Below are positions 1 to 64,000 of a DNA stretch of 64,000 bases, piece by piece. A model generated the notes under the pieces. The model was not told the origin of the DNA. It saw only the letters and a program-made list of their open reading frames with translations, and searched no databases. The translations under genes were made by a program, and so were the position numbers. How positions within the stretch are numbered: position 1 is the stretch's first letter; each line of letters opens with the position of its first letter. Source of the DNA: Promethearchaeota archaeon (GTDB lineage: Archaea > Asgardarchaeota > Lokiarchaeia > Sigyniarchaeales > SOKP01); NCBI GenBank assembly GCA_019894715.1, contig JAGXOA010000259.1:225-64224 (forward strand). The letters run 5' to 3'.

Positions 1-132
1 TAAAGCTAAAAACATAAAAAATTGAATTCTTTATACAAACAAATATTCTTATATTTAGATGATCAATATTTTTTTTAAAAAAGAATAAAATCAAGGAAAA
101 AAAAAACTATATATTAGAGGGATAAATTGAAA

Positions 133-243
133 TTAAGGTTGGCCTTCTGCACATCCTGGAAAGGAGACTCCTGCAGTTACCAAACTTAAACCATATGATA
201 CTACCAATAATAATGCTAATGAAACTACTAATTTCTTATTCAT
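133..243 (-). CDS. hypothetical small hydrophobic peptide (36 aa)
   Basis: Below the ORF-track cutoff, read by eye on the minus strand. ATG (243..241), MNKKLVVSLALLLVVSYGLSLVTAGVSFPGCAEGQP, stop (135..133). AAGGTG lies 8 nt upstream. One hydrophobic helix. No homology recognised. Confidence 0.25.
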   Translation of the reverse strand: MNKKLVVSLALLLVVSYGLSLVTAGVSFPGCAEGQP

Positions 244-464
244 ATTAAAAACACCTTATATATTATTAATCTAATATCTTAGAAGAGATATTTAAATTCA
301 ACTAAAAATAACCAACACAAATATATCTATTTTAAAAAGAGAGACAAAGATGAGATTTAATTAAGATTTTTAGAACAAAAATTTTTTATTAGAAAAGTAA
401 GAAAAAAAAAGTAGAAATTAGTACTCGTAGTACGTATTAATGCATTTTTGTAATTCTATTTCTT

Positions 465-779
465 TTATTTTGGAGGTGCTAAGACAATTTCGATTGAACT
501 TACATTATTTGTGTTGCCATTGTCTCCTTCTAACACTTCAGTACTTAGGCGAATGTCTATATACTCTGTTCCTTTAAGAAAACGGTTTCTTAATATTTCA
601 CATACGTCAACAGCATGAGAAATTGCTCTTCCTCTTGCTTTTACAGTACAATCTTCACCTTTATTTAAAATCATCATGGTAGCCATTACATAATTCATTG
701 TTGGGCGTCTGCCAACAAAAACAGCATTTTCTTCTTTATCAGCCATTTTTTTTACAGCATTTTCTTCTTTATCAGCCAT
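465..779 (-). CDS. albA: Alba family chromatin/RNA-binding protein
   Basis: The core VFVGRRPTMNYVMATMMILNKGEDCTVKARGRAISHAVDVCEILRNRF matches the Alba/Sac10b signature. GAGGA lies 8 nt upstream of ATG 779. The N-terminus carries an exact tandem duplication, so ATG 746 is an alternative start. Confidence 0.9.
   Translation of the reverse strand: MADKEENAVKKMADKEENAVFVGRRPTMNYVMATMMILNKGEDCTVKARGRAISHAVDVCEILRNRFLKGTEYIDIRLSTEVLEGDNGNTNNVSSIEIVLAPPK
721..779 (-). repeat. exact 26-nt direct repeat (721..746 and 754..779, period 33 nt) duplicating the alba start codon and first 9 codons
   Basis: acagcattttcttctttatcagccat occurs twice, separated by ttttttt. On the coding strand this gives MADKEENAV-KK-MADKEENAV. 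Confidence 0.9.
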
Positions 780-994
780 TGTTTTTATCCTCTATTGTAA
801 TTATTTGTTTTATTTGTTTTATTAGTTTTGTTTGTTATATTGTATTATGTTTTACAGTAATTCATATTTTTAGTAACTAAAATTACTTTACTAATACTCT
901 ACAATTTTTAATTAATTAGAGTTATGTTTAGAAATTCAAAAAATTTTTTAAATTTTATCAAAAAAAGTATTTACAAAAAAAAGATAATGAAGAT

Positions 995-1675
995 TTATTT
1001 TGCAATTCCTTCAAAATTATCATTTTCTAATTGATTTTTGGTATCATGTTTAACTTTAATCCCATCTTCTTCTTTTTCTTCATCCTTATCCTTAATTACA
1101 TCCCAAATAATACTGATAATTAGGATTAATAATGCTATAAAAACCAAAATCATAAGACCACTTGATCTTTCAAACCATAATTTTATCCAGCCAATTTTAG
1201 GTATTACTCCACATACTACCCCAATTATTTTCTCTTCTGGTACCCAATATCCATCCTCACCAGGATTATTATCTCCTTTTGTCCAGAATTCCCAAGTTCC
1301 AGAATTATTTCGTTTATCTATAACACGATGAATAACTGGATATCGAACAGAGGTGACCCAAACACCATTCGTATTAAATACAATTATATCACCTAGCAAA
1401 TCAAACTCAGTCCCATTCTTAATATCTTCAGGATCTTTACCTTTTAGGAAAACTAAGTCCCCCTCATAAAGATTTGGTTCCATAGATCCTGATGCTACAA
1501 CAGTAATTGGCATATGAGTACCTAATGCCAATTGGAGTGAGCCCCAGATTATAAAAGGTGTTGAGAAAGCCATAATGATAAAAACTAAAGTAAAAATAAT
1601 TTTTTTCTTTTTTGATTTAGGTGTTTTTGCATCTTTTTCCTTTTTCTTAAACCTATTAAAAAATTTAGCTTTCAT
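995..1675 (-). CDS. signal peptidase I, archaeal/Sec11 type (S26B)
   Basis: N-terminal TM, then SGSMEPNLYEGDLVFL (Ser box), VIHRVI (His box) and GDNNPGEDG. C-terminal TM plus an acidic tail. Confidence 0.8.
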   Translation of the reverse strand: MKAKFFNRFKKKEKDAKTPKSKKKKIIFTLVFIIMAFSTPFIIWGSLQLALGTHMPITVVASGSMEPNLYEGDLVFLKGKDPEDIKNGTEFDLLGDIIVFNTNGVWVTSVRYPVIHRVIDKRNNSGTWEFWTKGDNNPGEDGYWVPEEKIIGVVCGVIPKIGWIKLWFERSSGLMILVFIALLILIISIIWDVIKDKDEEKEEDGIKVKHDTKNQLENDNFEGIAK

Positions 1676-1817
1676 AATATTTTCATTATTACATTTATGC
1701 AGATGTCTTAATATTTAATTAAAAAAAAGATTTCTTATTATTTTTAGAATATTGAATAAAAAAAAAGAAGTTAAAATATTCAATTTATAAAAAATTTTAT
1801 TTAACTGGTTTCAGTCA

Positions 1818-2999
1818 TTATGTTTTAGTCTGAGAAGGAAGATATTTCATAACAAAAATTATAATTGGACAAACAATAAAGATAAAAATAATTCCTATTT
1901 GGAAATAAAGATTGTAATCAATAAAAACAGTGTCCAAATTCCAAGGATAATTTCCTTGATAATTATATTCAGAGGAGTTAAAAAATATATTATATATAAA
2001 TTGTTCCACTGTCCTTCCTGTAATCATAAGACTAGTATTTGATATATGTGAAAGATCATCACTAGTTGTATGATGATAAGGCCAATTGGAATCACTCCAA
2101 AAATTAATAATTAAATCAGCAGAAGGAATTCCATACTCCACAAAAGGTTGATGATCATCTATTATTGGTTGTGAAACTGGAGAGCTTGGAAATGCTGTGG
2201 TGTATCCTAATTGCCTCCCTACTTGGAAAAGTTCATTTAAAAGTGTTGATGTAGAATATTGTTCATTGATAAATCTTAGGTTAGTTCCACCAACCATGTC
2301 TAAAAGAATCATACATTCAAAATATTCACTTGAACTATTATAGAAATTATCTATATTATCAACGAATCTATTAGATCCCTCACACCAACCCCATCCTGGA
2401 ATGCTCCAAGATATATCCCTTCCTTGATCTTCAGCATCAAAAAATAAAAACCAAATCTCACAAGTTAAATTTATTCTCTTATTATAAAAAACTCTTGCTA
2501 GTTCTAATAAAACAGCACATCCACTAGCCCCATCATTTGCTCCGGGAACAGGAGCCGTCTGATTTATAGGATCTTTAGTTGCTCTTGCTCGTGAATCATA
2601 ATGGGCCCCTAAGATGACGATATTATCATAGCCTTCATTAAGTTTAAATAGTAGATTAGAACAATTTATAGGATTAATATATGTTGGATCGAGAGTAAAA
2701 TTATGAAAATAATAACTCACATTAGAATCTATTTTTTGGAATTCAGATATAAAATAATTAATACTCTCCTGATGTTCAGGTGTTCCAGGAATTCTATTAC
2801 CAATATCTTCTGTTTGATTCTTTACGAATATGTATGCATTTTCTTCATTAAAATCCAGTTCAATCTCAATATTTTGAATGGAGTTATTTGTTAGTAAAAT
2901 TGTATTAAAAATAATGATTAAAACAACTCCAGTTATTATTAATGATGCTAAAAGAAAAATATTAAAACTTTTTTTATAGTTATTCACCATTAGACTCAT
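1818..2999 (-). CDS. membrane-anchored M28-family metallopeptidase (aminopeptidase / glutaminyl-cyclase-like)
   Basis: GAHYDSR, PGANDGASGCAVLLELARVF and FLFFDAEDQG metal-ligand motifs. TM segments at the N- and C-termini. Confidence 0.7.
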   Translation of the reverse strand: MSLMVNNYKKSFNIFLLASLIITGVVLIIIFNTILLTNNSIQNIEIELDFNEENAYIFVKNQTEDIGNRIPGTPEHQESINYFISEFQKIDSNVSYYFHNFTLDPTYINPINCSNLLFKLNEGYDNIVILGAHYDSRARATKDPINQTAPVPGANDGASGCAVLLELARVFYNKRINLTCEIWFLFFDAEDQGRDISWSIPGWGWCEGSNRFVDNIDNFYNSSSEYFECMILLDMVGGTNLRFINEQYSTSTLLNELFQVGRQLGYTTAFPSSPVSQPIIDDHQPFVEYGIPSADLIINFWSDSNWPYHHTTSDDLSHISNTSLMITGRTVEQFIYNIFFNSSEYNYQGNYPWNLDTVFIDYNLYFQIGIIFIFIVCPIIIFVMKYLPSQTKT

Positions 3000-3054
3000 C
3001 TATACATCATATATTCACTATCTGCAAATAGAAAAGAAAATAACATAAAAAGAA

Positions 3055-3483
3055 CTATATTGGTTCAAAACCTAAATCTACTCTAGTCTTTCCATTGGAT
3101 TCTGATTCTAAAAATGTTGCTTTTACAGACATTCCAATTTTTATAGTTTCAGGTTTGCTTTCATCTACACCAACTAATTGACCACTAATCATTGGTCCTT
3201 CTTTAAGTGTGACAACGGAAAAACAATAAGGTTTATTTCTCCCATATCCTCTTTCAACAAATAAAGGAGTACCTACAGTAATGCTTGTAAATGCAGCTAA
3301 CTTTCCCTCACCAGACATTTCTATCCATTCCATATTAGTTGAACTACATTTTTTACATAATTTTCTAATTGGTACATACATTTCTCCACAATCTTTACAT
3401 TTAGTTCCTGTTAATTTCTTATTTTGGATATTCTCCAAATAGCTTTCTATTGTAAATGGTTTTTTAACTTCAGACATTTTCAA
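3055..3483 (-). CDS. DUF35 Zn-ribbon/OB-fold protein (thiolase / HMG-CoA synthase partner type)
   Basis: CKDCGEMYVPIRKLCKKC ribbon followed by an OB-fold-like region (GKLAAFTSITVG, VVTLKEGPMISGQLVG). Confidence 0.7.
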   Translation of the reverse strand: MKMSEVKKPFTIESYLENIQNKKLTGTKCKDCGEMYVPIRKLCKKCSSTNMEWIEMSGEGKLAAFTSITVGTPLFVERGYGRNKPYCFSVVTLKEGPMISGQLVGVDESKPETIKIGMSVKATFLESESNGKTRVDLGFEPI

Positions 3484-3734
3484 ATCAAAATTAAATTTGT
3501 TAATATTGTTTATAAAAATAGATCATTTCTAAAAATTATTTTCTTTTTAGAATAAAATATTATTTCAATTGTTTTTTGAAAAAGTACAAAAATAATTAAA
3601 CATTCTATAAGTTGAGATTGTTTATCTTTTATTGTTAAAGTAGATGCATTTGTCATAATCGTTTTCTCTATTTTCAATTAGATTTATTAATGGGAATAAA
3701 ATTGATTTGAATATATTTAAAGAAAAGAGATCTT

Positions 3735-6203
3735 TTATGAGATTTTAGGCAATAAAATTAAAAAATTACTTCCTTTAGAATAATCTTTCTTAATTCTGTT
3801 TTTAATCCAAATTTTACCCCCAAATAATTCAACCAAAGTTTTTACAAGAGACAATCCAATTCCCATCCCCTTACCACCTTTTATAGTTCTATTTCCTTTT
3901 TGAAAGATTAATTCTTTCTTATTATCAGCAATTCCTATTCCATTATCAATAAATTCCATTAAAAAAAATCTTTGATTATTTTTTTGTTGATCAGATATTT
4001 TTATCGTTATTTCGATAATCTTATTATCATTATATTTGACAGCATTATTTAGCAGATTTTCAAATAAATCTAATAAAAATTCATTTGCATGGATTTTAAT
4101 TGATTTTAATGAAGTTATAATTTCAATATTAAGTTTATTTTGAAAGAAGTTTTCTTTTATTTGTTGGATAGCTTCGTTTAGATAATTTAGAATATCAATC
4201 TCAGTAAAAGTTATCCCAATATTATCTTCAATATTAGATAATTTTCTTACATTTTCGATCAGTCGAATTGCATTTCTGGAATTTTTTTGAATTCTATTTA
4301 TGGTTTCATTCATTGTATTGGATTCTTGTTTCACATAAGGAAAAAGAGAAGAAGCATTATTTATTACTTGGATAAAATTACTGATATCATGGGAAAACAA
4401 ATCCTTATAGAAATTTATTTGTTCATATGCTTTTCGATAATTTTCTTCAGATTTTTTTAACTTTTCCTCAATTTCTTTTCGAACAGAAATATTTCTAATG
4501 ATACTCTGATAAATCACCTTTTCTCCTTTTTTAATTTCTGATATTTGAATTTCTATCCAAATCTTTTTACCATTTTTATTTATTATTTCATATTCAATAA
4601 AATCGGGATGATCTTCAATAGAATTTTCATTATAGAGCTTTTTTATAAAATCTAATGTATCTTGTTCATATATAGGTAATTCAAATATTGTTTTACCAAT
4701 TATCTCTTTCTTTTTATAACCAATTAAATCATCTAAAGCGGGATTAGAATCTATAATTTTTAAATTTTGATCAGTGATAAGGATTCCATCAGGAGCACCA
4801 TAAAAAAGAACTTGATATTTTTTTTCTGATCGTTTTTGATTCAAAATTCTCCACATATTATCCATATAAAGAATAAGCTGGTGGGTATCAGTTTCATTAT
4901 AAGGAAGATTTTTATTACCTACTCCAATTATTGCAATAATTTTACCTGCTTCAAAAATAGGAACACTCATATGTCTTTTCACAGAAAAATGCCCTTCAGG
5001 ATATCCCTTTTTATTTAAATTGTTTTGATAATCATTATGAATTACAGGTTTTCTTAATCGAATACAATCGGCCCAAATTCCTGCTTTGTCTAAGGAATAA
5101 TGAGAATTATCTTCTGAATAACATTCTTTCATTACATTGTTAGACCAAATAAATAGATCAATTGATTTTTGATTGTCATTAAAAAAGTGTAAATATCCAA
5201 CCTCACTTTTTGTAAGCTTAACAGATTCCTCTAAGGCAAATCTGATTACTTCTTTTTCGGATACATTTTGTAATTGACTGAGCGTTAGTAAAGATTCAAG
5301 GCGTTGTTTATGAAGATTAACTTCTTCTTCTATGTTTTTACGTTCTGTGATATCAATTTGTAGAGATAAACTTGCGGGTCTTCCTTGATATTTTATAGAT
5401 TTTGAGAAACTATCTGCCCAATAAGTATCTCCTGATTTTTTTCTCATTTTAATAATATTATGCTCTTTAGTATTAGATAATCCCAATTGTCTTTTTGGAA
5501 TTTGATCTTTTGCATACTCTAAAGATTCAGGACATACAGCTTTATAAAACTCGTTAGGTTCCCAATTAAGCACCTCATCTTTAGAATATTCAAGCATATC
5601 AGCCATTTTTTGATTAGTGTATTTAATTATATCATCTTGAATTATCACAATACCCATCAAAGATTGTTCTACAATATTTCTATAATTTTGTTCTGATTCA
5701 CCAAATTTATTATCAAATTCCAATTGAAGTAGATGAGATTCAATTAATTCTTTAAATTGAAGGATTAAATTCTCAAAATTAGTAGAATAATCATTCTTTT
5801 TAACATCCAAAACACTTATTGTTCCAAAAATACTGCCATCTGGATATAATAATGGATAGCCTAAATATGAAATCAACTTTAATTTTATATCAGGATTTTT
5901 CTCCCAATCTTTTTCCTTAATAGCATTAGATATCAACAATTTTGAATTCTGTTTCATGACTTCTTCACAATATTGTCCTGCTAATTTGGCTCTATCTCCG
6001 CTCTTGTAAGGATTCATTTGTGATTCACTAGAACAAATTATTTCAATATAAGGAGGATCTAATTTTTTAATTAGTGCTACAGGAACAGAAACTAGTTTAG
6101 CTAATAAATTTACTATATTTTGCCATTTTAGGACCATATATTTTGGTAAATATCCATCTTTTGAATCATTAATATTATTTTTTAAGAAACTAAGATCATC
6201 CAT
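3735..6203 (-). CDS. multi-sensor (GAF/PAS-like) histidine kinase
   Basis: H box LFSHDISNFIQ, N box LLNNAVKYN, G boxes FIDNGIGI and GKGMGIGLSLV at the C-terminus. About 550 aa of PAS/GAF-like sensory repeats lie upstream. No response regulator is adjacent. Confidence 0.8.
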   Translation of the reverse strand: MDDLSFLKNNINDSKDGYLPKYMVLKWQNIVNLLAKLVSVPVALIKKLDPPYIEIICSSESQMNPYKSGDRAKLAGQYCEEVMKQNSKLLISNAIKEKDWEKNPDIKLKLISYLGYPLLYPDGSIFGTISVLDVKKNDYSTNFENLILQFKELIESHLLQLEFDNKFGESEQNYRNIVEQSLMGIVIIQDDIIKYTNQKMADMLEYSKDEVLNWEPNEFYKAVCPESLEYAKDQIPKRQLGLSNTKEHNIIKMRKKSGDTYWADSFSKSIKYQGRPASLSLQIDITERKNIEEEVNLHKQRLESLLTLSQLQNVSEKEVIRFALEESVKLTKSEVGYLHFFNDNQKSIDLFIWSNNVMKECYSEDNSHYSLDKAGIWADCIRLRKPVIHNDYQNNLNKKGYPEGHFSVKRHMSVPIFEAGKIIAIIGVGNKNLPYNETDTHQLILYMDNMWRILNQKRSEKKYQVLFYGAPDGILITDQNLKIIDSNPALDDLIGYKKKEIIGKTIFELPIYEQDTLDFIKKLYNENSIEDHPDFIEYEIINKNGKKIWIEIQISEIKKGEKVIYQSIIRNISVRKEIEEKLKKSEENYRKAYEQINFYKDLFSHDISNFIQVINNASSLFPYVKQESNTMNETINRIQKNSRNAIRLIENVRKLSNIEDNIGITFTEIDILNYLNEAIQQIKENFFQNKLNIEIITSLKSIKIHANEFLLDLFENLLNNAVKYNDNKIIEITIKISDQQKNNQRFFLMEFIDNGIGIADNKKELIFQKGNRTIKGGKGMGIGLSLVKTLVELFGGKIWIKNRIKKDYSKGSNFLILLPKIS

Positions 6204-6612
6204 AATGACACTCTGATATATATTTTTCGCAAATAGTCTCTTCTATAAATCTATGCAATATAGGTCATATATATTCTTGTTTTAGTAATTATTTCACATA
6301 TAATTGATTTTTTTTCATCTTTATAATATTTTCTGTATAATTTTGACATTAAAGAAAAATTATTCTCTAGATTTTTATTCGTTTTGACAAGGATTTTTTA
6401 TTCATATATAACAAAATTTAATATATAATAATAATAAAAAAATAAAACACATTCTAAAATCCTGTTTAAAATCCTCTTTCCCTACCTCTTTTCAGAATAG
6501 ATTATTCTTTTTTTTTTTTATTTCTTATCTCTTCCTTTTTTTCTTTGAATAAAAAGATGAAATAGATATATAATTTAAATAAAAAAAATAATTATTTGAA
6601 AAATCAAAATAG

Positions 6613-6801
6613 TTATTCTTCTTTATAAAAAGCATCAAAAAAAGTCATTTTTTCTTCTACTGATAAAATATTCTCGTCATTGAATTCATCACAGTCTTTC
6701 TTTTCAAATTCCAATTTACAATTAAAACAATTAAAGGAATCATCGAGTTCATATATATCTACACCTCCACAGCGAGGACAATGATAATTTTTCTTAGTCA
6801 T
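6613..6801 (-). CDS. small zinc-ribbon protein
   Basis: CPRCGG...CFNC four-Cys ribbon with an acidic C-terminus. Function unknown. Confidence 0.45.
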   Translation of the reverse strand: MTKKNYHCPRCGGVDIYELDDSFNCFNCKLEFEKKDCDEFNDENILSVEEKMTFFDAFYKEE

Positions 6802-7344
6802 GGTAATAGATCAAGATTTCAGATCATCCAATATTAATTAAATAATATATTTAAATCTCTTTATGACACACTTATTACTTTTTTCTCTATAAATATCTAT
6901 TGATTAAAAGGATATAAATTCCAATATAGGGATTTATAGAAAGGGAAAATGATGAGATTTGGTTTAATAATAAAAAAGATAACAATAGTAGATTAACTTT
7001 GTTAATTTTTATTGTAATTATTCTTTCTATTTTGCTAATTGTAGTCTTTTTTGGGTGAGGTTTAGAATACCAAACATTAGATCTAATTGGACTCACCTAT
7101 AATATATTTAAGTAAGTTAGTCTTTTCTGTAGAAATATTTCTCTCCTAATTGGATTGATGAAGTTAATGATTCTAGAAGATAGAATAAAAGGTAATCCAT
7201 AGTTTTTGAAATTCTTGATTTTTTAGAATCATTTTATGATAATTCATATGACTATTCAAGAGGATATAATCAAACTGTTTTCTATCTTTTTTTTATTTTG
7301 AATTGTAGAATCATGATAAATATTCCAAAGTAAAATATTTTTCC

Positions 7345-7352
7345 TTTAAATA
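7345..7352 (+). promoter_or_regulatory. TATA box (TTTAAATA) within the conserved ttCCTTTAAATAg motif
   Basis: Same motif as at 10197, 13907, 15551, 19846 and 60406. Lies 48 nt upstream of ATG 7401. Confidence 0.55.
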
Positions 7353-7400
7353 GACTTATTTCATAAATTATCCAAATATATTTACCAAAAAATTTCCACA

Positions 7401-7730
7401 ATGAAAAAATCAGAAGAACTTGGTTTATGTCCTAATTGCAATTGTTCAATAATTTTGCATAAAACATTGAATTATAAACGGTATGCCAAATGTGAGATTT
7501 GCGGAAACTCATATCCACTGCCAAATCAAGGAAGAATAGATAATTCTGCATTAATTTGTCCCCAGAGAAAGTTTCCTATCTTAATAATTGAAATTAAAGA
7601 TAAAAAAGCATATTTTTGGGTGGATAATCCTTGTTATGATTGTGAAAAATATAACAATTGCGAACCAGTTCAAGAACTAATAAAGGAATTTATAAAGATG
7701 GAAGTCTATGGATACACTAAGGAAAAATAA
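7401..7730 (+). CDS. Cys-rich zinc-finger protein (topoisomerase-type Zn-ribbon-like)
   Basis: CPNCNC...CEICG and CPQ...CYDC pairs. Has its own TATA motif and a downstream T14 run. Confidence 0.5.
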   Translation: MKKSEELGLCPNCNCSIILHKTLNYKRYAKCEICGNSYPLPNQGRIDNSALICPQRKFPILIIEIKDKKAYFWVDNPCYDCEKYNNCEPVQELIKEFIKMEVYGYTKEK

Positions 7731-7746
7731 AAATAAAGAATTGAAA

Positions 7747-7760
7747 TTTTTTTTTTTTTT
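7747..7760 (+). terminator. T14 run, likely archaeal oligo-T terminator for 7401..7730
   Basis: Fourteen consecutive T beginning 17 nt after the stop codon. Confidence 0.5.
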
Positions 7761-7813
7761 ATTTCAACTGTTTGTTGAAATTCTATAAAAATTTATAATT
7801 AATTATAAAAATC
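7761..7813. repeat. 53-nt hairpin repeat, copy 1 (ATTTCAAC-tgttt-GTTGAAAT followed by two TATAAAAAT-like boxes)
   Basis: 48/53 identical to 30116..30168, with the first 22 nt identical. Perfect 8-bp stem. Confidence 0.8.
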
Positions 7814-7972
7814 TAAATGATTTCAATCAAAAAATTGTTTTTCTTAACATTATAGATGATATAGAAAAACTAGAATTGTCAACATAAATTATCGGAGAAG
7901 GATTGAATTATTATATAGTTCATACTCATCATGAAAATAAAAAAAAAAAAGATTAAACTTTTTCATAATATC

Positions 7973-8329
7973 TTAATCCTCAAGAAGTAATTCTAAAATT
8001 TCATTCTTTATTATATCGATCTTGTTTATTTTCTCATCATTTTGAGAATCATAAGCATTTTTATTATAGATATCGTCAGAATCATCAAACATTTGTTGAA
8101 TCATAAATAAGGTGGCTAAATCATTTATTTGATTACCATTATCTTGATAATTGAGATTTTTTCTAAAAAATAAACCTCTTGATGTGTCCCCATTATTTAA
8201 TGATTTTCTTTTTTTTAAGTAAATATATAGGCCAATCACAATAGCTATTACTACTAAACAATACATAGGATTCTTATAATAAAGTATAATAAACGTCATA
8301 AACAAAAAGATATAACAAATACCTTTCAT
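7973..8329 (-). CDS. hypothetical membrane protein
   Basis: Two N-terminal hydrophobic helices and an acidic C-terminal tail. No family recognised. Confidence 0.4.
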   Translation of the reverse strand: MKGICYIFLFMTFIILYYKNPMYCLVVIAIVIGLYIYLKKRKSLNNGDTSRGLFFRKNLNYQDNGNQINDLATLFMIQQMFDDSDDIYNKNAYDSQNDEKINKIDIIKNEILELLLED

Positions 8330-8853
8330 ATTTTTTCACCTATGACCTCCTTTAATTATAACTGAAGACTTAGATCGACTAATCATTGCTTTTGTAAAAA
8401 AATCAATAATTAGCATTGTTGTGAATAGTTGAATATCTTTGAACATATAGAGTAAATAATACACTTATTTATAAAAAAAAAATTCAAAGCAATTTTCAAT
8501 AATATAGAGATTAATGCATATTTTCTATAAGTTTGCTAAGTATCCATCTTCTATATATATATAATTAGAATAAAACCCTAACTTATGATGTCACTTTCCT
8601 TAGATTATGAATATATTACTCTTACATTTTTGATATTAAATTTAGATCTGTGATCTTTGAAAAATGATTATTAGAGTGCATAGTGAATTGATTTCAGAAT
8701 TAAGAGGATTTTAATGAACACTTTTCATAAATGAGCTAGAAAAATATGAAAAAATGAAAGATTTTTTATAAAGAAAACATCTAAAAAGAAAACTCCTTCT
8801 TATATATTTCTTAGTGAAACAGAAAAAGATTCATCAAAAAAAAGTGATAAAAA

Positions 8854-10113
8854 ATGGCAACAAAAAACGATTTAAAAAATTATGATTTGGATAGTTCAAA
8901 CCTAACTTGTGATATTTGCAATTCTTCTGATATTTTAGAGACCAAACAAGGATATGTCTGTAGATCTTGTGGTATTGTATTAGAAATGCAAAAATTAGAG
9001 TATCATCGCCCTTATATTGTAGAAAGGGTTCACCATGAGATTTTATCTACAACTAAGATAGGTTCAAGACAAGAAAGATTAGGTAGTCCAAATTCATATC
9101 GACTTGAGAAATTAAACCAAGTCCAAAAAATAAAATCAAATAATGAGCAGATGAATCAAATTGCTAAAATTGAAATCTCAAGTATACTGGCATCATTAGA
9201 TATTTCCTCTAGAATAAAAGAGTCAATATATAAAATCTATTTAAAAATCAGAAAAGGATTGCATTCAGGTACTAAATTTAGAAATCCTCAAAAACTTATA
9301 CCTTTAGTTATCTATTATTATTTAAAATTAAATAATATTCCTCTTGATGAAGAAAGGTTATTAGAGATTTCTAAAATTACAAAAAAAGAATATAATTCTT
9401 TTAAACCTCAAATCCTTAATTTTTTACCAGATTATAATAAAAGAAATAGAAGAAAATTTATTTTAAATCGAATTATTGGCATAATTGAACATTACAAATT
9501 AAATATGTCATTTTATGATGAAAGTAAAATCATTCTTTCAAAATTGTGGGATGGAATTAAGAACACTAAAGATGACGTTATAACAGGACTTATTGCTTCA
9601 ATAGTCACATTATGCCATTATAAAGATAAAATTACTGTAAATAGTATTTGTTCTTTTTTGAATATTAGAATGAGTACGGTTCAATCACAAGTAAAAGAGA
9701 GGATATTTAATAGATATCAAATCCCAGGATTTAAAAGTTTAGTTCGATCTTCAGACATATTAGAAAAAGTAATTGCCAAATTATGTAACATAGATAAGAA
9801 TATGGATGTAAATACAAATAAAAAAAATCTTTTAGATAAGGATGATGAAATAATACCAACTACGGATATGATCCAAATAGAGTTGGGAACAACAATACCT
9901 ATTTTTAATCCTAGCAATAATAGCAAGTATTATATTCTTGCAGTTAAAGATGAAATTATCATAGAACCAACATTCATATCAATAAAACTTCCTGTAGAGA
10001 AAGAATCAAAAAAATTAGAAAATCAATACTCTACAAAAGCACACAATCATATTGAGCTAGAGTTTATGAAATATCATAATGAAAAAGGCCCTCCAGTATT
10101 CTCTTTATTGTAA
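8854..10113 (+). CDS. divergent TFIIB/TFB-family paralog with a C-terminal extension
   Basis: N-terminal ribbon CDICNS..(x14)..CRSCG, followed by about 200 aa of helical repeat consistent with cyclin folds. The canonical B-reader GPEWR-type motif is not seen. About 100 extra C-terminal residues. Confidence 0.55.
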   Translation: MATKNDLKNYDLDSSNLTCDICNSSDILETKQGYVCRSCGIVLEMQKLEYHRPYIVERVHHEILSTTKIGSRQERLGSPNSYRLEKLNQVQKIKSNNEQMNQIAKIEISSILASLDISSRIKESIYKIYLKIRKGLHSGTKFRNPQKLIPLVIYYYLKLNNIPLDEERLLEISKITKKEYNSFKPQILNFLPDYNKRNRRKFILNRIIGIIEHYKLNMSFYDESKIILSKLWDGIKNTKDDVITGLIASIVTLCHYKDKITVNSICSFLNIRMSTVQSQVKERIFNRYQIPGFKSLVRSSDILEKVIAKLCNIDKNMDVNTNKKNLLDKDDEIIPTTDMIQIELGTTIPIFNPSNNSKYYILAVKDEIIIEPTFISIKLPVEKESKKLENQYSTKAHNHIELEFMKYHNEKGPPVFSLL

Positions 10114-10196
10114 TTTAAAAACTTGGTTCTTATCAATATTATTGATTTTTCTTTCTTTGTTATTCTCTAATTTTTTGAGCGTATTTTTATTTTTTC

Positions 10197-10204
10197 TTTA
10201 AATA
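10197..10204 (+). promoter_or_regulatory. TATA box (TTTAAATA) in the tttttCTTTAAATAGATC motif
   Basis: Nearly identical 17-mer to 13901..13918. Lies 34 nt upstream of ATG 10239. Confidence 0.6.
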
Positions 10205-10238
10205 GATCCAATATATTTTCTAAACATAATAAAATTAA

Positions 10239-13139
10239 ATGATCGAGAGAAAAATGAAATTACATTCAAATATTAGTAGCAAGGTAGTATTTTTGATGAT
10301 GTTAATTGTTTTTTCAGCGTTTTTTATATCAAAAACAAGTACTCAATTATCTGCTGAACAATATATCAGTAAAGATAATATAATTTCGACTTCTGATCTA
10401 AAAAGTAATTCTAAAATTATTGAAGATATTTTAGATGGATGGATTGCAAATTATAGTGAAAATAATTATTTTTCTCAAGAATATATTCCATCGTTACAAG
10501 GTACCTTTTATGCTCTATATATATTTGAAGCTTTAGATAAGCTTGATATAATTAATCAGACTAATATAGGAAATTATGTATTGGATCAATTTAATGATGA
10601 TTATAATTTTTTTATAGATGATTATGTAAATCGTTATATGGATCAGAATTATAACTGGGAATTCTATCCATTAACTTCTATACTGGAAATAAATTGTTAT
10701 GCTATTTTAACATTAGATATATTGGATCAATTAGATAAAATTAATACAGAAGATATGATTCAATTTATTTGGAGTTGTTATGATTCTAATGCAGGAGGAT
10801 TTATTGGCCAGACCTATGATCCTAATTTGGAAGAGGGATTTAAAACCGCAACTTTAGATAATACATATTATGCAGTAAAAACTCTTGATATTTTAATGGA
10901 GAATTGGAATGCTTATACAAACGAGATAGATGCAATTATCAATTATATTAATGATCTCCAAAATACAATACCAGAACCGATATTTTTTGGAGGTTTTTTA
11001 AATGATAATAATTCTGAACTAGATTCATTAAAGATTTTTGAACCAAACATATTATCATCTTATTACGCAATCAAAACATTAGAGATATTCAATATGATAG
11101 GGACAATCAGAATTGATGACATCAATCAATATTTTGATTTCTTATATCAAGAAGAGCATAATTATTTTGAGTTTTCAGTAAAAATAGGATATGCTAACTT
11201 TGCTGCAACAAGTATAGGTTTAGATCTTTCAATTATAACTGGAAATACAAATATAAATGAGACAGCGTTATTAGAATTTCTAATAGACAATAGAAATGAA
11301 TTTGGTATTTGGGATATATCTACTTCTTATTATAATTCTCATGAACTAATAGATACATTTCAAATTATAAGATCATTAAGAGAATCCCAAAATTTAAATA
11401 TTTTAACTTCAATAGATAAAATTAAAATAACCAATGCGTTGAACATGTATAAAAGCTATAAGGGATATGCGTTTACATCAAATAAATTAACAAAACAAGA
11501 ATTTTTATATTCAATTATAGAATCATTTGATCTTTATGATAGAATCTCAGATTTGGATATTCATGAACTATATAAAAAAATAGAATTTTCTTATTATAAA
11601 CTAAATAACGAAAGTTGTGGATTTTATTCATATATAAATATCAATGAAAATTACAATCAATATAGAACTTATCCTGTTGAGCATTTTAATTTCGGGGAGC
11701 ATAATCATTTACAAGAGATTGACTATATATATTCACATAAAAATGTTTATATGGCATTAAAATCATTGGAAATATTATATAAATTAGATGATTTTGAGGT
11801 AGTTAACAATTTAGAGGAATTATTAAATAGTACGATAAATAGTCAATTTTTACAGGAATCTTCAGAAAAATTTGGATTATTTCTATCCTATTTACCACCC
11901 AATTTTTTTTCTATAGAAAGAAAGGAAAAATTAATATTTTTTGAACATGCTTATTATGCTGTAAAAACAATAGAGTATCTTTCTCAATATTTAAATTTAG
12001 GGAATATATCTCAGATGATATTGGATAAAACAGCTTTGATTACTTATTTAGTAAAGAATATTGTTGAAACACCTACTACTATGTATTTTAATGACAGTTA
12101 TAATTTTAATATTGAAAACACTTTACAAAATACATATTTTCTTATTGATATGTCAGATATTTTAGGGGAATCCCTAATAGATGCACAAAAGATAAGAACG
12201 TTTATTTTAGAAAATATTGACTATACAAACATTAAAAATATCTATTATTGCTATAAAATAAATGAGATTCTTAGTCTAGATATAAATTTCAATTTTAATC
12301 TGGCTCAATCATTAGTTAAGGTGATATATTCAGAACAATCAAATAATTTTTATTTGACTTCTGACCATGAAAGAATAGATTCTGAAATTCTTTATTGGAT
12401 TTGTTATATGGCTAAAAATAATGATTTAGAAATTAATATGGAATTTGAGGAGAATATATTGATTCATAGTGAGAATTTTTTTAACATTTCTATAAATAAT
12501 ATCATATTAGAGGATTACAGTCCTTATAGCATTGTTAAATTCGAAAGTGATCAATTAGGTACGATATTACTAAATAAACAAGAAGATAATTCTTTTTATG
12601 GTATTATTTCTATTCCATTAGATTCAAGCAACTACCCTGTGGTTTATGGAAATATCAGTCTTTATGAAGGTACATTACCAATATTTACAAAAAATATATC
12701 AATACAAACATCCTACAGTCTTGATTATTCATATAATATTACTAAAATAGGAGATTCTATATCTGTTGAATTAAATTCATCATTAATTACTGGATATGGA
12801 AGAGAAGCATTTTCTGAGAAAGAGGCATTTTTAGAAATCTATATCAATGAAGCTCTAATTAGAACAGAATCTTTATCAATGACAGAAGAAAATTCTTGGA
12901 ATGAATTCTTAACATCTTATAAAATGAGTCAATCAGGAGATTATACATTTAAATTATTTCTGGATGATGGTTTAGCTTCTGAACCATTAGAAATAACAGT
13001 TTTTGAAACAAATCATAATGAAAATGTTTTAATAAATCCATCTACATTAATGATGCCTTTGGGAATTTTTATGATTGGTATGCCAGGATCTCTATTTGTT
13101 TATACTACATATCGTAAAAATAAAAATAAATTAGGTTAA
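10239..13139 (+). CDS. large secreted, C-terminally anchored protein with prenyltransferase/terpene-cyclase-like alpha-alpha repeats
   Basis: N-terminal signal/TM (VVFLMMLIVFSAFFI) and C-terminal TM plus basic tail (LMMPLGIFMIGMPGSLFVYTTYRKNKNK). Recurrent GGF..x..YYA(V/I)KTL(D/E)I(L/F) units, e.g. NAGGFIGQTYDP...TYYAVKTLDIL and FFGGFLNDNN...SYYAIKTLEIF. Confidence 0.6.
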   Translation: MIERKMKLHSNISSKVVFLMMLIVFSAFFISKTSTQLSAEQYISKDNIISTSDLKSNSKIIEDILDGWIANYSENNYFSQEYIPSLQGTFYALYIFEALDKLDIINQTNIGNYVLDQFNDDYNFFIDDYVNRYMDQNYNWEFYPLTSILEINCYAILTLDILDQLDKINTEDMIQFIWSCYDSNAGGFIGQTYDPNLEEGFKTATLDNTYYAVKTLDILMENWNAYTNEIDAIINYINDLQNTIPEPIFFGGFLNDNNSELDSLKIFEPNILSSYYAIKTLEIFNMIGTIRIDDINQYFDFLYQEEHNYFEFSVKIGYANFAATSIGLDLSIITGNTNINETALLEFLIDNRNEFGIWDISTSYYNSHELIDTFQIIRSLRESQNLNILTSIDKIKITNALNMYKSYKGYAFTSNKLTKQEFLYSIIESFDLYDRISDLDIHELYKKIEFSYYKLNNESCGFYSYININENYNQYRTYPVEHFNFGEHNHLQEIDYIYSHKNVYMALKSLEILYKLDDFEVVNNLEELLNSTINSQFLQESSEKFGLFLSYLPPNFFSIERKEKLIFFEHAYYAVKTIEYLSQYLNLGNISQMILDKTALITYLVKNIVETPTTMYFNDSYNFNIENTLQNTYFLIDMSDILGESLIDAQKIRTFILENIDYTNIKNIYYCYKINEILSLDINFNFNLAQSLVKVIYSEQSNNFYLTSDHERIDSEILYWICYMAKNNDLEINMEFEENILIHSENFFNISINNIILEDYSPYSIVKFESDQLGTILLNKQEDNSFYGIISIPLDSSNYPVVYGNISLYEGTLPIFTKNISIQTSYSLDYSYNITKIGDSISVELNSSLITGYGREAFSEKEAFLEIYINEALIRTESLSMTEENSWNEFLTSYKMSQSGDYTFKLFLDDGLASEPLEITVFETNHNENVLINPSTLMMPLGIFMIGMPGSLFVYTTYRKNKNKLG

Positions 13140-13153
13140 TTTTATTCTATATA

Positions 13154-13166
13154 TTTTTTTCTTTTT
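13154..13166 (+). terminator. T7-C-T5 run after the 966-aa gene
   Basis: Oligo-T tract 15 nt downstream of stop 13139. Confidence 0.4.
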
Positions 13167-13280
13167 GTATTCTATTTTTATTCAATTTTGAATACATGTC
13201 ACAATTTTTATTAAAAATTATTAGAGGATTCAAAGGATATTAAGATAGATAAACAATTTAATTAATCGATTTATCAGCAG

Positions 13281-13326
13281 TCGAACTACCACGCCCTAAA
13301 GGACGTGGCTTTCTGGTGGAAGACGG
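13281..13326 (-). mobile_element. 46-bp single-hairpin IS200/IS605-derived mini-element
   Basis: In element orientation it reads TTAC|CCGTCTTCCACCAGAAAGCCACGTCC-TTTA-GGGCGTGGTAGTTCGA|. 8-bp stem (one G.U) with a 4-nt loop. The left arm matches the left ends and the right arm matches the right ends of the larger copies. Confidence 0.7.
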
Positions 13327-13906
13327 GTAAATATCAAATAGAAAATTCAAAGCTTAACTTTTTAATAATTTTGGCTTTAATAAAGAAGATCTTAAAAGAA
13401 ATTAATAAAAATTATTAACAATACAGAAAAATCCAATAATTAATATAAACTACTTTGATATCTCTTTCTTGAGATTTTTTATGTGATAATTATCTTTAGA
13501 AATTTTTAATCTATTTAAGTTAGAAGGTTTGAATTTAGAATATGGAATAATAATACTTGATATAATAAATTCAAAGCTAATTGAATTTGATATCTCATCA
13601 ATATTCACTTTTAGGTGATAATTCTTATTTTTTACTTTTGAACTCATAAATCATCTATTTTTTTTTAAAAACATATAATTCATAAGTATTTAAAGAAAAA
13701 TTAGAATTTTTTAAGTTCTTTCAAATATAGTTTCATAAAGTATCTTTGGCTTTTGCACAAATCTACAATTTAATTTTCTATTCTCCTTTAATTACTAGGC
13801 GATAATATCAATTTATCTAATTTCTGATAAATATATCTACTTTAAGATGATAATATTAAAAAAAAAAGAATAGTCTTTTTTAATATGAAGATAATTAGGT
13901 TTTTTC

Positions 13907-13914
13907 TTTAAATA
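13907..13914 (+). promoter_or_regulatory. TATA box (TTTAAATA), leaderless promoter of 13941 gene
   Basis: tttttCTTTAAATAGATCTA. ATG 13941 lies 26 nt after the TATA box. Confidence 0.65.
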
Positions 13915-13940
13915 GATCTATCTAAAATTATTGTTTGATT

Positions 13941-15533
13941 ATGACAAATGTAATTGGAAATATATCAGAAAGTCTTCTTGAAAATGAATGGGATTTAGAT
14001 TTTTATCTTAAGATGGCAAAAAAAGCCCTTGAAAGTGCTGATTATAATAAAGCAATAAATATTATCAAAAAAGGCAATAATATTGCTATAAAATTTAAAA
14101 ATACCAATTATATTAAGGAATTTAAGAATTTAATTAGAGAATTAGATAAAAAAGAAACAAATTTAGACATTTGCACTGATGAAAAGATAGATCTACTTAA
14201 AATTAAAGGTATTGGGAAATCTTTAGCAATTAAATTAGGAGAAGCAGGATTTGGTTCAATTGAACAATTAGCTAATACAACCCCCGAAAGATTATCTATA
14301 GTTAGAGGAATTAGTGTCAATAATGCTAAAAATTTTATAAAATTATCAAATGATTATGTCATTCAGAATACTAAACCTGAAATTTTTAATACGATTCAAA
14401 TTAAGGAAGAATTTTCATTAATAGAAGATAAAAATTCATCAGAAAATCAAGTGAGTAATTCTATCGAAAGAAGAAAATTTAAACTTGAAAAAGAATTTAC
14501 TCGAAAGGGTTATAATTTAATAAGGTCTATTTATGATATCTTAGGATATGATCTCCTTGCTATTAAAATTTTAGAGATCAATAAGAAAGAATCAATTATT
14601 TTCTTAGTACCAATAAAAATAAATGATTTTAATCACCCTATAGTAATATCTGAGAAAGGAATTAGCATTCCAAATCCAGAAAAAAACCAAGATCGTTTAG
14701 AATATATTCAAAATGAGCTAGAAACATTACAAAAGACACAAAGAAATATTTATATGAATTTGTGTGACAATGGTTCTCTTTACAATTTTTTAAACAAATG
14801 TTTTAAATATAATTTTAAGATTGAGTTTAGAAATAATACAGATTTATTTTTTCGTTCTGAATCAATTGAATACAAGATTTTTATCTCCCCGATCTTTATT
14901 TGTCAACAGAAGCCAGGATTCATTGAAAAGATAGTACCTTATCCTTATCAGAGAAGTTCAAATATCCATTTTATTCCATATGAAAATTTATCTAAATTTC
15001 TTGATTTTATAGAAAAAAAATATTACCTAATAAGAAAATATGAAAATAATAAAATTACTAATATATCTGAGGGAGATTTTAAAACTGAACTAATTAGCAA
15101 ATTACAACAATTTTCTATTCCATTTCTTGCTTTAGGAATCTTAATGTATCTGATTTATCCCTTTTTTATAGATTATATAAAAATTATCATTGGAATTAGT
15201 TCAGGAATTGTATTATCATATTCAATATTACTAACATATTATTATATTAACTATAAAAAAAGAATCCAGAATCAAAGTATTTCAGGAAAAGATATTCTGC
15301 ACAAGAAAGATGTAAAACTTGATGAAATTGATTTAGAACTTATCGGACAAGAACTAAATAAAGAAGATATGACCCAATTTATTTATGAATGTTTTGGAAA
15401 AGACCATACTTTAGAAAAACTAATCTATAAAGATAAAAAACTTTCAAATATAGCACCAAAAAAAGAAAATCGTACAAATAGATCTCAAAAAGAAGATATA
15501 ATTAAAAAATATACAGATTTTCTTGAAGATTAG
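13941..15533 (+). CDS. membrane-anchored helix-hairpin-helix (HhH) protein, function unknown
   Basis: LLKIKGIGKSLAIKLGEAGFGSIEQLANTTPERLSIVRGISVNNAKNFI forms two HhH motifs. Two TM helices near residue 400 (IPFLALGILMYLIYPFF, IIIGISSGIVLSYSILLTYYYI). The track start at TTG 13935 is probably an artefact and ATG 13941 is preferred. Confidence 0.6.
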   Translation: MTNVIGNISESLLENEWDLDFYLKMAKKALESADYNKAINIIKKGNNIAIKFKNTNYIKEFKNLIRELDKKETNLDICTDEKIDLLKIKGIGKSLAIKLGEAGFGSIEQLANTTPERLSIVRGISVNNAKNFIKLSNDYVIQNTKPEIFNTIQIKEEFSLIEDKNSSENQVSNSIERRKFKLEKEFTRKGYNLIRSIYDILGYDLLAIKILEINKKESIIFLVPIKINDFNHPIVISEKGISIPNPEKNQDRLEYIQNELETLQKTQRNIYMNLCDNGSLYNFLNKCFKYNFKIEFRNNTDLFFRSESIEYKIFISPIFICQQKPGFIEKIVPYPYQRSSNIHFIPYENLSKFLDFIEKKYYLIRKYENNKITNISEGDFKTELISKLQQFSIPFLALGILMYLIYPFFIDYIKIIIGISSGIVLSYSILLTYYYINYKKRIQNQSISGKDILHKKDVKLDEIDLELIGQELNKEDMTQFIYECFGKDHTLEKLIYKDKKLSNIAPKKENRTNRSQKEDIIKKYTDFLED

Positions 15534-15550
15534 ATGCTTAAGATTTTTCC

Positions 15551-15558
15551 TTTAAATA
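15551..15558 (+). promoter_or_regulatory. TATA box (TTTAAATA), leaderless promoter of 15583 gene
   Basis: tttttCCTTTAAATATATC. ATG 15583 lies 24 nt after the TATA box. Confidence 0.65.
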
Positions 15559-15582
15559 TATCAATATTATTTTTATTTGATC

Positions 15583-16305
15583 ATGAAAACACAGATAATT
15601 TTTAAAATAACTTTTATTATTGGAATTGCTTTATCTTTCCTTTCATTGTTTTTTGACTATTATAATTATAAAGGCTATAATGAAACTGGTGAATTAGTCT
15701 TATCTTGGAATCTTAGTTTTATTTTTAATTGGACTACCTCTTTAGATGAAACGAGTTATAATGATGTGTTAAGACCCCAAAATTTAGGAATTCCTATTGA
15801 AATTCATATTATATTTATTGTTTTATTGATAGTTTCAATATTCATTATTTTATTTAAAGATATTATAGGTGCCAAGGATTTTAAAAATTTACAACCATAT
15901 GTGTATATCCTATTTGCTTTAGTCTTATTTCTTGGTTTCTATATCTTCATCATACCTATTTTTTATTTGATCAACAATAAGTTGTTATTCCCAATTATTA
16001 CATATCCAAATGAAGATATTGGTATCATTTTTCATTATTCTATTAATTTTGGATATTTACTAGAATTTATTTCATTTATTTTAATATTTCCATATGTAGC
16101 TCTCTATTTCTATATAATTCAAAATTATGAGATTACTCAAGATGATTTTGAAAAGAAATTAAAAGAAATCTTAATAAAAGAAAATGAACCTTTTGATATT
16201 GATAAATTCATAGCAGAGGAATATATAAAAACTCAATTTCAAAAAGTACAGAGAAATGAAGAGCTTAAGCTTAAAAGTCAAATAATCCATGAAGGGGGGA
16301 TCTAA
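15583..16305 (+). CDS. polytopic membrane protein, function unknown
   Basis: About 5-6 hydrophobic helices and a charged C-terminal tail. ATG 15583 is preferred over the track start TTG 15577. Confidence 0.55.
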   Translation: MKTQIIFKITFIIGIALSFLSLFFDYYNYKGYNETGELVLSWNLSFIFNWTTSLDETSYNDVLRPQNLGIPIEIHIIFIVLLIVSIFIILFKDIIGAKDFKNLQPYVYILFALVLFLGFYIFIIPIFYLINNKLLFPIITYPNEDIGIIFHYSINFGYLLEFISFILIFPYVALYFYIIQNYEITQDDFEKKLKEILIKENEPFDIDKFIAEEYIKTQFQKVQRNEELKLKSQIIHEGGI

Positions 16306-17166
16306 TTGATAAATGACGAAATAGTTGATTATAAATTAAGAGAGCTTATCATTGTATGCAAAAAGACTCATAATTATAAAAAATTAGCAGTAGCTTGTTT
16401 TATTTTATTAAGTAATCGAATAAATGAAATTGGATTAAGATTAGGAACAAGATTACGTGATAGAAAGAAGGATGAGAACATTTATGAATATATGATGGAC
16501 ATAAATAGAATTTCTGAAGATAATTTTAAAATTCAATTTTTTAATCTTGAACTCATTAAAACTTGTAAACGAATTGAACTCCTTTTTTTAAGATCTAAAG
16601 GAAATTTTTCTTTACAACAAATATCAGAGGTTTTTGAAATATATTATGAATTAAGAAAAATAGAGGTCCCAGATCTCAACAAAAGGTTAGATAAACAATA
16701 TTTTAAAGGATTTAACACATTATCAAAACCATCTTCAAGGATTAAAAATAAAGCAAGAAATCAAAACAATAACCAAATAAAAAATTTAATGTTGTATAAA
16801 ATTACCAAGAAGGAGGAAAATATAAGAAATCAGCTGAAAAAAAATTTTAATCCTGAACTGTGTGAAAAGGTAATAGCTCTTCAACAATCTATAAAATCTT
16901 TAGAAAGAAATACTGATAATAAAATTAAAATTCACGGATGTTTAAAAGATAATTTTGTTCACAAAGATTCTAAATATAAAATTATAGGTTTTTTTCTCCT
17001 AGGTGTATTTGTAGCATTTCTTTTATTTGGTATTTGTATGATTTATGAAGCAATGGACTATCCACTTATTTTAGAAGGAATAGGACCATTTATACTTATG
17101 ATATTTGGTTTATGTCTGCTCATATTTTTTATTTATTGGAATTTTTTTATAAAAGAGGAAAAATAA
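16306..17166 (+). CDS. hypothetical protein with C-terminal double TM anchor
   Basis: The TTG start immediately follows stop 16305 (coupled). Basic/coiled N-terminal 220 aa, then IIGFFLLGVFVAFLLFGICMIY and GPFILMIFGLCLLIFFIYWNFF. Confidence 0.5.
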   Translation: MINDEIVDYKLRELIIVCKKTHNYKKLAVACFILLSNRINEIGLRLGTRLRDRKKDENIYEYMMDINRISEDNFKIQFFNLELIKTCKRIELLFLRSKGNFSLQQISEVFEIYYELRKIEVPDLNKRLDKQYFKGFNTLSKPSSRIKNKARNQNNNQIKNLMLYKITKKEENIRNQLKKNFNPELCEKVIALQQSIKSLERNTDNKIKIHGCLKDNFVHKDSKYKIIGFFLLGVFVAFLLFGICMIYEAMDYPLILEGIGPFILMIFGLCLLIFFIYWNFFIKEEK

Positions 17167-17802
17167 CTCACGTTTAAACCAATTAATGTTTAAAAGGAAA
17201 ATGAAGGGAATGAGAAACGCAAAGATTTTTTACTTTTTTAAGAGATAAAAAAGATAGTCATTTATATTTTGTTAAAAGTTATTTTTTTTGGCAAAAAAAA
17301 TGCCTTTTTATGTTAATAAATTTATAAAGAAATTATAGGATGATAAATATATACCTACTCAACAAGATAAAGATTTAATTGAAAAGAATGAAGCATTAAA
17401 GGAGACAACTAAATTGATTATAGAAAAGACATTTATGCAAATCTTTAATCAATTAAACGTCATTAAATGGTTCTTAGGCATAATTGATCCTGGAACATTG
17501 AATGATATAGAATCTGAAATTAAAGTATTTCAAAATCAATATTTAAATCTTAGTACAAAACTAGATAATTATACCAGACAAAATAAGAACCTATGTTAAC
17601 AATGGTGCAGAGAGTAAACTAGCTCGATAATTACCGAACTTTATTTACTAAAAACAGAATCCAAAGACCACGTAATACAGATATAAAAAGATATCAAAAT
17701 GATTACTTACCTAAAGGATATAAGGACTTAATAAAAGAGGATTAATCACATCTATTTTAAGATAATTAGAAAAAAAAAAGAGATAAATAATTAAATGAAT
17801 AT

Positions 17803-18663
17803 CTAAAGTGATAATTTAATTATTTCCATTTTCATATAATCATATCCTATAATCTCAGGGGCAAGAATTCTCTTTTTAATTTTTAGAATTCCTGAAAATA
17901 TCAGATCAAAAGCAATATAAGAAGCAGATAATCTAACAATTGGGGCTAAAGAACGAAGAGGAATCTGGCCATTTAACATTTGATTTAAAGCTCCTTTTTC
18001 TCGATCTAAAAATTTTGTAAAACCAGGTAAACCTAAGATCTTTGGAATCAATGCCTTCTTTACATCTGAAATAATCTTCTCTCCAGAAGACCTTAACTCT
18101 TGGATAGGTTTATCTTTTATTCTTAATCCATAAATTTCTTCATATTCTGCATTCTCCTCAGTGAACCACCATGAATATAAATATGGTACTGCCCAAGATT
18201 CAATAATTGGGATTTTATGGTTACGACAATATCTTGCAATAAGAATGGAAGTTAAAGGATCATCCAATGCAAGATTTACAACTTTTACATCCTTCAGAAC
18301 CTCAGAAATATTATTCTCATCAATTTTTAAATATTTCTTAATCTGAGAATTTGGATTAATTTGAGTTAAAAGTTCTTCTAAAACATCAATTTTATATTTT
18401 CCTAAGTCTTGAGTTCCACATAATTGTCTATTGAGATTAGATTGTTCAAATATATCATTATCACAAATAGCAATATTTTCATTTCCAGAACGAATTAACT
18501 GCTCAGCTACGGAGCCACCTAATCCCCCTACGCCCAAAACCGCAACTTTTGTTCTCCTAATTCTTTCTTGTTCATCAATGGTTACATATCCAATATTTCT
18601 ATTAATATGATCCCAATAATTCTCAGACCAATTCTTGAATTTCTTTAATTTACTTATTTTAAT
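17803..18663 (-). CDS. ThiF/MoeB/E1-superfamily adenylyltransferase
   Basis: Rossmann motif KVAVLGVGGLGGSVAEQLIRSG plus ICDNDIFEQSNLNRQ. The track starts at TTG 18537, inside the beta1-GxGxxG unit. The frame is open upstream to 18663 with no ATG/GTG/TTG, and GAGGTG lies at 18672..18667. The start is therefore uncertain (ATT 18663 or ATA 18657?). Confidence 0.65.
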   Translation of the reverse strand: MKISKLKKFKNWSENYWDHINRNIGYVTIDEQERIRRTKVAVLGVGGLGGSVAEQLIRSGNENIAICDNDIFEQSNLNRQLCGTQDLGKYKIDVLEELLTQINPNSQIKKYLKIDENNISEVLKDVKVVNLALDDPLTSILIARYCRNHKIPIIESWAVPYLYSWWFTEENAEYEEIYGLRIKDKPIQELRSSGEKIISDVKKALIPKILGLPGFTKFLDREKGALNQMLNGQIPLRSLAPIVRLSASYIAFDLIFSGILKIKKRILAPEIIGYDYMKMEIIKLSL

Positions 18664-18678
18664 TCACACCTCAATAAT

Positions 18679-19749
18679 CTAATTTAACTTATACTCCAGA
18701 ATAAGATGTCTACGATCTCTTATTCCATTTATATATTTTTTAACAAACTCTATTGCTCTCTTATTATCAATCCCTATAGAATTTGTATAATATTTCATAC
18801 GATCCCCTCTTTTGGGATTTATTACGTTTGGTAAAGCTTTGCAATACATAAATATAGATAATCCCCTCCCTTGGAAGTCCTTTTCTATAACAACATGTTC
18901 TATTGACGCTGATAATAGTCTTCCATGCTTATCTTTTAAAAAGGGGTTAGGAGCAAGATGACCACAAGCAATAATTCTTTCTGTAGGTTTATGTTTTATA
19001 ACCCATATTAAAAAATCTTTTTTATAACTAAATAAATAATCAAATAGAACATGAACATTCTTCTCTGTATTTGGAGTGATTTTACTATAACTAGGCATAT
19101 TATTCTTATGTAACTTGATCATATCATTCAAATAAAGATGCAGATTCTCTTTTATAATATTTATATATTCAAATTCAGAGAAATCATAGGAACCAGAAAT
19201 CTTATTAGGATCACATCGAATAACTCGAGTATAATAAGTTTCTTCAATATATTTGACATAAAATCCATTTTTAAAAAATAATCTCTGATAAATTGGCGGA
19301 TTTATTGGTTTATTTGTACAAAGCTGCTTATTACTACCTTCTTCCATAAGACCAAAACCAAAAATAATTACTGGAATATTAACTGGACCAACTATTTTCT
19401 TAAAATTATTTTTTTTTGCATATTTTTTCAATTCATTAATAAGTAAGTTGATTTTATAAGGGTTATGATCATATGCGCCAAAATAACCAAAAAAAAGCAC
19501 ATCTGGATCATCATTAAATAAAATACTTAATCCTACTACATTATCTCCATTATCTCGAAATAAATGATGATTTTCTTTGTTAACTAATAAAATGGCTTTT
19601 ACATCATAATTTTTGAAAGTTCTAATAAGAAAATTTCTAAATTTAGGAAGAATTGGAATAAATGTTCCAATCTGAAGATGATTTAGTATTTTTTTATGGC
19701 TATTTTCCAAATATACTTGATATTTAGGTCTTGAAATTAAAATTTGCAT
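18679..19749 (-). CDS. two-domain GNAT-like acyltransferase
   Basis: C-terminal motif A VVIEKDFQGRGLSIFMY (Q/RxxGxG/A type). About 200 aa N-terminal domain of similar size. Substrate unknown. Confidence 0.5.
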   Translation of the reverse strand: MQILISRPKYQVYLENSHKKILNHLQIGTFIPILPKFRNFLIRTFKNYDVKAILLVNKENHHLFRDNGDNVVGLSILFNDDPDVLFFGYFGAYDHNPYKINLLINELKKYAKKNNFKKIVGPVNIPVIIFGFGLMEEGSNKQLCTNKPINPPIYQRLFFKNGFYVKYIEETYYTRVIRCDPNKISGSYDFSEFEYINIIKENLHLYLNDMIKLHKNNMPSYSKITPNTEKNVHVLFDYLFSYKKDFLIWVIKHKPTERIIACGHLAPNPFLKDKHGRLLSASIEHVVIEKDFQGRGLSIFMYCKALPNVINPKRGDRMKYYTNSIGIDNKRAIEFVKKYINGIRDRRHLILEYKLN

Positions 19750-19845
19750 ACCTTATACCTACAATTAAATTGTATTATAGGCATAATATTATCTTAATAT
19801 TTAAAGAAAAAATCTTCTTCCTATATTATCGATTTTCTTTTTTTC

Positions 19846-19853
19846 TTTAAATA
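19846..19853 (+). promoter_or_regulatory. TATA box (TTTAAATA) in the tttttttCTTTAAATACTCC motif
   Basis: Conserved motif 54 nt upstream of ATG 19908. Confidence 0.5.
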
Positions 19854-19907
19854 CTCCCATATTATTTTAGTCGTAATTGACAAGAAAAATTAAATTTCAA
19901 TAATAAT

Positions 19908-21113
19908 ATGGTTGTAGAGTATAAGAGTCTAATAACATATCAAGATTTATTCTCAGATTCAACTAATCATTTTTTAAGACCTTTTCAAAAAGTTGTGGAA
20001 CAAGGTATATCTGAAGGTTTAAGTCTGGATTTCGAAATAATTGACAGAAATCGAAATAAAAATATAAATCCAATTATAGAATTTGCCACAATTAATGATG
20101 CAAAAGCAATTGTAGATATATACTTAGATATCTATGAAAGCACATATCCTTATAAAGAAATGGAAAGTATCTCAGAAGTCAGAAAGATGATCCAAGACCC
20201 AAATTATCGTTGGTTATTATTTAAATCCCCTATGAATAACAAAGTACTTGGATGTTTTACATATCATCTAGACTTTAAAAATAAAAGAGGATATATGCGA
20301 GGATTTAATATATCACCACAATATCAGAGAAAAGTTGATGCTATGAAAGCTTTAATTGGAAGTATGATTAAAATTTGGAGTGAATTAAAAGATAAGATAC
20401 TAATATGGTATAGTGAAAATCGAACTGCTCATACAAGCTCGCAATATTTAGCAAATATGTGTGGGATTAAGCCAATTGCTTTTTTACCAAATAAAGATGT
20501 ATTTTTTAATAAAGTTGAGTCAGATGTAATGCAAATTGCTTATGATTTAAAAGCATTAAGTCTGAGAAGAAATGATATTATCCCTAAAATAATTCCAGAA
20601 GTAATTAATTGCTTTAATTATTCAAATAATCGCTATAAATTGGGAAAGATAAAGAAATATAAACCAAAACTAGGATTAGATTTTCAAGAAGTAAAGAGAT
20701 TAAAGAAAAATATAGCTATTTCTGTCCAGAAAACCGAATTTGATTATTATAATATATATATTTCTTTTAAAGATGTAGACAATTATCTAAAATTCCTCTA
20801 TACACCACGAGTCAACAATATAGAGAAAGTGCAGTATAAAATTAATTCATCAGAAGAATTATATGCCCTTCTATGGATGTTTAAACAATTTATATCGCAA
20901 ATGAATATAAGATATTGTGAAGTATTCATTTCTGCTTATAAACCTTTACACCAACAATTATTCTATAATTTTGGATTAAAACCAAGAGGTTATATCCCAT
21001 GTTGGCAATATGATCCAGATAAAAATATTTTTGAAGATTCTATTTTATTTAATTGGTATTATGGAAAATTAAATGATATGATTTTAATAGACGAAGCCAA
21101 AATGTTAATTTAA
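19908..21113 (+). CDS. hypothetical protein, possible GNAT-fold acyltransferase
   Basis: The segment IEFATINDAKAIVDIY...WLLFKSPMNNKVLGCFTYHLDFKNKRGYMRGFNISPQYQRK resembles GNAT beta4-alphaC topology. Weak call. Confidence 0.35.
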   Translation: MVVEYKSLITYQDLFSDSTNHFLRPFQKVVEQGISEGLSLDFEIIDRNRNKNINPIIEFATINDAKAIVDIYLDIYESTYPYKEMESISEVRKMIQDPNYRWLLFKSPMNNKVLGCFTYHLDFKNKRGYMRGFNISPQYQRKVDAMKALIGSMIKIWSELKDKILIWYSENRTAHTSSQYLANMCGIKPIAFLPNKDVFFNKVESDVMQIAYDLKALSLRRNDIIPKIIPEVINCFNYSNNRYKLGKIKKYKPKLGLDFQEVKRLKKNIAISVQKTEFDYYNIYISFKDVDNYLKFLYTPRVNNIEKVQYKINSSEELYALLWMFKQFISQMNIRYCEVFISAYKPLHQQLFYNFGLKPRGYIPCWQYDPDKNIFEDSILFNWYYGKLNDMILIDEAKMLI

Positions 21114-21372
21114 TAAATGGGATACAGATCTATTATCATTCTAATAAGATTAAAAATATTTTTCATTTTTTTTTAATTTAGTAATCCTTTGGAAAATTAC
21201 ATCAAATTAAAAGAATTTATGTTAAGGAAAATAAATTTATGAACATTCCACATGAATTGGTTAAGATTGGTTTTTTAGAAAAAATAAATTTTTAAAAATT
21301 AAAGAAAAAAAGAAGAATATAATATGATTTATTAATAAAAAAAGGTTTTTGGTTAACCTATCTATTATAGAG

Positions 21373-22632
21373 TTATACTCGGTAAATATTAACTACACAA
21401 GTACCGCCACTCCCACCAAGATTATGAGTAAGGGCTATTTCTGGTTTTTCTTTTACTTGCCTATTTCTCTCAGCTATACCACGTAATTGTTTAAATATTT
21501 CTACAGCATGAGCGGCCCCAGTAGCACCAACAGGATGGCCTTTTGCCTTTAACCCTCCAGAAGTATTAATAGGTAAGCTTCCATCTCTTTTAGAATCACC
21601 ATTTCTTATAGCTTCGGTAGCCTTTCCTTTTTCATAAAACCCTAGGTCTTCCATTGCGAGTATTTCAGCAATAGTGAAACAATCATGAACTTCTGCGATT
21701 TGTATATCTTTTGGTCCTAATCCTGCCATTTGATAAGCTTGTTTGGCAGCTTCTTTAGTTGCAGTAAATGTAGTAAGAATATCTCGATCATGTAAAGATA
21801 ACGCCGCACTACCTTGACCAGTACCTTCGATCCAAACGGGAGTGTCAGTATATTTTTTAGCCACATCTTCTGCTGCCAAGAATAAGCATGCTGCTCCATC
21901 AGTTACCAAAGAGCAATCAAATAACCGTAATGGATAGGCAATCATCATATTAGATGAGCTTTTAAGAAAGTCAAATTCATCTTTCCAATCAGGTACATCC
22001 ATACCTCTTTCTGCACATTTTTTTTTTTTACTTTCCATTAATTGTTTAATAGATTTTTGCATTTGAGCATATGGATTTTCAACACCATTTTCATGATTTT
22101 TAATTGCTACTCTCATTAGGTCCTCTTCAGTTGTACCAAATTCTTTAAAATGAGCTGAAGCGACGGTTGCATATAACCCAGGAAATGTAGCTCCTGCAGG
22201 ATATTCAAATAGAGCATCAGAGGCAGCGGCTAAAGCATCAGTTACTTTCACAGTAGGTTGTTCAGTCATACATTCTACTCCCGCAACTGCAATAACATCA
22301 TGAGCACCAGAAGCAATAGCGAGAATAGCTTGTCTTAAAGCGATACCACTACTTGCGCAAGCACCTTCAAATCTAGAAGCAGGTTTAGGACATAAACCTA
22401 CTAAATCAGCTATTTGTGGCCCTAAATGGCCTTGGTGATTAAATAAGTCTGAAGTAAAATTTCCAACATAACATGCATCAACATCTTTTGGTCCAATACC
22501 ATTATCAGTCTTTTGGACAGCATCTAACCAAGCATCAACCCATAGATCGGGATTCCTTTTCTTAGGATAATGGACTCCAAATTTGGACATTCCCGCACCG
22601 ACTATAGCGACTTTTCTTGCTAATTTTCCCAT
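21373..22632 (-). CDS. thiolase (acetyl-CoA C-acetyltransferase, archaeal SCP-x-like type)
   Basis: Active-site Cys region FEGACASSGIALRQA. C-terminal GHPVGATGAAH and NLGGSGGTCVVNIY. Confidence 0.9.
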   Translation of the reverse strand: MGKLARKVAIVGAGMSKFGVHYPKKRNPDLWVDAWLDAVQKTDNGIGPKDVDACYVGNFTSDLFNHQGHLGPQIADLVGLCPKPASRFEGACASSGIALRQAILAIASGAHDVIAVAGVECMTEQPTVKVTDALAAASDALFEYPAGATFPGLYATVASAHFKEFGTTEEDLMRVAIKNHENGVENPYAQMQKSIKQLMESKKKKCAERGMDVPDWKDEFDFLKSSSNMMIAYPLRLFDCSLVTDGAACLFLAAEDVAKKYTDTPVWIEGTGQGSAALSLHDRDILTTFTATKEAAKQAYQMAGLGPKDIQIAEVHDCFTIAEILAMEDLGFYEKGKATEAIRNGDSKRDGSLPINTSGGLKAKGHPVGATGAAHAVEIFKQLRGIAERNRQVKEKPEIALTHNLGGSGGTCVVNIYRV

Positions 22633-22835
22633 CTTTATTCACATTAATTGACAAATATAAATTAAAATTTAATCTTATGAATAGAAATACAGAAAATAAT
22701 AAATATTTTCCAAATTTAGAATATTTTCGAATTTAAATTTAATGTTATAAAAAATAATTTATCCATTCATGTTGCATAATAATTGAAAAACTAGTAAAAA
22801 AAAATATTTAATTATTTCGATATAATAGGAAAAAC

Positions 22836-23738
22836 TTACATCTTTCTTTTGAAATTACATGCAATACAATCCTCTCCAGAAACAAGGGTTAATTCTGCTT
22901 TATGTAATCTAGATCTTTTATGAATGAATTTTATTAAAAAGGGTAATATTCGTTCATATAAAACTAAAAAAGGAATAATTAATGCTATACCTAAAAATGG
23001 CAAGAGCAATATAAACAAAACTACATATATTTTAGTTTGTTGAGCAATAACATCTATTATTATAGTAAGAATATTAATGATAAAAGCAATACTAGAAAAG
23101 CCTTTAAATATATTAAAGTATACTCTACTAATTGGTTCAACAATCTCAGGAATTCTATAAGTTAATACTCTGTCTGGTATTGTTTTACTCATTACACCTG
23201 AATCATATAATAACCATATTGGTACTAATAAAAGAATTATTATGAAATATGAGAAAAATGCTCCATTGTAGAGAGCTAGAATGTTTTTTAAATCTTCTGG
23301 AAAGTCCCCAGGAACCCATGCACTTATACTTGTAAGATTAATAACGACAATTTGAGAAACTGCACAAATTAATAAACCAGGTAGATAAATCCGTTTTAAT
23401 ATATCCTTAAGAGTAAATTTTCCCATTTGAACTCTCATATCCAAATAAAAATCTTTTTTATTTCTAAAAATTCTCTTGTAGATTTTATAATATCCTAAAG
23501 CGACAATTGGAGTGAAAAAAAGCAAAGAAAATCCAATTAAAGGAAATAGCACAAATAGAACAATAATATCAGACAAGCTAGAACCTGGAATAAATGGGAT
23601 AAGTTCATTTGAATTTGTTAAAACAACAATTATATAAATTATGTATGTAGAGATAATTAAAAAAGCAAAAGGTAGATTTATGATATATGATTTAGTGGCT
23701 GTATTGTATCTAATTTCTTTATTTTCAATTTCTTTCAT
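22836..23738 (-). CDS. polytopic membrane protein, function unknown
   Basis: About 7 hydrophobic helices. C-terminal SGEDCIACNF. Confidence 0.45.
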   Translation of the reverse strand: MKEIENKEIRYNTATKSYIINLPFAFLIISTYIIYIIVVLTNSNELIPFIPGSSLSDIIVLFVLFPLIGFSLLFFTPIVALGYYKIYKRIFRNKKDFYLDMRVQMGKFTLKDILKRIYLPGLLICAVSQIVVINLTSISAWVPGDFPEDLKNILALYNGAFFSYFIIILLLVPIWLLYDSGVMSKTIPDRVLTYRIPEIVEPISRVYFNIFKGFSSIAFIINILTIIIDVIAQQTKIYVVLFILLLPFLGIALIIPFLVLYERILPFLIKFIHKRSRLHKAELTLVSGEDCIACNFKRKM

Positions 23739-23898
23739 TTTTTATGATATGAAGACTATGTAATTAATTATATTTTGTATTATTAGTATTAATTAATAAT
23801 TTTCTAATTCTAAAATAAAGTTAGGGATTATAAAATATTCAATCTTAATTCTTAAAAATATCCACTATGAATAATATGGATTACTAAAAAATCTCGTT

Positions 23899-23929
23899 AT
23901 TCTAAATCTCTTTTTTACAGATTTAGAAT
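23899..23929. promoter_or_regulatory. perfect 11-bp inverted repeat ATTCTAAATCT-N9-AGATTTAGAAT in a divergent intergenic region
   Basis: Read directly. Lies between divergent genes 23738(-) and 24164(+). Candidate operator or hairpin. Confidence 0.3.
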
Positions 23930-24163
23930 CACAATCTGGAAACCTTAAATGGTGATGGATATTTAATAATAACCTCCTAAAATAAAATTTACGATAACAT
24001 CGTTCGCATTTATAAAATGGAGTTATGTCAAACAATAAGTAATTGAATAATATTTAAAAATCCTTTGAAAATTGGTTAATAGAACAGTATGATTGATAAA
24101 AAATTAATTTTGATAGATATCTAAAATCATCAATTTTTTATCTATTTTAATATTGTTATATTT

Positions 24164-24604
24164 ATGAGTAAACCTCAATATGATTTAGTTAAATGGGAAA
24201 ATTATAAAGTAGGAGACTCCGCTTTTCATACAAAAACTGTTACTGAAACAGATGTCATTTTATTTGCAGGGATAACAGGAGACTTTAATCCATTACATAT
24301 GGATGATGAATTTGCAAAGACACAAATGTTCAAGAAGCGAGTAGTTCATGGTGTTTTTAGTATTGGATTAATTTCAGCAGTTTTAGGGGCAAAATTATTT
24401 GGACCTGGTATTTTATATGGTTCCCAAAATGTACAGTTTAAAAAACCAGTATATATTGGAGATACACTTACCGCAGTTGCTACTGTTAAGGAAAAATATA
24501 CAAAAAAAGATGGTGCACTAAAGTTTCTTAAAATCGACACTAAAGTGTATAATCAAGACGATAAAGTAGTTACTGATGGAGAAGCAGAGATTATTTTCAT
24601 GTAA
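24164..24604 (+). CDS. MaoC-like (R)-specific enoyl-CoA hydratase
   Basis: Hot-dog hydratase motif FAGITGDFNPLHMDDEFAK...VVHG. Confidence 0.85.
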   Translation: MSKPQYDLVKWENYKVGDSAFHTKTVTETDVILFAGITGDFNPLHMDDEFAKTQMFKKRVVHGVFSIGLISAVLGAKLFGPGILYGSQNVQFKKPVYIGDTLTAVATVKEKYTKKDGALKFLKIDTKVYNQDDKVVTDGEAEIIFM

Positions 24605-24692
24605 ATAAGAATCTAGAAATTTTATTTATTGAAAATTTATTTTTTATATTTATTTTCTTGTTATTTATTTAGTTATAGGACATATCGTAGTT

Positions 24693-24737
24693 TTGAACTA
24701 CCACTACCTAAAGGATGTGGCTTTCTGCTTTGATATT
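24693..24737 (-). mobile_element. 45-bp single-hairpin IS200/IS605-derived mini-element
   Basis: In element orientation it reads TTAC|AATATCAAAGCAGAAAGCCACATCCTTTAGGTAGTGGTAGTTCAA|. The left part equals the left end of the 51293 element and the right part equals the right-end terminus. Confidence 0.7.
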
Positions 24738-24785
24738 GTAAAAAAAAGAAGTACAAAAAGAAAGATAAATAGATAATAAAAAAAA

Positions 24786-24992
24786 TTAGAAATCTGTTGA
24801 TTTTTTTTTCCTTAATCTAAAAAACAAGAATACAATATTGATTAAGATAAGAATTATGATCACAGTAATTTGAAAGGGAAGTTTATCCGCAATAACTGAA
24901 ATTCCTGACATAGTTAATAGAAGGTTTGATGTCATGTCTCTTATGAATTCACTCTGCTCCATAGAAGATTCTAATTTATCATCAATACTCAA
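24786..24992 (-). CDS. hypothetical 68-aa tail-anchored membrane protein (start lies in IS-derived sequence)
   Basis: Track ORF with a TTG start. The first about 7 codons (SIDDKLE) fall in sequence shared with the MITE-like copies at 48560..48600 and 43470..43490. C-terminal TM ITVIIILILINIVFLFF followed by RLRKKK. Confidence 0.25.
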   Translation of the reverse strand: MSIDDKLESSMEQSEFIRDMTSNLLLTMSGISVIADKLPFQITVIIILILINIVFLFFRLRKKKSTDF

Positions 24993-25108
24993 AATAGAGT
25001 TTTTCCTCTATTTAAAAATCGGGTGTGATATCGATTAGTGATTTTTTTATCATTTTATAACAAAATTCATCCCATCCCTAAAGGAATGGGTTTTCTTTTG
25101 TTTATATG
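24971..25108 (-). mobile_element. left-end half of an IS200/IS605-type MITE (no matching right end)
   Basis: About 85-90% identical by eye to 43470..43597, including GTGTGATATC.ATTAGTGATTT and the LE hairpin CCCATCCC-TAAA-GGAATGGG (25071..25090). Similarity ends at CATAT next to TTAT. Confidence 0.7.
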
Positions 25109-25152
25109 ATAAATCATTTGATATCTATATATAATTTGATGTAATTGGTAAT

Positions 25153-25686
25153 TTAGTATTCTATACCATATCTTGCTAGAATTCCCTTATTAGAATAATA
25201 ATGTTTAACTTGTTTCATTTCAGTTACTAAATCTGCTATTTCAGATAGTTTAGGATGGATTTTTTGACCACCAGTAAGAACAAGTTCTATTTTTTCTGGT
25301 TTTTTTTTAATAAGTTTTAATGCATCATCAATATTAATAACACCCATTTCTATAGCAACACCAATTTCATCTAATATAATGATGTCATACTCTTTACTAA
25401 TAATTATTTTTTCCGCAAATTCTATTGCTTTTCTTCCTTCCTCTAGATCTATTTCTCTTGGTTGTTCTATTAGGTCCTTTGTTCCAAATTGCTTAACTTC
25501 AAAATAAGGATTATTTTTTATAGCTTCTATTTCACCATATTTGGTATTTCCTTTCATGAATTGAATCAGATATACTTTAAATCCATGTCCTGTTGCTCTG
25601 AAGCCTTGACCAAGTGCAGCAGTCGTTTTTCCTTTACCTCTTCCAAAATATATTTGAATTAATCCTTGTTCTAATTTTCTTTTCAT
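25153..25686 (-). CDS. cobA: cob(I)yrinic acid a,c-diamide / cob(I)alamin adenosyltransferase (CobA/BtuR type)
   Basis: GLIQIYFGRGKGKTTAALGQGFRATGHGFKVYLIQFMKG P-loop signature and the typical 177-aa size. Confidence 0.85.
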   Translation of the reverse strand: MKRKLEQGLIQIYFGRGKGKTTAALGQGFRATGHGFKVYLIQFMKGNTKYGEIEAIKNNPYFEVKQFGTKDLIEQPREIDLEEGRKAIEFAEKIIISKEYDIIILDEIGVAIEMGVINIDDALKLIKKKPEKIELVLTGGQKIHPKLSEIADLVTEMKQVKHYYSNKGILARYGIEY

Positions 25687-25896
25687 TATAGTAATCCTTA
25701 AAATTATTTCATTTGATTATTTTTATAAGACTTTTCTTTGTTTATTTTAATTTTAAACAATAGATTATCCAGACTATTTATATTACAATATATGGTAATT
25801 ATTCATCAATTAAACAAAATTTTATCTATTCTTTAATTATTAGAAATATTAAATAGAAATTATTGATCATAGCATAAAAAATACTTAGGATTTCTA

Positions 25897-26757
25897 ATGT
25901 TACAAAGTAAACTTTTATCTTTAGAAGAAGCAATTTCAACATATATAGATGATGGTGATTTAGTTGGAATTGGAGGATTATCCTTTTGGAGAAAACCCAT
26001 AGCAGCATGTAGAGAAATTGTAAGACAAGGAAAAAAAAAACTTTCAATATGTACTTTTGTTGGTGGAATTGAAATTGATATGTTGATTGCTGCGGGATGT
26101 GTATCTGAAGTCAGATCTTCTTTTGTTGGTATGGAGGTCTTTGGAATGGCATCTAATTATCGAAAAGCAATCCAACAAGGAACAATAAAAGTATCTGAAG
26201 AGAGTGAAGCGTCAATAGCTTTAGGTCTAAAAGCATCTTATTTAAAAGTCCCTTTTATGCCTCTAAAAGGAATAATAGGAACAGATTTCAATAAAGTGAG
26301 AAAAGATATAAAACAATTCGATGATCCTCTAGGTTCAGGAACCCAATTAATGGCCCTTCCAAAAATAGATTTAGATGTAGCAATTTTACATGTTCCTTAT
26401 GCAGATGAATATGGAAATGGAAATATTACAGGAGCGGTCTGGCTTGATAGTGATATGGCTAAAACAGCAAAAAAAACAATTATTATATGTGAAAAAATTG
26501 TTGAGTTAGAAGATATGATTCATTTACCAGGAAAAGCTCAATTACCAATGCAAACAACTAAAGCACTTGTTAAAGTTCCATTTGGAGCACATCCAAGTTC
26601 TGTTTACCCTTTATATACATTTGATGCATTACACATTCAAAACTATATGAAAATGGATTTTCAAGATTATAAAAAGGATTTTATTAATTTAAATAACCAT
26701 GCTCAATATTTAGATAATGCTGGAGGATCTCAGATGATTTTAAATATTCTTCTTTAG
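25897..26757 (+). CDS. family I CoA-transferase, subunit A (glutaconate/3-oxoacid CoA-transferase-like)
   Basis: LSLEEAISTYIDDGDLVGIGG N-terminus and overall GctA/ScoA-like layout. Confidence 0.8.
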   Translation: MLQSKLLSLEEAISTYIDDGDLVGIGGLSFWRKPIAACREIVRQGKKKLSICTFVGGIEIDMLIAAGCVSEVRSSFVGMEVFGMASNYRKAIQQGTIKVSEESEASIALGLKASYLKVPFMPLKGIIGTDFNKVRKDIKQFDDPLGSGTQLMALPKIDLDVAILHVPYADEYGNGNITGAVWLDSDMAKTAKKTIIICEKIVELEDMIHLPGKAQLPMQTTKALVKVPFGAHPSSVYPLYTFDALHIQNYMKMDFQDYKKDFINLNNHAQYLDNAGGSQMILNILL

Positions 26758-27158
26758 TTAAGATCTAAAAGATATTTAAATTTCTTTATTTTGTTATATA
26801 ACAAATAAATTTTCGAATACTAATTATAAATTGTCAATTAAATAACATTATAATATTCAAACGCTTAAATTATCGTTGCATGAAATAATTTGAATAGAAT
26901 TCTCTTTACATAAGTTAATTTCTTCATATAAAATAGGTATTTGGTTATATAATAAAAAAAAAAAGTCAATTAAAAAGGTTTTTTAAATTTGATATTGCCA
27001 AATGGTAAAAGATTTCACAGATTAAAAAAATAGAATAAAAATTCATAAAGAGATAATATTCTCTAAAAAATCAAGAAAAATTTAGCAATTTACTTTTAAC
27101 TTGTTCATTATTTCTATAATTGTATAAATAAGTTATAATAAACAAAAATTATTAAATT

Positions 27159-28034
27159 ATGAAAGAAGATTCCAAAGGATATACAATAGACGAATTAATG
27201 GCAGTTTTGATGGCAAGAGAAGTGAATAATAATGATGTTATGATAGTTGGTGTTGCTACCCCAATGGTATGGTCGGCATTTACTTTAGCAAAACTTACTC
27301 ACGCTCCAAATGCTATATTTCACTACATTATGGGAAATACATTCGTTTTTGAACCACGACAAGTTTCATTATTATATCATGAAATGAATACTAAAAATGC
27401 ATATAGATTTCAAGATTCAGGGGAATGCACTCTAGAATCACTTCCATCAGATAGATTAACAACAATTGAGTTTTTTAGACCTGCTCAAATTGATCAATAT
27501 GGAAATACAAACAATATATGTATTGGAGATTGGAATAAACCAAAAATTAGATTACCGGGATGTGCGGGCATTGCTGATTTTTCAATGTTTTATTCTCGTG
27601 GAAGTTTTCTCTATACACCTAGACATGATAAAAAAAGGTTTGTACCGAAAGTAGATTTTATTTCTGGAGTAGGTTTTAAAGATGGAAAAAGATCTATATG
27701 TGGTGGACGTGGACCTCAATCAATTATCACAAATTTAGCTTACTTAGATTTTGAAGGAAAAAGTAAACGTATGAGATTGTCATCCTTACATCCAAATGTA
27801 GATATTGAAAAATTAAAAGAATCGACTGGCTTTGAATTAGTAATACCAAATAAAAAAAAAGAAACAAAACCTCCGACAGAAAAAGAATTAAAATTATTAA
27901 GAACAAAAGTGGATCCTTTAAGCATACGAAAATTAGAAGTACTTACAGGTAAAGAAAGAGAGGAATTACTTAGGGTTATAGTTAATGAAGAATTATCAAT
28001 GAAAAAAAGAATTCCTAATTTAATATCGCCCTAA
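27159..28034 (+). CDS. family I CoA-transferase, subunit B
   Basis: YTIDELMAVLMAREVNNNDVMIVGVATPM, then QIDQYGNTN and LPGCAGIADF, typical of the beta subunit. Confidence 0.8.
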   Translation: MKEDSKGYTIDELMAVLMAREVNNNDVMIVGVATPMVWSAFTLAKLTHAPNAIFHYIMGNTFVFEPRQVSLLYHEMNTKNAYRFQDSGECTLESLPSDRLTTIEFFRPAQIDQYGNTNNICIGDWNKPKIRLPGCAGIADFSMFYSRGSFLYTPRHDKKRFVPKVDFISGVGFKDGKRSICGGRGPQSIITNLAYLDFEGKSKRMRLSSLHPNVDIEKLKESTGFELVIPNKKKETKPPTEKELKLLRTKVDPLSIRKLEVLTGKEREELLRVIVNEELSMKKRIPNLISP

Positions 28035-28041
28035 TCAGAAT

Positions 28042-29016
28042 TTAATCTTTTTTAATTTTTAGATGGATATGATTAAATAAATCATTTAGTTCTTGATATA
28101 TTTCAAATTTATTGTCTATTAGTTTTGTAGCAATATTATCTAACTCATCTACATTAATTATTTTATCCAAAATAATATTTTCGATTGTATCAACCAAAGA
28201 TTCTCGAATTTTATACATATAACGTTTTTTCTTTTTGTCTTTCAAAAGTTCAGAACGTTCAAGATACTCTTTATGTTCCAATATTTTCTCGACTAAATCT
28301 TCAATGCCATCACCTTTAACGGAATTTGTCATTAAAACCGGAGGTCTCCAACCAGTTTGAGAATTGGTTGTATCATCTAACATTAGTTCGATTTGTACAG
28401 CGATATCTTCTCCACCTAAATCTTTTTTATTTACATCATATATGTCTCCAATTTCAATTATTCCTGCTTTTTGAATCTGAATAGCATCTCCCATATTTGG
28501 AACCTGAATGACAATTGTTGTATAGACTAAATTATAGATATCAAGTTCTGCTTGTCCAACACCAACTGTTTCAATAATAATTATATCAATTCCAAAAGCT
28601 TCATATAAAAGGGTGATATCAAATACGGCCCTTGATATACCTCCTCCATGACCTCGTGAAGCCATACTTCTTATAAAAACATTTGGATGACAGGATACTT
28701 TACTCATTCTAATACGATCACCTAAGAAAGCACCTCCACTAAAGGGTGAAGTTGGATCAATAGATATGATTCCAATTCCTTTACCTCTTTCTGCTAATAA
28801 TTTTGCTACTTGTCCAGTTAATGTACTTTTTCCAGCACCAGGAGAACCCGTAATCCCTATGATATAAGATTCATTATCTAAGTTATTAAAATGTTTAAAA
28901 ATTTCAGACGCCAATGAGGGATCATTTTCAATAAGAGTTATAAGCCTAGAGAGAGCAATTTTATCTTTTTCTTTGAATCTTTTACATAGTTGCTCAATAT
29001 CATAATTTACATTCAA
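28042..29016 (-). CDS. meaB: MeaB/ArgK-type G-protein chaperone of B12-dependent mutases
   Basis: P-loop GITGSPGAGKSTL, ETVGVGQ, NKKD (NKxD). TTG start with GGTG 8 nt upstream. Confidence 0.9.
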   Translation of the reverse strand: MNVNYDIEQLCKRFKEKDKIALSRLITLIENDPSLASEIFKHFNNLDNESYIIGITGSPGAGKSTLTGQVAKLLAERGKGIGIISIDPTSPFSGGAFLGDRIRMSKVSCHPNVFIRSMASRGHGGGISRAVFDITLLYEAFGIDIIIIETVGVGQAELDIYNLVYTTIVIQVPNMGDAIQIQKAGIIEIGDIYDVNKKDLGGEDIAVQIELMLDDTTNSQTGWRPPVLMTNSVKGDGIEDLVEKILEHKEYLERSELLKDKKKKRYMYKIRESLVDTIENIILDKIINVDELDNIATKLIDNKFEIYQELNDLFNHIHLKIKKD

Positions 29017-29163
29017 GGTGTTAACACCGTTTAAAAATCTCTATATTCTTCAGTAAATATTGAAAAAATTTAAATCAAGAGATAGTCCTAATCTAATAAT
29101 AAAAGAAATGGAAGATTTAATAATTATTTTATGAAAACATATTTTAATAGATATCATTATTAA

Positions 29164-29330
29164 GTGACCTACACACGGCCTAAAGGCCGTGGCTTCCTAC
29201 GAGTGCACAATCGCTTCTAGTATGGATTGGTCTGTATGTCGTAGAAAACCATCCTAATGCTTTTGGAATGATTCCTCGTTCACAGAGGATTTATGCGATA
29301 GGAAATCAAAGGTATCCTTTATATCAAGGA
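29164..29330 (-). ncRNA. putative omega-RNA (reRNA) scaffold relic of the deleted TnpB element
   Basis: Position (last part of tnpB plus the sequence up to the RE hairpin) corresponds to where TnpB guide-RNA scaffolds are encoded. Locally much more GC-rich than the surroundings. Expression unknown. Confidence 0.35.
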
Positions 29331-29460
29331 AATATACCATAATATTAATCGCTGAATTAAGATCTCGATCAATATGACTTCCACAGTCATAATTAATAAT
29401 TCTCTCGAAAATTGGTCTTTTTTTAGCCTTTCCACATTTACAACAGACTTGCGTTGTCTT
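29254..29460 (-). pseudogene. tnpB: tnpB (IS605 OrfB) C-terminal remnant, 68 codons, no start
   Basis: Translated by eye as KTTQVCCKCGKAKKRPIFERIINYDCGSHIDRDLNSAINIMVYF..., i.e. the TSQxCxxCG zinc-finger and DRDxNAAxNI RuvC-III motifs of TnpB. Confidence 0.75.
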
Positions 29461-29574
29461 ATTACCATGCTCAATTCACCCCCTTCCTAAAGGGAGGGGT
29501 CTTCTTGAACAATTATGATAAAAATTGTTCAAAATAAGAGAATTTAAATAGTTAAATAAGCAAATAATCAATAT

Positions 29575-29973
29575 TTAGCTCTCAATATTATTAGTTATAA
29601 AGTCTACAATATCTTTCGTGATTGTACCAGGACCAAAAATATTAGCAACTCCTAAACCCTTTAATCTAGGAAAATCATTTACTGGGATTACACCTCCTAA
29701 GATTACTAAGAAATCATTTTCTACTCCTTTTTCTTTCAGTCTCTCGAATAATTGTCTTGTATATGCCATATGTGCTCCTGAATGAATGCTCATCCCAATT
29801 ACATCGACATCCTCATGAATAGCGGATTCAACAATTTGATCAATATTTTGAAATCCACCAAATATTAACTCCATTCCAGCATCTCTTAAAGCTCTTGCTA
29901 CAACGATGCCTCCGCGCCAATGCCCGTCTATCCCTGGCTTAGTAATTAAAACTCTTATCTTTTTATTAGTCAT
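29575..29973 (-). CDS. B12-binding small subunit of an acyl-CoA mutase
   Basis: DxHxxG motif GIDGHWRGG and a Rossmann-like B12-binding domain, 132 aa. Confidence 0.9.
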   Translation of the reverse strand: MTNKKIRVLITKPGIDGHWRGGIVVARALRDAGMELIFGGFQNIDQIVESAIHEDVDVIGMSIHSGAHMAYTRQLFERLKEKGVENDFLVILGGVIPVNDFPRLKGLGVANIFGPGTITKDIVDFITNNIES

Positions 29974-30115
29974 AAACCATACAATTTATTTAAATTCTAA
30001 TATATTCATAATAAATTAAATTAATAACATAATTCGCTAACATTTACATATATTTCCATATTTTTAATCGATATTATAAGAAAATAATGTAATATGTTTA
30101 TTAAAAAATTATATT

Positions 30116-30168
30116 ATTTCAACTGTTTGTTGAAATTTTACAAAAATCTATAATTATCTATAAAAATC
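30116..30168. repeat. 53-nt hairpin repeat, copy 2
   Basis: 48/53 identical to 7761..7813. Lies between the stop of the mutase large subunit (30268) and the start of the small subunit (29973). Confidence 0.8.
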
Positions 30169-30267
30169 AAAAAATTATCACCCTTCCGTGATTAAAATTT
30201 GTAAATTCTTCAATCCTTTTTTTTTTCAATAAATCTAAGAGAAAATTGAAATTGTAATTTTCTAAAT

Positions 30268-31941
30268 TTAAATCGCTAAAGGAGGTTCCCAAATACCCCA
30301 TATTTCCCGATAAATATCACAAATCTCGCCCACGGTAGCACCTTCTTTTGTAGCTTTCATAATAATTGGCATAACATTTTCTTGTTTTTCACAAACATTT
30401 CTAAGTTCATCAAAGATGGATTCTAATTTTTTATTATCTCTTTTTTCTTTTAATTTTTTAATTCTCTGAATTTCAATACCCATTGCTTCCTCGTTAGTTC
30501 TAAAAATTCCACAATTAGGATCATAATCCATAGGGTATTTATTTACTCCTAGTATTATTTCTTCTCCTCTTTCCATTCGTTTTTGCCTTTTCTGAAAAGC
30601 GTCTCTCATTTCTTTGTATAGCCAACCAGATGATAAAGCTTTATCAATAGATCCAATATTTTTTATTTTATCGATATATTTCCATACTCTGTCTTCTATT
30701 TCATCAGTTAACCATTCAATATAATATGAACCAGCTAAAGGATCAACTGTATTTGTTATGCGAGCCTCATCTTCTATAATTTGTTGAGTTCTAAGAGCTA
30801 CAAGAGCAGCCTTTTTTGAGGGTAAGCAAATTGCTTCATCATAAGAATTTGTATGTAATGATTGACATCCTCCTAAAGTTGCTTCGAGAGCTTGAATAGC
30901 AGTTCTTGCGATATTAACTTCTGGTAATTGAGCTGTTAAAGAGCTTCCAGCTGTTTGCACATGAAATTTAAATTGGAGTGATTTTGGATCTTTTGCATTA
31001 TATTGATCTTTAATCAATGCAGCCCAAATTCTTCTTGCAGCTCGATATTTAGCAATTTCCTCAAAAAAATCTTTATGAGCTGAAAGATGAAATGCGAACC
31101 TATTAACAAAATCATCAATTTTCCATCCTCTTTCAATTATATTATCAATATGAGAACATGCACTTGAGAATACAAACCCCAGTTCTTGAACAGCATCAAT
31201 ACCTCCTTCTCTATAATTATATCCTGTAAAATTAATTGGATGCCATTTTGGTACATTTTTCATAGGTACAGTCCATTCAATAAAATCGCAAGCTAATCTT
31301 AGTGAGTGATCTGGAGGAACATTTTTATATGGAATATATCCAACAGTCATCGTTAGAATATCATTTTGTGTTGTTCCCATAAGATTTTTGAGATCATAAC
31401 CTTTCATTTTGGCCATATTAAAATACATTGAGCAAACAGGTGCAGAAGTAAATGGTTCCACTACTAGAGCAACACTAATCTTATCAATAGGGATATCTTT
31501 TGTGAGAGCAAATAAGCTATCTATACAATAGAGAGGCACTCCTGATGTTCCTACCTCTGGTGCTCCATCTTTATTTGATGGATCAATACCATTAAATGTT
31601 AAAGCATCGACTGCAGCACTAAATCCAGTTTCTCCATGTTCATATAAGAATTTCCATCTTTCATTAGTTTCTTCTGGAGTACCATGACCACTGAATAATC
31701 GCTTTGTCCAAACTCTTCCTCTGTACATTGATGAATAAGGACCTCTCGTATAAGGTGGATCACCAGGAAAATTTACCTTTTTAAGATAATCTCCTTTTAC
31801 ATCAAGAGGAGTATAGAGATTTTTAACAAGTATACCAGAATCCGTCTCAAATTTTTGATTACGTTCTTTTATATCTTTATGCTTCTTCTCCCATACTTCT
31901 TTTTCTTTTTTAATTCTTTCTAAAAAATCCTTGTCGTACAT
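30268..31941 (-). CDS. acyl-CoA mutase large (substrate-binding TIM-barrel) subunit, methylmalonyl-CoA-mutase family
   Basis: FPGDPPYTRGPYSSMYRGRVWT, GTTQNDILT, HTNSYDEA and similar MCM-family blocks. Specificity residues are atypical (see findings). Confidence 0.9.
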   Translation of the reverse strand: MYDKDFLERIKKEKEVWEKKHKDIKERNQKFETDSGILVKNLYTPLDVKGDYLKKVNFPGDPPYTRGPYSSMYRGRVWTKRLFSGHGTPEETNERWKFLYEHGETGFSAAVDALTFNGIDPSNKDGAPEVGTSGVPLYCIDSLFALTKDIPIDKISVALVVEPFTSAPVCSMYFNMAKMKGYDLKNLMGTTQNDILTMTVGYIPYKNVPPDHSLRLACDFIEWTVPMKNVPKWHPINFTGYNYREGGIDAVQELGFVFSSACSHIDNIIERGWKIDDFVNRFAFHLSAHKDFFEEIAKYRAARRIWAALIKDQYNAKDPKSLQFKFHVQTAGSSLTAQLPEVNIARTAIQALEATLGGCQSLHTNSYDEAICLPSKKAALVALRTQQIIEDEARITNTVDPLAGSYYIEWLTDEIEDRVWKYIDKIKNIGSIDKALSSGWLYKEMRDAFQKRQKRMERGEEIILGVNKYPMDYDPNCGIFRTNEEAMGIEIQRIKKLKEKRDNKKLESIFDELRNVCEKQENVMPIIMKATKEGATVGEICDIYREIWGIWEPPLAI

Positions 31942-32197
31942 TATTTACCAAATAATTTAAAAATAGTAGATTTTTATATATATGTTAATTCAATTAAAAA
32001 AGTAATCTAAAAAATTTATATTCTTTTAATTTAAAAAATGAATATCTAAATTTCATATCCTCACAAGTTGATTTGTCTCATAATGTGGAAGAGAATAAAA
32101 AACTAAATTATAAATATATTTATTGTTCTTTTTTTATCTCTACTGATATATTTTAAAAAGATCTAGATGTTTTTTAAAAAGAGAAAAAAGGATAAAA

Positions 32198-33505
32198 TTA
32201 TTCAAGAGATTTCCATTTTTTAATAATTTTACTTGGAATCTCAAGAGTAGCTTGCATTGGAGTACAACCAGGATAGAAGTGAGTATTAGAGGTGATATTT
32301 TTATATTCCTCAGCACAATCTCCAATTACGAATACTTCTTTATTAGTATCCTTAATATCTTCAGGAATATACGCATTTTTCCCTAATATAAAAATAGGTT
32401 CTTCATTATGTTTTTTGAATTTAGGATAAGTAAAAGTAAGACCATCACATATAGCACGAGTTAAAGCTTTGCAAACATAGCAAGGACAGCCTTCTATTAC
32501 TCTTACTCCTTCATATATTCCATTGCATTCATTAGATGGTTTTATAAAATCTCGTTTTACACTATCAATAGATTCTCCAACTAAGTCAATTTTATTAAGA
32601 TCCATAGGACCTGCTCCAAAGTAAGCACCTAAGCGTATTGTTCGGATATCTTTAGGATTAAATCCCATTACTTTAGCACAAATAGCATCAGTCGCAACAA
32701 CGTTATCCCCTGCAATTATTGTATTCATATCTGTTATAGTCATATATTCATGACCACGCATAGGAATAGGTCCTTGCCCTTGTACAGCCCAGATGCCAGA
32801 AATTATAGTTAACCGAGGAGGTAATGTTCTAGCAATATCTACAAACTTTAAACTTAGTTTACCATCATGGGCAATCATTTTATCTTCCCATTTGAAAATT
32901 CCTTGATAATTTTTCATACCTAATGTAACTGTCTCAAAAGAGTGAGTTTTCATAGCAGGACAATTAATAAAAGCAACATTATCTCTCGTTAATATTTCTG
33001 GTACATGTATTTTAGCCATGGCATTTGCTGGTTTTTTAATCTCTATTTCTACCCTTTCCAGATTATTAAAATCTACAACTTTACCACCCATTGATTTAAC
33101 GGCAGCCTCTACACCAGAAACATTTAAAGTTATGCATGCTTGCCAGCGATCATGGTAATCAAAAGCACATGTTTCACCAGTAATGACCTCTTTTGCATTA
33201 GCTTTCTCTAAAGCTAATTTTGTAATAGCCGCTAATACTCTTGCATCTGTATTGGCAGCACCTTGTAGATCGAGACATTCTTCACCAGTCTTTTTATCTA
33301 CTTTAATCGAACCAAAATATGTACAGCAATTAGGTTTTAATACTACTGTCTCATCGGGTTTAATAAATTTATCAATTCCACCAAGTAAATTGAAAGATTC
33401 ATCTACCATTTCTAATACAACTTGAAGATCCTCTTCAGTGTAATTACTTGGTAATCCAGGTATTTCATCTCTATGCACTATTGCAACTTTAGTCAATAAA
33501 TCCAC
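32198..33505 (-). CDS. DUF362-like protein with Cys-rich C-terminal part
   Basis: ETVVLKPNCC near the N-terminus and the overall size resemble DUF362. CPCYVCKALTRAICDG and GDCAEE Cys motifs. Function unknown. Confidence 0.45.
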   Translation of the reverse strand: MDLLTKVAIVHRDEIPGLPSNYTEEDLQVVLEMVDESFNLLGGIDKFIKPDETVVLKPNCCTYFGSIKVDKKTGEECLDLQGAANTDARVLAAITKLALEKANAKEVITGETCAFDYHDRWQACITLNVSGVEAAVKSMGGKVVDFNNLERVEIEIKKPANAMAKIHVPEILTRDNVAFINCPAMKTHSFETVTLGMKNYQGIFKWEDKMIAHDGKLSLKFVDIARTLPPRLTIISGIWAVQGQGPIPMRGHEYMTITDMNTIIAGDNVVATDAICAKVMGFNPKDIRTIRLGAYFGAGPMDLNKIDLVGESIDSVKRDFIKPSNECNGIYEGVRVIEGCPCYVCKALTRAICDGLTFTYPKFKKHNEEPIFILGKNAYIPEDIKDTNKEVFVIGDCAEEYKNITSNTHFYPGCTPMQATLEIPSKIIKKWKSLE

Positions 33506-33664
33506 CTTTAAATATACTAATTGAAAATAAAATATTAGTTTTATATATATAAAAAATAGGTTTAAAAAAAATTTATTCTTAAAGAATTTGAAATTTAAAG
33601 GATTGAATATTTATTATATTGATATTAAGAAATATAAATAAATAAGAAATAAACTGGACTTAAA

Positions 33665-34459
33665 ATGGATAAAATGTTTGAAGGAAAAACTGCTTTTATT
33701 ACAGGAGGAGGTTCTGGATTAGGTGAAGCAATTGCCAAGGATTTTGCTCAACATCGTGCTAATGTTGTTATTTTTGATATTAGTTCTGAAAACGGAAATC
33801 GGGTAGAAGAAGAGATTAAAATTAAAGGAGGAAATGCATTATTCATAAAAGGAGATGTCAAGGATTCAACATCTGTGAAAGAATGTGTAGCAAAAGCTTT
33901 TGATAAATATGGTACAATTGATTTTTTAATTAATTCAGCAGGAATACTAAGAGATGGACTTATACATAAATTATCAGAAGAAAAATGGGAATTAGTCATA
34001 GATATTAATCTTAAAGGTAGTTTCTTATGTTTACAAGAATGTACAAAAAGATGGATTGAAGACGCTAAGAATAATCGTAAAGAGCATATATCAGATTATC
34101 CAGATAAAAGAGTAATTAATATAAGCAGTCAAGCAGCTGAAGGTAATATTGGTCAAGTTAGCTACGCATCATCTAAAGCAGGACTAATAGGATTAACTAA
34201 GACTGCAGCTATGGAACTTATTAGATATAATATAAAAACACATGCAATTATGCCAACTTTGATTGAAACTCCAATTTTAGGAGAATTATTAGAAAAAGAA
34301 GATGGTAAATGGAGAAAATATTATGAAGGAAGAATTCCATTAGGGATTGGAAAAACTCGATATGTTTCTGATGCTATTCGATTTTTATGTAGTAATGATT
34401 CTTGGTTTATGAATGGTGTAATTTTACCAATTAATGGTGGAAGATTAGGCCCACTTTAA
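33665..34459 (+). CDS. short-chain dehydrogenase/reductase (3-oxoacyl/3-hydroxyacyl reductase-like)
   Basis: TGGGSGLGEAIA cofactor motif and YASSKAG catalytic motif. Confidence 0.85.
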   Translation: MDKMFEGKTAFITGGGSGLGEAIAKDFAQHRANVVIFDISSENGNRVEEEIKIKGGNALFIKGDVKDSTSVKECVAKAFDKYGTIDFLINSAGILRDGLIHKLSEEKWELVIDINLKGSFLCLQECTKRWIEDAKNNRKEHISDYPDKRVINISSQAAEGNIGQVSYASSKAGLIGLTKTAAMELIRYNIKTHAIMPTLIETPILGELLEKEDGKWRKYYEGRIPLGIGKTRYVSDAIRFLCSNDSWFMNGVILPINGGRLGPL

Positions 34460-34552
34460 TCTTATTTTATATAACAATATCTTATTTTCTTTTGATTTTA
34501 ATAACATCTATAAGATCATAGATGAGAATTAAATAATTATATTTTATTTAGA

Positions 34553-35356
34553 TTACATTTGGAGTTTCATAACAACCAAACACAGAAAATAGATGAGTAA
34601 TAAATTGCCTATAATTATTCCAACATCTTTTACTCCTTGTGAGGATTTAGTTGGTCTTCTGAATGTAAAGATAGCTCCAAGAGGAATAATAATTAATGGG
34701 AGAAAGTAATATTCTTGTAAAAGAAGAATAGACCACATTATAAAAGTAATCGAGCAAATTGAAAAGATCCAGACAACGATTTGGCATTGTCTTAATGATA
34801 AATACTTTCGCATAGAATCATTATCAATTATTTCATGAATAAGTTGTCCAAGAGTACCTGTAATGAAAAAAGCGATTAAGAAGATAAATTCCCCATAAGG
34901 TATTTCAAATATCCCCGCATCAATTTTTATAATAAAGTATGGTAAAATCACATGGGAAACAGTAAGAAAAATTTGGTTTATAATAATTATGGATTTAATC
35001 CATTTACAATAGCTTATTACCATTAGACCTGCGATTACTAAAAGAATTGCATTAATATAATTAGAATAGCATGTTCTTAAAAGTAGGGTAATTCCAAAAA
35101 TAAAAGCCGCAGTACCAATTGTAAAGATTTCCCTTGGAGAATATCCTCTAAGTCTCTCAATAGTCTCAATCTCTTTGGAATCCTTCATATCTACAACATC
35201 ATTCCAAGTATTTCCGGCAATTCCTAACAGGCAAAATCCAATAATTATATCAAAATGTTCAAATGGATTTAGGTCATTAAGAAAAATAGCAATAATTAAT
35301 GGAGTTATAACACTAAAAAGATAATCTAACCTTAAAATATCAATTCTTCGAGACAT
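34553..35356 (-). CDS. UbiA-family membrane prenyltransferase
   Basis: NTWNDVVDMKD (NxxxDxxxD) in the first cytoplasmic loop. About 8 TM helices. Confidence 0.65.
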   Translation of the reverse strand: MSRRIDILRLDYLFSVITPLIIAIFLNDLNPFEHFDIIIGFCLLGIAGNTWNDVVDMKDSKEIETIERLRGYSPREIFTIGTAAFIFGITLLLRTCYSNYINAILLVIAGLMVISYCKWIKSIIIINQIFLTVSHVILPYFIIKIDAGIFEIPYGEFIFLIAFFITGTLGQLIHEIIDNDSMRKYLSLRQCQIVVWIFSICSITFIMWSILLLQEYYFLPLIIIPLGAIFTFRRPTKSSQGVKDVGIIIGNLLLIYFLCLVVMKLQM

Positions 35357-35532
35357 TTCACATTCTTAAATTAACTACTATTCTAAATCATATATAAAAT
35401 TTGAATTTAATTACATTTGGTTAAAATATGGCAAAAAAGTTAATTATTTTTAAAAATAAATAAAAATATATTACTAATCCATGATTATTTTAATAAGTTT
35501 ATATTTTTAATAGAGATTTAATTCGTGATGTT

Positions 35533-35928
35533 ATGCCAGACTTAAATATTGATAATTCAAATAATTCAAAATTATTTTTAGAATTAATTCCATGTTCAAG
35601 ATGTGGAAATGCCTTTATGCGTAGTCCTGGTAAAGATGAAAATATATGTGAAAATTGTAGAAAACTTGAGATAAGGAAAAAATCATTAGAAAAAGAAATC
35701 TTTGATGTACAACATAAAATAGAAGATAAAATCATTGATTTAAAAACAGAATTATCCCATCAAGATGAAAAATATAATAAACAATATTTTGTTGATCGAA
35801 TCAAATTTGGCTCTAATGCCCTTAAGAAATCAATTGAGCTCTTAAAAAAGATAGAAGAGACGAATGATGAAAAATATATTGAAGAATATCAAAAATTATT
35901 TGAGAAAATAAAGAATGACTACCTTTGA
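35533..35928 (+). CDS. zinc-ribbon plus coiled-coil protein
   Basis: CSRCGN...CENC followed by a charged helical region. The overlapping minus-strand ORF 35499..35735 is judged spurious. Confidence 0.45.
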   Translation: MPDLNIDNSNNSKLFLELIPCSRCGNAFMRSPGKDENICENCRKLEIRKKSLEKEIFDVQHKIEDKIIDLKTELSHQDEKYNKQYFVDRIKFGSNALKKSIELLKKIEETNDEKYIEEYQKLFEKIKNDYL

Positions 35929-35943
35929 TTTAACTATCTGAAC

Positions 35944-36750
35944 TTAAAGATTGATTTTAGACGTCTTTTTTATAACAAAACCAATATTCATGACTTTGTT
36001 TATAGATAGATATTTTACTTCTAATCTCATAAAATATGAAGTTATTCTAACAAATAGATCCCATAATTTTCTAAACCATATTTTAGATTCATAACGTGCT
36101 CTTAGTTTATTTATTTGTTCTTCAACTTCTTTTGGTCGATATGATTGAATCTCAGTTATTCTAAATAATTGTCCATATACACCAAATGTCTTTAATATTT
36201 TTAGATTATAATTATCTAGTAATTCTATTATTTGCACTAATTCATATCTTCGATAGTGCCCAATTATTTTATCTTGATCACTATAGTATTTCATTCTATG
36301 TGGAACTGTAATAATTAAGTATCCATTTTCCTTTAAAATTCTATTAATTTCCTTTAGGACTATTTTATCGTCTTTTATATGCTCAAGTACATCCAACATA
36401 ATAATTAAATTAAAAGAATCATCTCGATAAGGTAAAAAAGATGTATCTCCATTGATTGGATGAAAGAATTTTATTATATTTTTTGAGGATGGAATCTTTT
36501 TATCCAATACATATTGTTTTAAAGGATTAATTGCAAGGTCGAGAAAAGATGTATGAGAGTTATTATTCAAAAAATACAAAAAAGAGTTCCCGGAACATCC
36601 TATATCTAAAGAATATTTAAAATTTATTTTATTTCCTATGATTTTTTTCAAGATGTCAAATTTACATTTTATTCCAGGAGAAATATTATATTCTGATAAT
36701 GTCCTAGATGAAAAATTTGAATGCTTATCGTAGAATTCTTTTAAACTCAT
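35944..36750 (-). CDS. class I SAM-dependent methyltransferase
   Basis: Motif I LDIGCSGNS and post-II IIMLDVLEHI. Confidence 0.8.
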   Translation of the reverse strand: MSLKEFYDKHSNFSSRTLSEYNISPGIKCKFDILKKIIGNKINFKYSLDIGCSGNSFLYFLNNNSHTSFLDLAINPLKQYVLDKKIPSSKNIIKFFHPINGDTSFLPYRDDSFNLIIMLDVLEHIKDDKIVLKEINRILKENGYLIITVPHRMKYYSDQDKIIGHYRRYELVQIIELLDNYNLKILKTFGVYGQLFRITEIQSYRPKEVEEQINKLRARYESKIWFRKLWDLFVRITSYFMRLEVKYLSINKVMNIGFVIKKTSKINL

Positions 36751-36909
36751 TTTTTTTTAATTTAGATACTTATTCTTTAGATGATTAAAAACTAAAGATA
36801 TTTATCTATTTTAAGAACTTGTTTTTTCATATAAAAAAAAAGTTTAATTTATAAGTAATAACGTTGAAACAAATCTCAATATGAATTTAAAGAATAATGA
36901 TCTCTATAA

Positions 36910-37306
36910 ATCCTTAAGAAGTACTTATTTTTTCTTAAAAGAAAAAGAAAACTAAATAATTTCTTCAATAATATTTTAGCACATTTGTTTAGAAAACTAA
37001 AAACATATAATATTTCTATAATTATAATTGGCGATCTAAAAGGAATTAGAGGGATTCCACTTCCTCAGCATTATTATGATAAGAAACAAGATGATCTAAA
37101 ACTTCTGGTCTTATAATATTTTTCTTAAGAAAATTCAAGATAAATTCAAGGAAAGTAGAATTGACTTAATCTTGATTAATGAATCCTATACATCATCTAT
37201 TTATCCTCTCTGTAAGATGAGAGTTAATCTTAGTGATATGAATTCTTTATGTACTCATTGTGGATATGAGCAAGATAGGGATGTGATAGGAAGCATAAAT
37301 CCCTAA
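36910..37306 (+). pseudogene. tnpB: tnpB (IS605 OrfB) 3' half, frameshifted
   Basis: Frame 1 reads ...NILAHLFRKLKTYNISIIIIGDLKGIRG... and ends at stop 37114..37116. The reading continues in another frame from 37112 as YNIFLKKIQDKFKESRIDLILINESYTSSIYPLCKMRVNLSDMNSLCTHCGYEQDRDVIGSINP*. No N-terminal half. Confidence 0.75.
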
Positions 37307-37429
37307 ACTAGACACATTTATGAACATCAGAGTGAAAATATGATATTAGAGGACTATCCAGTAGTTTCTCAGATTCTTATTAAGTCTTAGAGACTACAAA
37401 TCCACTATCTTTGGGTAGTGGTAGTTCAA
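37307..37429 (+). ncRNA. putative omega-RNA/right-end module of the tnpB pseudogene
   Basis: Ends with RE hairpin CCACTA-tctttggg-TAGTGG (37402..37421) and terminus GTAGTTCAA (37429). Homologous to 43388..43480 on the opposite strand. Confidence 0.4.
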
Positions 37430-37524
37430 TAGAAAACAATATTAATAAATTCTAACATTAATTCTTAGTTTAATATATTTTCAAATAACGATTACTAATT
37501 GTTGTTGTTAAAAATTTAAAAAAA

Positions 37525-37932
37525 GTGACAAATTTGATAGAATTGAGTATTTTTCTCCCAAATGAGCCAGGAATGTTGGCAAAATTATTAATGGAGATAT
37601 CCGGGCAGAATATTAGTCTTAAGGCAATATCCGTAGTTGAAACTGCAGATTATGGTCTTATTCTATTATTGGTTGATAAACCTGAATCATGTATTGATTT
37701 TCTTAAAAAGAATGATTATGAATTCACATCAACAGAAGTATTACCGATTAAATATGGTGGAGATCCATCAATTTTATTTGATATAGCGAAGGTATTAGGA
37801 AAAAACAACGTAAATATAGAATATTTATATTTAACAGTTATAGAAAATGATTCTTTCATTATACTTAGAGTTAACAATCTTCAGAAAGGAAAAAAAATCC
37901 TCCAAAAAAAGAACCTTATATTCTCAAAATAA
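37525..37932 (+). CDS. ACT-domain protein
   Basis: Two beta-alpha-beta-beta-alpha-beta-like units (LSIFLPNEPGMLAKLLMEIS..., DPSILFDIAKVLGKNNVNIEYLY). GTG start. Confidence 0.55.
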   Translation: MTNLIELSIFLPNEPGMLAKLLMEISGQNISLKAISVVETADYGLILLLVDKPESCIDFLKKNDYEFTSTEVLPIKYGGDPSILFDIAKVLGKNNVNIEYLYLTVIENDSFIILRVNNLQKGKKILQKKNLIFSK

Positions 37933-38026
37933 AATATTAAATAATCAATTCTCTATTACTTTATATTCTTCTAAAAGATAACAACAGCTCTAAATAAATA
38001 AAAAATAGAATAATAGTTAATATTTA

Positions 38027-38533
38027 TTATTTCCTCGCTTCTCTTGCTTCTTTAGAATTTTGGTTGGTAATGTAGAAACCAATTAGATATATAATTAGAA
38101 TTATAAGAAATGAGATAATACCTACTATGTAAATCCACCTTGTTCTATAAGCCAAAACATCCATAATAATAAATTGAAAAAGCAACATTACAGCACTTGA
38201 GACCGTTACAAATATGATATCCCATATAGAATTTATCAATGAATCAATTCCACGATTACGCCATCCCAAATAATAGATTAATGAATTTTCTAGTATTTCC
38301 CATAAAAAACCACCAAATAGAATTGTTAGCAACCATACAAACCACCAAGGAAAGAGACCTGGTATGCTCATAAATATTTCAGGGATAGTAATAAACAATG
38401 AAAATATTAGAAACCCTCCAATCCCCATATCCATATGACCCCAACTATAGAAATCCCATGCGGAACGCCCTACATAGTCATCAACTAGACCTACAAATGG
38501 AATATACTTATTACTTTGTTCTTGTTCATTCAT
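38027..38533 (-). CDS. hypothetical membrane protein
   Basis: Four hydrophobic helices, Trp-rich. No family recognised. Confidence 0.45.
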   Translation of the reverse strand: MNEQEQSNKYIPFVGLVDDYVGRSAWDFYSWGHMDMGIGGFLIFSLFITIPEIFMSIPGLFPWWFVWLLTILFGGFLWEILENSLIYYLGWRNRGIDSLINSIWDIIFVTVSSAVMLLFQFIIMDVLAYRTRWIYIVGIISFLIILIIYLIGFYITNQNSKEAREARK

Positions 38534-38653
38534 TACAAATCACCAATTTGTATATAAAAACATGGTGATACTCTTAATTTAAAAATTTATTCTTTTACTG
38601 GAATTAATCATCAAAATTGAATTCTAAAGCCTTAATAAAAATAGAAAAAAAAA

Positions 38654-39130
38654 TTAGGTTATATTCATATTTATTGAAAAACCACTAAATAATATTGTAA
38701 AAATCATTACAAATAGAATTAATGAGGCTATGGTTATCAAAAGTCTTTTTGTTCTTTCATCACCAGTACCAGTTATAGCAAATCCAACAAGTCCTATAAA
38801 AAGGAAGAAGAATCCAATATAAATTCCTATTCTAGTAAATAGAGTAACATAAAATGATTGTCCTTCCATCAATGCTCTCTCCCAAGCAACTCTATCATTA
38901 CGATCACCAAGTTCTCCAAAATCAATTACACCACTATCATATAGCCATTGATTCTCAGCTTGTTTTAAATCTTCCCATTCATCTGCATTTGCAGCTACAA
39001 ATACACTGACACCTGTAGCTATAAGAAATATAGCAGTAATGATAATGCCACGACTCATGTATTTTTTTGCTTTTTCTGGAGTCATCTGACCAAACTTATC
39101 TAAATTTGTTTTTCTCACTTCAACTTTCAC
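38654..39130 (-). CDS. hypothetical membrane protein
   Basis: Three hydrophobic helices with an extracytoplasmic loop WEDLKQAENQWLYDSG. Confidence 0.45.
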   Translation of the reverse strand: MKVEVRKTNLDKFGQMTPEKAKKYMSRGIIITAIFLIATGVSVFVAANADEWEDLKQAENQWLYDSGVIDFGELGDRNDRVAWERALMEGQSFYVTLFTRIGIYIGFFFLFIGLVGFAITGTGDERTKRLLITIASLILFVMIFTILFSGFSINMNIT

Positions 39131-40282
39131 TTTTTAGCTAGATTTAACTAAATCAATTTAATATCGTTATTATATAAAGATTTCTTTTTCTTCTGGTGTA
39201 GTTTTTAATATTTTTATAAGAAAAACTTGGAATCAATCTTAATTTTTATAATATTTTAAATTTTTGATAACTTATTAAATCCTAAATAATTTATTGGTTA
39301 AATGTATTTTCCAAGAAGATGCATAAGAGAATTATTATAATTAAGACATTTTAGAAAAACCTAATAATTATGTTGCCCAAAAATCTTCAATTTGTCGTAA
39401 AGATCTATTATTATTTTTTTAAGAGAAATTTTTTCAATCCTTTTCTTAGTTTTGTTATTGTAAAAATAGATTATATTTTATTAATCTATGAATTTCATTG
39501 GAAAAATTGACAATATTTGTGTACAAAATTTCATATTTTCTTTCAAAATCACATTGGAAATTTCTTTAGTTCATGATACGATAAGAGTGATATGGCTTAG
39601 ATAAATAGCTTAATCTTGAGAATATTCATATTAGAGGTATAATATTCAATAGATAATCCTAATTCTATTTGTTTGCCCTTTAATAATAGATTAAATTTAT
39701 CTCTATTCTTATTGAATTTTTAATAAAATCCACAATTCTTTTAAAAATCTAAAACGAGATCAAAATTCAAACTACATTTCGGATAAATTACTAAAAAATA
39801 ATTGTTGCACATCAAGTATAATTTAAGAAAAATTTTAGATTTTAATTAAAATTATGAGCTTTTTTCATGTAAATGATTATTTATTAGAAGTTATATAGAG
39901 ATCAAATAAAAATGCTTACAATACTATATCATAACAAAAGATTTAATTATAAAACCGTGTCAAGCGTTCAGAGTTTTGACGAAAGGTTTATTAGTATGAA
40001 AAAACATATTATAAATCAGAAAAAGAAAATTTTTTCATTGTAGTGGAATGTTTGTTTTTTGCCAGTCTATAGTTTATTCCTCCACTAAAATATAATTATA
40101 TACTATTATAAATCCCAAACATTCCATTACTTTTTTATTTTCTATTTATTTACTTTATGAAATTTAGAATATTTTCAATTAGGTCTATTTTTTATAAATA
40201 ACAATTTAATATAACATTCTTTATTTCTTGATACAATCAAAATATTTTTGAAATATCTATTTCTAGGATTGTAAACTTTCAA

Positions 40283-41530
40283 ATGAAACAAAAACTTTCT
40301 GGATTATTTAAGTCAAAATATCCTAAATTGCAACCTCTTTGGTTTGGTTTATTTACTGATATATTAGGATTTTATATTATTATTCCTCTCTTACCCTCTA
40401 TTAAAGAAACCTTTAATACAGATGATATTATGATGGGATTATTAGTATCCATTAACGCAATAATCAGTTTATTTTCTGCGCCAATTTGGGGTAAATTAAG
40501 TGATAAATTTGGTAGAAAATATACTTTATTTACTGCAGAATCTGGAACTTGTTTAGCTTTTTTTATATTAGCATTTTCTAATTCATTGGAGTTATTATTC
40601 ATATCAAGGATTATAGATGGAATGTTTGGTGGTAATTTTCCAATAACAAAAGCAATTATTTCAGATAGAGTCCCCCCAAAAGATAGAGGGACACAAATGA
40701 CTAATTTTGGAGTTGTTCATACTTTATCTGGATTAATTGGACCTGGATTGGGAGGTATTTTAGCATTTATTCCAATTTTTGGACCAAATTATCCAGTTGC
40801 TCTTCCAGGATTATGTGCTGCATTCCTTTCTTTGTTTACAATGGTTATAACTTTATTTTATTTAGAAGAATCATGGTCAAAGACTACTCGTTTAAAAATA
40901 GAGGAAGAAATTAAATTTAAAAAACATCGGAAAAAAAAGAATAAAAATGATATATTGTATGTATTAACTCAATATGCTTTTCATACAATTTCTTTTATGT
41001 TATATGTTGGACCACTTGCTCTCTTTGCAGGAACAATAATTGGATTAGATCAAATAGGCGTAATTATAATTCTAGAAATATCGGGTCTTTCTCGTGCAAT
41101 AGTTAGGTTCTCATTATTTAAGCCAACAATGAAGAAATTAGGTGAAAAGAAAATGACAAAATTAGGTTTATTTTTTTTGGTATTGAGTTTCATTTTTGTT
41201 GGTATTTTTGGTTTATTTTATCCTAAAGCTTGGATATTTATAATATTAATGGTTATAATTAGTTATGGTGTTTCTTGTTCGCGAGGTCTTTTAATTAGTA
41301 AAGCTACAAAAACAGTATCTCCAGATAAGATGGGAATAATTAATGGTGGAACTACTACATTAGATAGCATAGCCCAAACATTAGGTCCAACATTAGGTAC
41401 ATTTTTATATCTTATTAATCCCCTATATTATGGATTTACCATGGCAATCTTTGCATCAGGAGCATTGATAATGGATTTTAAGAATATAGTACCTTTAATG
41501 GAAAAAAAGAATGATACGAATAAAAATTAA
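40283..41530 (+). CDS. MFS transporter
   Basis: Motif A-like GKLSDKFGRK after TM2. 12 predicted helices with a central basic loop. Confidence 0.8.
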   Translation: MKQKLSGLFKSKYPKLQPLWFGLFTDILGFYIIIPLLPSIKETFNTDDIMMGLLVSINAIISLFSAPIWGKLSDKFGRKYTLFTAESGTCLAFFILAFSNSLELLFISRIIDGMFGGNFPITKAIISDRVPPKDRGTQMTNFGVVHTLSGLIGPGLGGILAFIPIFGPNYPVALPGLCAAFLSLFTMVITLFYLEESWSKTTRLKIEEEIKFKKHRKKKNKNDILYVLTQYAFHTISFMLYVGPLALFAGTIIGLDQIGVIIILEISGLSRAIVRFSLFKPTMKKLGEKKMTKLGLFFLVLSFIFVGIFGLFYPKAWIFIILMVIISYGVSCSRGLLISKATKTVSPDKMGIINGGTTTLDSIAQTLGPTLGTFLYLINPLYYGFTMAIFASGALIMDFKNIVPLMEKKNDTNKN

Positions 41531-41546
41531 AGTGCAAAAACTTTAT

Positions 41547-42503
41547 TTAAATTTCGAGAAGAAAAGTCTCTAATTTTGCTTGAAATTTACTTAGTATTAT
41601 AACACTGAAAATAATTATTCCCAACGCAATAAAAAATATATAATAATTTTGGAGTGTTTGTTGAAATATAGCAAATCCTACAAAAATCGGAATAATAACA
41701 GATAAACTATTTATAATTAAATAAATGACAGAAGCTTTACCCCTTTGAAATCCACTTTGATAAAATAATATACCTAGCATAAAGAAAATAACTAACCCCC
41801 AAAAAGAGCAAAATAGCCAAATATGAGGGGTATCAAACCAAAATATCCCAAACACTATTTCACTCCATCCGAATAACGATATAAGATTTATGTTTGCTTC
41901 ATTTAAAGCTTGTGTAAATATATTTGTAAAACTAGCACCAATAGAACTTAGGATGACTCCTATAATTGTCAATAAAATTCCTTCTAAAGCAGATTCTTTT
42001 TTAATCTTAGAAAGGAAAAAGAATATAAAAGAGAGAAAAATGCTTAATATTAAAAACATCAAAAAAGGTATTAAAAATTCATCTAAGTCAAAATCAATAT
42101 TTGTAATTTTGGAAAAAGCTATTAGAATAGGGGCAATTGATAATAATATTGCAGTGAAGACCTCTAATTTAGAGACTTTTTCATTCAGTAGCTTAACGGA
42201 AGATATTAAAAATATTATTAATCCTAAACTCGTGACTGGTTGAACAATTATAATACCAACGTATGAAACAGCTATAATAAACGGAAACCATCCAATAATC
42301 CCTAATAAAAATCCTGTAATCCAGACTTTATTTTTAAAAAATTCATAAAAAGATTTAATAATATTCTTTAGTGTATCATCAAAATTTATTTTTGGTAGTC
42401 CTTGTAGCAATCCTTTTTTTTGGAATACAAAACCAAGTGAAAAGCAGAAAGTTGCTAATAATGCCAATAATATTCCAATACTGATATTTAGATATTCTTC
42501 CAT
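41547..42503 (-). CDS. DMT-superfamily (EamA/NIPA-like) membrane transporter
   Basis: About 9-10 helices in two similar halves. The family assignment is tentative. Confidence 0.5.
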   Translation of the reverse strand: MEEYLNISIGILLALLATFCFSLGFVFQKKGLLQGLPKINFDDTLKNIIKSFYEFFKNKVWITGFLLGIIGWFPFIIAVSYVGIIIVQPVTSLGLIIFLISSVKLLNEKVSKLEVFTAILLSIAPILIAFSKITNIDFDLDEFLIPFLMFLILSIFLSFIFFFLSKIKKESALEGILLTIIGVILSSIGASFTNIFTQALNEANINLISLFGWSEIVFGIFWFDTPHIWLFCSFWGLVIFFMLGILFYQSGFQRGKASVIYLIINSLSVIIPIFVGFAIFQQTLQNYYIFFIALGIIIFSVIILSKFQAKLETFLLEI

Positions 42504-42561
42504 AGAAAATAATCATTTAATTTAGGTAATATTAAATAATAATTTATTTGTAATAATAATT

Positions 42562-43359
42562 ATGGATACTCTAAAACAAAATAAAGCATTAATAAATAAA
42601 GATAATCAACCAAATAAAAGAGTCGAACTTCCTATGCATGAATTCTTTTTTATTAATTTTATTTCATATATAATTCCATTATATTTCTGTGTTGGATTAG
42701 TTATATTATTAGAGTATTTTCTTCTGTTTATAGTATCAATAGATTTTTCGTTACATCTTATTATATTACCCCCTATACTCCTTTCAATTTATTATCTTTT
42801 TATCATATTCTTTATAGAATTAGCTGCTTTTTGGGTCAGAAGATGGAATAGAAAAAATCAACCAAAAGTAGGAATTTTTAAACGTGTCTTAGATAATAAA
42901 GAATCAGAAGAAGGGCGTTTAATACAATATTATCATCGGAGAGGTTTTATTTTAAGATCATGTATATGGTTGAGTTCAAAATCACCTTTTCCTTGGTTAG
43001 TAAACAGAGCACTAAGAAAAGTAGGACATAACAAGATAGGAAAAAATGTAATCTATTGTAACAGTTATGTAGGATTAGAGTTTACTGAGTTAGGAGATAA
43101 CACTTTTTTTTATCCAACATCACTCGTATCAAGCCATAGTGTTGAATCTATTTTTGGTAAGTTAAGCCTACATGAAGTTAAGATCGGAAAAAATACAATT
43201 ATTTATCCAGGAATCACTATAGGTCCAGGTGCTCAAACTAAAGAAAATGATGTAATCTATCCAAATTCATTATTACATAAAAATTGGCGAGGGATAGAAG
43301 ATAAAGCTTATTATCAAGGAGTTCCTGCAAAACCATTAAATTGTGAAAAAGAGAAATAA
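42562..43359 (+). CDS. membrane-anchored left-handed beta-helix (hexapeptide-repeat) protein
   Basis: Two N-terminal TM helices, then imperfect hexapeptide repeats (IGKNVIYCNSYVG, VKIGKNTIIYPGITIGPGAQ). Confidence 0.5.
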   Translation: MDTLKQNKALINKDNQPNKRVELPMHEFFFINFISYIIPLYFCVGLVILLEYFLLFIVSIDFSLHLIILPPILLSIYYLFIIFFIELAAFWVRRWNRKNQPKVGIFKRVLDNKESEEGRLIQYYHRRGFILRSCIWLSSKSPFPWLVNRALRKVGHNKIGKNVIYCNSYVGLEFTELGDNTFFYPTSLVSSHSVESIFGKLSLHEVKIGKNTIIYPGITIGPGAQTKENDVIYPNSLLHKNWRGIEDKAYYQGVPAKPLNCEKEK

Positions 43360-43387
43360 TTATGTATTGTATAATAAGAATTTTACA

Positions 43388-43597
43388 TTGAACTACCACT
43401 ATCTAAAGGAAGTGGATTCATAGTCCCTAAACCTCAACAAGAATCTTAGACACTACAGGATAGTTCTCTACCCTAATATCATTAATATTTTCCTCTATTT
43501 AAGAATAGAGTGTGATATCAATTAGTGATTTATGCAATATTTTTTTTTAACAAAATTCATCCCATCCCTAAAGGAATGGGCTTTCTTTTATTATATG
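43388..43597 (-). mobile_element. 210-bp MITE derived from an IS200/IS605 (TnpB-type) element: LE + RE/omega-RNA 3' part
   Basis: RE hairpin 43396..43415 and terminus TTCAA (43388). 43410..43480 is homologous to the region after the tnpB pseudogene (37340..37400). LE hairpin 43561..43580. Flanked by TTAC (43598..43601, minus strand). Confidence 0.8.
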
Positions 43598-43986
43598 GTA
43601 AATTGAACTTTTTTTATTAAATCATTCATTATCTCTAAATTTATATATATTTATAAATCTAAATAATATATTAATATACTTATAGAATCAATAAGATTCA
43701 TCATAAATAAATCTGAGATTTTTAAGATTTTTTATCTATTGGAATTCTAGTCGAGAATATCATATTTTTTTTTTAAAAAATTTTGTTATTGGAGATATAA
43801 AAAAAAAAGGATTTTTATATTGTGTCATTTTGCTGATTTGATAAAAATTCTTTAATAAAATTCAAAATGAAAAAGTTTTTATTCAGTAATGGGACAACAA
43901 ACCCATTTTAGATAAGTTTAAATTTGCGAATTTACTTTAACATAAAGATAATATAAAAAAACGAGAATATATCGAGGAAGGCTAAA

Positions 43987-44238
43987 ATGAGGTTCTGTCC
44001 GAATTGTGATAATATTCTGATCCCAAAAGATAAGAAACTCTTTTGTAAAGCATGCGAAGAAAATTTTGAACTTGGAAAAGGTCAAAATGATTATAAAATC
44101 ATTAAAATCATAAAGCATGAAGATAACGAAGCCGCTCCTATCATCATAAAAGAAAATTCTAGAAATGATAAGATTTCTATTGAAGATAGAAAAGCTTATG
44201 AAGAGTTTTTTACTGGTGGTGAAGAATCAGGTTATTAA
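43987..44238 (+). CDS. TFS/RpoM (Rpb9)-type N-terminal zinc-ribbon protein lacking the C-terminal ribbon
   Basis: MRFCPNCDNILIPKDKKLFCKACEENFE matches the N-ribbon of archaeal TFS/RNAP subunit M. The remainder is an acidic tail. GGAAGG lies upstream. Confidence 0.45.
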   Translation: MRFCPNCDNILIPKDKKLFCKACEENFELGKGQNDYKIIKIIKHEDNEAAPIIIKENSRNDKISIEDRKAYEEFFTGGEESGY

Positions 44239-44356
44239 AAAAAAGGATTAAGGTATAAAAAATTTTATAATAAATTTTAGCTAATTCTATTTTGAAACTT
44301 TTAAAATTAATAAAAATTTACTTAATTTATAAAACTAAAGAGTGAATGTGATATTT

Positions 44357-44776
44357 ATGGCAAATATTTATATTGATTACAATATTTCAAACCAAAAATC
44401 AATCTATCAACCAGGAGATATTATCTCTGGTACTTTCTCACTTAAAAATAGAGGAAATCAAGATGAGAAATTAAAAAAAGTCATAATTAAGTATGTAGAA
44501 TATTTTTATTCTCGTGAGCGAGTTATTATAAAACGCGTCTGGAATCCAATAATAAAAACACTTAAAGAAACTGTTGTTGATAAAGGAAGAATTATAAAAG
44601 CTAACGAAAAATTAGAGTATAGATTTAAATTTAAATTACCTATATCATGGAAAAATAGAAAATCTCCAAAAATAAAAGATTGGAAGATTTCATTATGTTT
44701 TTTTGAAAAAACTGGTTTGATCTCAACAACAGGGATTGATGGAAATGGAGTATATGAAGTACCTATAAGTCAATGA
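44357..44776 (+). CDS. arrestin-N/Spo0M-like beta-sandwich protein
   Basis: YQPGDIISGTFSLKNRG...KKVIIKYVEYFY...LEYRFKFKLPISW follows the arrestin-N pattern (PGE-x-V-x-G ... F-x-F-x-LP). ATG 44357 is preferred to the track start GTG 44342. Confidence 0.4.
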   Translation: MANIYIDYNISNQKSIYQPGDIISGTFSLKNRGNQDEKLKKVIIKYVEYFYSRERVIIKRVWNPIIKTLKETVVDKGRIIKANEKLEYRFKFKLPISWKNRKSPKIKDWKISLCFFEKTGLISTTGIDGNGVYEVPISQ

Positions 44777-44785
44777 ATATGATAA

Positions 44786-45217
44786 TTATTCAATATTATT
44801 GATTTCAAAAATACTGATAAGTGAACTCATTTTATTTTCTAAATCTTTTATCTCCGTATTTTTTAATGATTGCAGAACAATATTTTTATCTGATTCAGAA
44901 ATAGAAACAAAATTATCAAGAAACTTTTTTAAGAAAAATACTTTTTTAGCAGGATTTTTATCTATAATTAAAATTGTGTCTCCGATATATTGCTTTATAA
45001 TTTGGGCCTTTTCACTTTTTGAATCTGAGTATACTTTTTTCTCAGTAATTCCTAGGGTCTTGAAAATAGGATGGTTGGTAATAATATCTTTTAAAATATT
45101 TTCCATCATTGCTTCTCTAGATAAGAAAGGTAATTTGGAGAGAAAATCAATTAATTCAGCATTTTTTTCTTCAATATCTTCAATTTTTGATAAGATTTTA
45201 CTCCATTTATCTTCCAT
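44786..45217 (-). CDS. hypothetical protein
   Basis: Plausible composition. The overlapping plus-strand ORF 44799..45221 looks like an antisense artefact. Confidence 0.45.
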   Translation of the reverse strand: MEDKWSKILSKIEDIEEKNAELIDFLSKLPFLSREAMMENILKDIITNHPIFKTLGITEKKVYSDSKSEKAQIIKQYIGDTILIIDKNPAKKVFFLKKFLDNFVSISESDKNIVLQSLKNTEIKDLENKMSSLISIFEINNIE

Positions 45218-45276
45218 ATAATTAACTTCTCTTCTAAATTTTTAAATTTATCTGAATTATTAGTATTTGTATTAGA

Positions 45277-46008
45277 ATGATTGATAAAAAAAAGCTAAAT
45301 GATTTTCAAAATCATATAAATTATAAATTTAGAGATGAAAACACCTTAATCCAAGCATTAACCACTCCTCAATTTGCTAATGAAAATAATATTTTAGACT
45401 ATGATATTCTAGAAATCATTGGAGATGCTGTTATTAAATTGATATTCATTCTTAAGAGATATCAAGAAGGGATAAAATCACCAGGAATAATTACTAAATT
45501 AAAACAACAATTAGAGAATGATGATACGCTTAATAAAATCGCAATTAAATATTTCAGATTGCATGAATATATTTTAAAATCTGAAAATCAAGAAATTGAA
45601 GGGACAAAAATATTGGCAGATGTTTTTGAAGCAATATGTGGGGCAATATTTCTTGATTCAGATAGAAAATTAGAATTTGTTGAGAAGAATATCATAAATA
45701 AATTTTATAATGATTGGAGTATACTGACTAATGAATCATCTATCTTTCATAAAAATATGTTATTAGAGTATCTCCAATCTCAATTAAGATTTACTCCAAT
45801 AATTAATGTGAAATTTGTTTCTTCAGGACTAATAAATAAACCAATTTGGATAGCAAAGACTCCTTCCATATTCACACCTGAACATAAAAAACTTAAAATT
45901 TTAAATAAATATATAAAAAATCTTAAATCAAAAGAATCTAAAACTAAAAAAGAAGCAGAACAAGATCTTTTTGCTAAAATTCTCAAGATTTTAAAAAAAA
46001 ATTTATAA
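45277..46008 (+). CDS. rnc: ribonuclease III (bacterial-type, with C-terminal dsRBD-like region)
   Basis: Signature YDILEIIGDAVIKL (ERLEFLGD-type) and LADVFEAICGAIFLD. C-terminal KESKTKKEAEQDLFAKILKIL resembles the dsRBD alpha2. Confidence 0.8.
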   Translation: MIDKKKLNDFQNHINYKFRDENTLIQALTTPQFANENNILDYDILEIIGDAVIKLIFILKRYQEGIKSPGIITKLKQQLENDDTLNKIAIKYFRLHEYILKSENQEIEGTKILADVFEAICGAIFLDSDRKLEFVEKNIINKFYNDWSILTNESSIFHKNMLLEYLQSQLRFTPIINVKFVSSGLINKPIWIAKTPSIFTPEHKKLKILNKYIKNLKSKESKTKKEAEQDLFAKILKILKKNL

Positions 46009-46022
46009 AATAGTATATTTTT

Positions 46023-46388
46023 ATGATTATAATGAAAACCAAAAAAGATGCTTTGATAAAATACTATCGATGCAATTTTTGTAATGCTACCCATGAAATA
46101 ACAATAAAGAAAAGTATTTTAGATGGTCAAAGTAAATATCCTTTTCCTTATGTTTTTTTGCATGATTCTATGACAAATGGTGATTTACAAGAATTATTAA
46201 CAATATTATATATAGACAGTAATGGAAAAATAAGAGGAACGGAAATACAAAAGTTAGGAGATAATAATTTATTCTCTAAAGAACAAGTATTCAATATCGT
46301 AAAGCCTCTTGTAGAAGAAATTGAGAGATTACAAGAGGATCATTCAAAATTAACAAAACAAATTGAAGATTTAAAGACAAAATCTTAA
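46023..46388 (+). CDS. hypothetical protein with C-terminal coiled coil
   Basis: Track ORF with no family recognised. 4-nt overlap with the convergent 46385..46969. Confidence 0.4.
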   Translation: MIIMKTKKDALIKYYRCNFCNATHEITIKKSILDGQSKYPFPYVFLHDSMTNGDLQELLTILYIDSNGKIRGTEIQKLGDNNLFSKEQVFNIVKPLVEEIERLQEDHSKLTKQIEDLKTKS

Positions 46389-46969
46389 TTTTCTTTTAAA
46401 AAATTTATTAATTTTTTTATTGCAATTCCTCTATGTGATATTTTGTTCTTCTCATTCATTTTAAGTTCTGCAAATGTCTTTTCAGGATATTTATTAGGTA
46501 AAAATATTGGATCATACCCAAATCCGTTAGATCCCTTTATTATTGGAGATAATTTGCCTTCAATTATACCCTCAAATAAAAATTCTTTATCCAATGGTTC
46601 ATAATATAGAGCTATGATAGAAGAAAAATGAGCATGTGTAGAATCAAAATTGCTTATTAAGTCTAGAATTCCTTTATTTCCTAATGTTTTAAATATATAT
46701 GAGGAATATATACCAGGAAACCCATTTAAAGGATAATCTACAAAAAATCCCGCATCTTCAATAAAATAGGAACTATTTAAATCCTTTTTAATAGATTTTA
46801 ACTTAAATAAAGCAACATCTTTAGGATTATCGGATTGTATTTCAATTGGATTAATATCAAGTTGTTCTAGTTTATATCCAAGATTTTCACTCTCTATAAC
46901 TTTATATATTTCATTGAATTTATGAGTATTTCCAGTGATAAAATATAGTTTCTTTTTTTTATTTTCCAT
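46385..46969 (-). CDS. non-canonical purine NTP pyrophosphatase (HAM1/RdgB/ITPase)
   Basis: ITGNTHKFNE, GFGYDPIF and SHRGIA motifs. Confidence 0.85.
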   Translation of the reverse strand: MENKKKKLYFITGNTHKFNEIYKVIESENLGYKLEQLDINPIEIQSDNPKDVALFKLKSIKKDLNSSYFIEDAGFFVDYPLNGFPGIYSSYIFKTLGNKGILDLISNFDSTHAHFSSIIALYYEPLDKEFLFEGIIEGKLSPIIKGSNGFGYDPIFLPNKYPEKTFAELKMNEKNKISHRGIAIKKLINFLKEN

Positions 46970-47137
46970 TATTAAATTTTTAACTTCTTTTCTTCCTAAT
47001 AATTTTCCATAGGCTTATTTTTCTTTGTGAAAAATCCAAAAATTTTATTTGTTTTAATATACTATCTCTCTAAAATGAATTTAGATTCTAAGAATTTTTA
47101 ATATAACACATAATTTTTAACTTTCAAGTGAATAAAT

Positions 47138-47596
47138 ATGGCACGATTACATAGTCGTAAAAAAGGTAAGTCTGGAAGTACTCGACCGGCAAGATTAGAA
47201 AAACCAATATGGATAGAACGCTCAGCAGAAGAAGTTGAAGCTGAGGTTGTAAAGAATGCTAAAAAAGGTTTTACTAAATCAATTATTGGAATTAAATTAA
47301 GGGATGCTTTTGGAGTACCTTTAACAAAAATAATTACAGGTAAGAAAATTAGCCAAATTTTAGAAGAAAATGGTATTACAGATCCATTACCAGAAGACCT
47401 AAAAGATCTTATTAAAAGATCACTTAGAATTAGAAATCATCTAGAAAAGAATTTTAAAGATCTTGAAAGTAAAAAAGGACTTCAACGTACTGAATCTAAA
47501 ATTTATCGTTTAATTAAATATTACAAGAAGAAAAAAGTCTTGGCTCAAGATTTCAAATATGATCCTAATAAGATAAGAACATTAGTAGCAAAATAA
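47138..47596 (+). CDS. rps15: 30S ribosomal protein S15 (uS15, archaeal S15P/S13e)
   Basis: MARLHSRKKGKSGSTRP N-terminus and C-terminal HLEKNFKDLESKKGLQRTESKIYRLIKYY. Confidence 0.9.
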   Translation: MARLHSRKKGKSGSTRPARLEKPIWIERSAEEVEAEVVKNAKKGFTKSIIGIKLRDAFGVPLTKIITGKKISQILEENGITDPLPEDLKDLIKRSLRIRNHLEKNFKDLESKKGLQRTESKIYRLIKYYKKKKVLAQDFKYDPNKIRTLVAK

Positions 47597-47625
47597 AATT
47601 AAAAAACTATTGGTAGAATTTTACT

Positions 47626-48351
47626 ATGGCTAAAAAAAGAGTAAGACAAAAGAAAGCAACTTTTAAAGAAAAAACTTGGTTTACAATAGAAGCACCTAAA
47701 AGTTTTGACAATAAAAGAATAGGAGATATTATTGGATTAGAAAATAATATTGTTGGAAGAACAATAGAGACACTTTTATTTGATTTTACAGATGATTATA
47801 ATGATATTACCTGCAAATTAAAATTTAAAGTGACTGATTTAGAACAAGGATCTCAAGTATGTAAATCTATTTTAATTGGACATTCATATACAAGTGATTT
47901 TATAAGAAGTCTGGTTGAAAAACCGGCAAGTAAAGTTACTCTAATTGAAAATTTTACAACAAAAGATAAGTATATTTATAGAATAACTACTGTCTGTGTT
48001 ACAATCAAAAGAGCTCGAAGTTCTCAACAAATTGTTATAAGAAGAATAATGAAAGATATGATTGATGAATTTGCTAAAACTCTGAATCATGAAAAATTTG
48101 TTCGTGGTTTGGTTTACGGTGAATTCCAAGATCAAATTGCAAGAATATCGAAAACTATATATCCTCTTTCTAGTTGTACTGTTGTAAAAAGCAAATTAAT
48201 ATCTGTACCTGAAGGTGGAGAAGATAAAGTTGTTCCAGATGATGATTTTAATATAGTAGAACTTGAGTTGGAAAGATCAAGAAAATCTGATATAAAAAGA
48301 TCTGAAAGAATCAATGTAAAGAAATTTGCGTATGAAAAAAAAAAAAAATAA
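47626..48351 (+). CDS. rps3ae: 30S ribosomal protein S3Ae (eS1)
   Basis: KEKTWFTIEAPKSF start and overall eS1 layout. Lys-rich tail. Confidence 0.9.
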   Translation: MAKKRVRQKKATFKEKTWFTIEAPKSFDNKRIGDIIGLENNIVGRTIETLLFDFTDDYNDITCKLKFKVTDLEQGSQVCKSILIGHSYTSDFIRSLVEKPASKVTLIENFTTKDKYIYRITTVCVTIKRARSSQQIVIRRIMKDMIDEFAKTLNHEKFVRGLVYGEFQDQIARISKTIYPLSSCTVVKSKLISVPEGGEDKVVPDDDFNIVELELERSRKSDIKRSERINVKKFAYEKKKK

Positions 48352-48424
48352 AAAACTTTAATTTGACTTTTTTATAAATTTTTTATGAAAATCATCCTTT
48401 TTTTCAAATTTTAATTATTATTTT

Positions 48425-48640
48425 TTAAACTACCATCACCTAAAGGTGTTGGATTCGTAATTCATCGAAACGAACTTAATGGATTACTTGAGTTTTACAG
48501 TTTCTCCAAACGCTTGACATCCCTAGTCCCTATGGTAGTATGATGATGAATTATTGGTTATCTAATTTATCATCAATATTTAATATAGAGTTTTTCCTTT
48601 TTTTAAAAATAGAGTGTGAGATAGATCAGTGATTTTTTTA
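48425..48640 (-). mobile_element. IS200/IS605-derived MITE-like element, variant with a distinct GC-richer core and no LE hairpin
   Basis: RE hairpin 48433..48452 (CCATCACC-TAAA-GGTGTTGG) with terminus TTTAA. 48560..48640 is homologous to 24971..25045 and 43470..43535. The core 48455..48545 is unique. Confidence 0.65.
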
Positions 48641-48659
48641 CTCTATGTAGAATAAATAT

Positions 48660-49949
48660 CTATCTTAATTTTTTACTTTGTATACCTTTATTAGGATCTT
48701 GATAATATAGTGTATTTGGTGGGACATCTTCAATGACTAAGGTATTGGCTCCTATACAAGAATTAACACCTATTTTTTTACCACACATAATACTTACATT
48801 TATTCCTGTTTTAACATTTGAGCCTACTATTACCCCTAACTTTCTTTTATTGGAATCAATAATATTATTTTTAATTCTAACTTTTATTTTTTTATTGTCT
48901 AATCTTAGATTTGCAACTTTAGTACCAGCACCAAAATTAACATTCCGACAAATTATTGAATCTCCAACATAATTAAAATGAGGGATATTGGTATTTGAAA
49001 GGATAATTGAGTTTTTAATTTCACTAATACCAATATGACAGTTATCTTCTATAAAGGAATAGGGTCTTATGAAAGCATTAGGCCCAATTTTGTTATTTTT
49101 TCCTATATAACAAGGGCCTTCTATGTATGAACCTGATTTAATAATAGTACCTTCTTCAATATAAACATTTCCTTTAATATATACATTTGGTTCAATAACA
49201 CCACTATTTTTCTGTTCTATTTTATTTAATAGATATTTATTTGCATCCAATAGTTGCCAAGGTAATCCAATATCATTCCAATAGAGATTTTTTGACACAT
49301 ATCCTAAAATTATACCTTTTAGCTTAGTGATTAAAATTTCCATAGAATCTGTAAATTCATATTCATTTCTAATAGAGAGTTTTGTCTTATCAATTGCCTT
49401 AAATATTAAAGGATCGAAAATATAAATTCCAATATTTGCCAAATTTCCTAAATTTTGTTCTGGAGAAGGTTTTTCTGTTATATTTCGCACGTATCCATCT
49501 TTGTTAAGAGATATTATTCCATAATTATAAGGGTTATCTACCTCTAATAATGAGATTAGGCCAGTAGGTTTTTTTTTATTGTATTCATTTATGATATTCT
49601 TAAAAATTATTGGATCAACGATAATATCCCCATACATCATCATAAAAATATCATTATCTACAAATTTTTTAGCATAACTTGTAGCATTTGCAGTACCTAA
49701 ATATTCTTTTTGAGTGATATATTTGATATCTATCCCAAATCTATCTTTTCCACCTTCAAAATAATCTTTTATAATATCCTCCTTATAGCCAACAATGAGA
49801 AGAATTTCTTTTATCCCTGCATCTATTAAGCCTAATATATTATGTTCTAATAGAGGTTTACCGGCTATGGGAATCATTGGTTTGGGAATTGAAGATGTTA
49901 TAGGTTTTAATCTATTACCTTCTCCAGCGGTAAGAATAACTGCTTTCAT
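48660..49949 (-). CDS. bifunctional sugar-1-phosphate nucleotidylyltransferase / hexapeptide acyltransferase (GlmU-like)
   Basis: MKAVILTAGEGNRLKPIT...PKPMIPIAGKPLLEH N-terminal NTP-transferase domain. C-terminal left-handed beta-helix repeats. Confidence 0.8.
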   Translation of the reverse strand: MKAVILTAGEGNRLKPITSSIPKPMIPIAGKPLLEHNILGLIDAGIKEILLIVGYKEDIIKDYFEGGKDRFGIDIKYITQKEYLGTANATSYAKKFVDNDIFMMMYGDIIVDPIIFKNIINEYNKKKPTGLISLLEVDNPYNYGIISLNKDGYVRNITEKPSPEQNLGNLANIGIYIFDPLIFKAIDKTKLSIRNEYEFTDSMEILITKLKGIILGYVSKNLYWNDIGLPWQLLDANKYLLNKIEQKNSGVIEPNVYIKGNVYIEEGTIIKSGSYIEGPCYIGKNNKIGPNAFIRPYSFIEDNCHIGISEIKNSIILSNTNIPHFNYVGDSIICRNVNFGAGTKVANLRLDNKKIKVRIKNNIIDSNKRKLGVIVGSNVKTGINVSIMCGKKIGVNSCIGANTLVIEDVPPNTLYYQDPNKGIQSKKLR

Positions 49950-50042
49950 AATAAATTTTATTTATTTAATTTAATGAATGTATAAAGTAATCCAACTAAA
50001 AAAAATTCATCTTAAAAGAATTAATCAAAACCAATTTAATTT

Positions 50043-50930
50043 CTAAACTAAATTATTCAAATATTTTTTTAAGTGTTTGTATGGTTTTAGATCTCCTACA
50101 AATTCTTCTGAAAGTATTTCTTCTTTTGCAATTTGATCTTTTAATTTTAGAAAGACTTTAGAAATTTGGTATAAATCTCCAGAGGCCACAAAATCAAGAG
50201 AATAACCATAGATATGATCGTAAATAATAACAATATTTTCAAGTTCATCTCTCAGATCATTAATGTGAATTTCTTTAATAGTTGTTTGAGCCCTAATCAG
50301 CGTATTCATTGCAATAGTAGCCAATTTTGCAGAGAGTTTAGAACTAAAAACTTCAATCCTTTCTTTATTAGAATCTTCTTTAAGTATCTCTATAAAATCT
50401 ATATTATATAATTTAGAAATAATTGGTAGTCCTTGATTAGAGATCCCGCAATATAATACCTTAGTACCATTGTTAAGACTGGTTTCTTGATCTTTATCAT
50501 TTTCTGATTTTACTGGTACTATATTCTCATTATATCTTAATTTAATATAATCTATTGTTAAAGAGATCATATCATTTAACATGACACTCTTAGAAGCTTT
50601 TTCTAATAATTCAATTGAAGAATAAGATGACTCTATTTTTTCATGAAATTCTCTGATCATATTATGAGTTTCTTTTGAATTTATATCAAAATCTCCAGAA
50701 ATGCAATAGAATAAATTCCGATTTTCAGGAGTTATTATGTGTTCAATTATGATTCTTTCACTATTTCCATTATCTTCAAAAAAAATGCTATTTAGACGCC
50801 AAATATGTTTTGGATTTATACTATTGATTAGTTTTTCAATAAATAAAATTGTTTCAAACAAAGAATATTTAGTTTCATTTGAGCAAAAGAGTACTTCTTC
50901 ATCAAGAATTATTGAAAATCCAGTTATCAT
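50043..50930 (-). CDS. two-domain longin/Roadblock-superfamily-like protein
   Basis: N-terminal MITGFSIILDEEVLFCSN...LFETILFIEKL...ERIIIEHIITPENRNLFYCISGDF and a second similar unit (VLYCGISNQGLPIISKL...NIVIIYDHIYGYSLDFVASGD). Assignment by pattern only. Confidence 0.35.
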   Translation of the reverse strand: MITGFSIILDEEVLFCSNETKYSLFETILFIEKLINSINPKHIWRLNSIFFEDNGNSERIIIEHIITPENRNLFYCISGDFDINSKETHNMIREFHEKIESSYSSIELLEKASKSVMLNDMISLTIDYIKLRYNENIVPVKSENDKDQETSLNNGTKVLYCGISNQGLPIISKLYNIDFIEILKEDSNKERIEVFSSKLSAKLATIAMNTLIRAQTTIKEIHINDLRDELENIVIIYDHIYGYSLDFVASGDLYQISKVFLKLKDQIAKEEILSEEFVGDLKPYKHLKKYLNNLV

Positions 50931-51292
50931 TTTTGAAAAACTATTGTATCAGAATTTTATATATAGACAATTATATTCTAAAAATTAATCCGAATATTAA
51001 TTCTTTTTCATTTCACTAAATATTATGTTTAAAACGTTTTTTTATTATTATTTGATTATTTTTAAATAATATCAAAAATATTTTCAATGAAAATAGAAAT
51101 CTATAATTGGAATAATTTAAAATATAGGTCTGGTTTTTGTTTATATTTATCATTGAAAGAATAATCACCACCCCAATTCATAATATCTTCAATATTATAT
51201 ATGAGCTCCAATAAAAACCCAAAATTTATTTTTTGATATATATTGAAAATTTTAAAACCTAAACTTTTTCTAATAATTTCTTTTTTTTTGTC

Positions 51293-51468
51293 CATATTGA
51301 AGCAGAAAGCCACATCCTTTAGGGTGTGGATGAATGCATATAAAATACCTATTTATTAATTCTTCTCTGTTCTTATCTTTAAATATAAAAAACACATTTT
51401 ATACTTAAAATACTTCGAACTAATACCTTAGAATTGATACCTACTACCTTTAGGTAGTGGTAGTTCAA
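51293..51468 (+). mobile_element. 176-bp IS200/IS605-derived MITE (LE hairpin + RE hairpin) with an internal TATA motif
   Basis: LE CATATTGAAGCAGAAAGCCACATCC-TTTA-GGGTGTGG (hairpin 51310..51329). RE CTACTACC-TTTA-GGTAGTGG (51441..51460) with terminus GTAGTTCAA at 51468. Confidence 0.8.
51378..51385 (+). promoter_or_regulatory. TATA box (cTTTAAATA) inside the MITE, facing the right end and the sir2 fragment
   Basis: Same CTTTAAATA core as the six gene promoters listed. Confidence 0.35.
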
Positions 51469-51837
51469 AATTATACTAAAAAAAGTATTTTAAAGATAAA
51501 AAAAAAAAGTTCTAATTTACCTCCAAAGTGTAAAATATGTTCTTCTCCCTTGAAGCCTTCTGTAATTCTATTTAGAGAAATTTTACCCTCATTTGAATGT
51601 TATAAATCTCAGCAACTAGCAAAAGAGACAGATATATTATTAGTCGTGGGCTCATCCCTCACAGTTAATCCAATAGCAAATTTACCATTATACAGCATAA
51701 ATGCAGGAAGAAAATTAATAATTATAAATGATGAATCTACATATTTAGATGATAAAGCAAATGTAGTTATTAAAAATAGAACAGAGATTATTTTACCATT
51801 GCTTTTAGAACAAATCAAAAAAGAAATTTCAAAATGA
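51457..51837 (+). pseudogene. Sir2-family NAD-dependent deacylase, C-terminal about 45% only
   Basis: CKICSSPLKPSVILFREILP...DILLVVGSSLTVNPIANLP...GRKLIIINDESTYLDDKA matches the second Zn pair and C-terminal Rossmann half of CobB/Sir2. The N-terminal catalytic half is absent, and the ORF's GTG lies inside the MITE right-end hairpin. The usual FGE is FRE here. Confidence 0.7.
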
Positions 51838-51891
51838 AGAAGATGAGAATTTTTAATGATTTAAATAAATATTGAATCATTCTATATACTT

Positions 51892-53484
51892 ATGAAATAT
51901 GAATATAATACCATTATAAAAAATTGGAATAATATTGATCTATCTATTGGATTAATATACCCAAATATCTACGAAATCGGATTATCATCCTATGCTATCC
52001 GATTATTATATTCATATATAAATTCTTATGATAACATTGTTTGTGAACGCATTTTTCTTCCTAAATATACTAAATATCCTGCATCTGAAGATGTTCAATC
52101 TGAAGGGATATTAAATAGTATTGAAAATCAAATTCATCCAAAAAAATTTGATATACTTGGATTTTCTGTTCAATTTGAAAATGATATAAGGAATGTTTTA
52201 TGGATTTTAGAAAAATCAGGAATACCTATTTCAAATAAAGTTCGAATGAAAGAGAGAATTGAAAAAAAGAACCAATATCCCTTGATTGTCGGTGGAGGTC
52301 CTGTAATCACATCAAATCCCATTTCCTTAAATAAGATTTTTGATATCGATTTTATTGGTGATGCTGAGCCTAATCTTGATAATTTTCTTAAAACCTATAT
52401 AAATTTTAAATCTAATAATAATAATGATCTGAAGATTTACTTAAAGAATTTATCAGAATCTCGAGGAATATATATTCCACTATTGAAAAATAAAGTTAGA
52501 AGAGTAATTATTAAAAATATTGATGATTCAGAAATACCGATTAACCAAATAAAAGTATACTCAAATTCTAAAAAAAAAGCTTTTGAAGATTGTTTTTTTA
52601 TTGAAGTTAATAGAGGTTGTCCATATCAATGTAAATTCTGTATATCCTCTTATCATAATTTACCCTTTAGAAATAGAAGTCTTGAAAATATTAAATTAGT
52701 AATAGAAAGAGCTAAAGAAAGTCAAGAAATTGAGACTATCAGCTTAATAGGTTCTTGTGTATCTGTGCATCCTAAATTTTATGAAATTTGTGAATTAATC
52801 ATTGAGAATAAAATACGATTAACAATTCCATCTTTAAGGATTGACCATCTTTCAGAAAAAATTATTAAAATTCTTGAAAGAGGAAATATAAAAACAATAA
52901 CAGTTGCACCAGAGACAGGTTCAGAAGAATTAAGATATAATTTGGGTAAAAAAATTTCAAATCTACAAATTCTTCAAACTTTAGAGAGAATTAAAGATTC
53001 TAAGATTGAAAATGTAAAGTTATATTTTTTAATTGGATTGCCAAATGAAAAAGAAGCGGATATTGACGCTATTATTAATTTAATTAAGAAAATAGATAAA
53101 TTAAAATTTAATAAAAAATCAATCCGAGTGAGTATTAATCCCCTTATCCCAAAATTAAATACTCCATATGAAAAGGAAGTTAATTGGTATATTGGCGATA
53201 ATTTATCTATGCTTAAATCAAGATTTGAAAAGATTCAAAAAGAACTAAAAGGATTAGTATCAATCAATCTAAAAGTTTATAAAATAAATAATCTCATAAA
53301 AAATGCAAAATTACAGACTTTAATTTCACTTGGAAATGAAAGGGTATCTGAACTTCTGATAAATTATTATCATTATGGAGCAAATTTTGGTTCATTAAGA
53401 AGAGCAGAAAAAAATCTTAATTTTTCTATTAAAGATTATTTTATTAAAATAAAAGATGGTTATAGTCCTTGGAAATTAAAATAA
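51892..53484 (+). CDS. radical SAM protein with an N-terminal B12-binding-like domain
   Basis: NRGCPYQCKFCIS CxxxCxxC cluster motif about 240 aa in. An N-terminal Rossmann-like domain (IVGGGPVITS) precedes it. Confidence 0.75.
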   Translation: MKYEYNTIIKNWNNIDLSIGLIYPNIYEIGLSSYAIRLLYSYINSYDNIVCERIFLPKYTKYPASEDVQSEGILNSIENQIHPKKFDILGFSVQFENDIRNVLWILEKSGIPISNKVRMKERIEKKNQYPLIVGGGPVITSNPISLNKIFDIDFIGDAEPNLDNFLKTYINFKSNNNNDLKIYLKNLSESRGIYIPLLKNKVRRVIIKNIDDSEIPINQIKVYSNSKKKAFEDCFFIEVNRGCPYQCKFCISSYHNLPFRNRSLENIKLVIERAKESQEIETISLIGSCVSVHPKFYEICELIIENKIRLTIPSLRIDHLSEKIIKILERGNIKTITVAPETGSEELRYNLGKKISNLQILQTLERIKDSKIENVKLYFLIGLPNEKEADIDAIINLIKKIDKLKFNKKSIRVSINPLIPKLNTPYEKEVNWYIGDNLSMLKSRFEKIQKELKGLVSINLKVYKINNLIKNAKLQTLISLGNERVSELLINYYHYGANFGSLRRAEKNLNFSIKDYFIKIKDGYSPWKLK

Positions 53485-53496
53485 AGGGAAAAAGAA

Positions 53497-54000
53497 TTAT
53501 TCTATTTTATCAAATACTTTTTTCACAGCACCACATACAGGACATTTATCAGGAGCATCTCCTTCAATAGTATATCCACAAATAGGACATACATAAATTT
53601 CTTGTGTTTCTAATTTTTTATCATTTTCAGCTGCAGCCAATGCCTTAGAATATAATTCATGATGAACTTTTTCTACTTGATTGGCATAATTAAAAGTTCT
53701 AATTGCTTTTTCATGTTTTTCCTCTTTAGCATCTTTTAAAAATTCAGGATACATTTTTGTAAATTCATAATGCTCCCCTTCAATAGCTTCTTTAATGTTT
53801 TCTATTGTAGATTTAATTCCACCTAAAACTCTCAAATGATTATGAGCATGCACAGTTTCTGCTGCTGCTGCTGCTCTAAAGATTTTTGCTATTTGATGAT
53901 ATTCATCTTGATCTGCCTTCTTAGCGAATGCTAAATATTTTCGATTAGCTTGACTTTCTCCAGCAAAAGCTGCGTTTAAATTTTCTTTTGTCTTGGTCAT
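53497..54000 (-). CDS. rbr: rubrerythrin
   Basis: Diiron four-helix ExxH motifs (AAAAETVHAHNH, VEKVHHELY) plus the C-terminal rubredoxin CPICG...CPVCG. Confidence 0.9.
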   Translation of the reverse strand: MTKTKENLNAAFAGESQANRKYLAFAKKADQDEYHQIAKIFRAAAAAETVHAHNHLRVLGGIKSTIENIKEAIEGEHYEFTKMYPEFLKDAKEEKHEKAIRTFNYANQVEKVHHELYSKALAAAENDKKLETQEIYVCPICGYTIEGDAPDKCPVCGAVKKVFDKIE

Positions 54001-54339
54001 ATTATATCATACTTTTTGAATTTAGTTAGGTTATAGTAGATAATATTTTAAATTAGTCATTATGAATCATAAATTATATTTCTAAAGATTGATCATAGCT
54101 TACAAAAATCTTGACAAATCTGGACATTTTTTAAACTATTATTAGATTGAAGGTTTTTTTATAATTTTATATATAGAAAAAAATCTATACTCATTTTATA
54201 TATAAAATTTAGAAAATCAAGCTCGACTTTTTCTTTATATATGAATAATATATTATGAAGATAGCAAAAAAAAAATATAGAGTTGATAATATAAGAAAGA
54301 AATTATTATATTTTTCTCATTGGAATTAAAAATAAAGTG

Positions 54340-54510
54340 AAAGAGGATTTCCCTCAAATGGAGAAAGATTTTCTCAAATCGAGAAGAAATTATAAATTCT
54401 TTGGCTATGTCTATATGGTGTAGTCATGATCGTCCGTTGCCGATCCCTCAGGAGGTCATTTATTGATGTTCATAAATGTCCAGATTTTTTGCAACGGTAT
54501 TATATTCAAA
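54340..54510 (-). mobile_element. decayed TnpB-element 3' relic (last about 16 tnpB codons plus an omega-RNA-like GC-rich stretch)
   Basis: The minus strand reads FEYNTVAKNLDIYEHQ* (stop 54462..54460). The 16-nt ACATTTATGAACATCA is shared with 37314..37329. GC-rich 54400..54460. Two 21-nt direct repeats at 54342..54383. No CCTTTAGG hairpin. Confidence 0.45.
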
Positions 54511-54553
54511 ATAGGGAGTTATTTAAAATTTAATTTTTAGAAATTATTCAACT

Positions 54554-55342
54554 TTATTCTAATTTTTTGAGAGAATTTATTATTTTTCTTGAAGTATGTT
54601 CTACAATTCCAAATTGAGTTTTAATATCAAATAGAAGTATTATGAAATAAGAATCATCAATATATTCTGTGTAAATTATTTCTTTTTCTAAAGTAAAAAA
54701 CAGTCTCAAGATTGAATTATTATAAATTTTAATTCTAAAATCAAGTTTATTTAATAATTGTTTCAGTTTTATTGGATTTATAGAACTATATACAATCCGA
54801 TCTTTATTTGTGAGTAAAACCATCCCTTCTATATCATTTTTCATATGAAGGTTTTTTAAAAAAGTTAAAAACTTTATTTCTTTCTTTTTACTGAATTGAA
54901 TAGTTTTATTTCTAACTAGATTATCAATAAATGCATTTATATTTTCATCACGAATGCACTCAACGTTTGTATTTATTTTTTTTTCGATTACATAATTTCT
55001 GAGACAATCATCAATTTTATTCACATAATCTTTGATCGTTTCCATATCTTGTTTTATATCACATAAAAATCCATAAAAGAAAATATCTCGTTGAAATATA
55101 ACAATTTTAACAGAATTCATATCTACAGTTTTTAATTTTTTGCCTACCATTTCTTGAGAAAAAGAAATTATAGCAGAGCAAAATGCAGAAAGTAAATTAT
55201 CATTCATTCTATATTGATTTGTAAAATTCCGGCTATACAAACAAATACCTGCTCTGTTAAACACGAAGAGATAATGAATATTGAATAATTCAATTGAGTC
55301 TTTGATATCACTCGATAGAATAGATTTATCAATTAAAGTCAT
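54554..55342 (-). CDS. longin-fold protein with a TRAPP Bet5/sybindin-like N-terminal domain plus a second Roadblock/longin-like domain
   Basis: IHYLFVFNRAGICLYSRNF...LLSAFCSAIISFSQEM...VKIVIFQRDIFFYGFLCD parallels the N-terminal pattern of TRAPPC1/Bet5 (MTVHNLYLFDRNGVCLHY..., recalled from memory). Second unit IEGMVLLTNKDRIVYSS. Confidence 0.45.
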   Translation of the reverse strand: MTLIDKSILSSDIKDSIELFNIHYLFVFNRAGICLYSRNFTNQYRMNDNLLSAFCSAIISFSQEMVGKKLKTVDMNSVKIVIFQRDIFFYGFLCDIKQDMETIKDYVNKIDDCLRNYVIEKKINTNVECIRDENINAFIDNLVRNKTIQFSKKKEIKFLTFLKNLHMKNDIEGMVLLTNKDRIVYSSINPIKLKQLLNKLDFRIKIYNNSILRLFFTLEKEIIYTEYIDDSYFIILLFDIKTQFGIVEHTSRKIINSLKKLE

Positions 55343-55808
55343 ATCTATTTTTTAAAATTAAACTATAAAAAAACCTCTTTTCTATCTTAAAAAATTAATG
55401 ATAAAAACTACAATTTTTCTGATTTCATTGGTAAAAATTAAAAAAAAAAAAAAAGTGACTAAAATAAACAGGTTAAATTAAATTAATATATAGAATTTAA
55501 TTTCTTAGTTATTGATTTGATTATATATTTAGATTTTAATGATTTTATTTAATAAATGATTTTCTTTATTTCCTTTCTCTATAAATATCCCTATATAAGA
55601 TTTTAAAATTCTTTAGTAATCCAATTAATATATTTCCGTGGGATACAAGAGATATTTAAAGATCTATCTCTTTTGCAAAATGCGTTTTTGAATCTATTAT
55701 TAACATTCTATGATAACTTTACCTCTAAATTTAAATACAAGCATAATAAATAAATAATTAAAGTATTAAAAAAAACATATCAAAAACTAATATTTGGAGG
55801 AATAAAAA

Positions 55809-56030
55809 ATGGCTAAAAAACCTGTTGTTGGCAAAAAACCATCTTCTGGTGGAGATGTTTTATTTGTCAAAAGTAAAGTCAGAGATTATATCAAATCTAA
55901 AGAATGTAATACAAGTGGAGATGTAATCGATGGTAGAGTTTTAAATGGTAGACTTATTGAACTACTTGACAAAGCTGTCGCTAGAGCTAAGGCAAATGGC
56001 AGAAAAACAGTTCAAGAAAAAGATCTTTAA
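55809..56030 (+). CDS. small histone-fold-like DNA-binding protein (DUF1931-type) with a Lys-rich N-terminal tail
   Basis: LFVKSKVRDYIKSK...RVLNGRLIELLDKAVARAKANGRKTVQEKDL resembles alpha1-L1-alpha2-L2 of a histone fold with the RKT(V/I)xxxD motif. GGAGG lies 8 nt upstream of the ATG. Confidence 0.5.
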   Translation: MAKKPVVGKKPSSGGDVLFVKSKVRDYIKSKECNTSGDVIDGRVLNGRLIELLDKAVARAKANGRKTVQEKDL

Positions 56031-56273
56031 ATGTAATATCTAAAGATTAATATAATTAATTTTTATGTTTTTTTTTCTTTTTTATCAATTTTAAAAAGTA
56101 AATCACTAATTCAACAAGGTGATCATATTAAAATTCAGAATATTCTTAAGATAGAATTATACACACACAATCTTTTATACAAAGGAAAAGAGAATAAATA
56201 ATAAATCCTTAAAAAAATCGCGCCTTTTATATCCTTCACCTATTGGATTTGTCCAAAAAATTCTCTTTTCTTT

Positions 56274-56810
56274 TTATTTCCTTTTTTCTTCATCTACTTT
56301 ATCAATAATAAAAAATCCAATTGATAATACACTTTTTAATTGCTCTAAATTCTCCTTTAATTTCTCAACTCTATCAAATGGACCTGAGACTGCTATAATT
56401 TCTAAACATTTTTCAAATTGAAGATGAATGTGCATTTTTGATATAATCACATCTGTAAAATGATGTTGTATCTCATTGTTTAGAATTAAATCTGTTTGAT
56501 GAACATTTGCATAAATAGGGCGAGAACTATAATCATGTTCATGATCAAGTGATTTCTTATGATTTTGTTCATCATCATTATCATCATGAGAAGAATCCTC
56601 TATAAAATGTTTATAGCCCATTATAAGAGATATGCATCCTATTACATTACTTGAGATTTTTGATAAATTTTCTTGACTAGACATATAGCTGTACATAGCT
56701 TTTCTTACAGCATCAGATCTGGAAATATTTAATTTTTTTCTATATTTTTCAAATTCCTCATATAAATCTTGAGGTAATGAAACTGTAAATCGTTTGTATT
56801 CTTCACTCAT
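56274..56810 (-). CDS. nikR: nickel-responsive regulator NikR (RHH + ACT-like domain)
   Basis: RFTVSLPQDLYEEFEKYRKKLNISRSDAVRKAM ribbon-helix-helix. C-terminal HIHLQFEKCLEIIAVSGPFDRVEKL. His/Asp-rich insert SSHDDNDDEQNHKKSLDHEHD. Confidence 0.8.
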   Translation of the reverse strand: MSEEYKRFTVSLPQDLYEEFEKYRKKLNISRSDAVRKAMYSYMSSQENLSKISSNVIGCISLIMGYKHFIEDSSHDDNDDEQNHKKSLDHEHDYSSRPIYANVHQTDLILNNEIQHHFTDVIISKMHIHLQFEKCLEIIAVSGPFDRVEKLKENLEQLKSVLSIGFFIIDKVDEEKRK

Positions 56811-56857
56811 TTTTTATACAATTTAATTTTAAAGATATAACGTTTTTTATAAGGAAT

Positions 56858-57592
56858 TTATTTACGTAAGAAAATAGCGATTGGAACACTAGCTTCTCTC
56901 CATTGGGCGATTTTTCCAGAATATTCAAAATTCATTTTCGAACGTCCATGATCTCCAATAATTATCATTAAGGAATTGGGTCTTAATTGTTTATAATTAC
57001 TGATAAGCCATTTATCAGTTCTATTAATGAGCTTTTCTATTAAATCTTCAGGGGTTCGACGTCTTAATCTTTGTTGCTGTTTATGTAAGTTTTCAAAATC
57101 TAAATAATGCATCCAAGAGAGATCATATTTATTAATAGCTTTAGCAGATTCAATCCATGTTGCCATATCTGTATCTTTTGGTATTGAAGTTGTGCCTTCA
57201 GCATATCTATCTAAGTCCTTCTGTCTTGCTATAATGCAAGTATTTTTTCCATTATTATTCATATGTTTTAAAAGATGAAATCCATTTGGCTCGACTTGAA
57301 ATCCACCATACATTAACTGATGTAGCACTCCTAAAGTATAAGGATTTTTAGTGCTTAGTAACAACATTGCTTCAGAATTAGTTATCATAAATGATGGTTT
57401 AAAATAGGTTATTTCAAACAATCCAAAATTATCTAATAGATTTATACTAATTCGCTCAATACCTTTATACATATTTACAATAGATTCGACTGGTTTTGGA
57501 ATTTTTTCTGAAGGATATTTTATTCCAAATAATTCTAGGAGAGTTGCTGGTACTTGTGATAGGTATCCTTTTAAAGTTTTAAGTTCACTCAT
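56858..57592 (-). CDS. alkaline-phosphatase-superfamily-like metalloenzyme (short form)
   Basis: N-terminal INLLDNFG (metal Asp region) and C-terminal MIIIGDHGRS. The assignment is tentative. Confidence 0.4.
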   Translation of the reverse strand: MSELKTLKGYLSQVPATLLELFGIKYPSEKIPKPVESIVNMYKGIERISINLLDNFGLFEITYFKPSFMITNSEAMLLLSTKNPYTLGVLHQLMYGGFQVEPNGFHLLKHMNNNGKNTCIIARQKDLDRYAEGTTSIPKDTDMATWIESAKAINKYDLSWMHYLDFENLHKQQQRLRRRTPEDLIEKLINRTDKWLISNYKQLRPNSLMIIIGDHGRSKMNFEYSGKIAQWREASVPIAIFLRK

Positions 57593-57740
57593 TCAAAATC
57601 ACGCCAAAATATTAAAAATTTAAAATAATCTTATAATTTTTATTATTATAATTATAATAATAACAATTTAATTATTTTTGTATATAAATTTATATTTATA
57701 ATCAAATAAAAGAGTAAATCAATTTAAATAAGGAAATGTT

Positions 57741-57980
57741 ATGAATGCTAAAAAAAAAATTGAATTAATTGATAGTATATTAGAAAGATGGAACGAAAAA
57801 TCATGTTTTTATTGTGGTGGTGCTTTAAACGGAGATATGACAGATGAGGACTATAATGAAATGAACTCAGATACATATTGCCAATATTGTGGAAAAGATA
57901 TTGATCCTTATGATGAGTGGGATAACAGTTGTCTAAGTGTTATTGAAAAAGTATTAAAGAACGAGAAATTTAAACCTTAG
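57741..57980 (+). CDS. small zinc-ribbon protein
   Basis: CFYCGG...CQYCG ribbon, acidic. Confidence 0.45.
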   Translation: MNAKKKIELIDSILERWNEKSCFYCGGALNGDMTDEDYNEMNSDTYCQYCGKDIDPYDEWDNSCLSVIEKVLKNEKFKP

Positions 57981-58100
57981 ATATCATTTAATATATATAT
58001 TCTTATTTTTAATTTTTCAAGTTGTTTAACATAAGAAAATAAGAATTTTCTATTCGATTAAAAGTAAAACGGATAAAATTCCAATCTGGAGGGATTTCTT

Positions 58101-59378
58101 ATTAATTTATTATATATTGATATGACCAATTCTGGAATATCAGGAGATTTATTTCTAGCAAGTTTGCTAGATTTAGTATCTAATTCAGAAGATATTTTAA
58201 AAAACTTAATGGCTTTAAAGAATTATTTATCTGGCATTTCTACTTTAGAGATTAAATTAGTCAAGATTAAAAGAAATGATATAGTTGTTAATCAATTAAA
58301 AATTGATTTAAACGAGAAAAAACACCATAGAACAGTAGATGAACTTAGAACGAGTTTAAACAAATTTCTAAATGAAAATTTCTATTCTGTAACTGCCAAT
58401 AATTTTGCAAACAATGTTCTTAATTCTTTAATTACGGCAGAAGCAAATGTCCATGAAAAGCTAGAGAATAAAATACATTTACATGAATTAAGTTCTGTTG
58501 ATACTCTAATTGATATATTAGGTGTTACTAAATGTTTAGACATATTAGGTGTCTTTAAAGAGGATTTTAAATTATTTTGCAGTGTATTACCCGTTGGAGG
58601 GGGTATGATTAAAAGTGCTCACGGATTAATACCAGTCCCGGCTCCAGCAACAGTTAAAATTTTAGAGAAGTCCAATTTAAAAATAACTCTTGGACCTATA
58701 GATGAAGAATTAAGCACTCCAACAGGTGTAGCCTTATTAGCGAACCTAAATCCAATCATAAAAAAGCCATCATTCTCTTTGGAAAAAATGGTAAATAGTG
58801 TAGGACAAAAGAAATTCAAATCATTTATAAACATATTAAGAATATACATGGGAGAAATTAAAGAAAAGAGTGATTCTAATATATCTTCATTATTATATAA
58901 ATACAACGAGACAGTTTCCATCATTGAGACTGATGTGGACGATATTTCAGGTGAGATTATTGGAGATTTCATACATAGGCTAGAAAAGGATAAAATCTTA
59001 GACATACAAGTAATCCAGACAATAACAAAGAAGAATCGACCTGGATTTATAATAAAAATAATTACTGATTCAAATTCTAAATTTAATATTATTGAGAAAT
59101 TGATAAATAATTTAGGAACTCTTGGAGTTAGATATTATGATGTAAATAGAATATGTATCGAAAGAAAAATTAGCACTCTTGAAATAAATATAGATAATAA
59201 AAACTATTCAGTGCACTATAAACTTTCATACTATATGGTTGAGAATGAGAAGAAAATTGTTAATATTAAGCCAGAATATAATGATCTTAGGGAAATAAGT
59301 AAAGAAACGGGTTATACGATAAGAAAATTGCAATCTCTTATACAAATTAAACTCCATAAGATTTTAAATTCTAATTAA
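58101..59378 (+). CDS. larC: LarC (DUF111) nickel-insertion protein of nickel-pincer cofactor biosynthesis
   Basis: SGISGDLFLASLLDL N-terminal signature and about 420 aa. The track starts at ATG 58122, but the family-typical LLYID strand lies upstream in frame, after GGAGG (58088..58092) and ATT 58101. The start is uncertain. Confidence 0.8.
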   Translation: MNLLYIDMTNSGISGDLFLASLLDLVSNSEDILKNLMALKNYLSGISTLEIKLVKIKRNDIVVNQLKIDLNEKKHHRTVDELRTSLNKFLNENFYSVTANNFANNVLNSLITAEANVHEKLENKIHLHELSSVDTLIDILGVTKCLDILGVFKEDFKLFCSVLPVGGGMIKSAHGLIPVPAPATVKILEKSNLKITLGPIDEELSTPTGVALLANLNPIIKKPSFSLEKMVNSVGQKKFKSFINILRIYMGEIKEKSDSNISSLLYKYNETVSIIETDVDDISGEIIGDFIHRLEKDKILDIQVIQTITKKNRPGFIIKIITDSNSKFNIIEKLINNLGTLGVRYYDVNRICIERKISTLEINIDNKNYSVHYKLSYYMVENEKKIVNIKPEYNDLREISKETGYTIRKLQSLIQIKLHKILNSN

Positions 59379-59508
59379 ATTTTTATAAAGAAAAAAAAAG
59401 AAAAAAAAAAGAATGTTAGAATAAACTAAATTAGATATTATTGTTTAATACGTTATAACAATTCCAAAGTAGTCATATCCTAACATAAAAACTAGATTAG
59501 TATCTTCT

Positions 59509-60051
59509 TCAGTATTCATCAACATGAAACTTATTCATAATATAATCTTCTTCAACAGCTTCTTTAGAATATTCTTTAAGGGATTTAAGTTTATTTTCGA
59601 TTTTTCTTACATTCTCAATATTGCCTAGTTTTTGATAGATATCCATAGCTTCTTCATATGATTTGAAGCATTCTTCAAAAGCACCACTCACTACTAAATC
59701 TTCAGCAATAAATAGAAGTCCGTCAGCCACTTCTCTTTTCTTACCTAATTGCCTCTGGATTTTTAGAGATAATCTATGATGCTTTAAACTATCAGGATAT
59801 TTCTTAAAGATTGAATAAGTTCTACCCATATCTCTTAATATGAGCGCTTCTTCATCTCTTAATCCTTTCTTCTCACAGAATGTTAGAATATTTTTAAGAA
59901 AGTCAATATATTCCTTATGATCTTTGGTGTGATCTAAATTATGAAGAAATTTTTCATAAGTTTCAAGAGTATTTTTGATATCTTTGCTTTTAAAAAATTC
60001 TTTTGATCTTTTAAAAAGATCTTCACCCATAATTGCGACCATCAGTCTCAA
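59509..60051 (-). CDS. TPR-like helical repeat protein
   Basis: Three to four 34-aa helix-turn-helix-like repeats (ALILRDMGRTYSIFKKYPDSLKHH..., CFKSYEEAMDIYQKLGN). Confidence 0.4.
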   Translation of the reverse strand: MRLMVAIMGEDLFKRSKEFFKSKDIKNTLETYEKFLHNLDHTKDHKEYIDFLKNILTFCEKKGLRDEEALILRDMGRTYSIFKKYPDSLKHHRLSLKIQRQLGKKREVADGLLFIAEDLVVSGAFEECFKSYEEAMDIYQKLGNIENVRKIENKLKSLKEYSKEAVEEDYIMNKFHVDEY

Positions 60052-60405
60052 CTACGATTTTTTTTATAATTTTATAATTTTTTTAAATTTTTATATAAAA
60101 ATAGTACAATATATATTATAATCAATAATATATTTATAGTTATTCTTCTTAAAAAATAGGTTATTTATTGCCCAAAAGGGAGAATATGATTAAGATAAAA
60201 CTGCTTAACCTATAGTAAATTTTCAATCAAATGTTTGTTTTACTAAAATATAATTCAATTTACAGAATATTTAATTATATTGATAATAGAGATTAATAGA
60301 TCTTAATGTTATATTTGGTATTTCATTTTTAATTATATTCAATTTATTGATTTAAAAAAATCTAAAATTCAATTATGAGATTCAATATATATAACTTTTT
60401 TTTTC

Positions 60406-60413
60406 TTTAAATA
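60406..60413 (+). promoter_or_regulatory. TATA box (TTTAAATA) in the tttttttttCTTTAAATATATC motif
   Basis: Conserved motif 52 nt upstream of ATG 60466. Confidence 0.5.
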
Positions 60414-60465
60414 TATCTAAAATATAAATAATTAAATATTGTCAATTATAACAATTTGAGATATT

Positions 60466-61587
60466 ATGCTAAAAAGAAATAATAATTCTTTAGGTTATTT
60501 TTATGTTTATTTTGTTATTCAAATAATTTTTATTTTAGTTCACAGTTATCTTCCAATATATTTTAAAAATGTAATATTTGTGGACAAAAGAACCCTTATT
60601 TTTACGTGGATAATTTCATATTCTTTTCTGCTCGTAAAACCTGCAATTTCATTATATTACAATAAAAGAATTGGGAATTTTCGTATAATTCTTATTACTT
60701 CATCTATAGGTGTTATATTAAGTTTCTTTTTAATCATTTTGACATTGGAGTTATTATTAATATTTGGACTTTTCCTTGGGATTAATTTTGCGTTCTCTTC
60801 TATACTTGATGTTATTGTTGATAAAACTTTGGTAGAAAATTCAGATTCTGAAAAATCAAAAAATAAAAATGCAGCTAGTCTGCAATTTGGAGCTGCTCTT
60901 GGATCTTTAATACCACCTTTCTTTTATTTAATTACTCCCAGTTGGTCAATATATTTTAGTGGAGTATTCATAATAACCATTCCATTGATTTTTATCGTCT
61001 TTTTTATGAACACATCAGTTGAAATTCAAAATAAAGAAGAAATTAAAACAATAAATAGTAATAAAATTATAGGAAAAAAACTCAAATTAATGTGTTTATT
61101 TACATTTCTAATTTATGCAGATAAACTTTATGAAATCCCATTGGAACCTTGGATAACGAATATTGTAGATATATCTATCTTTTCCATATTTTTAATCATT
61201 CTAATTATAATCAATACATTAGGAATTTTAATCGCAGGAATAGTATCCCATAAATATGATAAAAAAAAAATACTTATGATATGCTGTTTGGGAACGGGTA
61301 TCTTGATGATGATTATATCATTTTCAAATATTTATGTGATATTTATCTTATTTTCTATTATCCAAGTTTTTGCTGGTTTTATGTTAATCAATTTAATTTC
61401 ATTAATGATTGACACCAGTAAAAAACAAGTTTTATATTATCAAATTATCGCTTTTTTTTCAATATTAGCAAAGTTAATTTTTGTTCCCTTAGGAGATTAT
61501 CTCTCACTTTTTATACCCGTAGAAACGATAATGTTCATTTCTGGAATCCCATTTGTTATATCTACTTTTGTTGTCTATTATATTTAG
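60466..61587 (+). CDS. polytopic membrane transporter (MFS-like)
   Basis: About 10-12 helices with a central hydrophilic loop. Family uncertain. Confidence 0.45.
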   Translation: MLKRNNNSLGYFYVYFVIQIIFILVHSYLPIYFKNVIFVDKRTLIFTWIISYSFLLVKPAISLYYNKRIGNFRIILITSSIGVILSFFLIILTLELLLIFGLFLGINFAFSSILDVIVDKTLVENSDSEKSKNKNAASLQFGAALGSLIPPFFYLITPSWSIYFSGVFIITIPLIFIVFFMNTSVEIQNKEEIKTINSNKIIGKKLKLMCLFTFLIYADKLYEIPLEPWITNIVDISIFSIFLIILIIINTLGILIAGIVSHKYDKKKILMICCLGTGILMMIISFSNIYVIFILFSIIQVFAGFMLINLISLMIDTSKKQVLYYQIIAFFSILAKLIFVPLGDYLSLFIPVETIMFISGIPFVISTFVVYYI

Positions 61588-61614
61588 TAAGATGAATATT
61601 TTATTGTATTCATT

Positions 61615-62400
61615 TTATAAATCTTTTCTAATCCTATTTGCTATTAAAGATGCTGAGGCCCCAGCTCCAAATCCATTATCAATATTAACAACCACTAATC
61701 CAGGTGAACAAGATTGAAGCATAGTAATCAAGGCACCTTGTCCTTTTTCTCCAAATCCATATCCAGAGGATATTGGAACACCAATCACAGGAACATCAAC
61801 TAAAGCTGCTACTAATCCAGGTAAGGTCCCTTCCATTCCAGCACACACAATAATTACATCTACATTCATTTCAATCATATGGCTCAGTGGTTTGAAGATG
61901 CGATGAAGTCCTGCAATACCTATATCATAACTAGATATAATTTGACACCCCATTACTTTTGTGATAACTTTAGATTCCTCTGCTACAGGGATATCTGAAG
62001 TTCCTGCTGTTATTATCCCTACTATTCCTTTATTTTTCTTAAACTCAAAATCTTTTTCCCTTATTACAATTATTCTACCTATTTCGTTAATATCCGTGTT
62101 ATAAGACTTATCATGTTCGTATTTTTCTTTTATTAATAATAATTGTTTCTCAGTAAATCTTGAAATAATTACAAATTTATTCTCTTCTAAATAAGAATGT
62201 AAAATATTTAGTAATAATTCAGAGTTTTTATTTTGGGCGAAAATAACTTCAGGAATACCTGTACGAGTCTGACGGAAAAGATCTAATTGAGCAAATTCTT
62301 CAACATTTTTAATATAATTGCTTTTTAGAATCCTCTCCGCTTCTTTTATTTTAATTTCATTATTAAGTAATTTTTCTAATATTTCACGAATATTATCCAT
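61615..62400 (-). CDS. larB: LarB (PurE-like) pyridinium-3,5-biscarboxylic acid mononucleotide synthase
   Basis: TGIPEVIFAQNK, VGIITAGTSDIPVAEE and VIIVCAGMEGTLPGLVAALV are PurE-fold motifs, with the LarB-type N-terminal extension. Confidence 0.8.
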   Translation of the reverse strand: MDNIREILEKLLNNEIKIKEAERILKSNYIKNVEEFAQLDLFRQTRTGIPEVIFAQNKNSELLLNILHSYLEENKFVIISRFTEKQLLLIKEKYEHDKSYNTDINEIGRIIVIREKDFEFKKNKGIVGIITAGTSDIPVAEESKVITKVMGCQIISSYDIGIAGLHRIFKPLSHMIEMNVDVIIVCAGMEGTLPGLVAALVDVPVIGVPISSGYGFGEKGQGALITMLQSCSPGLVVVNIDNGFGAGASASLIANRIRKDL

Positions 62401-62507
62401 ATCAATTATTATTTAACCAAATTAGTTAAAATTGAAAGTCATGAGAAACTTTTATTCTTATTGTAATATTTATAAAAATAATAATTATTCTGATGTGATA
62501 ATTGATA

Positions 62508-63725
62508 ATGTTTGATTATGTATCATATAAAGATGTAGAATTAAAAGAAAAGAAGATTCTTATTAGACCAGATATCAATTCAAATATAGATATTGAAAAT
62601 AATAGCATACGGGAGTCACCAAGAATACAATCTTTTGGTAAAGCACTAGAAGAGTTTAAAGAATGTGCTGTAGTTGTCATGGCCCATCAATCTCGTCCTG
62701 GAAAGAATGATTTTACCAGTTTAAAATTACATGCTGAAGAATTAAAGAAATATACTAACATGTCTGTAAAATTCGTTGATGATATTTTTGGAGATAAGGC
62801 AGTCCAAGCTATCAATGATCTTAAAACAGGTGAAGTACTAATTCTTGAAAATGTGAGAATGTGGGATAAAGAAAATAAGACTTATAGTGATTTTTCTGAA
62901 GCAGAAAATTTGGAAATGATCCAAACATTAGCACCATTATTTGATTATGTTATTGCTGATGCTTTTGGTGCGGCCCATAGAGCTCAACCTTCTGTAATAG
63001 GATGGCCAAAAATGATTGCGGGGCCAACAATTCAAAAAGAATTTGAATATATGACAAAACTTTTAGAAAATCCTGAAAAACCAATTGCTATGTTGATTGG
63101 AGGTGCTAAAGCAATTGATAAATTCAATGCAATGAAATTTAACTTTGAAAATGAAAGATTAGATTATGCCTTATGTGCTGGATTAACAGCAATTCTAATA
63201 ATGGAAGCAATTGGAATAAATACAGGAGTGCCAAATAAAAAAGCAATAGAAAAAGATTTAATAAAAGCTAAAAATGATATCATTGCCACCTATCAAAAAT
63301 ATAAAGATAAGATCATTTTACCAAAAGATTTGACTATAGATGATAATGGCATAAGAAAGAATATTGAAATTAATGAATTAGAAAAATACAATGATGTAAC
63401 TGGTGATATTGGCGAAACTACAACTAAAGAATTTACCAATATCATAAATAAATGTAAAACCATAGTAGCTAATGGGCCACCTGGTATTTTTGAAAAAGAA
63501 ATTTTTCGAAAAGGAACAAGAGACATGACCATTGCAATGGCAAATAGTACAAAAGAAAATAACGCGTTAACAATAATAGGAGGAGGAGAATTCGGAACTG
63601 CTGCCGAAATGCTTGGTATTGCAAATAAAATCTCATTTATTTCGACAGGGGGTGGAGCTATGCTAGAAATATTATCTGGTAAAGATGTTCCTCTTGTAAA
63701 AGCTTTACGAGAAAAAAAGCCATAA
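62508..63725 (+). CDS. pgk: phosphoglycerate kinase (archaeal type)
   Basis: ILIRPDINS, HQSRPG and FISTGGGAMLEILSG motifs. ATG 62508 is preferred to the track start TTG 62502. TTTATAAA lies at 62469..62476. Confidence 0.9.
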   Translation: MFDYVSYKDVELKEKKILIRPDINSNIDIENNSIRESPRIQSFGKALEEFKECAVVVMAHQSRPGKNDFTSLKLHAEELKKYTNMSVKFVDDIFGDKAVQAINDLKTGEVLILENVRMWDKENKTYSDFSEAENLEMIQTLAPLFDYVIADAFGAAHRAQPSVIGWPKMIAGPTIQKEFEYMTKLLENPEKPIAMLIGGAKAIDKFNAMKFNFENERLDYALCAGLTAILIMEAIGINTGVPNKKAIEKDLIKAKNDIIATYQKYKDKIILPKDLTIDDNGIRKNIEINELEKYNDVTGDIGETTTKEFTNIINKCKTIVANGPPGIFEKEIFRKGTRDMTIAMANSTKENNALTIIGGGEFGTAAEMLGIANKISFISTGGGAMLEILSGKDVPLVKALREKKP

Positions 63726-63867
63726 TTCCAATTTAAAAATTCTTTTTTTATATTTTTATTTATTTTTCTATTTGACAAAGATAGTGAAAATGAATTTTAA
63801 TAAAATATTTATTATTTAATGCTCTATTTAAAATATCATTATATAGGCTTTATAAAAATAGATCATT

Positions 63868-63941
63868 GGGCCGGTGGTCTAGCTCGGTATGACGCTTGCT
63901 TGACGTGCAAGAGGTCGGGAGTTCAAATCTCCCCCGGCCCA
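63868..63941 (+). tRNA. tRNA-Val (anticodon GAC)
   Basis: Folded by eye. Acceptor GGGCCGG/CCGGCCC, anticodon stem CUUGC/GCAAG with loop UUGACGU, T arm GGGAG-UUCAAAU-CUCCC, discriminator A. No encoded CCA and no intron. Confidence 0.9.
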
Positions 63942-63972
63942 TACACTAATAATAAAATATAAGGTTATAAAA

Positions 63973-64000
63973 ATGCCTGTCAGAATTCGTTGGATATCAA
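63973..64000 (+). CDS. 5' end of an unidentified gene running off the window
   Basis: ATG 63973 (MPVRIRWIS...) with AAGGT upstream. Too short to identify. Confidence 0.25.

Follow-up and report, generated by a model that had tools for sequence, protein, structure and literature searches.

Single-hairpin elements in a Lokiarchaeota genome as probable terminal-only derivatives of IS608-like transposons

Results

The window, that is, the whole stretch of 64,000 nucleotides analysed here, derives from a genome of Candidatus Lokiarchaeota, an Asgard archaeon, which was assembled from a metagenome. Two flanking proteins have homologues that bear the name Promethearchaeota or Lokiarchaeota; one of these, a 'Candidatus Lokiarchaeota archaeon' protein encoded on a 76.7-kb contig (locus tag KGD63_14240), is 100% identical. 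The genes of the window belong to ordinary metabolism and include a methylmalonyl-CoA mutase cluster, MaoC, CobO and a radical SAM protein, along with one tRNA. The GC content is about 25%, and two short hairpin-containing sequences, here called mini-elements m13 and m24, form GC-rich islands within it. Both are intergenic, lie 90-140 nt downstream of plus-strand genes and are, with 46 nt and 45 nt, too short to code. Their parts are as follows.

13281..13326, minus strand: mini-element m13 (46 nt): left linker of 18 nt with the guide AAAG at its end, then a hairpin and the right-end tail TAGT-TCGA
13327..13330, minus strand: TTAC flank of m13, the presumed left cleavage and target site, outside the element and at a position that fits the grammar of the IS608 left cleavage site (CL)
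24693..24737, minus strand: mini-element m24 (45 nt): left linker of 17 nt with AAAG at its end, then a chimeric hairpin and the tail TAGT-TCAA
24738..24741, minus strand: TTAC flank of m24, preceded by a run of eight T

Read on the minus strand, m13 has the sequence CCGTCTTCCACCAGAAAG-CCACGTCC-TTTA-GGGCGTGG-TAGTTCGA, and its hairpin CCACGTCC-TTTA-GGGCGTGG is fully paired, with a DNA fold of -7.7 kcal/mol. The corresponding sequence of m24 is AATATCAAAGCAGAAAG-CCACATCC-TTTA-GGTAGTGG-TAGTTCAA; in its hairpin CCACATCC-TTTA-GGTAGTGG pairing extends to 6 of the 8 stem positions, two being mismatched, and the DNA fold amounts to -3.8 kcal/mol. The two thus follow a common plan, in which TTAC is followed by a linker of 17-18 nt ending in AAAG, an 8-bp stem with a TTTA loop and the tail TAGT TC(A/G)A, the terminus of m13 being TCGA and not TCAA. 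A repeat finder places them in one repeat family with 91% identity over 33 nt. Their linkers are wholly different, so that neither can be a copy of the other, and their flanks are likewise unrelated.

A preliminary description of this DNA had reported two 45-46 bp hairpins, each made of a left-end arm and a right-end arm joined through one hairpin. Our analysis recovers both at exactly the same positions, and the motifs from which they are built occur far more often than in shuffled sequence: GTGGTAGTTCRA is found 5 times in the window (0.18 expected), CAGAAAGCCAC 3 times (0.26 expected) and CCTTTAGG 11 times (1.26 expected). The folding z-scores of the two hairpins, -1.5 and -1.2, are not distinguishable from those of shuffled sequence. 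The two-arm composition is borne out by an end-by-end comparison with other elements of the same genome, as detailed below.

Where the left boundary lies can be judged from left ends as a group. It had been cautioned that the boundary might be situated further out, given a similar TTC-T8/9 flank outside m24 and the element at 51293. T-rich flanks are, however, common in this genome, with 76 runs of at least 8 T and 21 occurrences of TTTTTTAC in the window. Furthermore, 16 of the 17 left ends collected from the window and from other loci carry TT(T)AY at 17-18 nt (background frequency of TTAY, 0.022 per position), and the sequence beyond it is unrelated among them. For these reasons we set the left boundary directly after TTAC and do not retain the caveat.

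In the approximately 72 kb sampled, the mini-elements are accompanied by seven further decayed IS605-type elements, two of which contain TnpB remnants. Two of the seven, E51 and B43, correspond to palindrome-associated transposable elements (PATEs), a group defined in Haloquadratum walsbyi (Dyall-Smith et al. 2011, PMC3119063).

51293..51468, plus strand: E51, a 176-bp two-hairpin PATE and the closest parent-type element for m24; its left flank is TGTC, not TTAC
43388..43597, minus strand: B43, a complete, non-coding two-hairpin PATE of 210 bp
24970..25108, minus strand: A25, an orphan left end without a right end, with a TTAT flank, the guide AAAA and the hairpin arms CCCATTCC/GGGATGGG
48425..48640, minus strand: C48, a 5'-truncated element that lacks the left hairpin and whose interior is common to A25
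36990..37429 (start approximate), plus strand: D37, a frameshifted C-terminal TnpB pseudogene (Pfam PF07282, E = 4.5e-12) with a right end
29163..29517 (approximate), minus strand: F29, an internally deleted element with a TnpB zinc-ribbon remnant (PF07282, E = 3.4e-8)
About 4 kb past the end of the window: an orphan left end in locus L019

E51 has the left end CATATTGAAGCAGAAAG-CCACATCC-TTTA-GGGTGTGG-ATGAAT and the right end CTACTACC-TTTA-GGTAGTGG-TAGTTCAA. The left side of B43 reads TTAC, linker, AAAG, CCCATTCC-TTTA-GGGATGGG, ATGAAT, and its right side GAAT, CCACTTCC-TTTA-GATAGTGG, TAGTTCAA. About 80 nt of left-proximal interior of A25 are common to C48 and B43 (repeat families D1 and D7), and C48 ends on the right in GAAT-CCAACACC-TTTA-GGTGATGG-TAGTTTAA. 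The right end of D37 is AAAT-CCACTATC-TTTG-GGTAGTGG-TAGTTCAA. In F29, a left hairpin (CCCCTCCC...) is fused to the TnpB remnant and to a divergent right end, GAAG-CCACGGCC-TTTA-GGCCGTG-TGTAGGTCAC. In both D37 and F29 the C-terminal TnpB remnant adjoins the right hairpin and lies directly upstream of it. The orphan left end A25 is situated 365 bp from m24, and we considered m24 as the right end of a larger element starting there; this assignment was rejected, since the left half of m24 specifically matches E51 and m24 has a TTAC of its own.

Compared end by end, these elements share one grammar. CL is TT(T)AC, 17-18 nt 5' of the stem; the left guide (GL) AAAG stands immediately 5' of the left hairpin and ATGAAT immediately 3' of it; the right guide (GR) GAAT lies 5' of the right hairpin; and the right cleavage site (CR) is TAGT-TCAA, with presumed cleavage 8 nt 3' of the stem. 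For IS608 itself, CL is TTAC, 19 nt 5' of the stem, GL is AAAG and ATAC is found 3' of IPL, while GR is GAAT and CR is TCAA, 10 nt 3' of the stem. Fifteen left ends are informative as to flank and guide: TTAC occurs with AAAG in 8, TTAT with AAAA in 5 and TTAT with AAAG in 2 (Fisher p = 0.007). The flank base thus covaries with the last base of the guide as predicted by the IS608 rule, which argues that the insertions were made by an IS608-type mechanism. The IS608 pairs A+16:T-3 and A+17:T-4 are documented, and a C-1:G+19 pair is suggested by the GL/CL and GR/CR sequences.

In E51, B43 and the TnpB-carrying element of a metagenome contig described below (L017), the left and right hairpins are in direct orientation, and there are neither inverted terminal repeats nor duplicated flanks. 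A classical MITE was therefore rejected as an assignment: inverted terminal repeats and a target-site duplication are lacking, and a left TTAC/CCGT... or TTAC/AATA... is found opposite a right ...TCAA. The elements are non-autonomous, IS608-like derivatives of the IS200/IS605 family, with TnpB adjoining right ends and TnpA not found. No Y1_Tnp protein was detected by Pfam scan among 10 small or neighbouring ORFs near the elements, and no HUH...Y motif occurred in any of the six reading frames of the window or of the other loci fetched by then, about 72 kb of this genome being covered. A protein search returned no intact relatives of the TnpB pseudogene of the window.

The relation between m24 and E51 can be followed base by base. 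The left half of m24 corresponds to the left end of the element at 51293, as had been proposed, and its right half matches the right end of that same element. An in-silico fusion of the two ends of E51 across CCTTTAGG yields a sequence that is identical to m24 at 42 of 45 positions. Moreover, the stem mismatches of m24 fall exactly on the two positions where the left 5' arm CCACATCC and the right 3' arm GGTAGTGG of E51 are not complementary. Mismatches placed in this way are what a deletion between two directly repeated loops would be expected to leave, and they suit a fresh left/right chimera better than a hairpin kept by selection. The hairpin of m13 is a fully paired left-type hairpin followed by a right tail, which places its junction at or after the foot of the stem. 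No parent with its GC-rich linker or its stem is present in the approximately 72 kb sampled, so that the origin of m13 is less directly documented than that of m24.

The copy number in this genome is low, the 64 kb of the window containing two mini-elements. When 185,579 genomes, each representing a different species, were scanned for the exact pattern, one of them matched, a Promethearchaeota MAG, in which TTAC stands at 18 nt and the stem is chimeric and mismatched. A looser pattern, applied to JGI metagenome contigs, gave nine loci, six of which contain true mini-elements and one a tandem hairpin array. The remaining two, L011 and L018, were rejected as mini-elements and classed as chance matches, being located inside long ORFs and having stems that do not pair. 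Viral contigs scanned for the mini-element pattern gave 0 matches. With flanks included, ten extra mini-elements were obtained, one in the Promethearchaeota genome and nine on six metagenome contigs, and all ten carry TT(T)AY at 17-18 nt. Mismatched chimeric stems are seen in the mini-elements of L001 and L013 as well. That m13 and m24 might be the only two copies, a case raised in the preliminary description, is hence not borne out.

Among these loci, L017, a contig of 5.9 kb, encodes an intact OrfB_IS605 TnpB of 381 aa (Pfam PF01385, PF07282, PF12323). This TnpB is flanked at both ends by hairpins CCATATCC-TT(C/T)A-GGTTATGG, which differ in one loop base and share ATCCATATCCTT, 12 nt, as the longest exact run. 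The same hairpin recurs in three mini-elements on this contig, which also carries a further left end; two of the mini-elements (at 944 and 1319) share a private linker ATGTTCTTCTCAAA and the tail TAAT, with unrelated flanks. Such an arrangement is that expected to yield mini-elements through repeat-mediated deletion. Near-identical mini-elements at separate loci are seen in L015, L016 and L017, and the flanks of the ascertained copies contain 3 extra mini-elements and 2 complete or partial parents. Near-identical copies at different loci fit repeated deletion of a multi-copy parent and mobilisation of the mini-elements equally well. Their dispersal is not decisive, because any parental locus would yield an identical product when deleted at the sole stretch of homology.

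Orthologous intergenic regions were compared with those of relatives, as the preliminary description had suggested. In relatives whose flanking MaoC protein is 82-90% identical, the MaoC-CobO intergenic region measures 145-208 bp, compared to 548 bp in the window, and contains no hairpin element. F29 is likewise absent between MeaB and the B12-binding gene in the relatives L007 and L008. Since the syntenic regions of relatives at this level of MaoC identity carry none of them, the elements appear to be lineage-specific. The part of the comparison that concerned deletion scars of larger copies at the same loci gave a more limited result: the MaoC relatives, the best of which shows 90% identity in that protein, have intergenic DNA too diverged to define an exact empty site, the next relative of the m13 neighbour protein is 62-63% identical, and neither a full-length parent nor an exact empty site was seen at either locus. 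About nine element fragments lie within 72 kb here and the syntenic DNA in relatives has none, which points to a burst in the recent past of this Lokiarchaeota lineage and to fast decay thereafter.

Within the population itself, no polymorphism of m13 or m24 was found in five other assemblies or samples that are 99.99-100% identical, both mini-elements being present; the sequence of m13 recurs unchanged in the independent assembly ERZ27271168 (L025), that of m24 in L002 and L028. A Logan contig breaks off precisely in the loop of m13, which may reflect a minority variant or a fold-back artefact.

Discussion

Taken together, m13 and m24 are probably terminal-only (core-deleted) derivatives of IS608-like IS200/IS605 elements, formed by repeat-mediated deletion between the end hairpins. 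A parent element, either carrying TnpB or being a non-coding PATE of about 180-210 bp, would have entered on the 3' side of TT(T)AC through 'peel and paste' transposition of a single strand. Such a parent would have two subterminal hairpins in direct orientation, with the CCTTTAGG loop in common and, in some subfamilies, nearly the whole 20-nt hairpin. RecA-independent slippage or recombination at these short direct repeats could then have deleted the core together with one copy of the hairpin, and the expected product would consist of the left cleavage site TTAC, the left linker with the guide AAAG, one hairpin and the right tail TAGT-TCAA. We infer this origin for m13 and m24 from comparison of their ends, whereas it has been shown directly in Haloquadratum.

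What such a product may still do depends on the parts that it keeps. In IS608, the TnpA dimer binds two hairpins, the guide 5' of each hairpin recognises its own cleavage site, and loss of GR or CR abolishes robust synaptic complexes. The mini-elements retain one hairpin, and in place of the right guide GAAT they have the left guide AAAG. By analogy with IS608, this AAAG would match TTAC and mismatch TCAA at two of the three pairing positions; the remnant should bind one TnpA monomer and appears to keep a complete left cleavage module. Left cleavage therefore seems plausible, canonical right cleavage does not. Because the right guide is lost and one TnpA-binding hairpin remains, canonical excision should fail. 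Like a solo LTR, the mini-element is thus most probably a scar that is inert or can be mobilised only very inefficiently, and not a mobile unit of the REP kind.

The alternative is that the single-hairpin elements are themselves mobile, acting as the smallest substrates of an IS608-type TnpA supplied in trans and spreading in a REP/RAYT-like manner. TnpA could in that case, for example, use the hairpin and guide for left cleavage and rely on a non-canonical or trans-supplied recognition of TCAA. Several observations speak for it. TTAC at the right distance, the AAAG guide, the hairpin and the terminal TCAA are all kept; ten further copies exist in other genomes and metagenomes; the 5.9 kb of L017 contain three copies, of which two agree in a private linker and a private tail and have unrelated flanks; and around the ascertained copies the numbers of additional mini-elements (3) and of complete or partial parents (2) are similar. 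In Haloquadratum, six strain-specific ISHwa23 insertions are all of the 52-bp form, for which Dyall-Smith et al. suggested mobilisation (PMC3119063). Against it stands the IS608 biochemistry outlined above, with its guide 5' of each bound hairpin, its need of GR and CR for robust complexes and its dimer bound to two hairpins, compared to the one hairpin of a mini-element and a sole guide that is mismatched to TCAA at two of three pairing positions. The stems of m24, L001 and L013 are imperfect and chimeric, m13 ends in TCGA, and the wholly different linkers of m13 and m24 show that these two are not copies of each other. Moreover, repeated deletion at the loop homology yields identical products at many loci, and no TnpA was seen in the window or in the other loci fetched. 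On balance we regard mobility of the mini-elements in this sense as unlikely, and it is likewise unlikely that single-hairpin chimeras of 45-50 nt are genuine IS608-type TnpA substrates which spread alone in Asgard and other archaea. If they did, they would be the smallest known transposable units and a living intermediate between IS200/IS605 ends and REP-like hairpins. The preliminary description had likened the mini-elements to REP-like units mobilised by a RAYT or IS200-like enzyme; we do not follow it here, as no Y1 enzyme was found, the right guide is lost, one hairpin is present and the stem of m24 is mismatched.

The position of both copies, intergenic and 90-140 nt downstream of plus-strand genes, and their character as GC-rich islands in a genome of about 25% GC could also be taken to mean that the host has co-opted the hairpins, for example to form or stabilise transcript 3' ends, to terminate transcription or to bind proteins. 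Termination in archaea depends on oligo-T and not on hairpins, and neither mini-element has a T-tract after its hairpin on either strand; in line with this, a terminator scan placed no site at either of them. The stability of the hairpins resembles that of shuffled sequence, Rfam gave no match at gathering or relaxed thresholds, the stem of m24 is mismatched, and the orthologous m24 intergenic region of relatives is without such a hairpin. A host function of this kind is accordingly very improbable. Chance resemblance or local duplication, with no transposon origin, would be compatible with there being two copies in the window and with an AT-rich, repeat-prone genome. It has next to no probability when the motif counts far above the shuffled expectation are taken into account, along with the recurrence of the layout in unrelated contigs, the unrelated flanks of m13 and m24 and the TnpB remnants that adjoin sister right ends. 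True chance matches, of which L011 and L018 in long ORFs are examples, had no pairing stems and were set aside.

For annotation, isolated GC-rich hairpins in AT-rich intergenic DNA of Asgard archaea become readable as IS605-type scars. The natural variants described here differ in stem pairing (complete or with mismatches), in guide (AAAG or AAAA) and in terminus (TCAA or TCGA), and offer test substrates for the mobility of terminal-only PATEs, a question raised in 2011.

Comparison with known systems

REPs and REPINs are short extragenic hairpins in which a conserved tetranucleotide precedes the stem, and the enzyme that recognises them is a Y1 HUH protein akin to IS200 TnpA. A domesticated RAYT gene, itself single-copy, is accompanied by tens to hundreds of REPs, and the proposed mobile unit is an inverted pair of REPs. 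The elements of this window resemble the bacterial REP/RAYT system in being short extragenic hairpins with a tetranucleotide 5' of the stem; they differ from it in their few copies, in that no RAYT or TnpA was seen, in being chimeras of two IS ends and in their archaeal host. The likeness to solo LTRs of retroelements is one of analogy only: solo LTRs are dispersed, similar and immobile scars left by recombination between direct end repeats, as proposed here for the mini-elements, but the element class and the enzymology are entirely different, and LTRs measure several hundred bp, compared to the 8-20 nt hairpins found here.

Closer is IS608 (ISHp608) of Helicobacter pylori, which has the same CL, GL, GR and CR tetranucleotides, an AT after the left hairpin and TnpB as a passenger, and in which the left hairpin likewise has its site far away on the 5' side and the right hairpin has its site nearby on the 3' side. 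The spacings differ, being 19 and 10 nt in IS608 and 17-18 and 8 nt here. A further difference is that no tnpA was found here, the copies being non-coding or pseudogenised and the mini-elements having one hairpin and no GR. The IS608 grammar of cleavage sites and guides is hence kept from Helicobacter to haloarchaea and Asgard archaea, with a predictable covariation of guide and target.

The nearest precedent is provided by the terminal-only PATEs of Haloquadratum walsbyi. Complete elements of one strain are there represented at the same locus of another strain by 52-bp terminal-only versions, the deletions having occurred at direct repeats of 19-22 bp that contain the end palindromes (PMC3119063). 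The printed 'core del' product of HqIRS46 reads TCTAC AGATTAACAGGCAGAGTG CCTCGGGG CTTGA CCCCGAGG TACTTCAC, and HqIRS54 (Table S9) has TTAC...GAGAAAG-hairpin-ATGAAT and GAAT...TCAA (PMC3119063), which is the same cleavage and guide grammar as in this window. As to the six strain-specific ISHwa23 insertions in 52-bp form, the authors wrote that they 'may indicate' mobilisation and left the question open (PMC3119063). The 52-bp forms of HqIRS46 and ISHwa23 share with m13 and m24 the target oligonucleotide, the left linker with its guide, a single near-terminal palindrome and a short right tail, as well as a size of about 50 bp, an origin from IS605-type TnpB-carrying elements or PATEs and an archaeal host. 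They differ in that the host is a GC-rich haloarchaeon and not an AT-rich Lokiarchaeota (Asgard) genome, while the stems are shorter here (8 bp) and enclose a TTTA loop. The shared repeat is 19-22 nt in Haloquadratum, compared to only about 8 nt in E51-type parents, and the deletion in situ, seen there between two strains, is deduced here. As the same kind of terminal-only remnant was described in haloarchaea in 2011, the mini-elements reveal no new kind of system; they extend terminal-only PATEs to a new host group, the Asgard archaea.

Distribution of the hairpin elements

In Promethearchaeota relatives (L003, L004, L007 and L008; 82-90% identity in the MaoC protein), about 45 kb of syntenic sequence is free of the hairpin elements, against about nine of them in 72 kb of the window lineage. 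The difference indicates a burst of hairpin elements that is recent and specific to the window lineage. The following features, in the window and on other contigs, are considered here:

24970..25108, minus strand: A25, orphan left end, right end absent nearby
29163..29517, minus strand: F29, internally deleted, left hairpin joined to the final ~45 TnpB codons
L019, ~13830..13870, minus strand, ~4 kb past the window end: orphan left end, right end absent nearby
L013, 2985, plus strand: mini-element
L013, 4418, minus strand: mini-element

Short-read (Logan) contigs end in or beside hairpins, namely L026 at window position 13302, L029 at 25085 and L002 at 25050. The first of these breaks falls within the mini-element m13 and concerns a k-mer specific to the flank; either a minority haplotype at this locus or a fold-back sequencing artefact could account for it.

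The A25 left end and the mini-element m24 are separated by a stretch (~24790..24970, minus strand) with a short ORF (MEQSEFIRDMTSNLLLTMSGISVIADKLPFQITVIIILILINIVFLFFRLRKKKSTDF, about 58 codons) whose product resembles a small membrane protein. The intergenic regions of the relatives (145-208 bp) lack this stretch. An unrelated intergenic repeat of 50-64 nt occurs at 3544..3593, 7754..7817 and 30098..30172; it contains the palindrome TTATTTCAAC(T/A)GTTT(G/T)TTGAAA and may be a regulator-binding or promoter-associated motif.

Architecture of the ends and subfamilies

In E51, the 176-bp two-hairpin element, the left flank (51289..51292) reads TGTC, whereas TTAC or TTAT is found in every other copy. 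Its guide is AAAG despite this flank, and the copy was probably immobilised through the mutated flank. Both orphan left ends combine a TTAT flank with the guide AAAA, a pairing that is a compensated variant of TTAC/AAAG.

The right end of F29 (…GGCCGTG TGTAGGTCAC) is unlike the tail TAGTTCAA that the other copies carry and, thus, a second IS605-type subfamily is present. On contig L010, three hairpins stand in tandem (535..643), with two copies of the unit AAACTTAAAAR-CCTCCTYC-TTTA-GRGGGAGG-TAGTTTAA flanking a different hairpin (CCCCATCC/GGGTGGGG); no TTAC is found at the usual distance from this array, which is a compact multi-hairpin layout of a related subfamily. The two L013 mini-elements, oppositely oriented and 1.4 kb apart, share an identical, poorly pairing chimeric stem (CCCCTCCC / GGGCGTGG, 6/8 pairs), and their linkers have diverged from each other. 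Such a pair fits a history in which two parental copies each underwent deletion at the loop.

Three elements have in common a left-proximal interior segment of about 80 nt (24970..25049, 43457..43536 and 48561..48640), within which lies the small palindrome TAGAGGAAAAACTCTA. This segment may serve as a promoter or leader, or may be the equivalent of the second stem-loop that IS608 has 3' of its left hairpin.

Follow-up and report, generated by a model that had tools for sequence, protein, structure and literature searches.

How did the 3′ end of a tnpB gene come to lie between two genes of a mutase cluster in a Lokiarchaeal genome, and does the guide-RNA segment that it contains still serve a nuclease? 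The question arises from a 64,000-nt stretch of the genome of a Promethearchaeota archaeon (hereafter the window; contig JAGXOA010000259.1 of GenBank assembly GCA_019894715.1), in which a 354-nt element occupies positions 29164–29517 between the stop codon of the gene for the B12-binding mutase subunit (29575) and the TTG start codon of meaB (29016). The element and both genes are on the minus strand, in agreement with the placement and strand given in a preliminary description of the sequence, which had taken the element to be a TnpB element stripped to its guide-RNA module. In TnpB systems, the omega-RNA extends from the 3′ end of tnpB through the RE, and the guide is the flank that lies outside the RE (PMC10691335; PMC10055086).

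Anatomy and boundaries of the element

The element consists of a left-end (LE) hairpin, a tnpB 3′ remnant and a right-end (RE) hairpin. Its LE remnant is 52 nt long (29466–29517, minus strand, as for all further features of the element), shares 87% identity over 55 nt with the LE of the intact related element L076, and contains the hairpin CCCCTCCC-TTTA-GGAAGGGG (29479–29499), which occurs only once in the window. The RE carries the hairpin CACGGCC-TTTA-GGCCGTG, with a perfect 7-bp stem (29174–29191). Both hairpins, which have TTTA loops, had been recognized in the preliminary description, and neither has any match in shuffled sequence. The LE core, in which TCAAGAA precedes the hairpin and GATGAATTGAGCA follows it, is common to the window and to the related loci L004–L014 and L025. 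The GC content is 42–45% within the element, compared with 16–30% in the flanking spacer; a locally GC-rich stretch had been described as a segment before the RE, and its composition is as stated, but it turns out to be coding sequence, namely the final 18 codons of tnpB.

The right boundary is defined by approximately 26 related loci, which end in ...GTAGTTCAC and whose sequences part right after TTCAC. In the window, this transposon-encoded terminal motif (29164–29172) reads GTAGGTCAC in place of the family consensus GTAGTTCAC, through a private T-to-G change. The left boundary was placed from the flanks of LEs: the LE starts with CAT or CAG, and TTTAT precedes it in 11 of 13 independent flanks, as well as in the LE read-through of protein P0016. 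The TTTAT in the window (29518–29522, minus strand) lies outside the element and is the putative transposon-adjacent motif (TAM). The span had earlier been given as 29164–29515, of which the right end stands while the left end moves to 29517, after the flanking TTTAT. There is no inverted repeat between the termini, CATAATTG... and ...GTAGGTCAC, and no target-site duplication between the flanks, ...TTTAT on one side and TTAATAATG on the other. A perfect 10-bp inverted repeat across the LE boundary (29523–29532/29505–29514) was set aside as a chance occurrence, with roughly 0.7 expected per 700 nt at 80% AT.

The tnpB remnant and its private mutations

The tnpB 3′ remnant comprises approximately 89 codons, covering the zinc finger, RuvC-III and the C-terminal tail (29197–29465), and was delimited with Pfam, tblastn and alignment A2. 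The remnant peptide, IEHGNKTTQVCCKCG...DRDLNSAINI...QKH (stop), matches PF07282 (Cas12f1-like TNB domain) with 34 bits and E=3.4e-8, over the curated cut-off, and corresponds to residues 345–432 of the intact Asgard TnpB of locus L003 with 76% identity (tblastn). The open frame in the window reads IEHGNKTTQVCCKCGKAKKRPIFERIINYDCGSHIDRDLNSAINIMVYF...QKH (stop), and sibling copies have Trp where the window has this stop, their tails ending in ...FQKHWDGFLRHTDQSVLEAIVHS (stop). Because the siblings read through, the TAG at 29254–29256 represents a copy-specific change from TGG (Trp) to a stop codon, and the remnant extends to the original TAG at 29197–29199, which adjoins the RE. The preliminary description had reported the last 68 codons of tnpB with zinc-finger and RuvC-III motifs; the identity of the fragment is upheld by PF07282, but its length is closer to 89 codons when the sibling read-through is followed. 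That the remnant lacks a start codon is likewise correct, since no ATG, GTG or TTG was found and the annotation uses ATT.

GenBank annotates the open frame as a 73-aa ‘transposase’ of identical sequence (MBY9007913.1), on a 76,719-nt contig that also encodes the MeaB of the window. A functional TnpB nuclease is recognized by complete RuvC-I, RuvC-II and RuvC-III segments together with the zinc finger, and the window element retains residues 345–432 only. The earlier proposal that the nuclease has been lost while the omega-RNA segment (tnpB 3′ end plus RE) has been kept is borne out by the PF07282 remnant and by the match to a covariance model described below.

Relative to the family consensus, four substitutions are private to the window copy: Cys-to-Tyr in the zinc finger, Trp-to-stop, Val-to-Ile, and T-to-G in the terminal motif. 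The first of these (TGT to TAT, 29389–29391) affects the third zinc-finger cysteine, where the window reads INYDCG and the other 11 sequences of alignment A2 have C in ten cases and R in one. Of these, three disrupt pairing in the scaffold, including the TAG at 29254–29256, which opens the loop-closing pair of scaffold helix 2 (columns 108/118), and the T-to-G change, which breaks a pair of the outer helix. The count of three broken pairs is the highest among 26 sequences, but with 0–2 broken pairs in the others this is not a strong contrast.

A conserved omega-RNA scaffold

A consensus structure was derived with RNAalifold from alignment A3, which covers the terminal ~170 nt of tnpB together with the RE in 26 loci. 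It consists of five helices with 37 pairs, in which 97.5% of cells are paired and 11 pairs have changed on both sides; none of 500 shuffles matched the observed values, and slid partner columns paired in only 34–51%. The outer helix pairs GUGAAC, which lies in the coding region, with GUUCAC at the terminus. Two further helices, internal to the coding region, covary clearly, with one pair being C-G in 13 sequences and U-A in 13, and another being A-U in 16 and C-G in 8. The further helices are UCUACGA/UCGUAGG, which is invariant, and the RE hairpin (helix 5), in which four stem positions covary across the 26 loci. The synonymous-codon identity of intact genes rises from ~0.6 to 0.79–0.86 in the last ~45 codons, a rise to be expected where coding sequence and RNA overlap. 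For the RE hairpin, conservation as a DNA hairpin for TnpA is equally conceivable, whereas the helices predicted within the coding region argue for RNA.

Covariance model R1 was built from 12 intact loci only, all from other Asgard genomes (alignment A4). It matches the window with 157.6 bits and E=4.4e-35 over its full length (model positions 1–148), and because of this full-length match we regard the omega-RNA scaffold as retained. A covariance comparison with intact copies had been suggested in the preliminary description for copies of the same genome, and its outcome with those of other Asgard genomes is positive. The scaffold homologue, with five predicted helices over the tnpB 3′ end and the RE, occupies 29164–29311; the window keeps 34 of the 37 pairs, and the single-sequence fold of the segment has a z-score of −3.4. 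The limit of the homologue coincides with the RE boundary (29164), and the flanks beyond TTCAC are hypervariable among the ~26 loci. Upstream of the modelled scaffold, ~130 nt of zinc-finger and RuvC-III coding sequence are kept, and the true 5′ end of the RNA may be further upstream than the model. No Rfam family reached its gathering threshold for the window element. A sub-threshold hit to HgcC (RF00062) in the right place and on the right strand (15.4 bits with E=0.41, where the threshold is 50) is absent from eight related loci and was attributed to chance.

The predicted guide is the flank 3′ of the RE, TTAATAATGATATCTA (29148–29163, minus strand), assigned by position according to the published architecture (PMC10691335; PMC10055086). 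A match of this flank to a target elsewhere had been proposed as a check; within the window, eight matches with up to three mismatches were found against 12.6 expected, so that no second match beyond chance is present there.

Origin by internal deletion

Related loci (n=66) were found mostly in Promethearchaeota (Asgard) metagenome-assembled genomes (MAGs), with one genome scanned per species, and many of them have an intact tnpB of 430–461 aa with 67–77% identity to the window fragment. The closest intact element among the matches listed is L076 (ENA assembly ERZ27271183), which measures 1447 nt from LE to RE and encodes a 432-aa TnpB (P0023). In addition to the LE match given above, the 3′ part and RE of the window element share 82% identity with L076 over 311 nt. 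In the BLAST alignment the position in L076 jumps from 183 to 1286, and ~1.1 kb is absent from the window. Because of this jump, we conclude that the window element derives, through an internal deletion, from a tnpB-only element of the IS200/IS605 family. The deletion junction (29465/29466), located by BLAST against L076 and by direct comparison of the junction, joins the LE (...GAGCATG) to tnpB (...GTAATAAGA-CAACG).

The intact Promethearchaeota tnpB-only elements of the InsQ/TnpB family (L003, L004, L007–L013, L025 and L076) share the LE core with the window element, and have the RE hairpin, the GTAGTTCAC terminus, the TTTAT flank and the five-helix scaffold in common with its family; over the retained part, protein identity is 70–77%. 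They differ in being ~1.45 kb long and in encoding a nuclease of 430–460 aa with all RuvC segments, whereas the window element is without ~1.1 kb, and with it the HTH, RuvC-I, RuvC-II and the putative LE-internal promoter region. The LE-internal region that is deleted here probably holds the tnpB promoter in the intact elements.

A full-length TnpB query returned 965 homologues at E≤1e-30 from a database of 5.8 billion proteins. Among the 120 best matches listed from this database, there was no intact TnpB with more than 75% identity over the C-terminal 88 aa, and among the database matches that were checked there was no cognate intact TnpB from the source MAG, which is incomplete. The 75%-identical intact TnpB (P0023/L076) comes from a sister population in the same sample series. 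Y1_Tnp (TnpA) was absent from the 10 window ORFs that were scanned, out of ~18 of 120–180 aa.

Copies of the mini-element family

The source MAG (‘Candidatus Lokiarchaeota archaeon’, MBY9005360–MBY9008179) encodes at least 14 short ‘transposase’ fragments on different contigs, which differ in length. The junction peptide (M/I)EH(G/S)NKT(T/K)Q (EHGNKTTQ type) is found in 10 protein accessions from this MAG, the evidence for these same-junction copies being protein sequences and contig assignment, not DNA. Because one junction is shared by 10 accessions, the element appears to be a multiplied, non-autonomous element (a PATE, see below) and not the product of decay in place. Judged from these proteins, the loss was no one-off stripping, and the window copy would be one member of a family that multiplied to at least 10 copies with this junction in the MAG, a point missed in the preliminary description. 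In P0016, the same LE is read through into a different upstream flank. The copies in alignment A2 are ~78–96% identical to the window fragment. The junction of P0013 lies 12 codons further upstream, and L069 and P0019 are longer, 5′-truncated copies without an LE; because L069 and P0013 have different 5′ ends, deletions seem to occur repeatedly. Metagenome assemblies may break or chimerise at repeats.

Pattern searches for the junction sequence GAGCATRGTAATAAGACAAC in metagenome contigs gave one chance match (L070), in a gene without similarity to the element, and the RE pattern had zero matches in viral contigs. A preferential retention of 3′ ends among the remnants of related genomes was considered and discarded, since the loci had been found via C-terminal motifs and form a biased sample.

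Other mini-elements in the window exhibit graded reduction. E5 consists of a tnpB remnant, a scaffold-like segment and an RE; E3 has an LE, ~85 nt and an RE; and E2 and E4 have LE and RE only, with the scaffold gone. As E2 and E4 have lost it, the scaffold is not required for persistence.

Insertion into the mutase-meaB spacer

At four orthologous loci (L071, L072, L074 and L075; MeaB identity 77–85%), the spacer between the B12-binding gene and meaB is 167–203 nt long and contains no element. The window spacer measures 558 nt, which leaves 204 nt when the 354 nt of the element are subtracted. Because all four orthologous loci lack the element and the spacer arithmetic fits, we conclude that it is a lineage-specific insertion. 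It had been described as embedded inside the mutase operon; it does lie between the two genes, but it is a lineage-specific insertion into a spacer of ~200 nt that is present in all relatives, and the genes of the locus form a conserved cluster in which long spacers take the place of tight operon packing. The element may be co-transcribed with the mutase genes. In three relatives, the gene for the mutase large subunit is separated from the B12-binding gene by a 158-aa ORF on the opposite strand.

A spacer block, TTTTCATAAAATAATTATTrAAyC (29114–29137), is present in all these loci ~110 nt upstream of meaB and may be meaB’s own promoter or a regulatory site. The insertion is ~25 nt upstream of this block and has left it intact. 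The empty site can be reconstructed as TTTAT/TTAATAATG..., or in wider form as ...AATTTTTAT/TTAATAATGATA..., with the slash marking the point of insertion. A T5 run (29520–29524) directly precedes the LE. The mutase cluster looks unaffected, with its three ORFs intact and the spacer block undisturbed. The RE hairpin is followed by TGTAGGTCACTTAATAATG, without the T-run of a terminator, and the element is absent from the four orthologous loci; the suggestion that it forms a terminator or processing structure within the operon thus finds no support.

Comparison with known mobile elements

PATEs (palindrome-associated transposable elements) were defined in Haloquadratum walsbyi by Dyall-Smith et al. 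(2011) as elements that have near-terminal palindromes but no terminal inverted repeats, cause no target duplication, are too short for a transposase and have ends related to those of IS605-type elements (PMC3119063). They derive from IS1341-type elements through a core deletion mediated by repeats, and some retain C-terminal coding remnants (PMC3119063). The window element agrees with this definition in every property that was tested. It has subterminal palindromes at both ends, is too short at 354 nt for a transposase or effector, has ends that are homologous to those of L076, and is inserted beside TTTAT without target duplication; at the protein level it is also multi-copy, with 10 accessions in one MAG. 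MITEs are similarly short, non-autonomous and multi-copy and need a transposase in trans, but they are bounded by terminal inverted repeats and, as a rule, by target-site duplications. Because the window element has neither, we classify it as a PATE and not as a strict MITE (PMC3119063).

The family resembles the PATEs of H. walsbyi in being multi-copy, with ~90% or more identity between copies (PMC3119063), but its host is an Asgard (Lokiarchaeal) MAG instead of a haloarchaeon, and it keeps a longer 3′ segment (~300 nt) with a complete omega-RNA scaffold. The 2011 description predates the omega-RNA and is silent on it (PMC3119063). PATEs have since been found to encode omega-RNAs often (Meers et al., 2023; PMC10055086), and mobilised standalone omega-RNAs exist that function in trans (summarised in Altae-Tran et al., 2023; PMC10691335). 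Standalone and PATE-borne omega-RNAs are, like the window element, mobilised end units that have a scaffold but no effector or transposase (Altae-Tran et al., 2021, via PMC10691335; PMC10055086). The genome lineage also has effector-encoding elements, as here, and action in trans has been proposed and in some cases shown (PMC10691335; PMC10055086). The window copy differs from standalone omega-RNAs in its decayed scaffold pairs, in that no compatible intact TnpB was found, and in being known from sequence alone. The element type is already known from published omega-RNA-carrying PATEs and standalone omega-RNAs; a literature search that was only partly specific to Asgard archaea found no specific description from this group.

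Alternative explanations

If the element were a live guide module, it would be transcribed by read-through or from an internal promoter, processed, and used in trans by a TnpB encoded elsewhere in the genome, and RNA-guided cutting of empty or similar sites would maintain the mini-element in the population. Such a role would be consistent with the nearly intact scaffold (34 of 37 pairs, 157.6 bits), with the strand, which matches that of the upstream gene, with the published standalone omega-RNAs that act in trans and PATE-encoded omega-RNAs (PMC10691335; PMC10055086), and with the related intact TnpBs of sister populations (75% over the C-terminal 88 aa, P0023/L076). We nevertheless regard it as unlikely. 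No intact TnpB above 75% identity is among the matches listed, and none of those checked is from the source MAG; the LE segment with the likely tnpB promoter has been deleted, and the T5 run lies directly before the LE. E2 and E4 in the window persist without any scaffold. Furthermore, there is no sign of purifying selection, because three of the four private substitutions fall in paired scaffold positions.

Erosion in place would require that a full-length tnpB element inserted here and decayed without ever being mobile as a mini-element. Remnants with other 5′ ends, such as L069 (no LE) and P0013 (longer junction), and the 3′ remnants with varied breakpoints that are common in related genomes lend this history some plausibility. 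The identical junction peptide in 10 accessions on different contigs, and the occurrence of the same LE with a different upstream flank in P0016, make it very unlikely, as independent deletions would not recur at one breakpoint. It is still harder to believe that the element has been exapted in the operon, with its hairpins acting as a terminator, attenuator or processing site that sets how strongly the mutase small subunit is expressed relative to MeaB: the hairpins are stable and GC-rich in an AT-rich spacer and are on the strand of both genes, but they are missing from the four orthologous loci, whose spacers are ~170–200 nt long, no T-run follows the RE hairpin, the sequence is common to copies at unrelated loci, and the insertion has spared the conserved spacer block that lies downstream of it. 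We attach next to no probability to the selection of a functional mini-protein, that is, a zinc-finger/RuvC-III fragment of 73–92 aa. Several siblings do have an open 92-codon frame, and GenBank annotates them as ‘transposase’, but the catalytic segments RuvC-I and RuvC-II are missing, in the window copy a zinc-finger Cys is replaced and the frame stops early, frameshifts occur in other copies (P0004 and P0019), and in place of ATG, GTG or TTG the annotation relies on an ATT start.

Proposed history and significance

We consider it probable that the window element is a 354-nt PATE derived from a ~1.45-kb tnpB-only IS200/IS605-family (IS1341-type) element, that it has been multiplied, and that this copy is now an inert relic. 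An internal deletion of ~1.1 kb would have fused the LE, at a point shortly beyond its hairpin, to tnpB at codon ~345, and the shortened element would then have multiplied in the Lokiarchaeal genome to at least 10 copies with the same junction. We infer that mobilisation took place as single-stranded DNA moved by a Y1 TnpA in trans, with insertion 3′ of TTTAT. One copy came to lie in the spacer of ~200 nt that separates the gene for the B12-binding mutase subunit from meaB. In this family, the predicted scaffold extends over the RE and the final ~115 nt of tnpB, and for this reason the mini-element would still carry the whole scaffold gene. The flank next to it, TTAATAATGATATCTA, would serve as the guide; if a compatible TnpB were present, the RNA would lead it to cut the empty site, TTTAT/TTAATAATG..., and recombination would restore the element.

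The window copy itself is probably an inert, slowly decaying relic. This assessment is based on the lack of a cognate TnpB among the matches checked, on the mutations in the zinc finger, in three scaffold pairs and in the RE motif, and on the loss of the LE-internal promoter region. Among the options that had been raised in the preliminary description, neutral debris agrees best with the private changes that hit scaffold pairs and the RE motif, and with the absence of a cognate TnpB among the matches checked.

A doubtful but more far-reaching possibility concerns the family as a whole, namely that a family carrying only the omega-RNA outnumbers, and has possibly outlived, its parent nuclease gene. 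It would then persist as a hyperparasite, relying on other IS605-type elements for TnpA and for a diverged TnpB, with each copy contributing a new guide, one of them directed at the mutase-meaB spacer. The basis for this idea is the contrast between at least 10 copies and no detected cognate intact tnpB. If true, no earlier case of this kind would be on record for Asgard archaea.

In conclusion, the general understanding of TnpB systems is unchanged by this find, which adds an Asgard-archaeal example to the known class of transposon-end mini-elements that have lost the nuclease but still carry the guide-RNA gene of TnpB. The short ‘transposase’ ORFs in Lokiarchaeal MAGs are non-coding remnants, and contig breaks in such MAGs may often fall in these repeats. 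For an Asgard TnpB family with 965 homologues (E≤1e-30), the element and its relatives supply a putative TAM (TTTAT), element boundaries and a five-helix scaffold model.

Scaffold structure and left boundary of the main element

The omega-RNA scaffold of the main element contains an invariant small hairpin, CCUC-UGUGAAC-GAGG, at window positions 29280-29294 on the minus strand, which correspond to columns 24-38 of the alignment of 12 intact tnpB loci (A4). The GUGAAC of its loop also serves as the 5′ strand of an outer helix, the 3′ partner of which is the terminal GUUCAC (29164-29169, minus strand; A4 columns 143-148). This double use of the loop suggests a pseudoknot adjoining the guide, a type of fold that the covariance model cannot represent.

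At the opposite end of the element, a perfect 10-bp inverted repeat (TTGAACAATT/AATTGTTCAA; 29505-29532) spans the left end (LE) boundary: one of its arms belongs to the LE, the other to the adjoining flank. The repeat is probably a chance occurrence, since about 0.7 perfect 10-bp inverted repeats per 700 nt are expected, by a rough estimate, at 80% AT.

Conservation of the meaB spacer

Approximately 110 nt upstream of meaB, the block TTTTCATAAAATAATTATTrAAyC (29114-29137, minus strand) is common to five Lokiarchaeal loci, namely that of the window and the orthologous loci L071, L072, L074 and L075, while the rest of their spacers has diverged. The block may serve as a promoter or regulatory site of meaB.

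Three of these relatives also carry a 158-aa ORF on the opposite strand (L072, 222-698; L074, 139-615; L075, 1707-2183), for which no Pfam match was found. In L075 this ORF separates the gene for the mutase large subunit from the B12-binding gene, whereas the contigs of L072 and L074 do not extend to the large-subunit gene. The counterpart of this position in the window (29974-30267) is only a 295-nt gap of 14-17% GC.

Other mobile element remnants in the window

E2, a second PATE-like element of a related subfamily (~416 nt, minus strand), is flanked by a MaoC-like ORF and a CobA/BtuR ORF. Its LE reads CATATAAACAAAAGAAAACCCATTCC-TTTA-GGGATGGGATGAATTTTG...AAATCACTAAT, with TTTAT 5′ of it, and its right end (RE) reads CCACATCC-TTTA-GGTAGTGGTAGTTCAA. 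The tnpB remnant is absent from E2 (24693-25108), and its interior may contain a small ORF. The same LE is found in a third PATE-like element, E3 (43388-43597, minus strand, ~210 nt), which shares an RE-proximal segment of ~85 nt with the 3′ region of E5 at roughly 80% identity and has an RE terminating in GTAGTTCAA.

E5 itself (~36980-37429, plus strand) preserves, in decayed form, the 3′ end of a member of a different TnpB family, and was missed by tblastn with the TnpB of the intact Asgard element L003 as query. The motif IIGDLKGIRG, the zinc-finger and DRDVIGSIN are still readable, interrupted by stops; a scaffold-like segment comes next, and then an RE that terminates in GTAGTTCAA.

The fourth PATE-like element, E4 (~51293-51468, plus strand, ~176 nt), comprises LE and RE hairpins only and overlaps the start of an ORF at 51457-51837. 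The match of this ORF to the Sir2 profile is confined to the C-terminal third (positions 125-180 of 180), and the ORF is possibly a Sir2 gene that has been truncated or disrupted. Ranked second among the matches to the scaffold model, at 17.6 bits (E~0.02), is a solo RE-like remnant, AGAAAGCCACGTCC-TTTA-GGGCGTGGTAGTTCGAC, at 13281-13397 on the minus strand, within an AT-rich intergenic region of ~800 nt; the RE hairpin is its sole recognisable part.

Deletion derivatives in Promethearchaeota Bin_204

Remnants of the tnpB 3′ end (residues ~306-417) also occur in another Asgard MAG, Promethearchaeota Bin_204, at 2670-3282 of locus L039 and 2878-3300 of locus L037. The two remnants are ~98% identical. 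In L039 an LE, together with the promoter region and the opening ~15 codons, is joined to the C-terminal part; in L037 the upstream sequence is unrelated. These remnants are an independent internal-deletion derivative within the same broad family as the main element.
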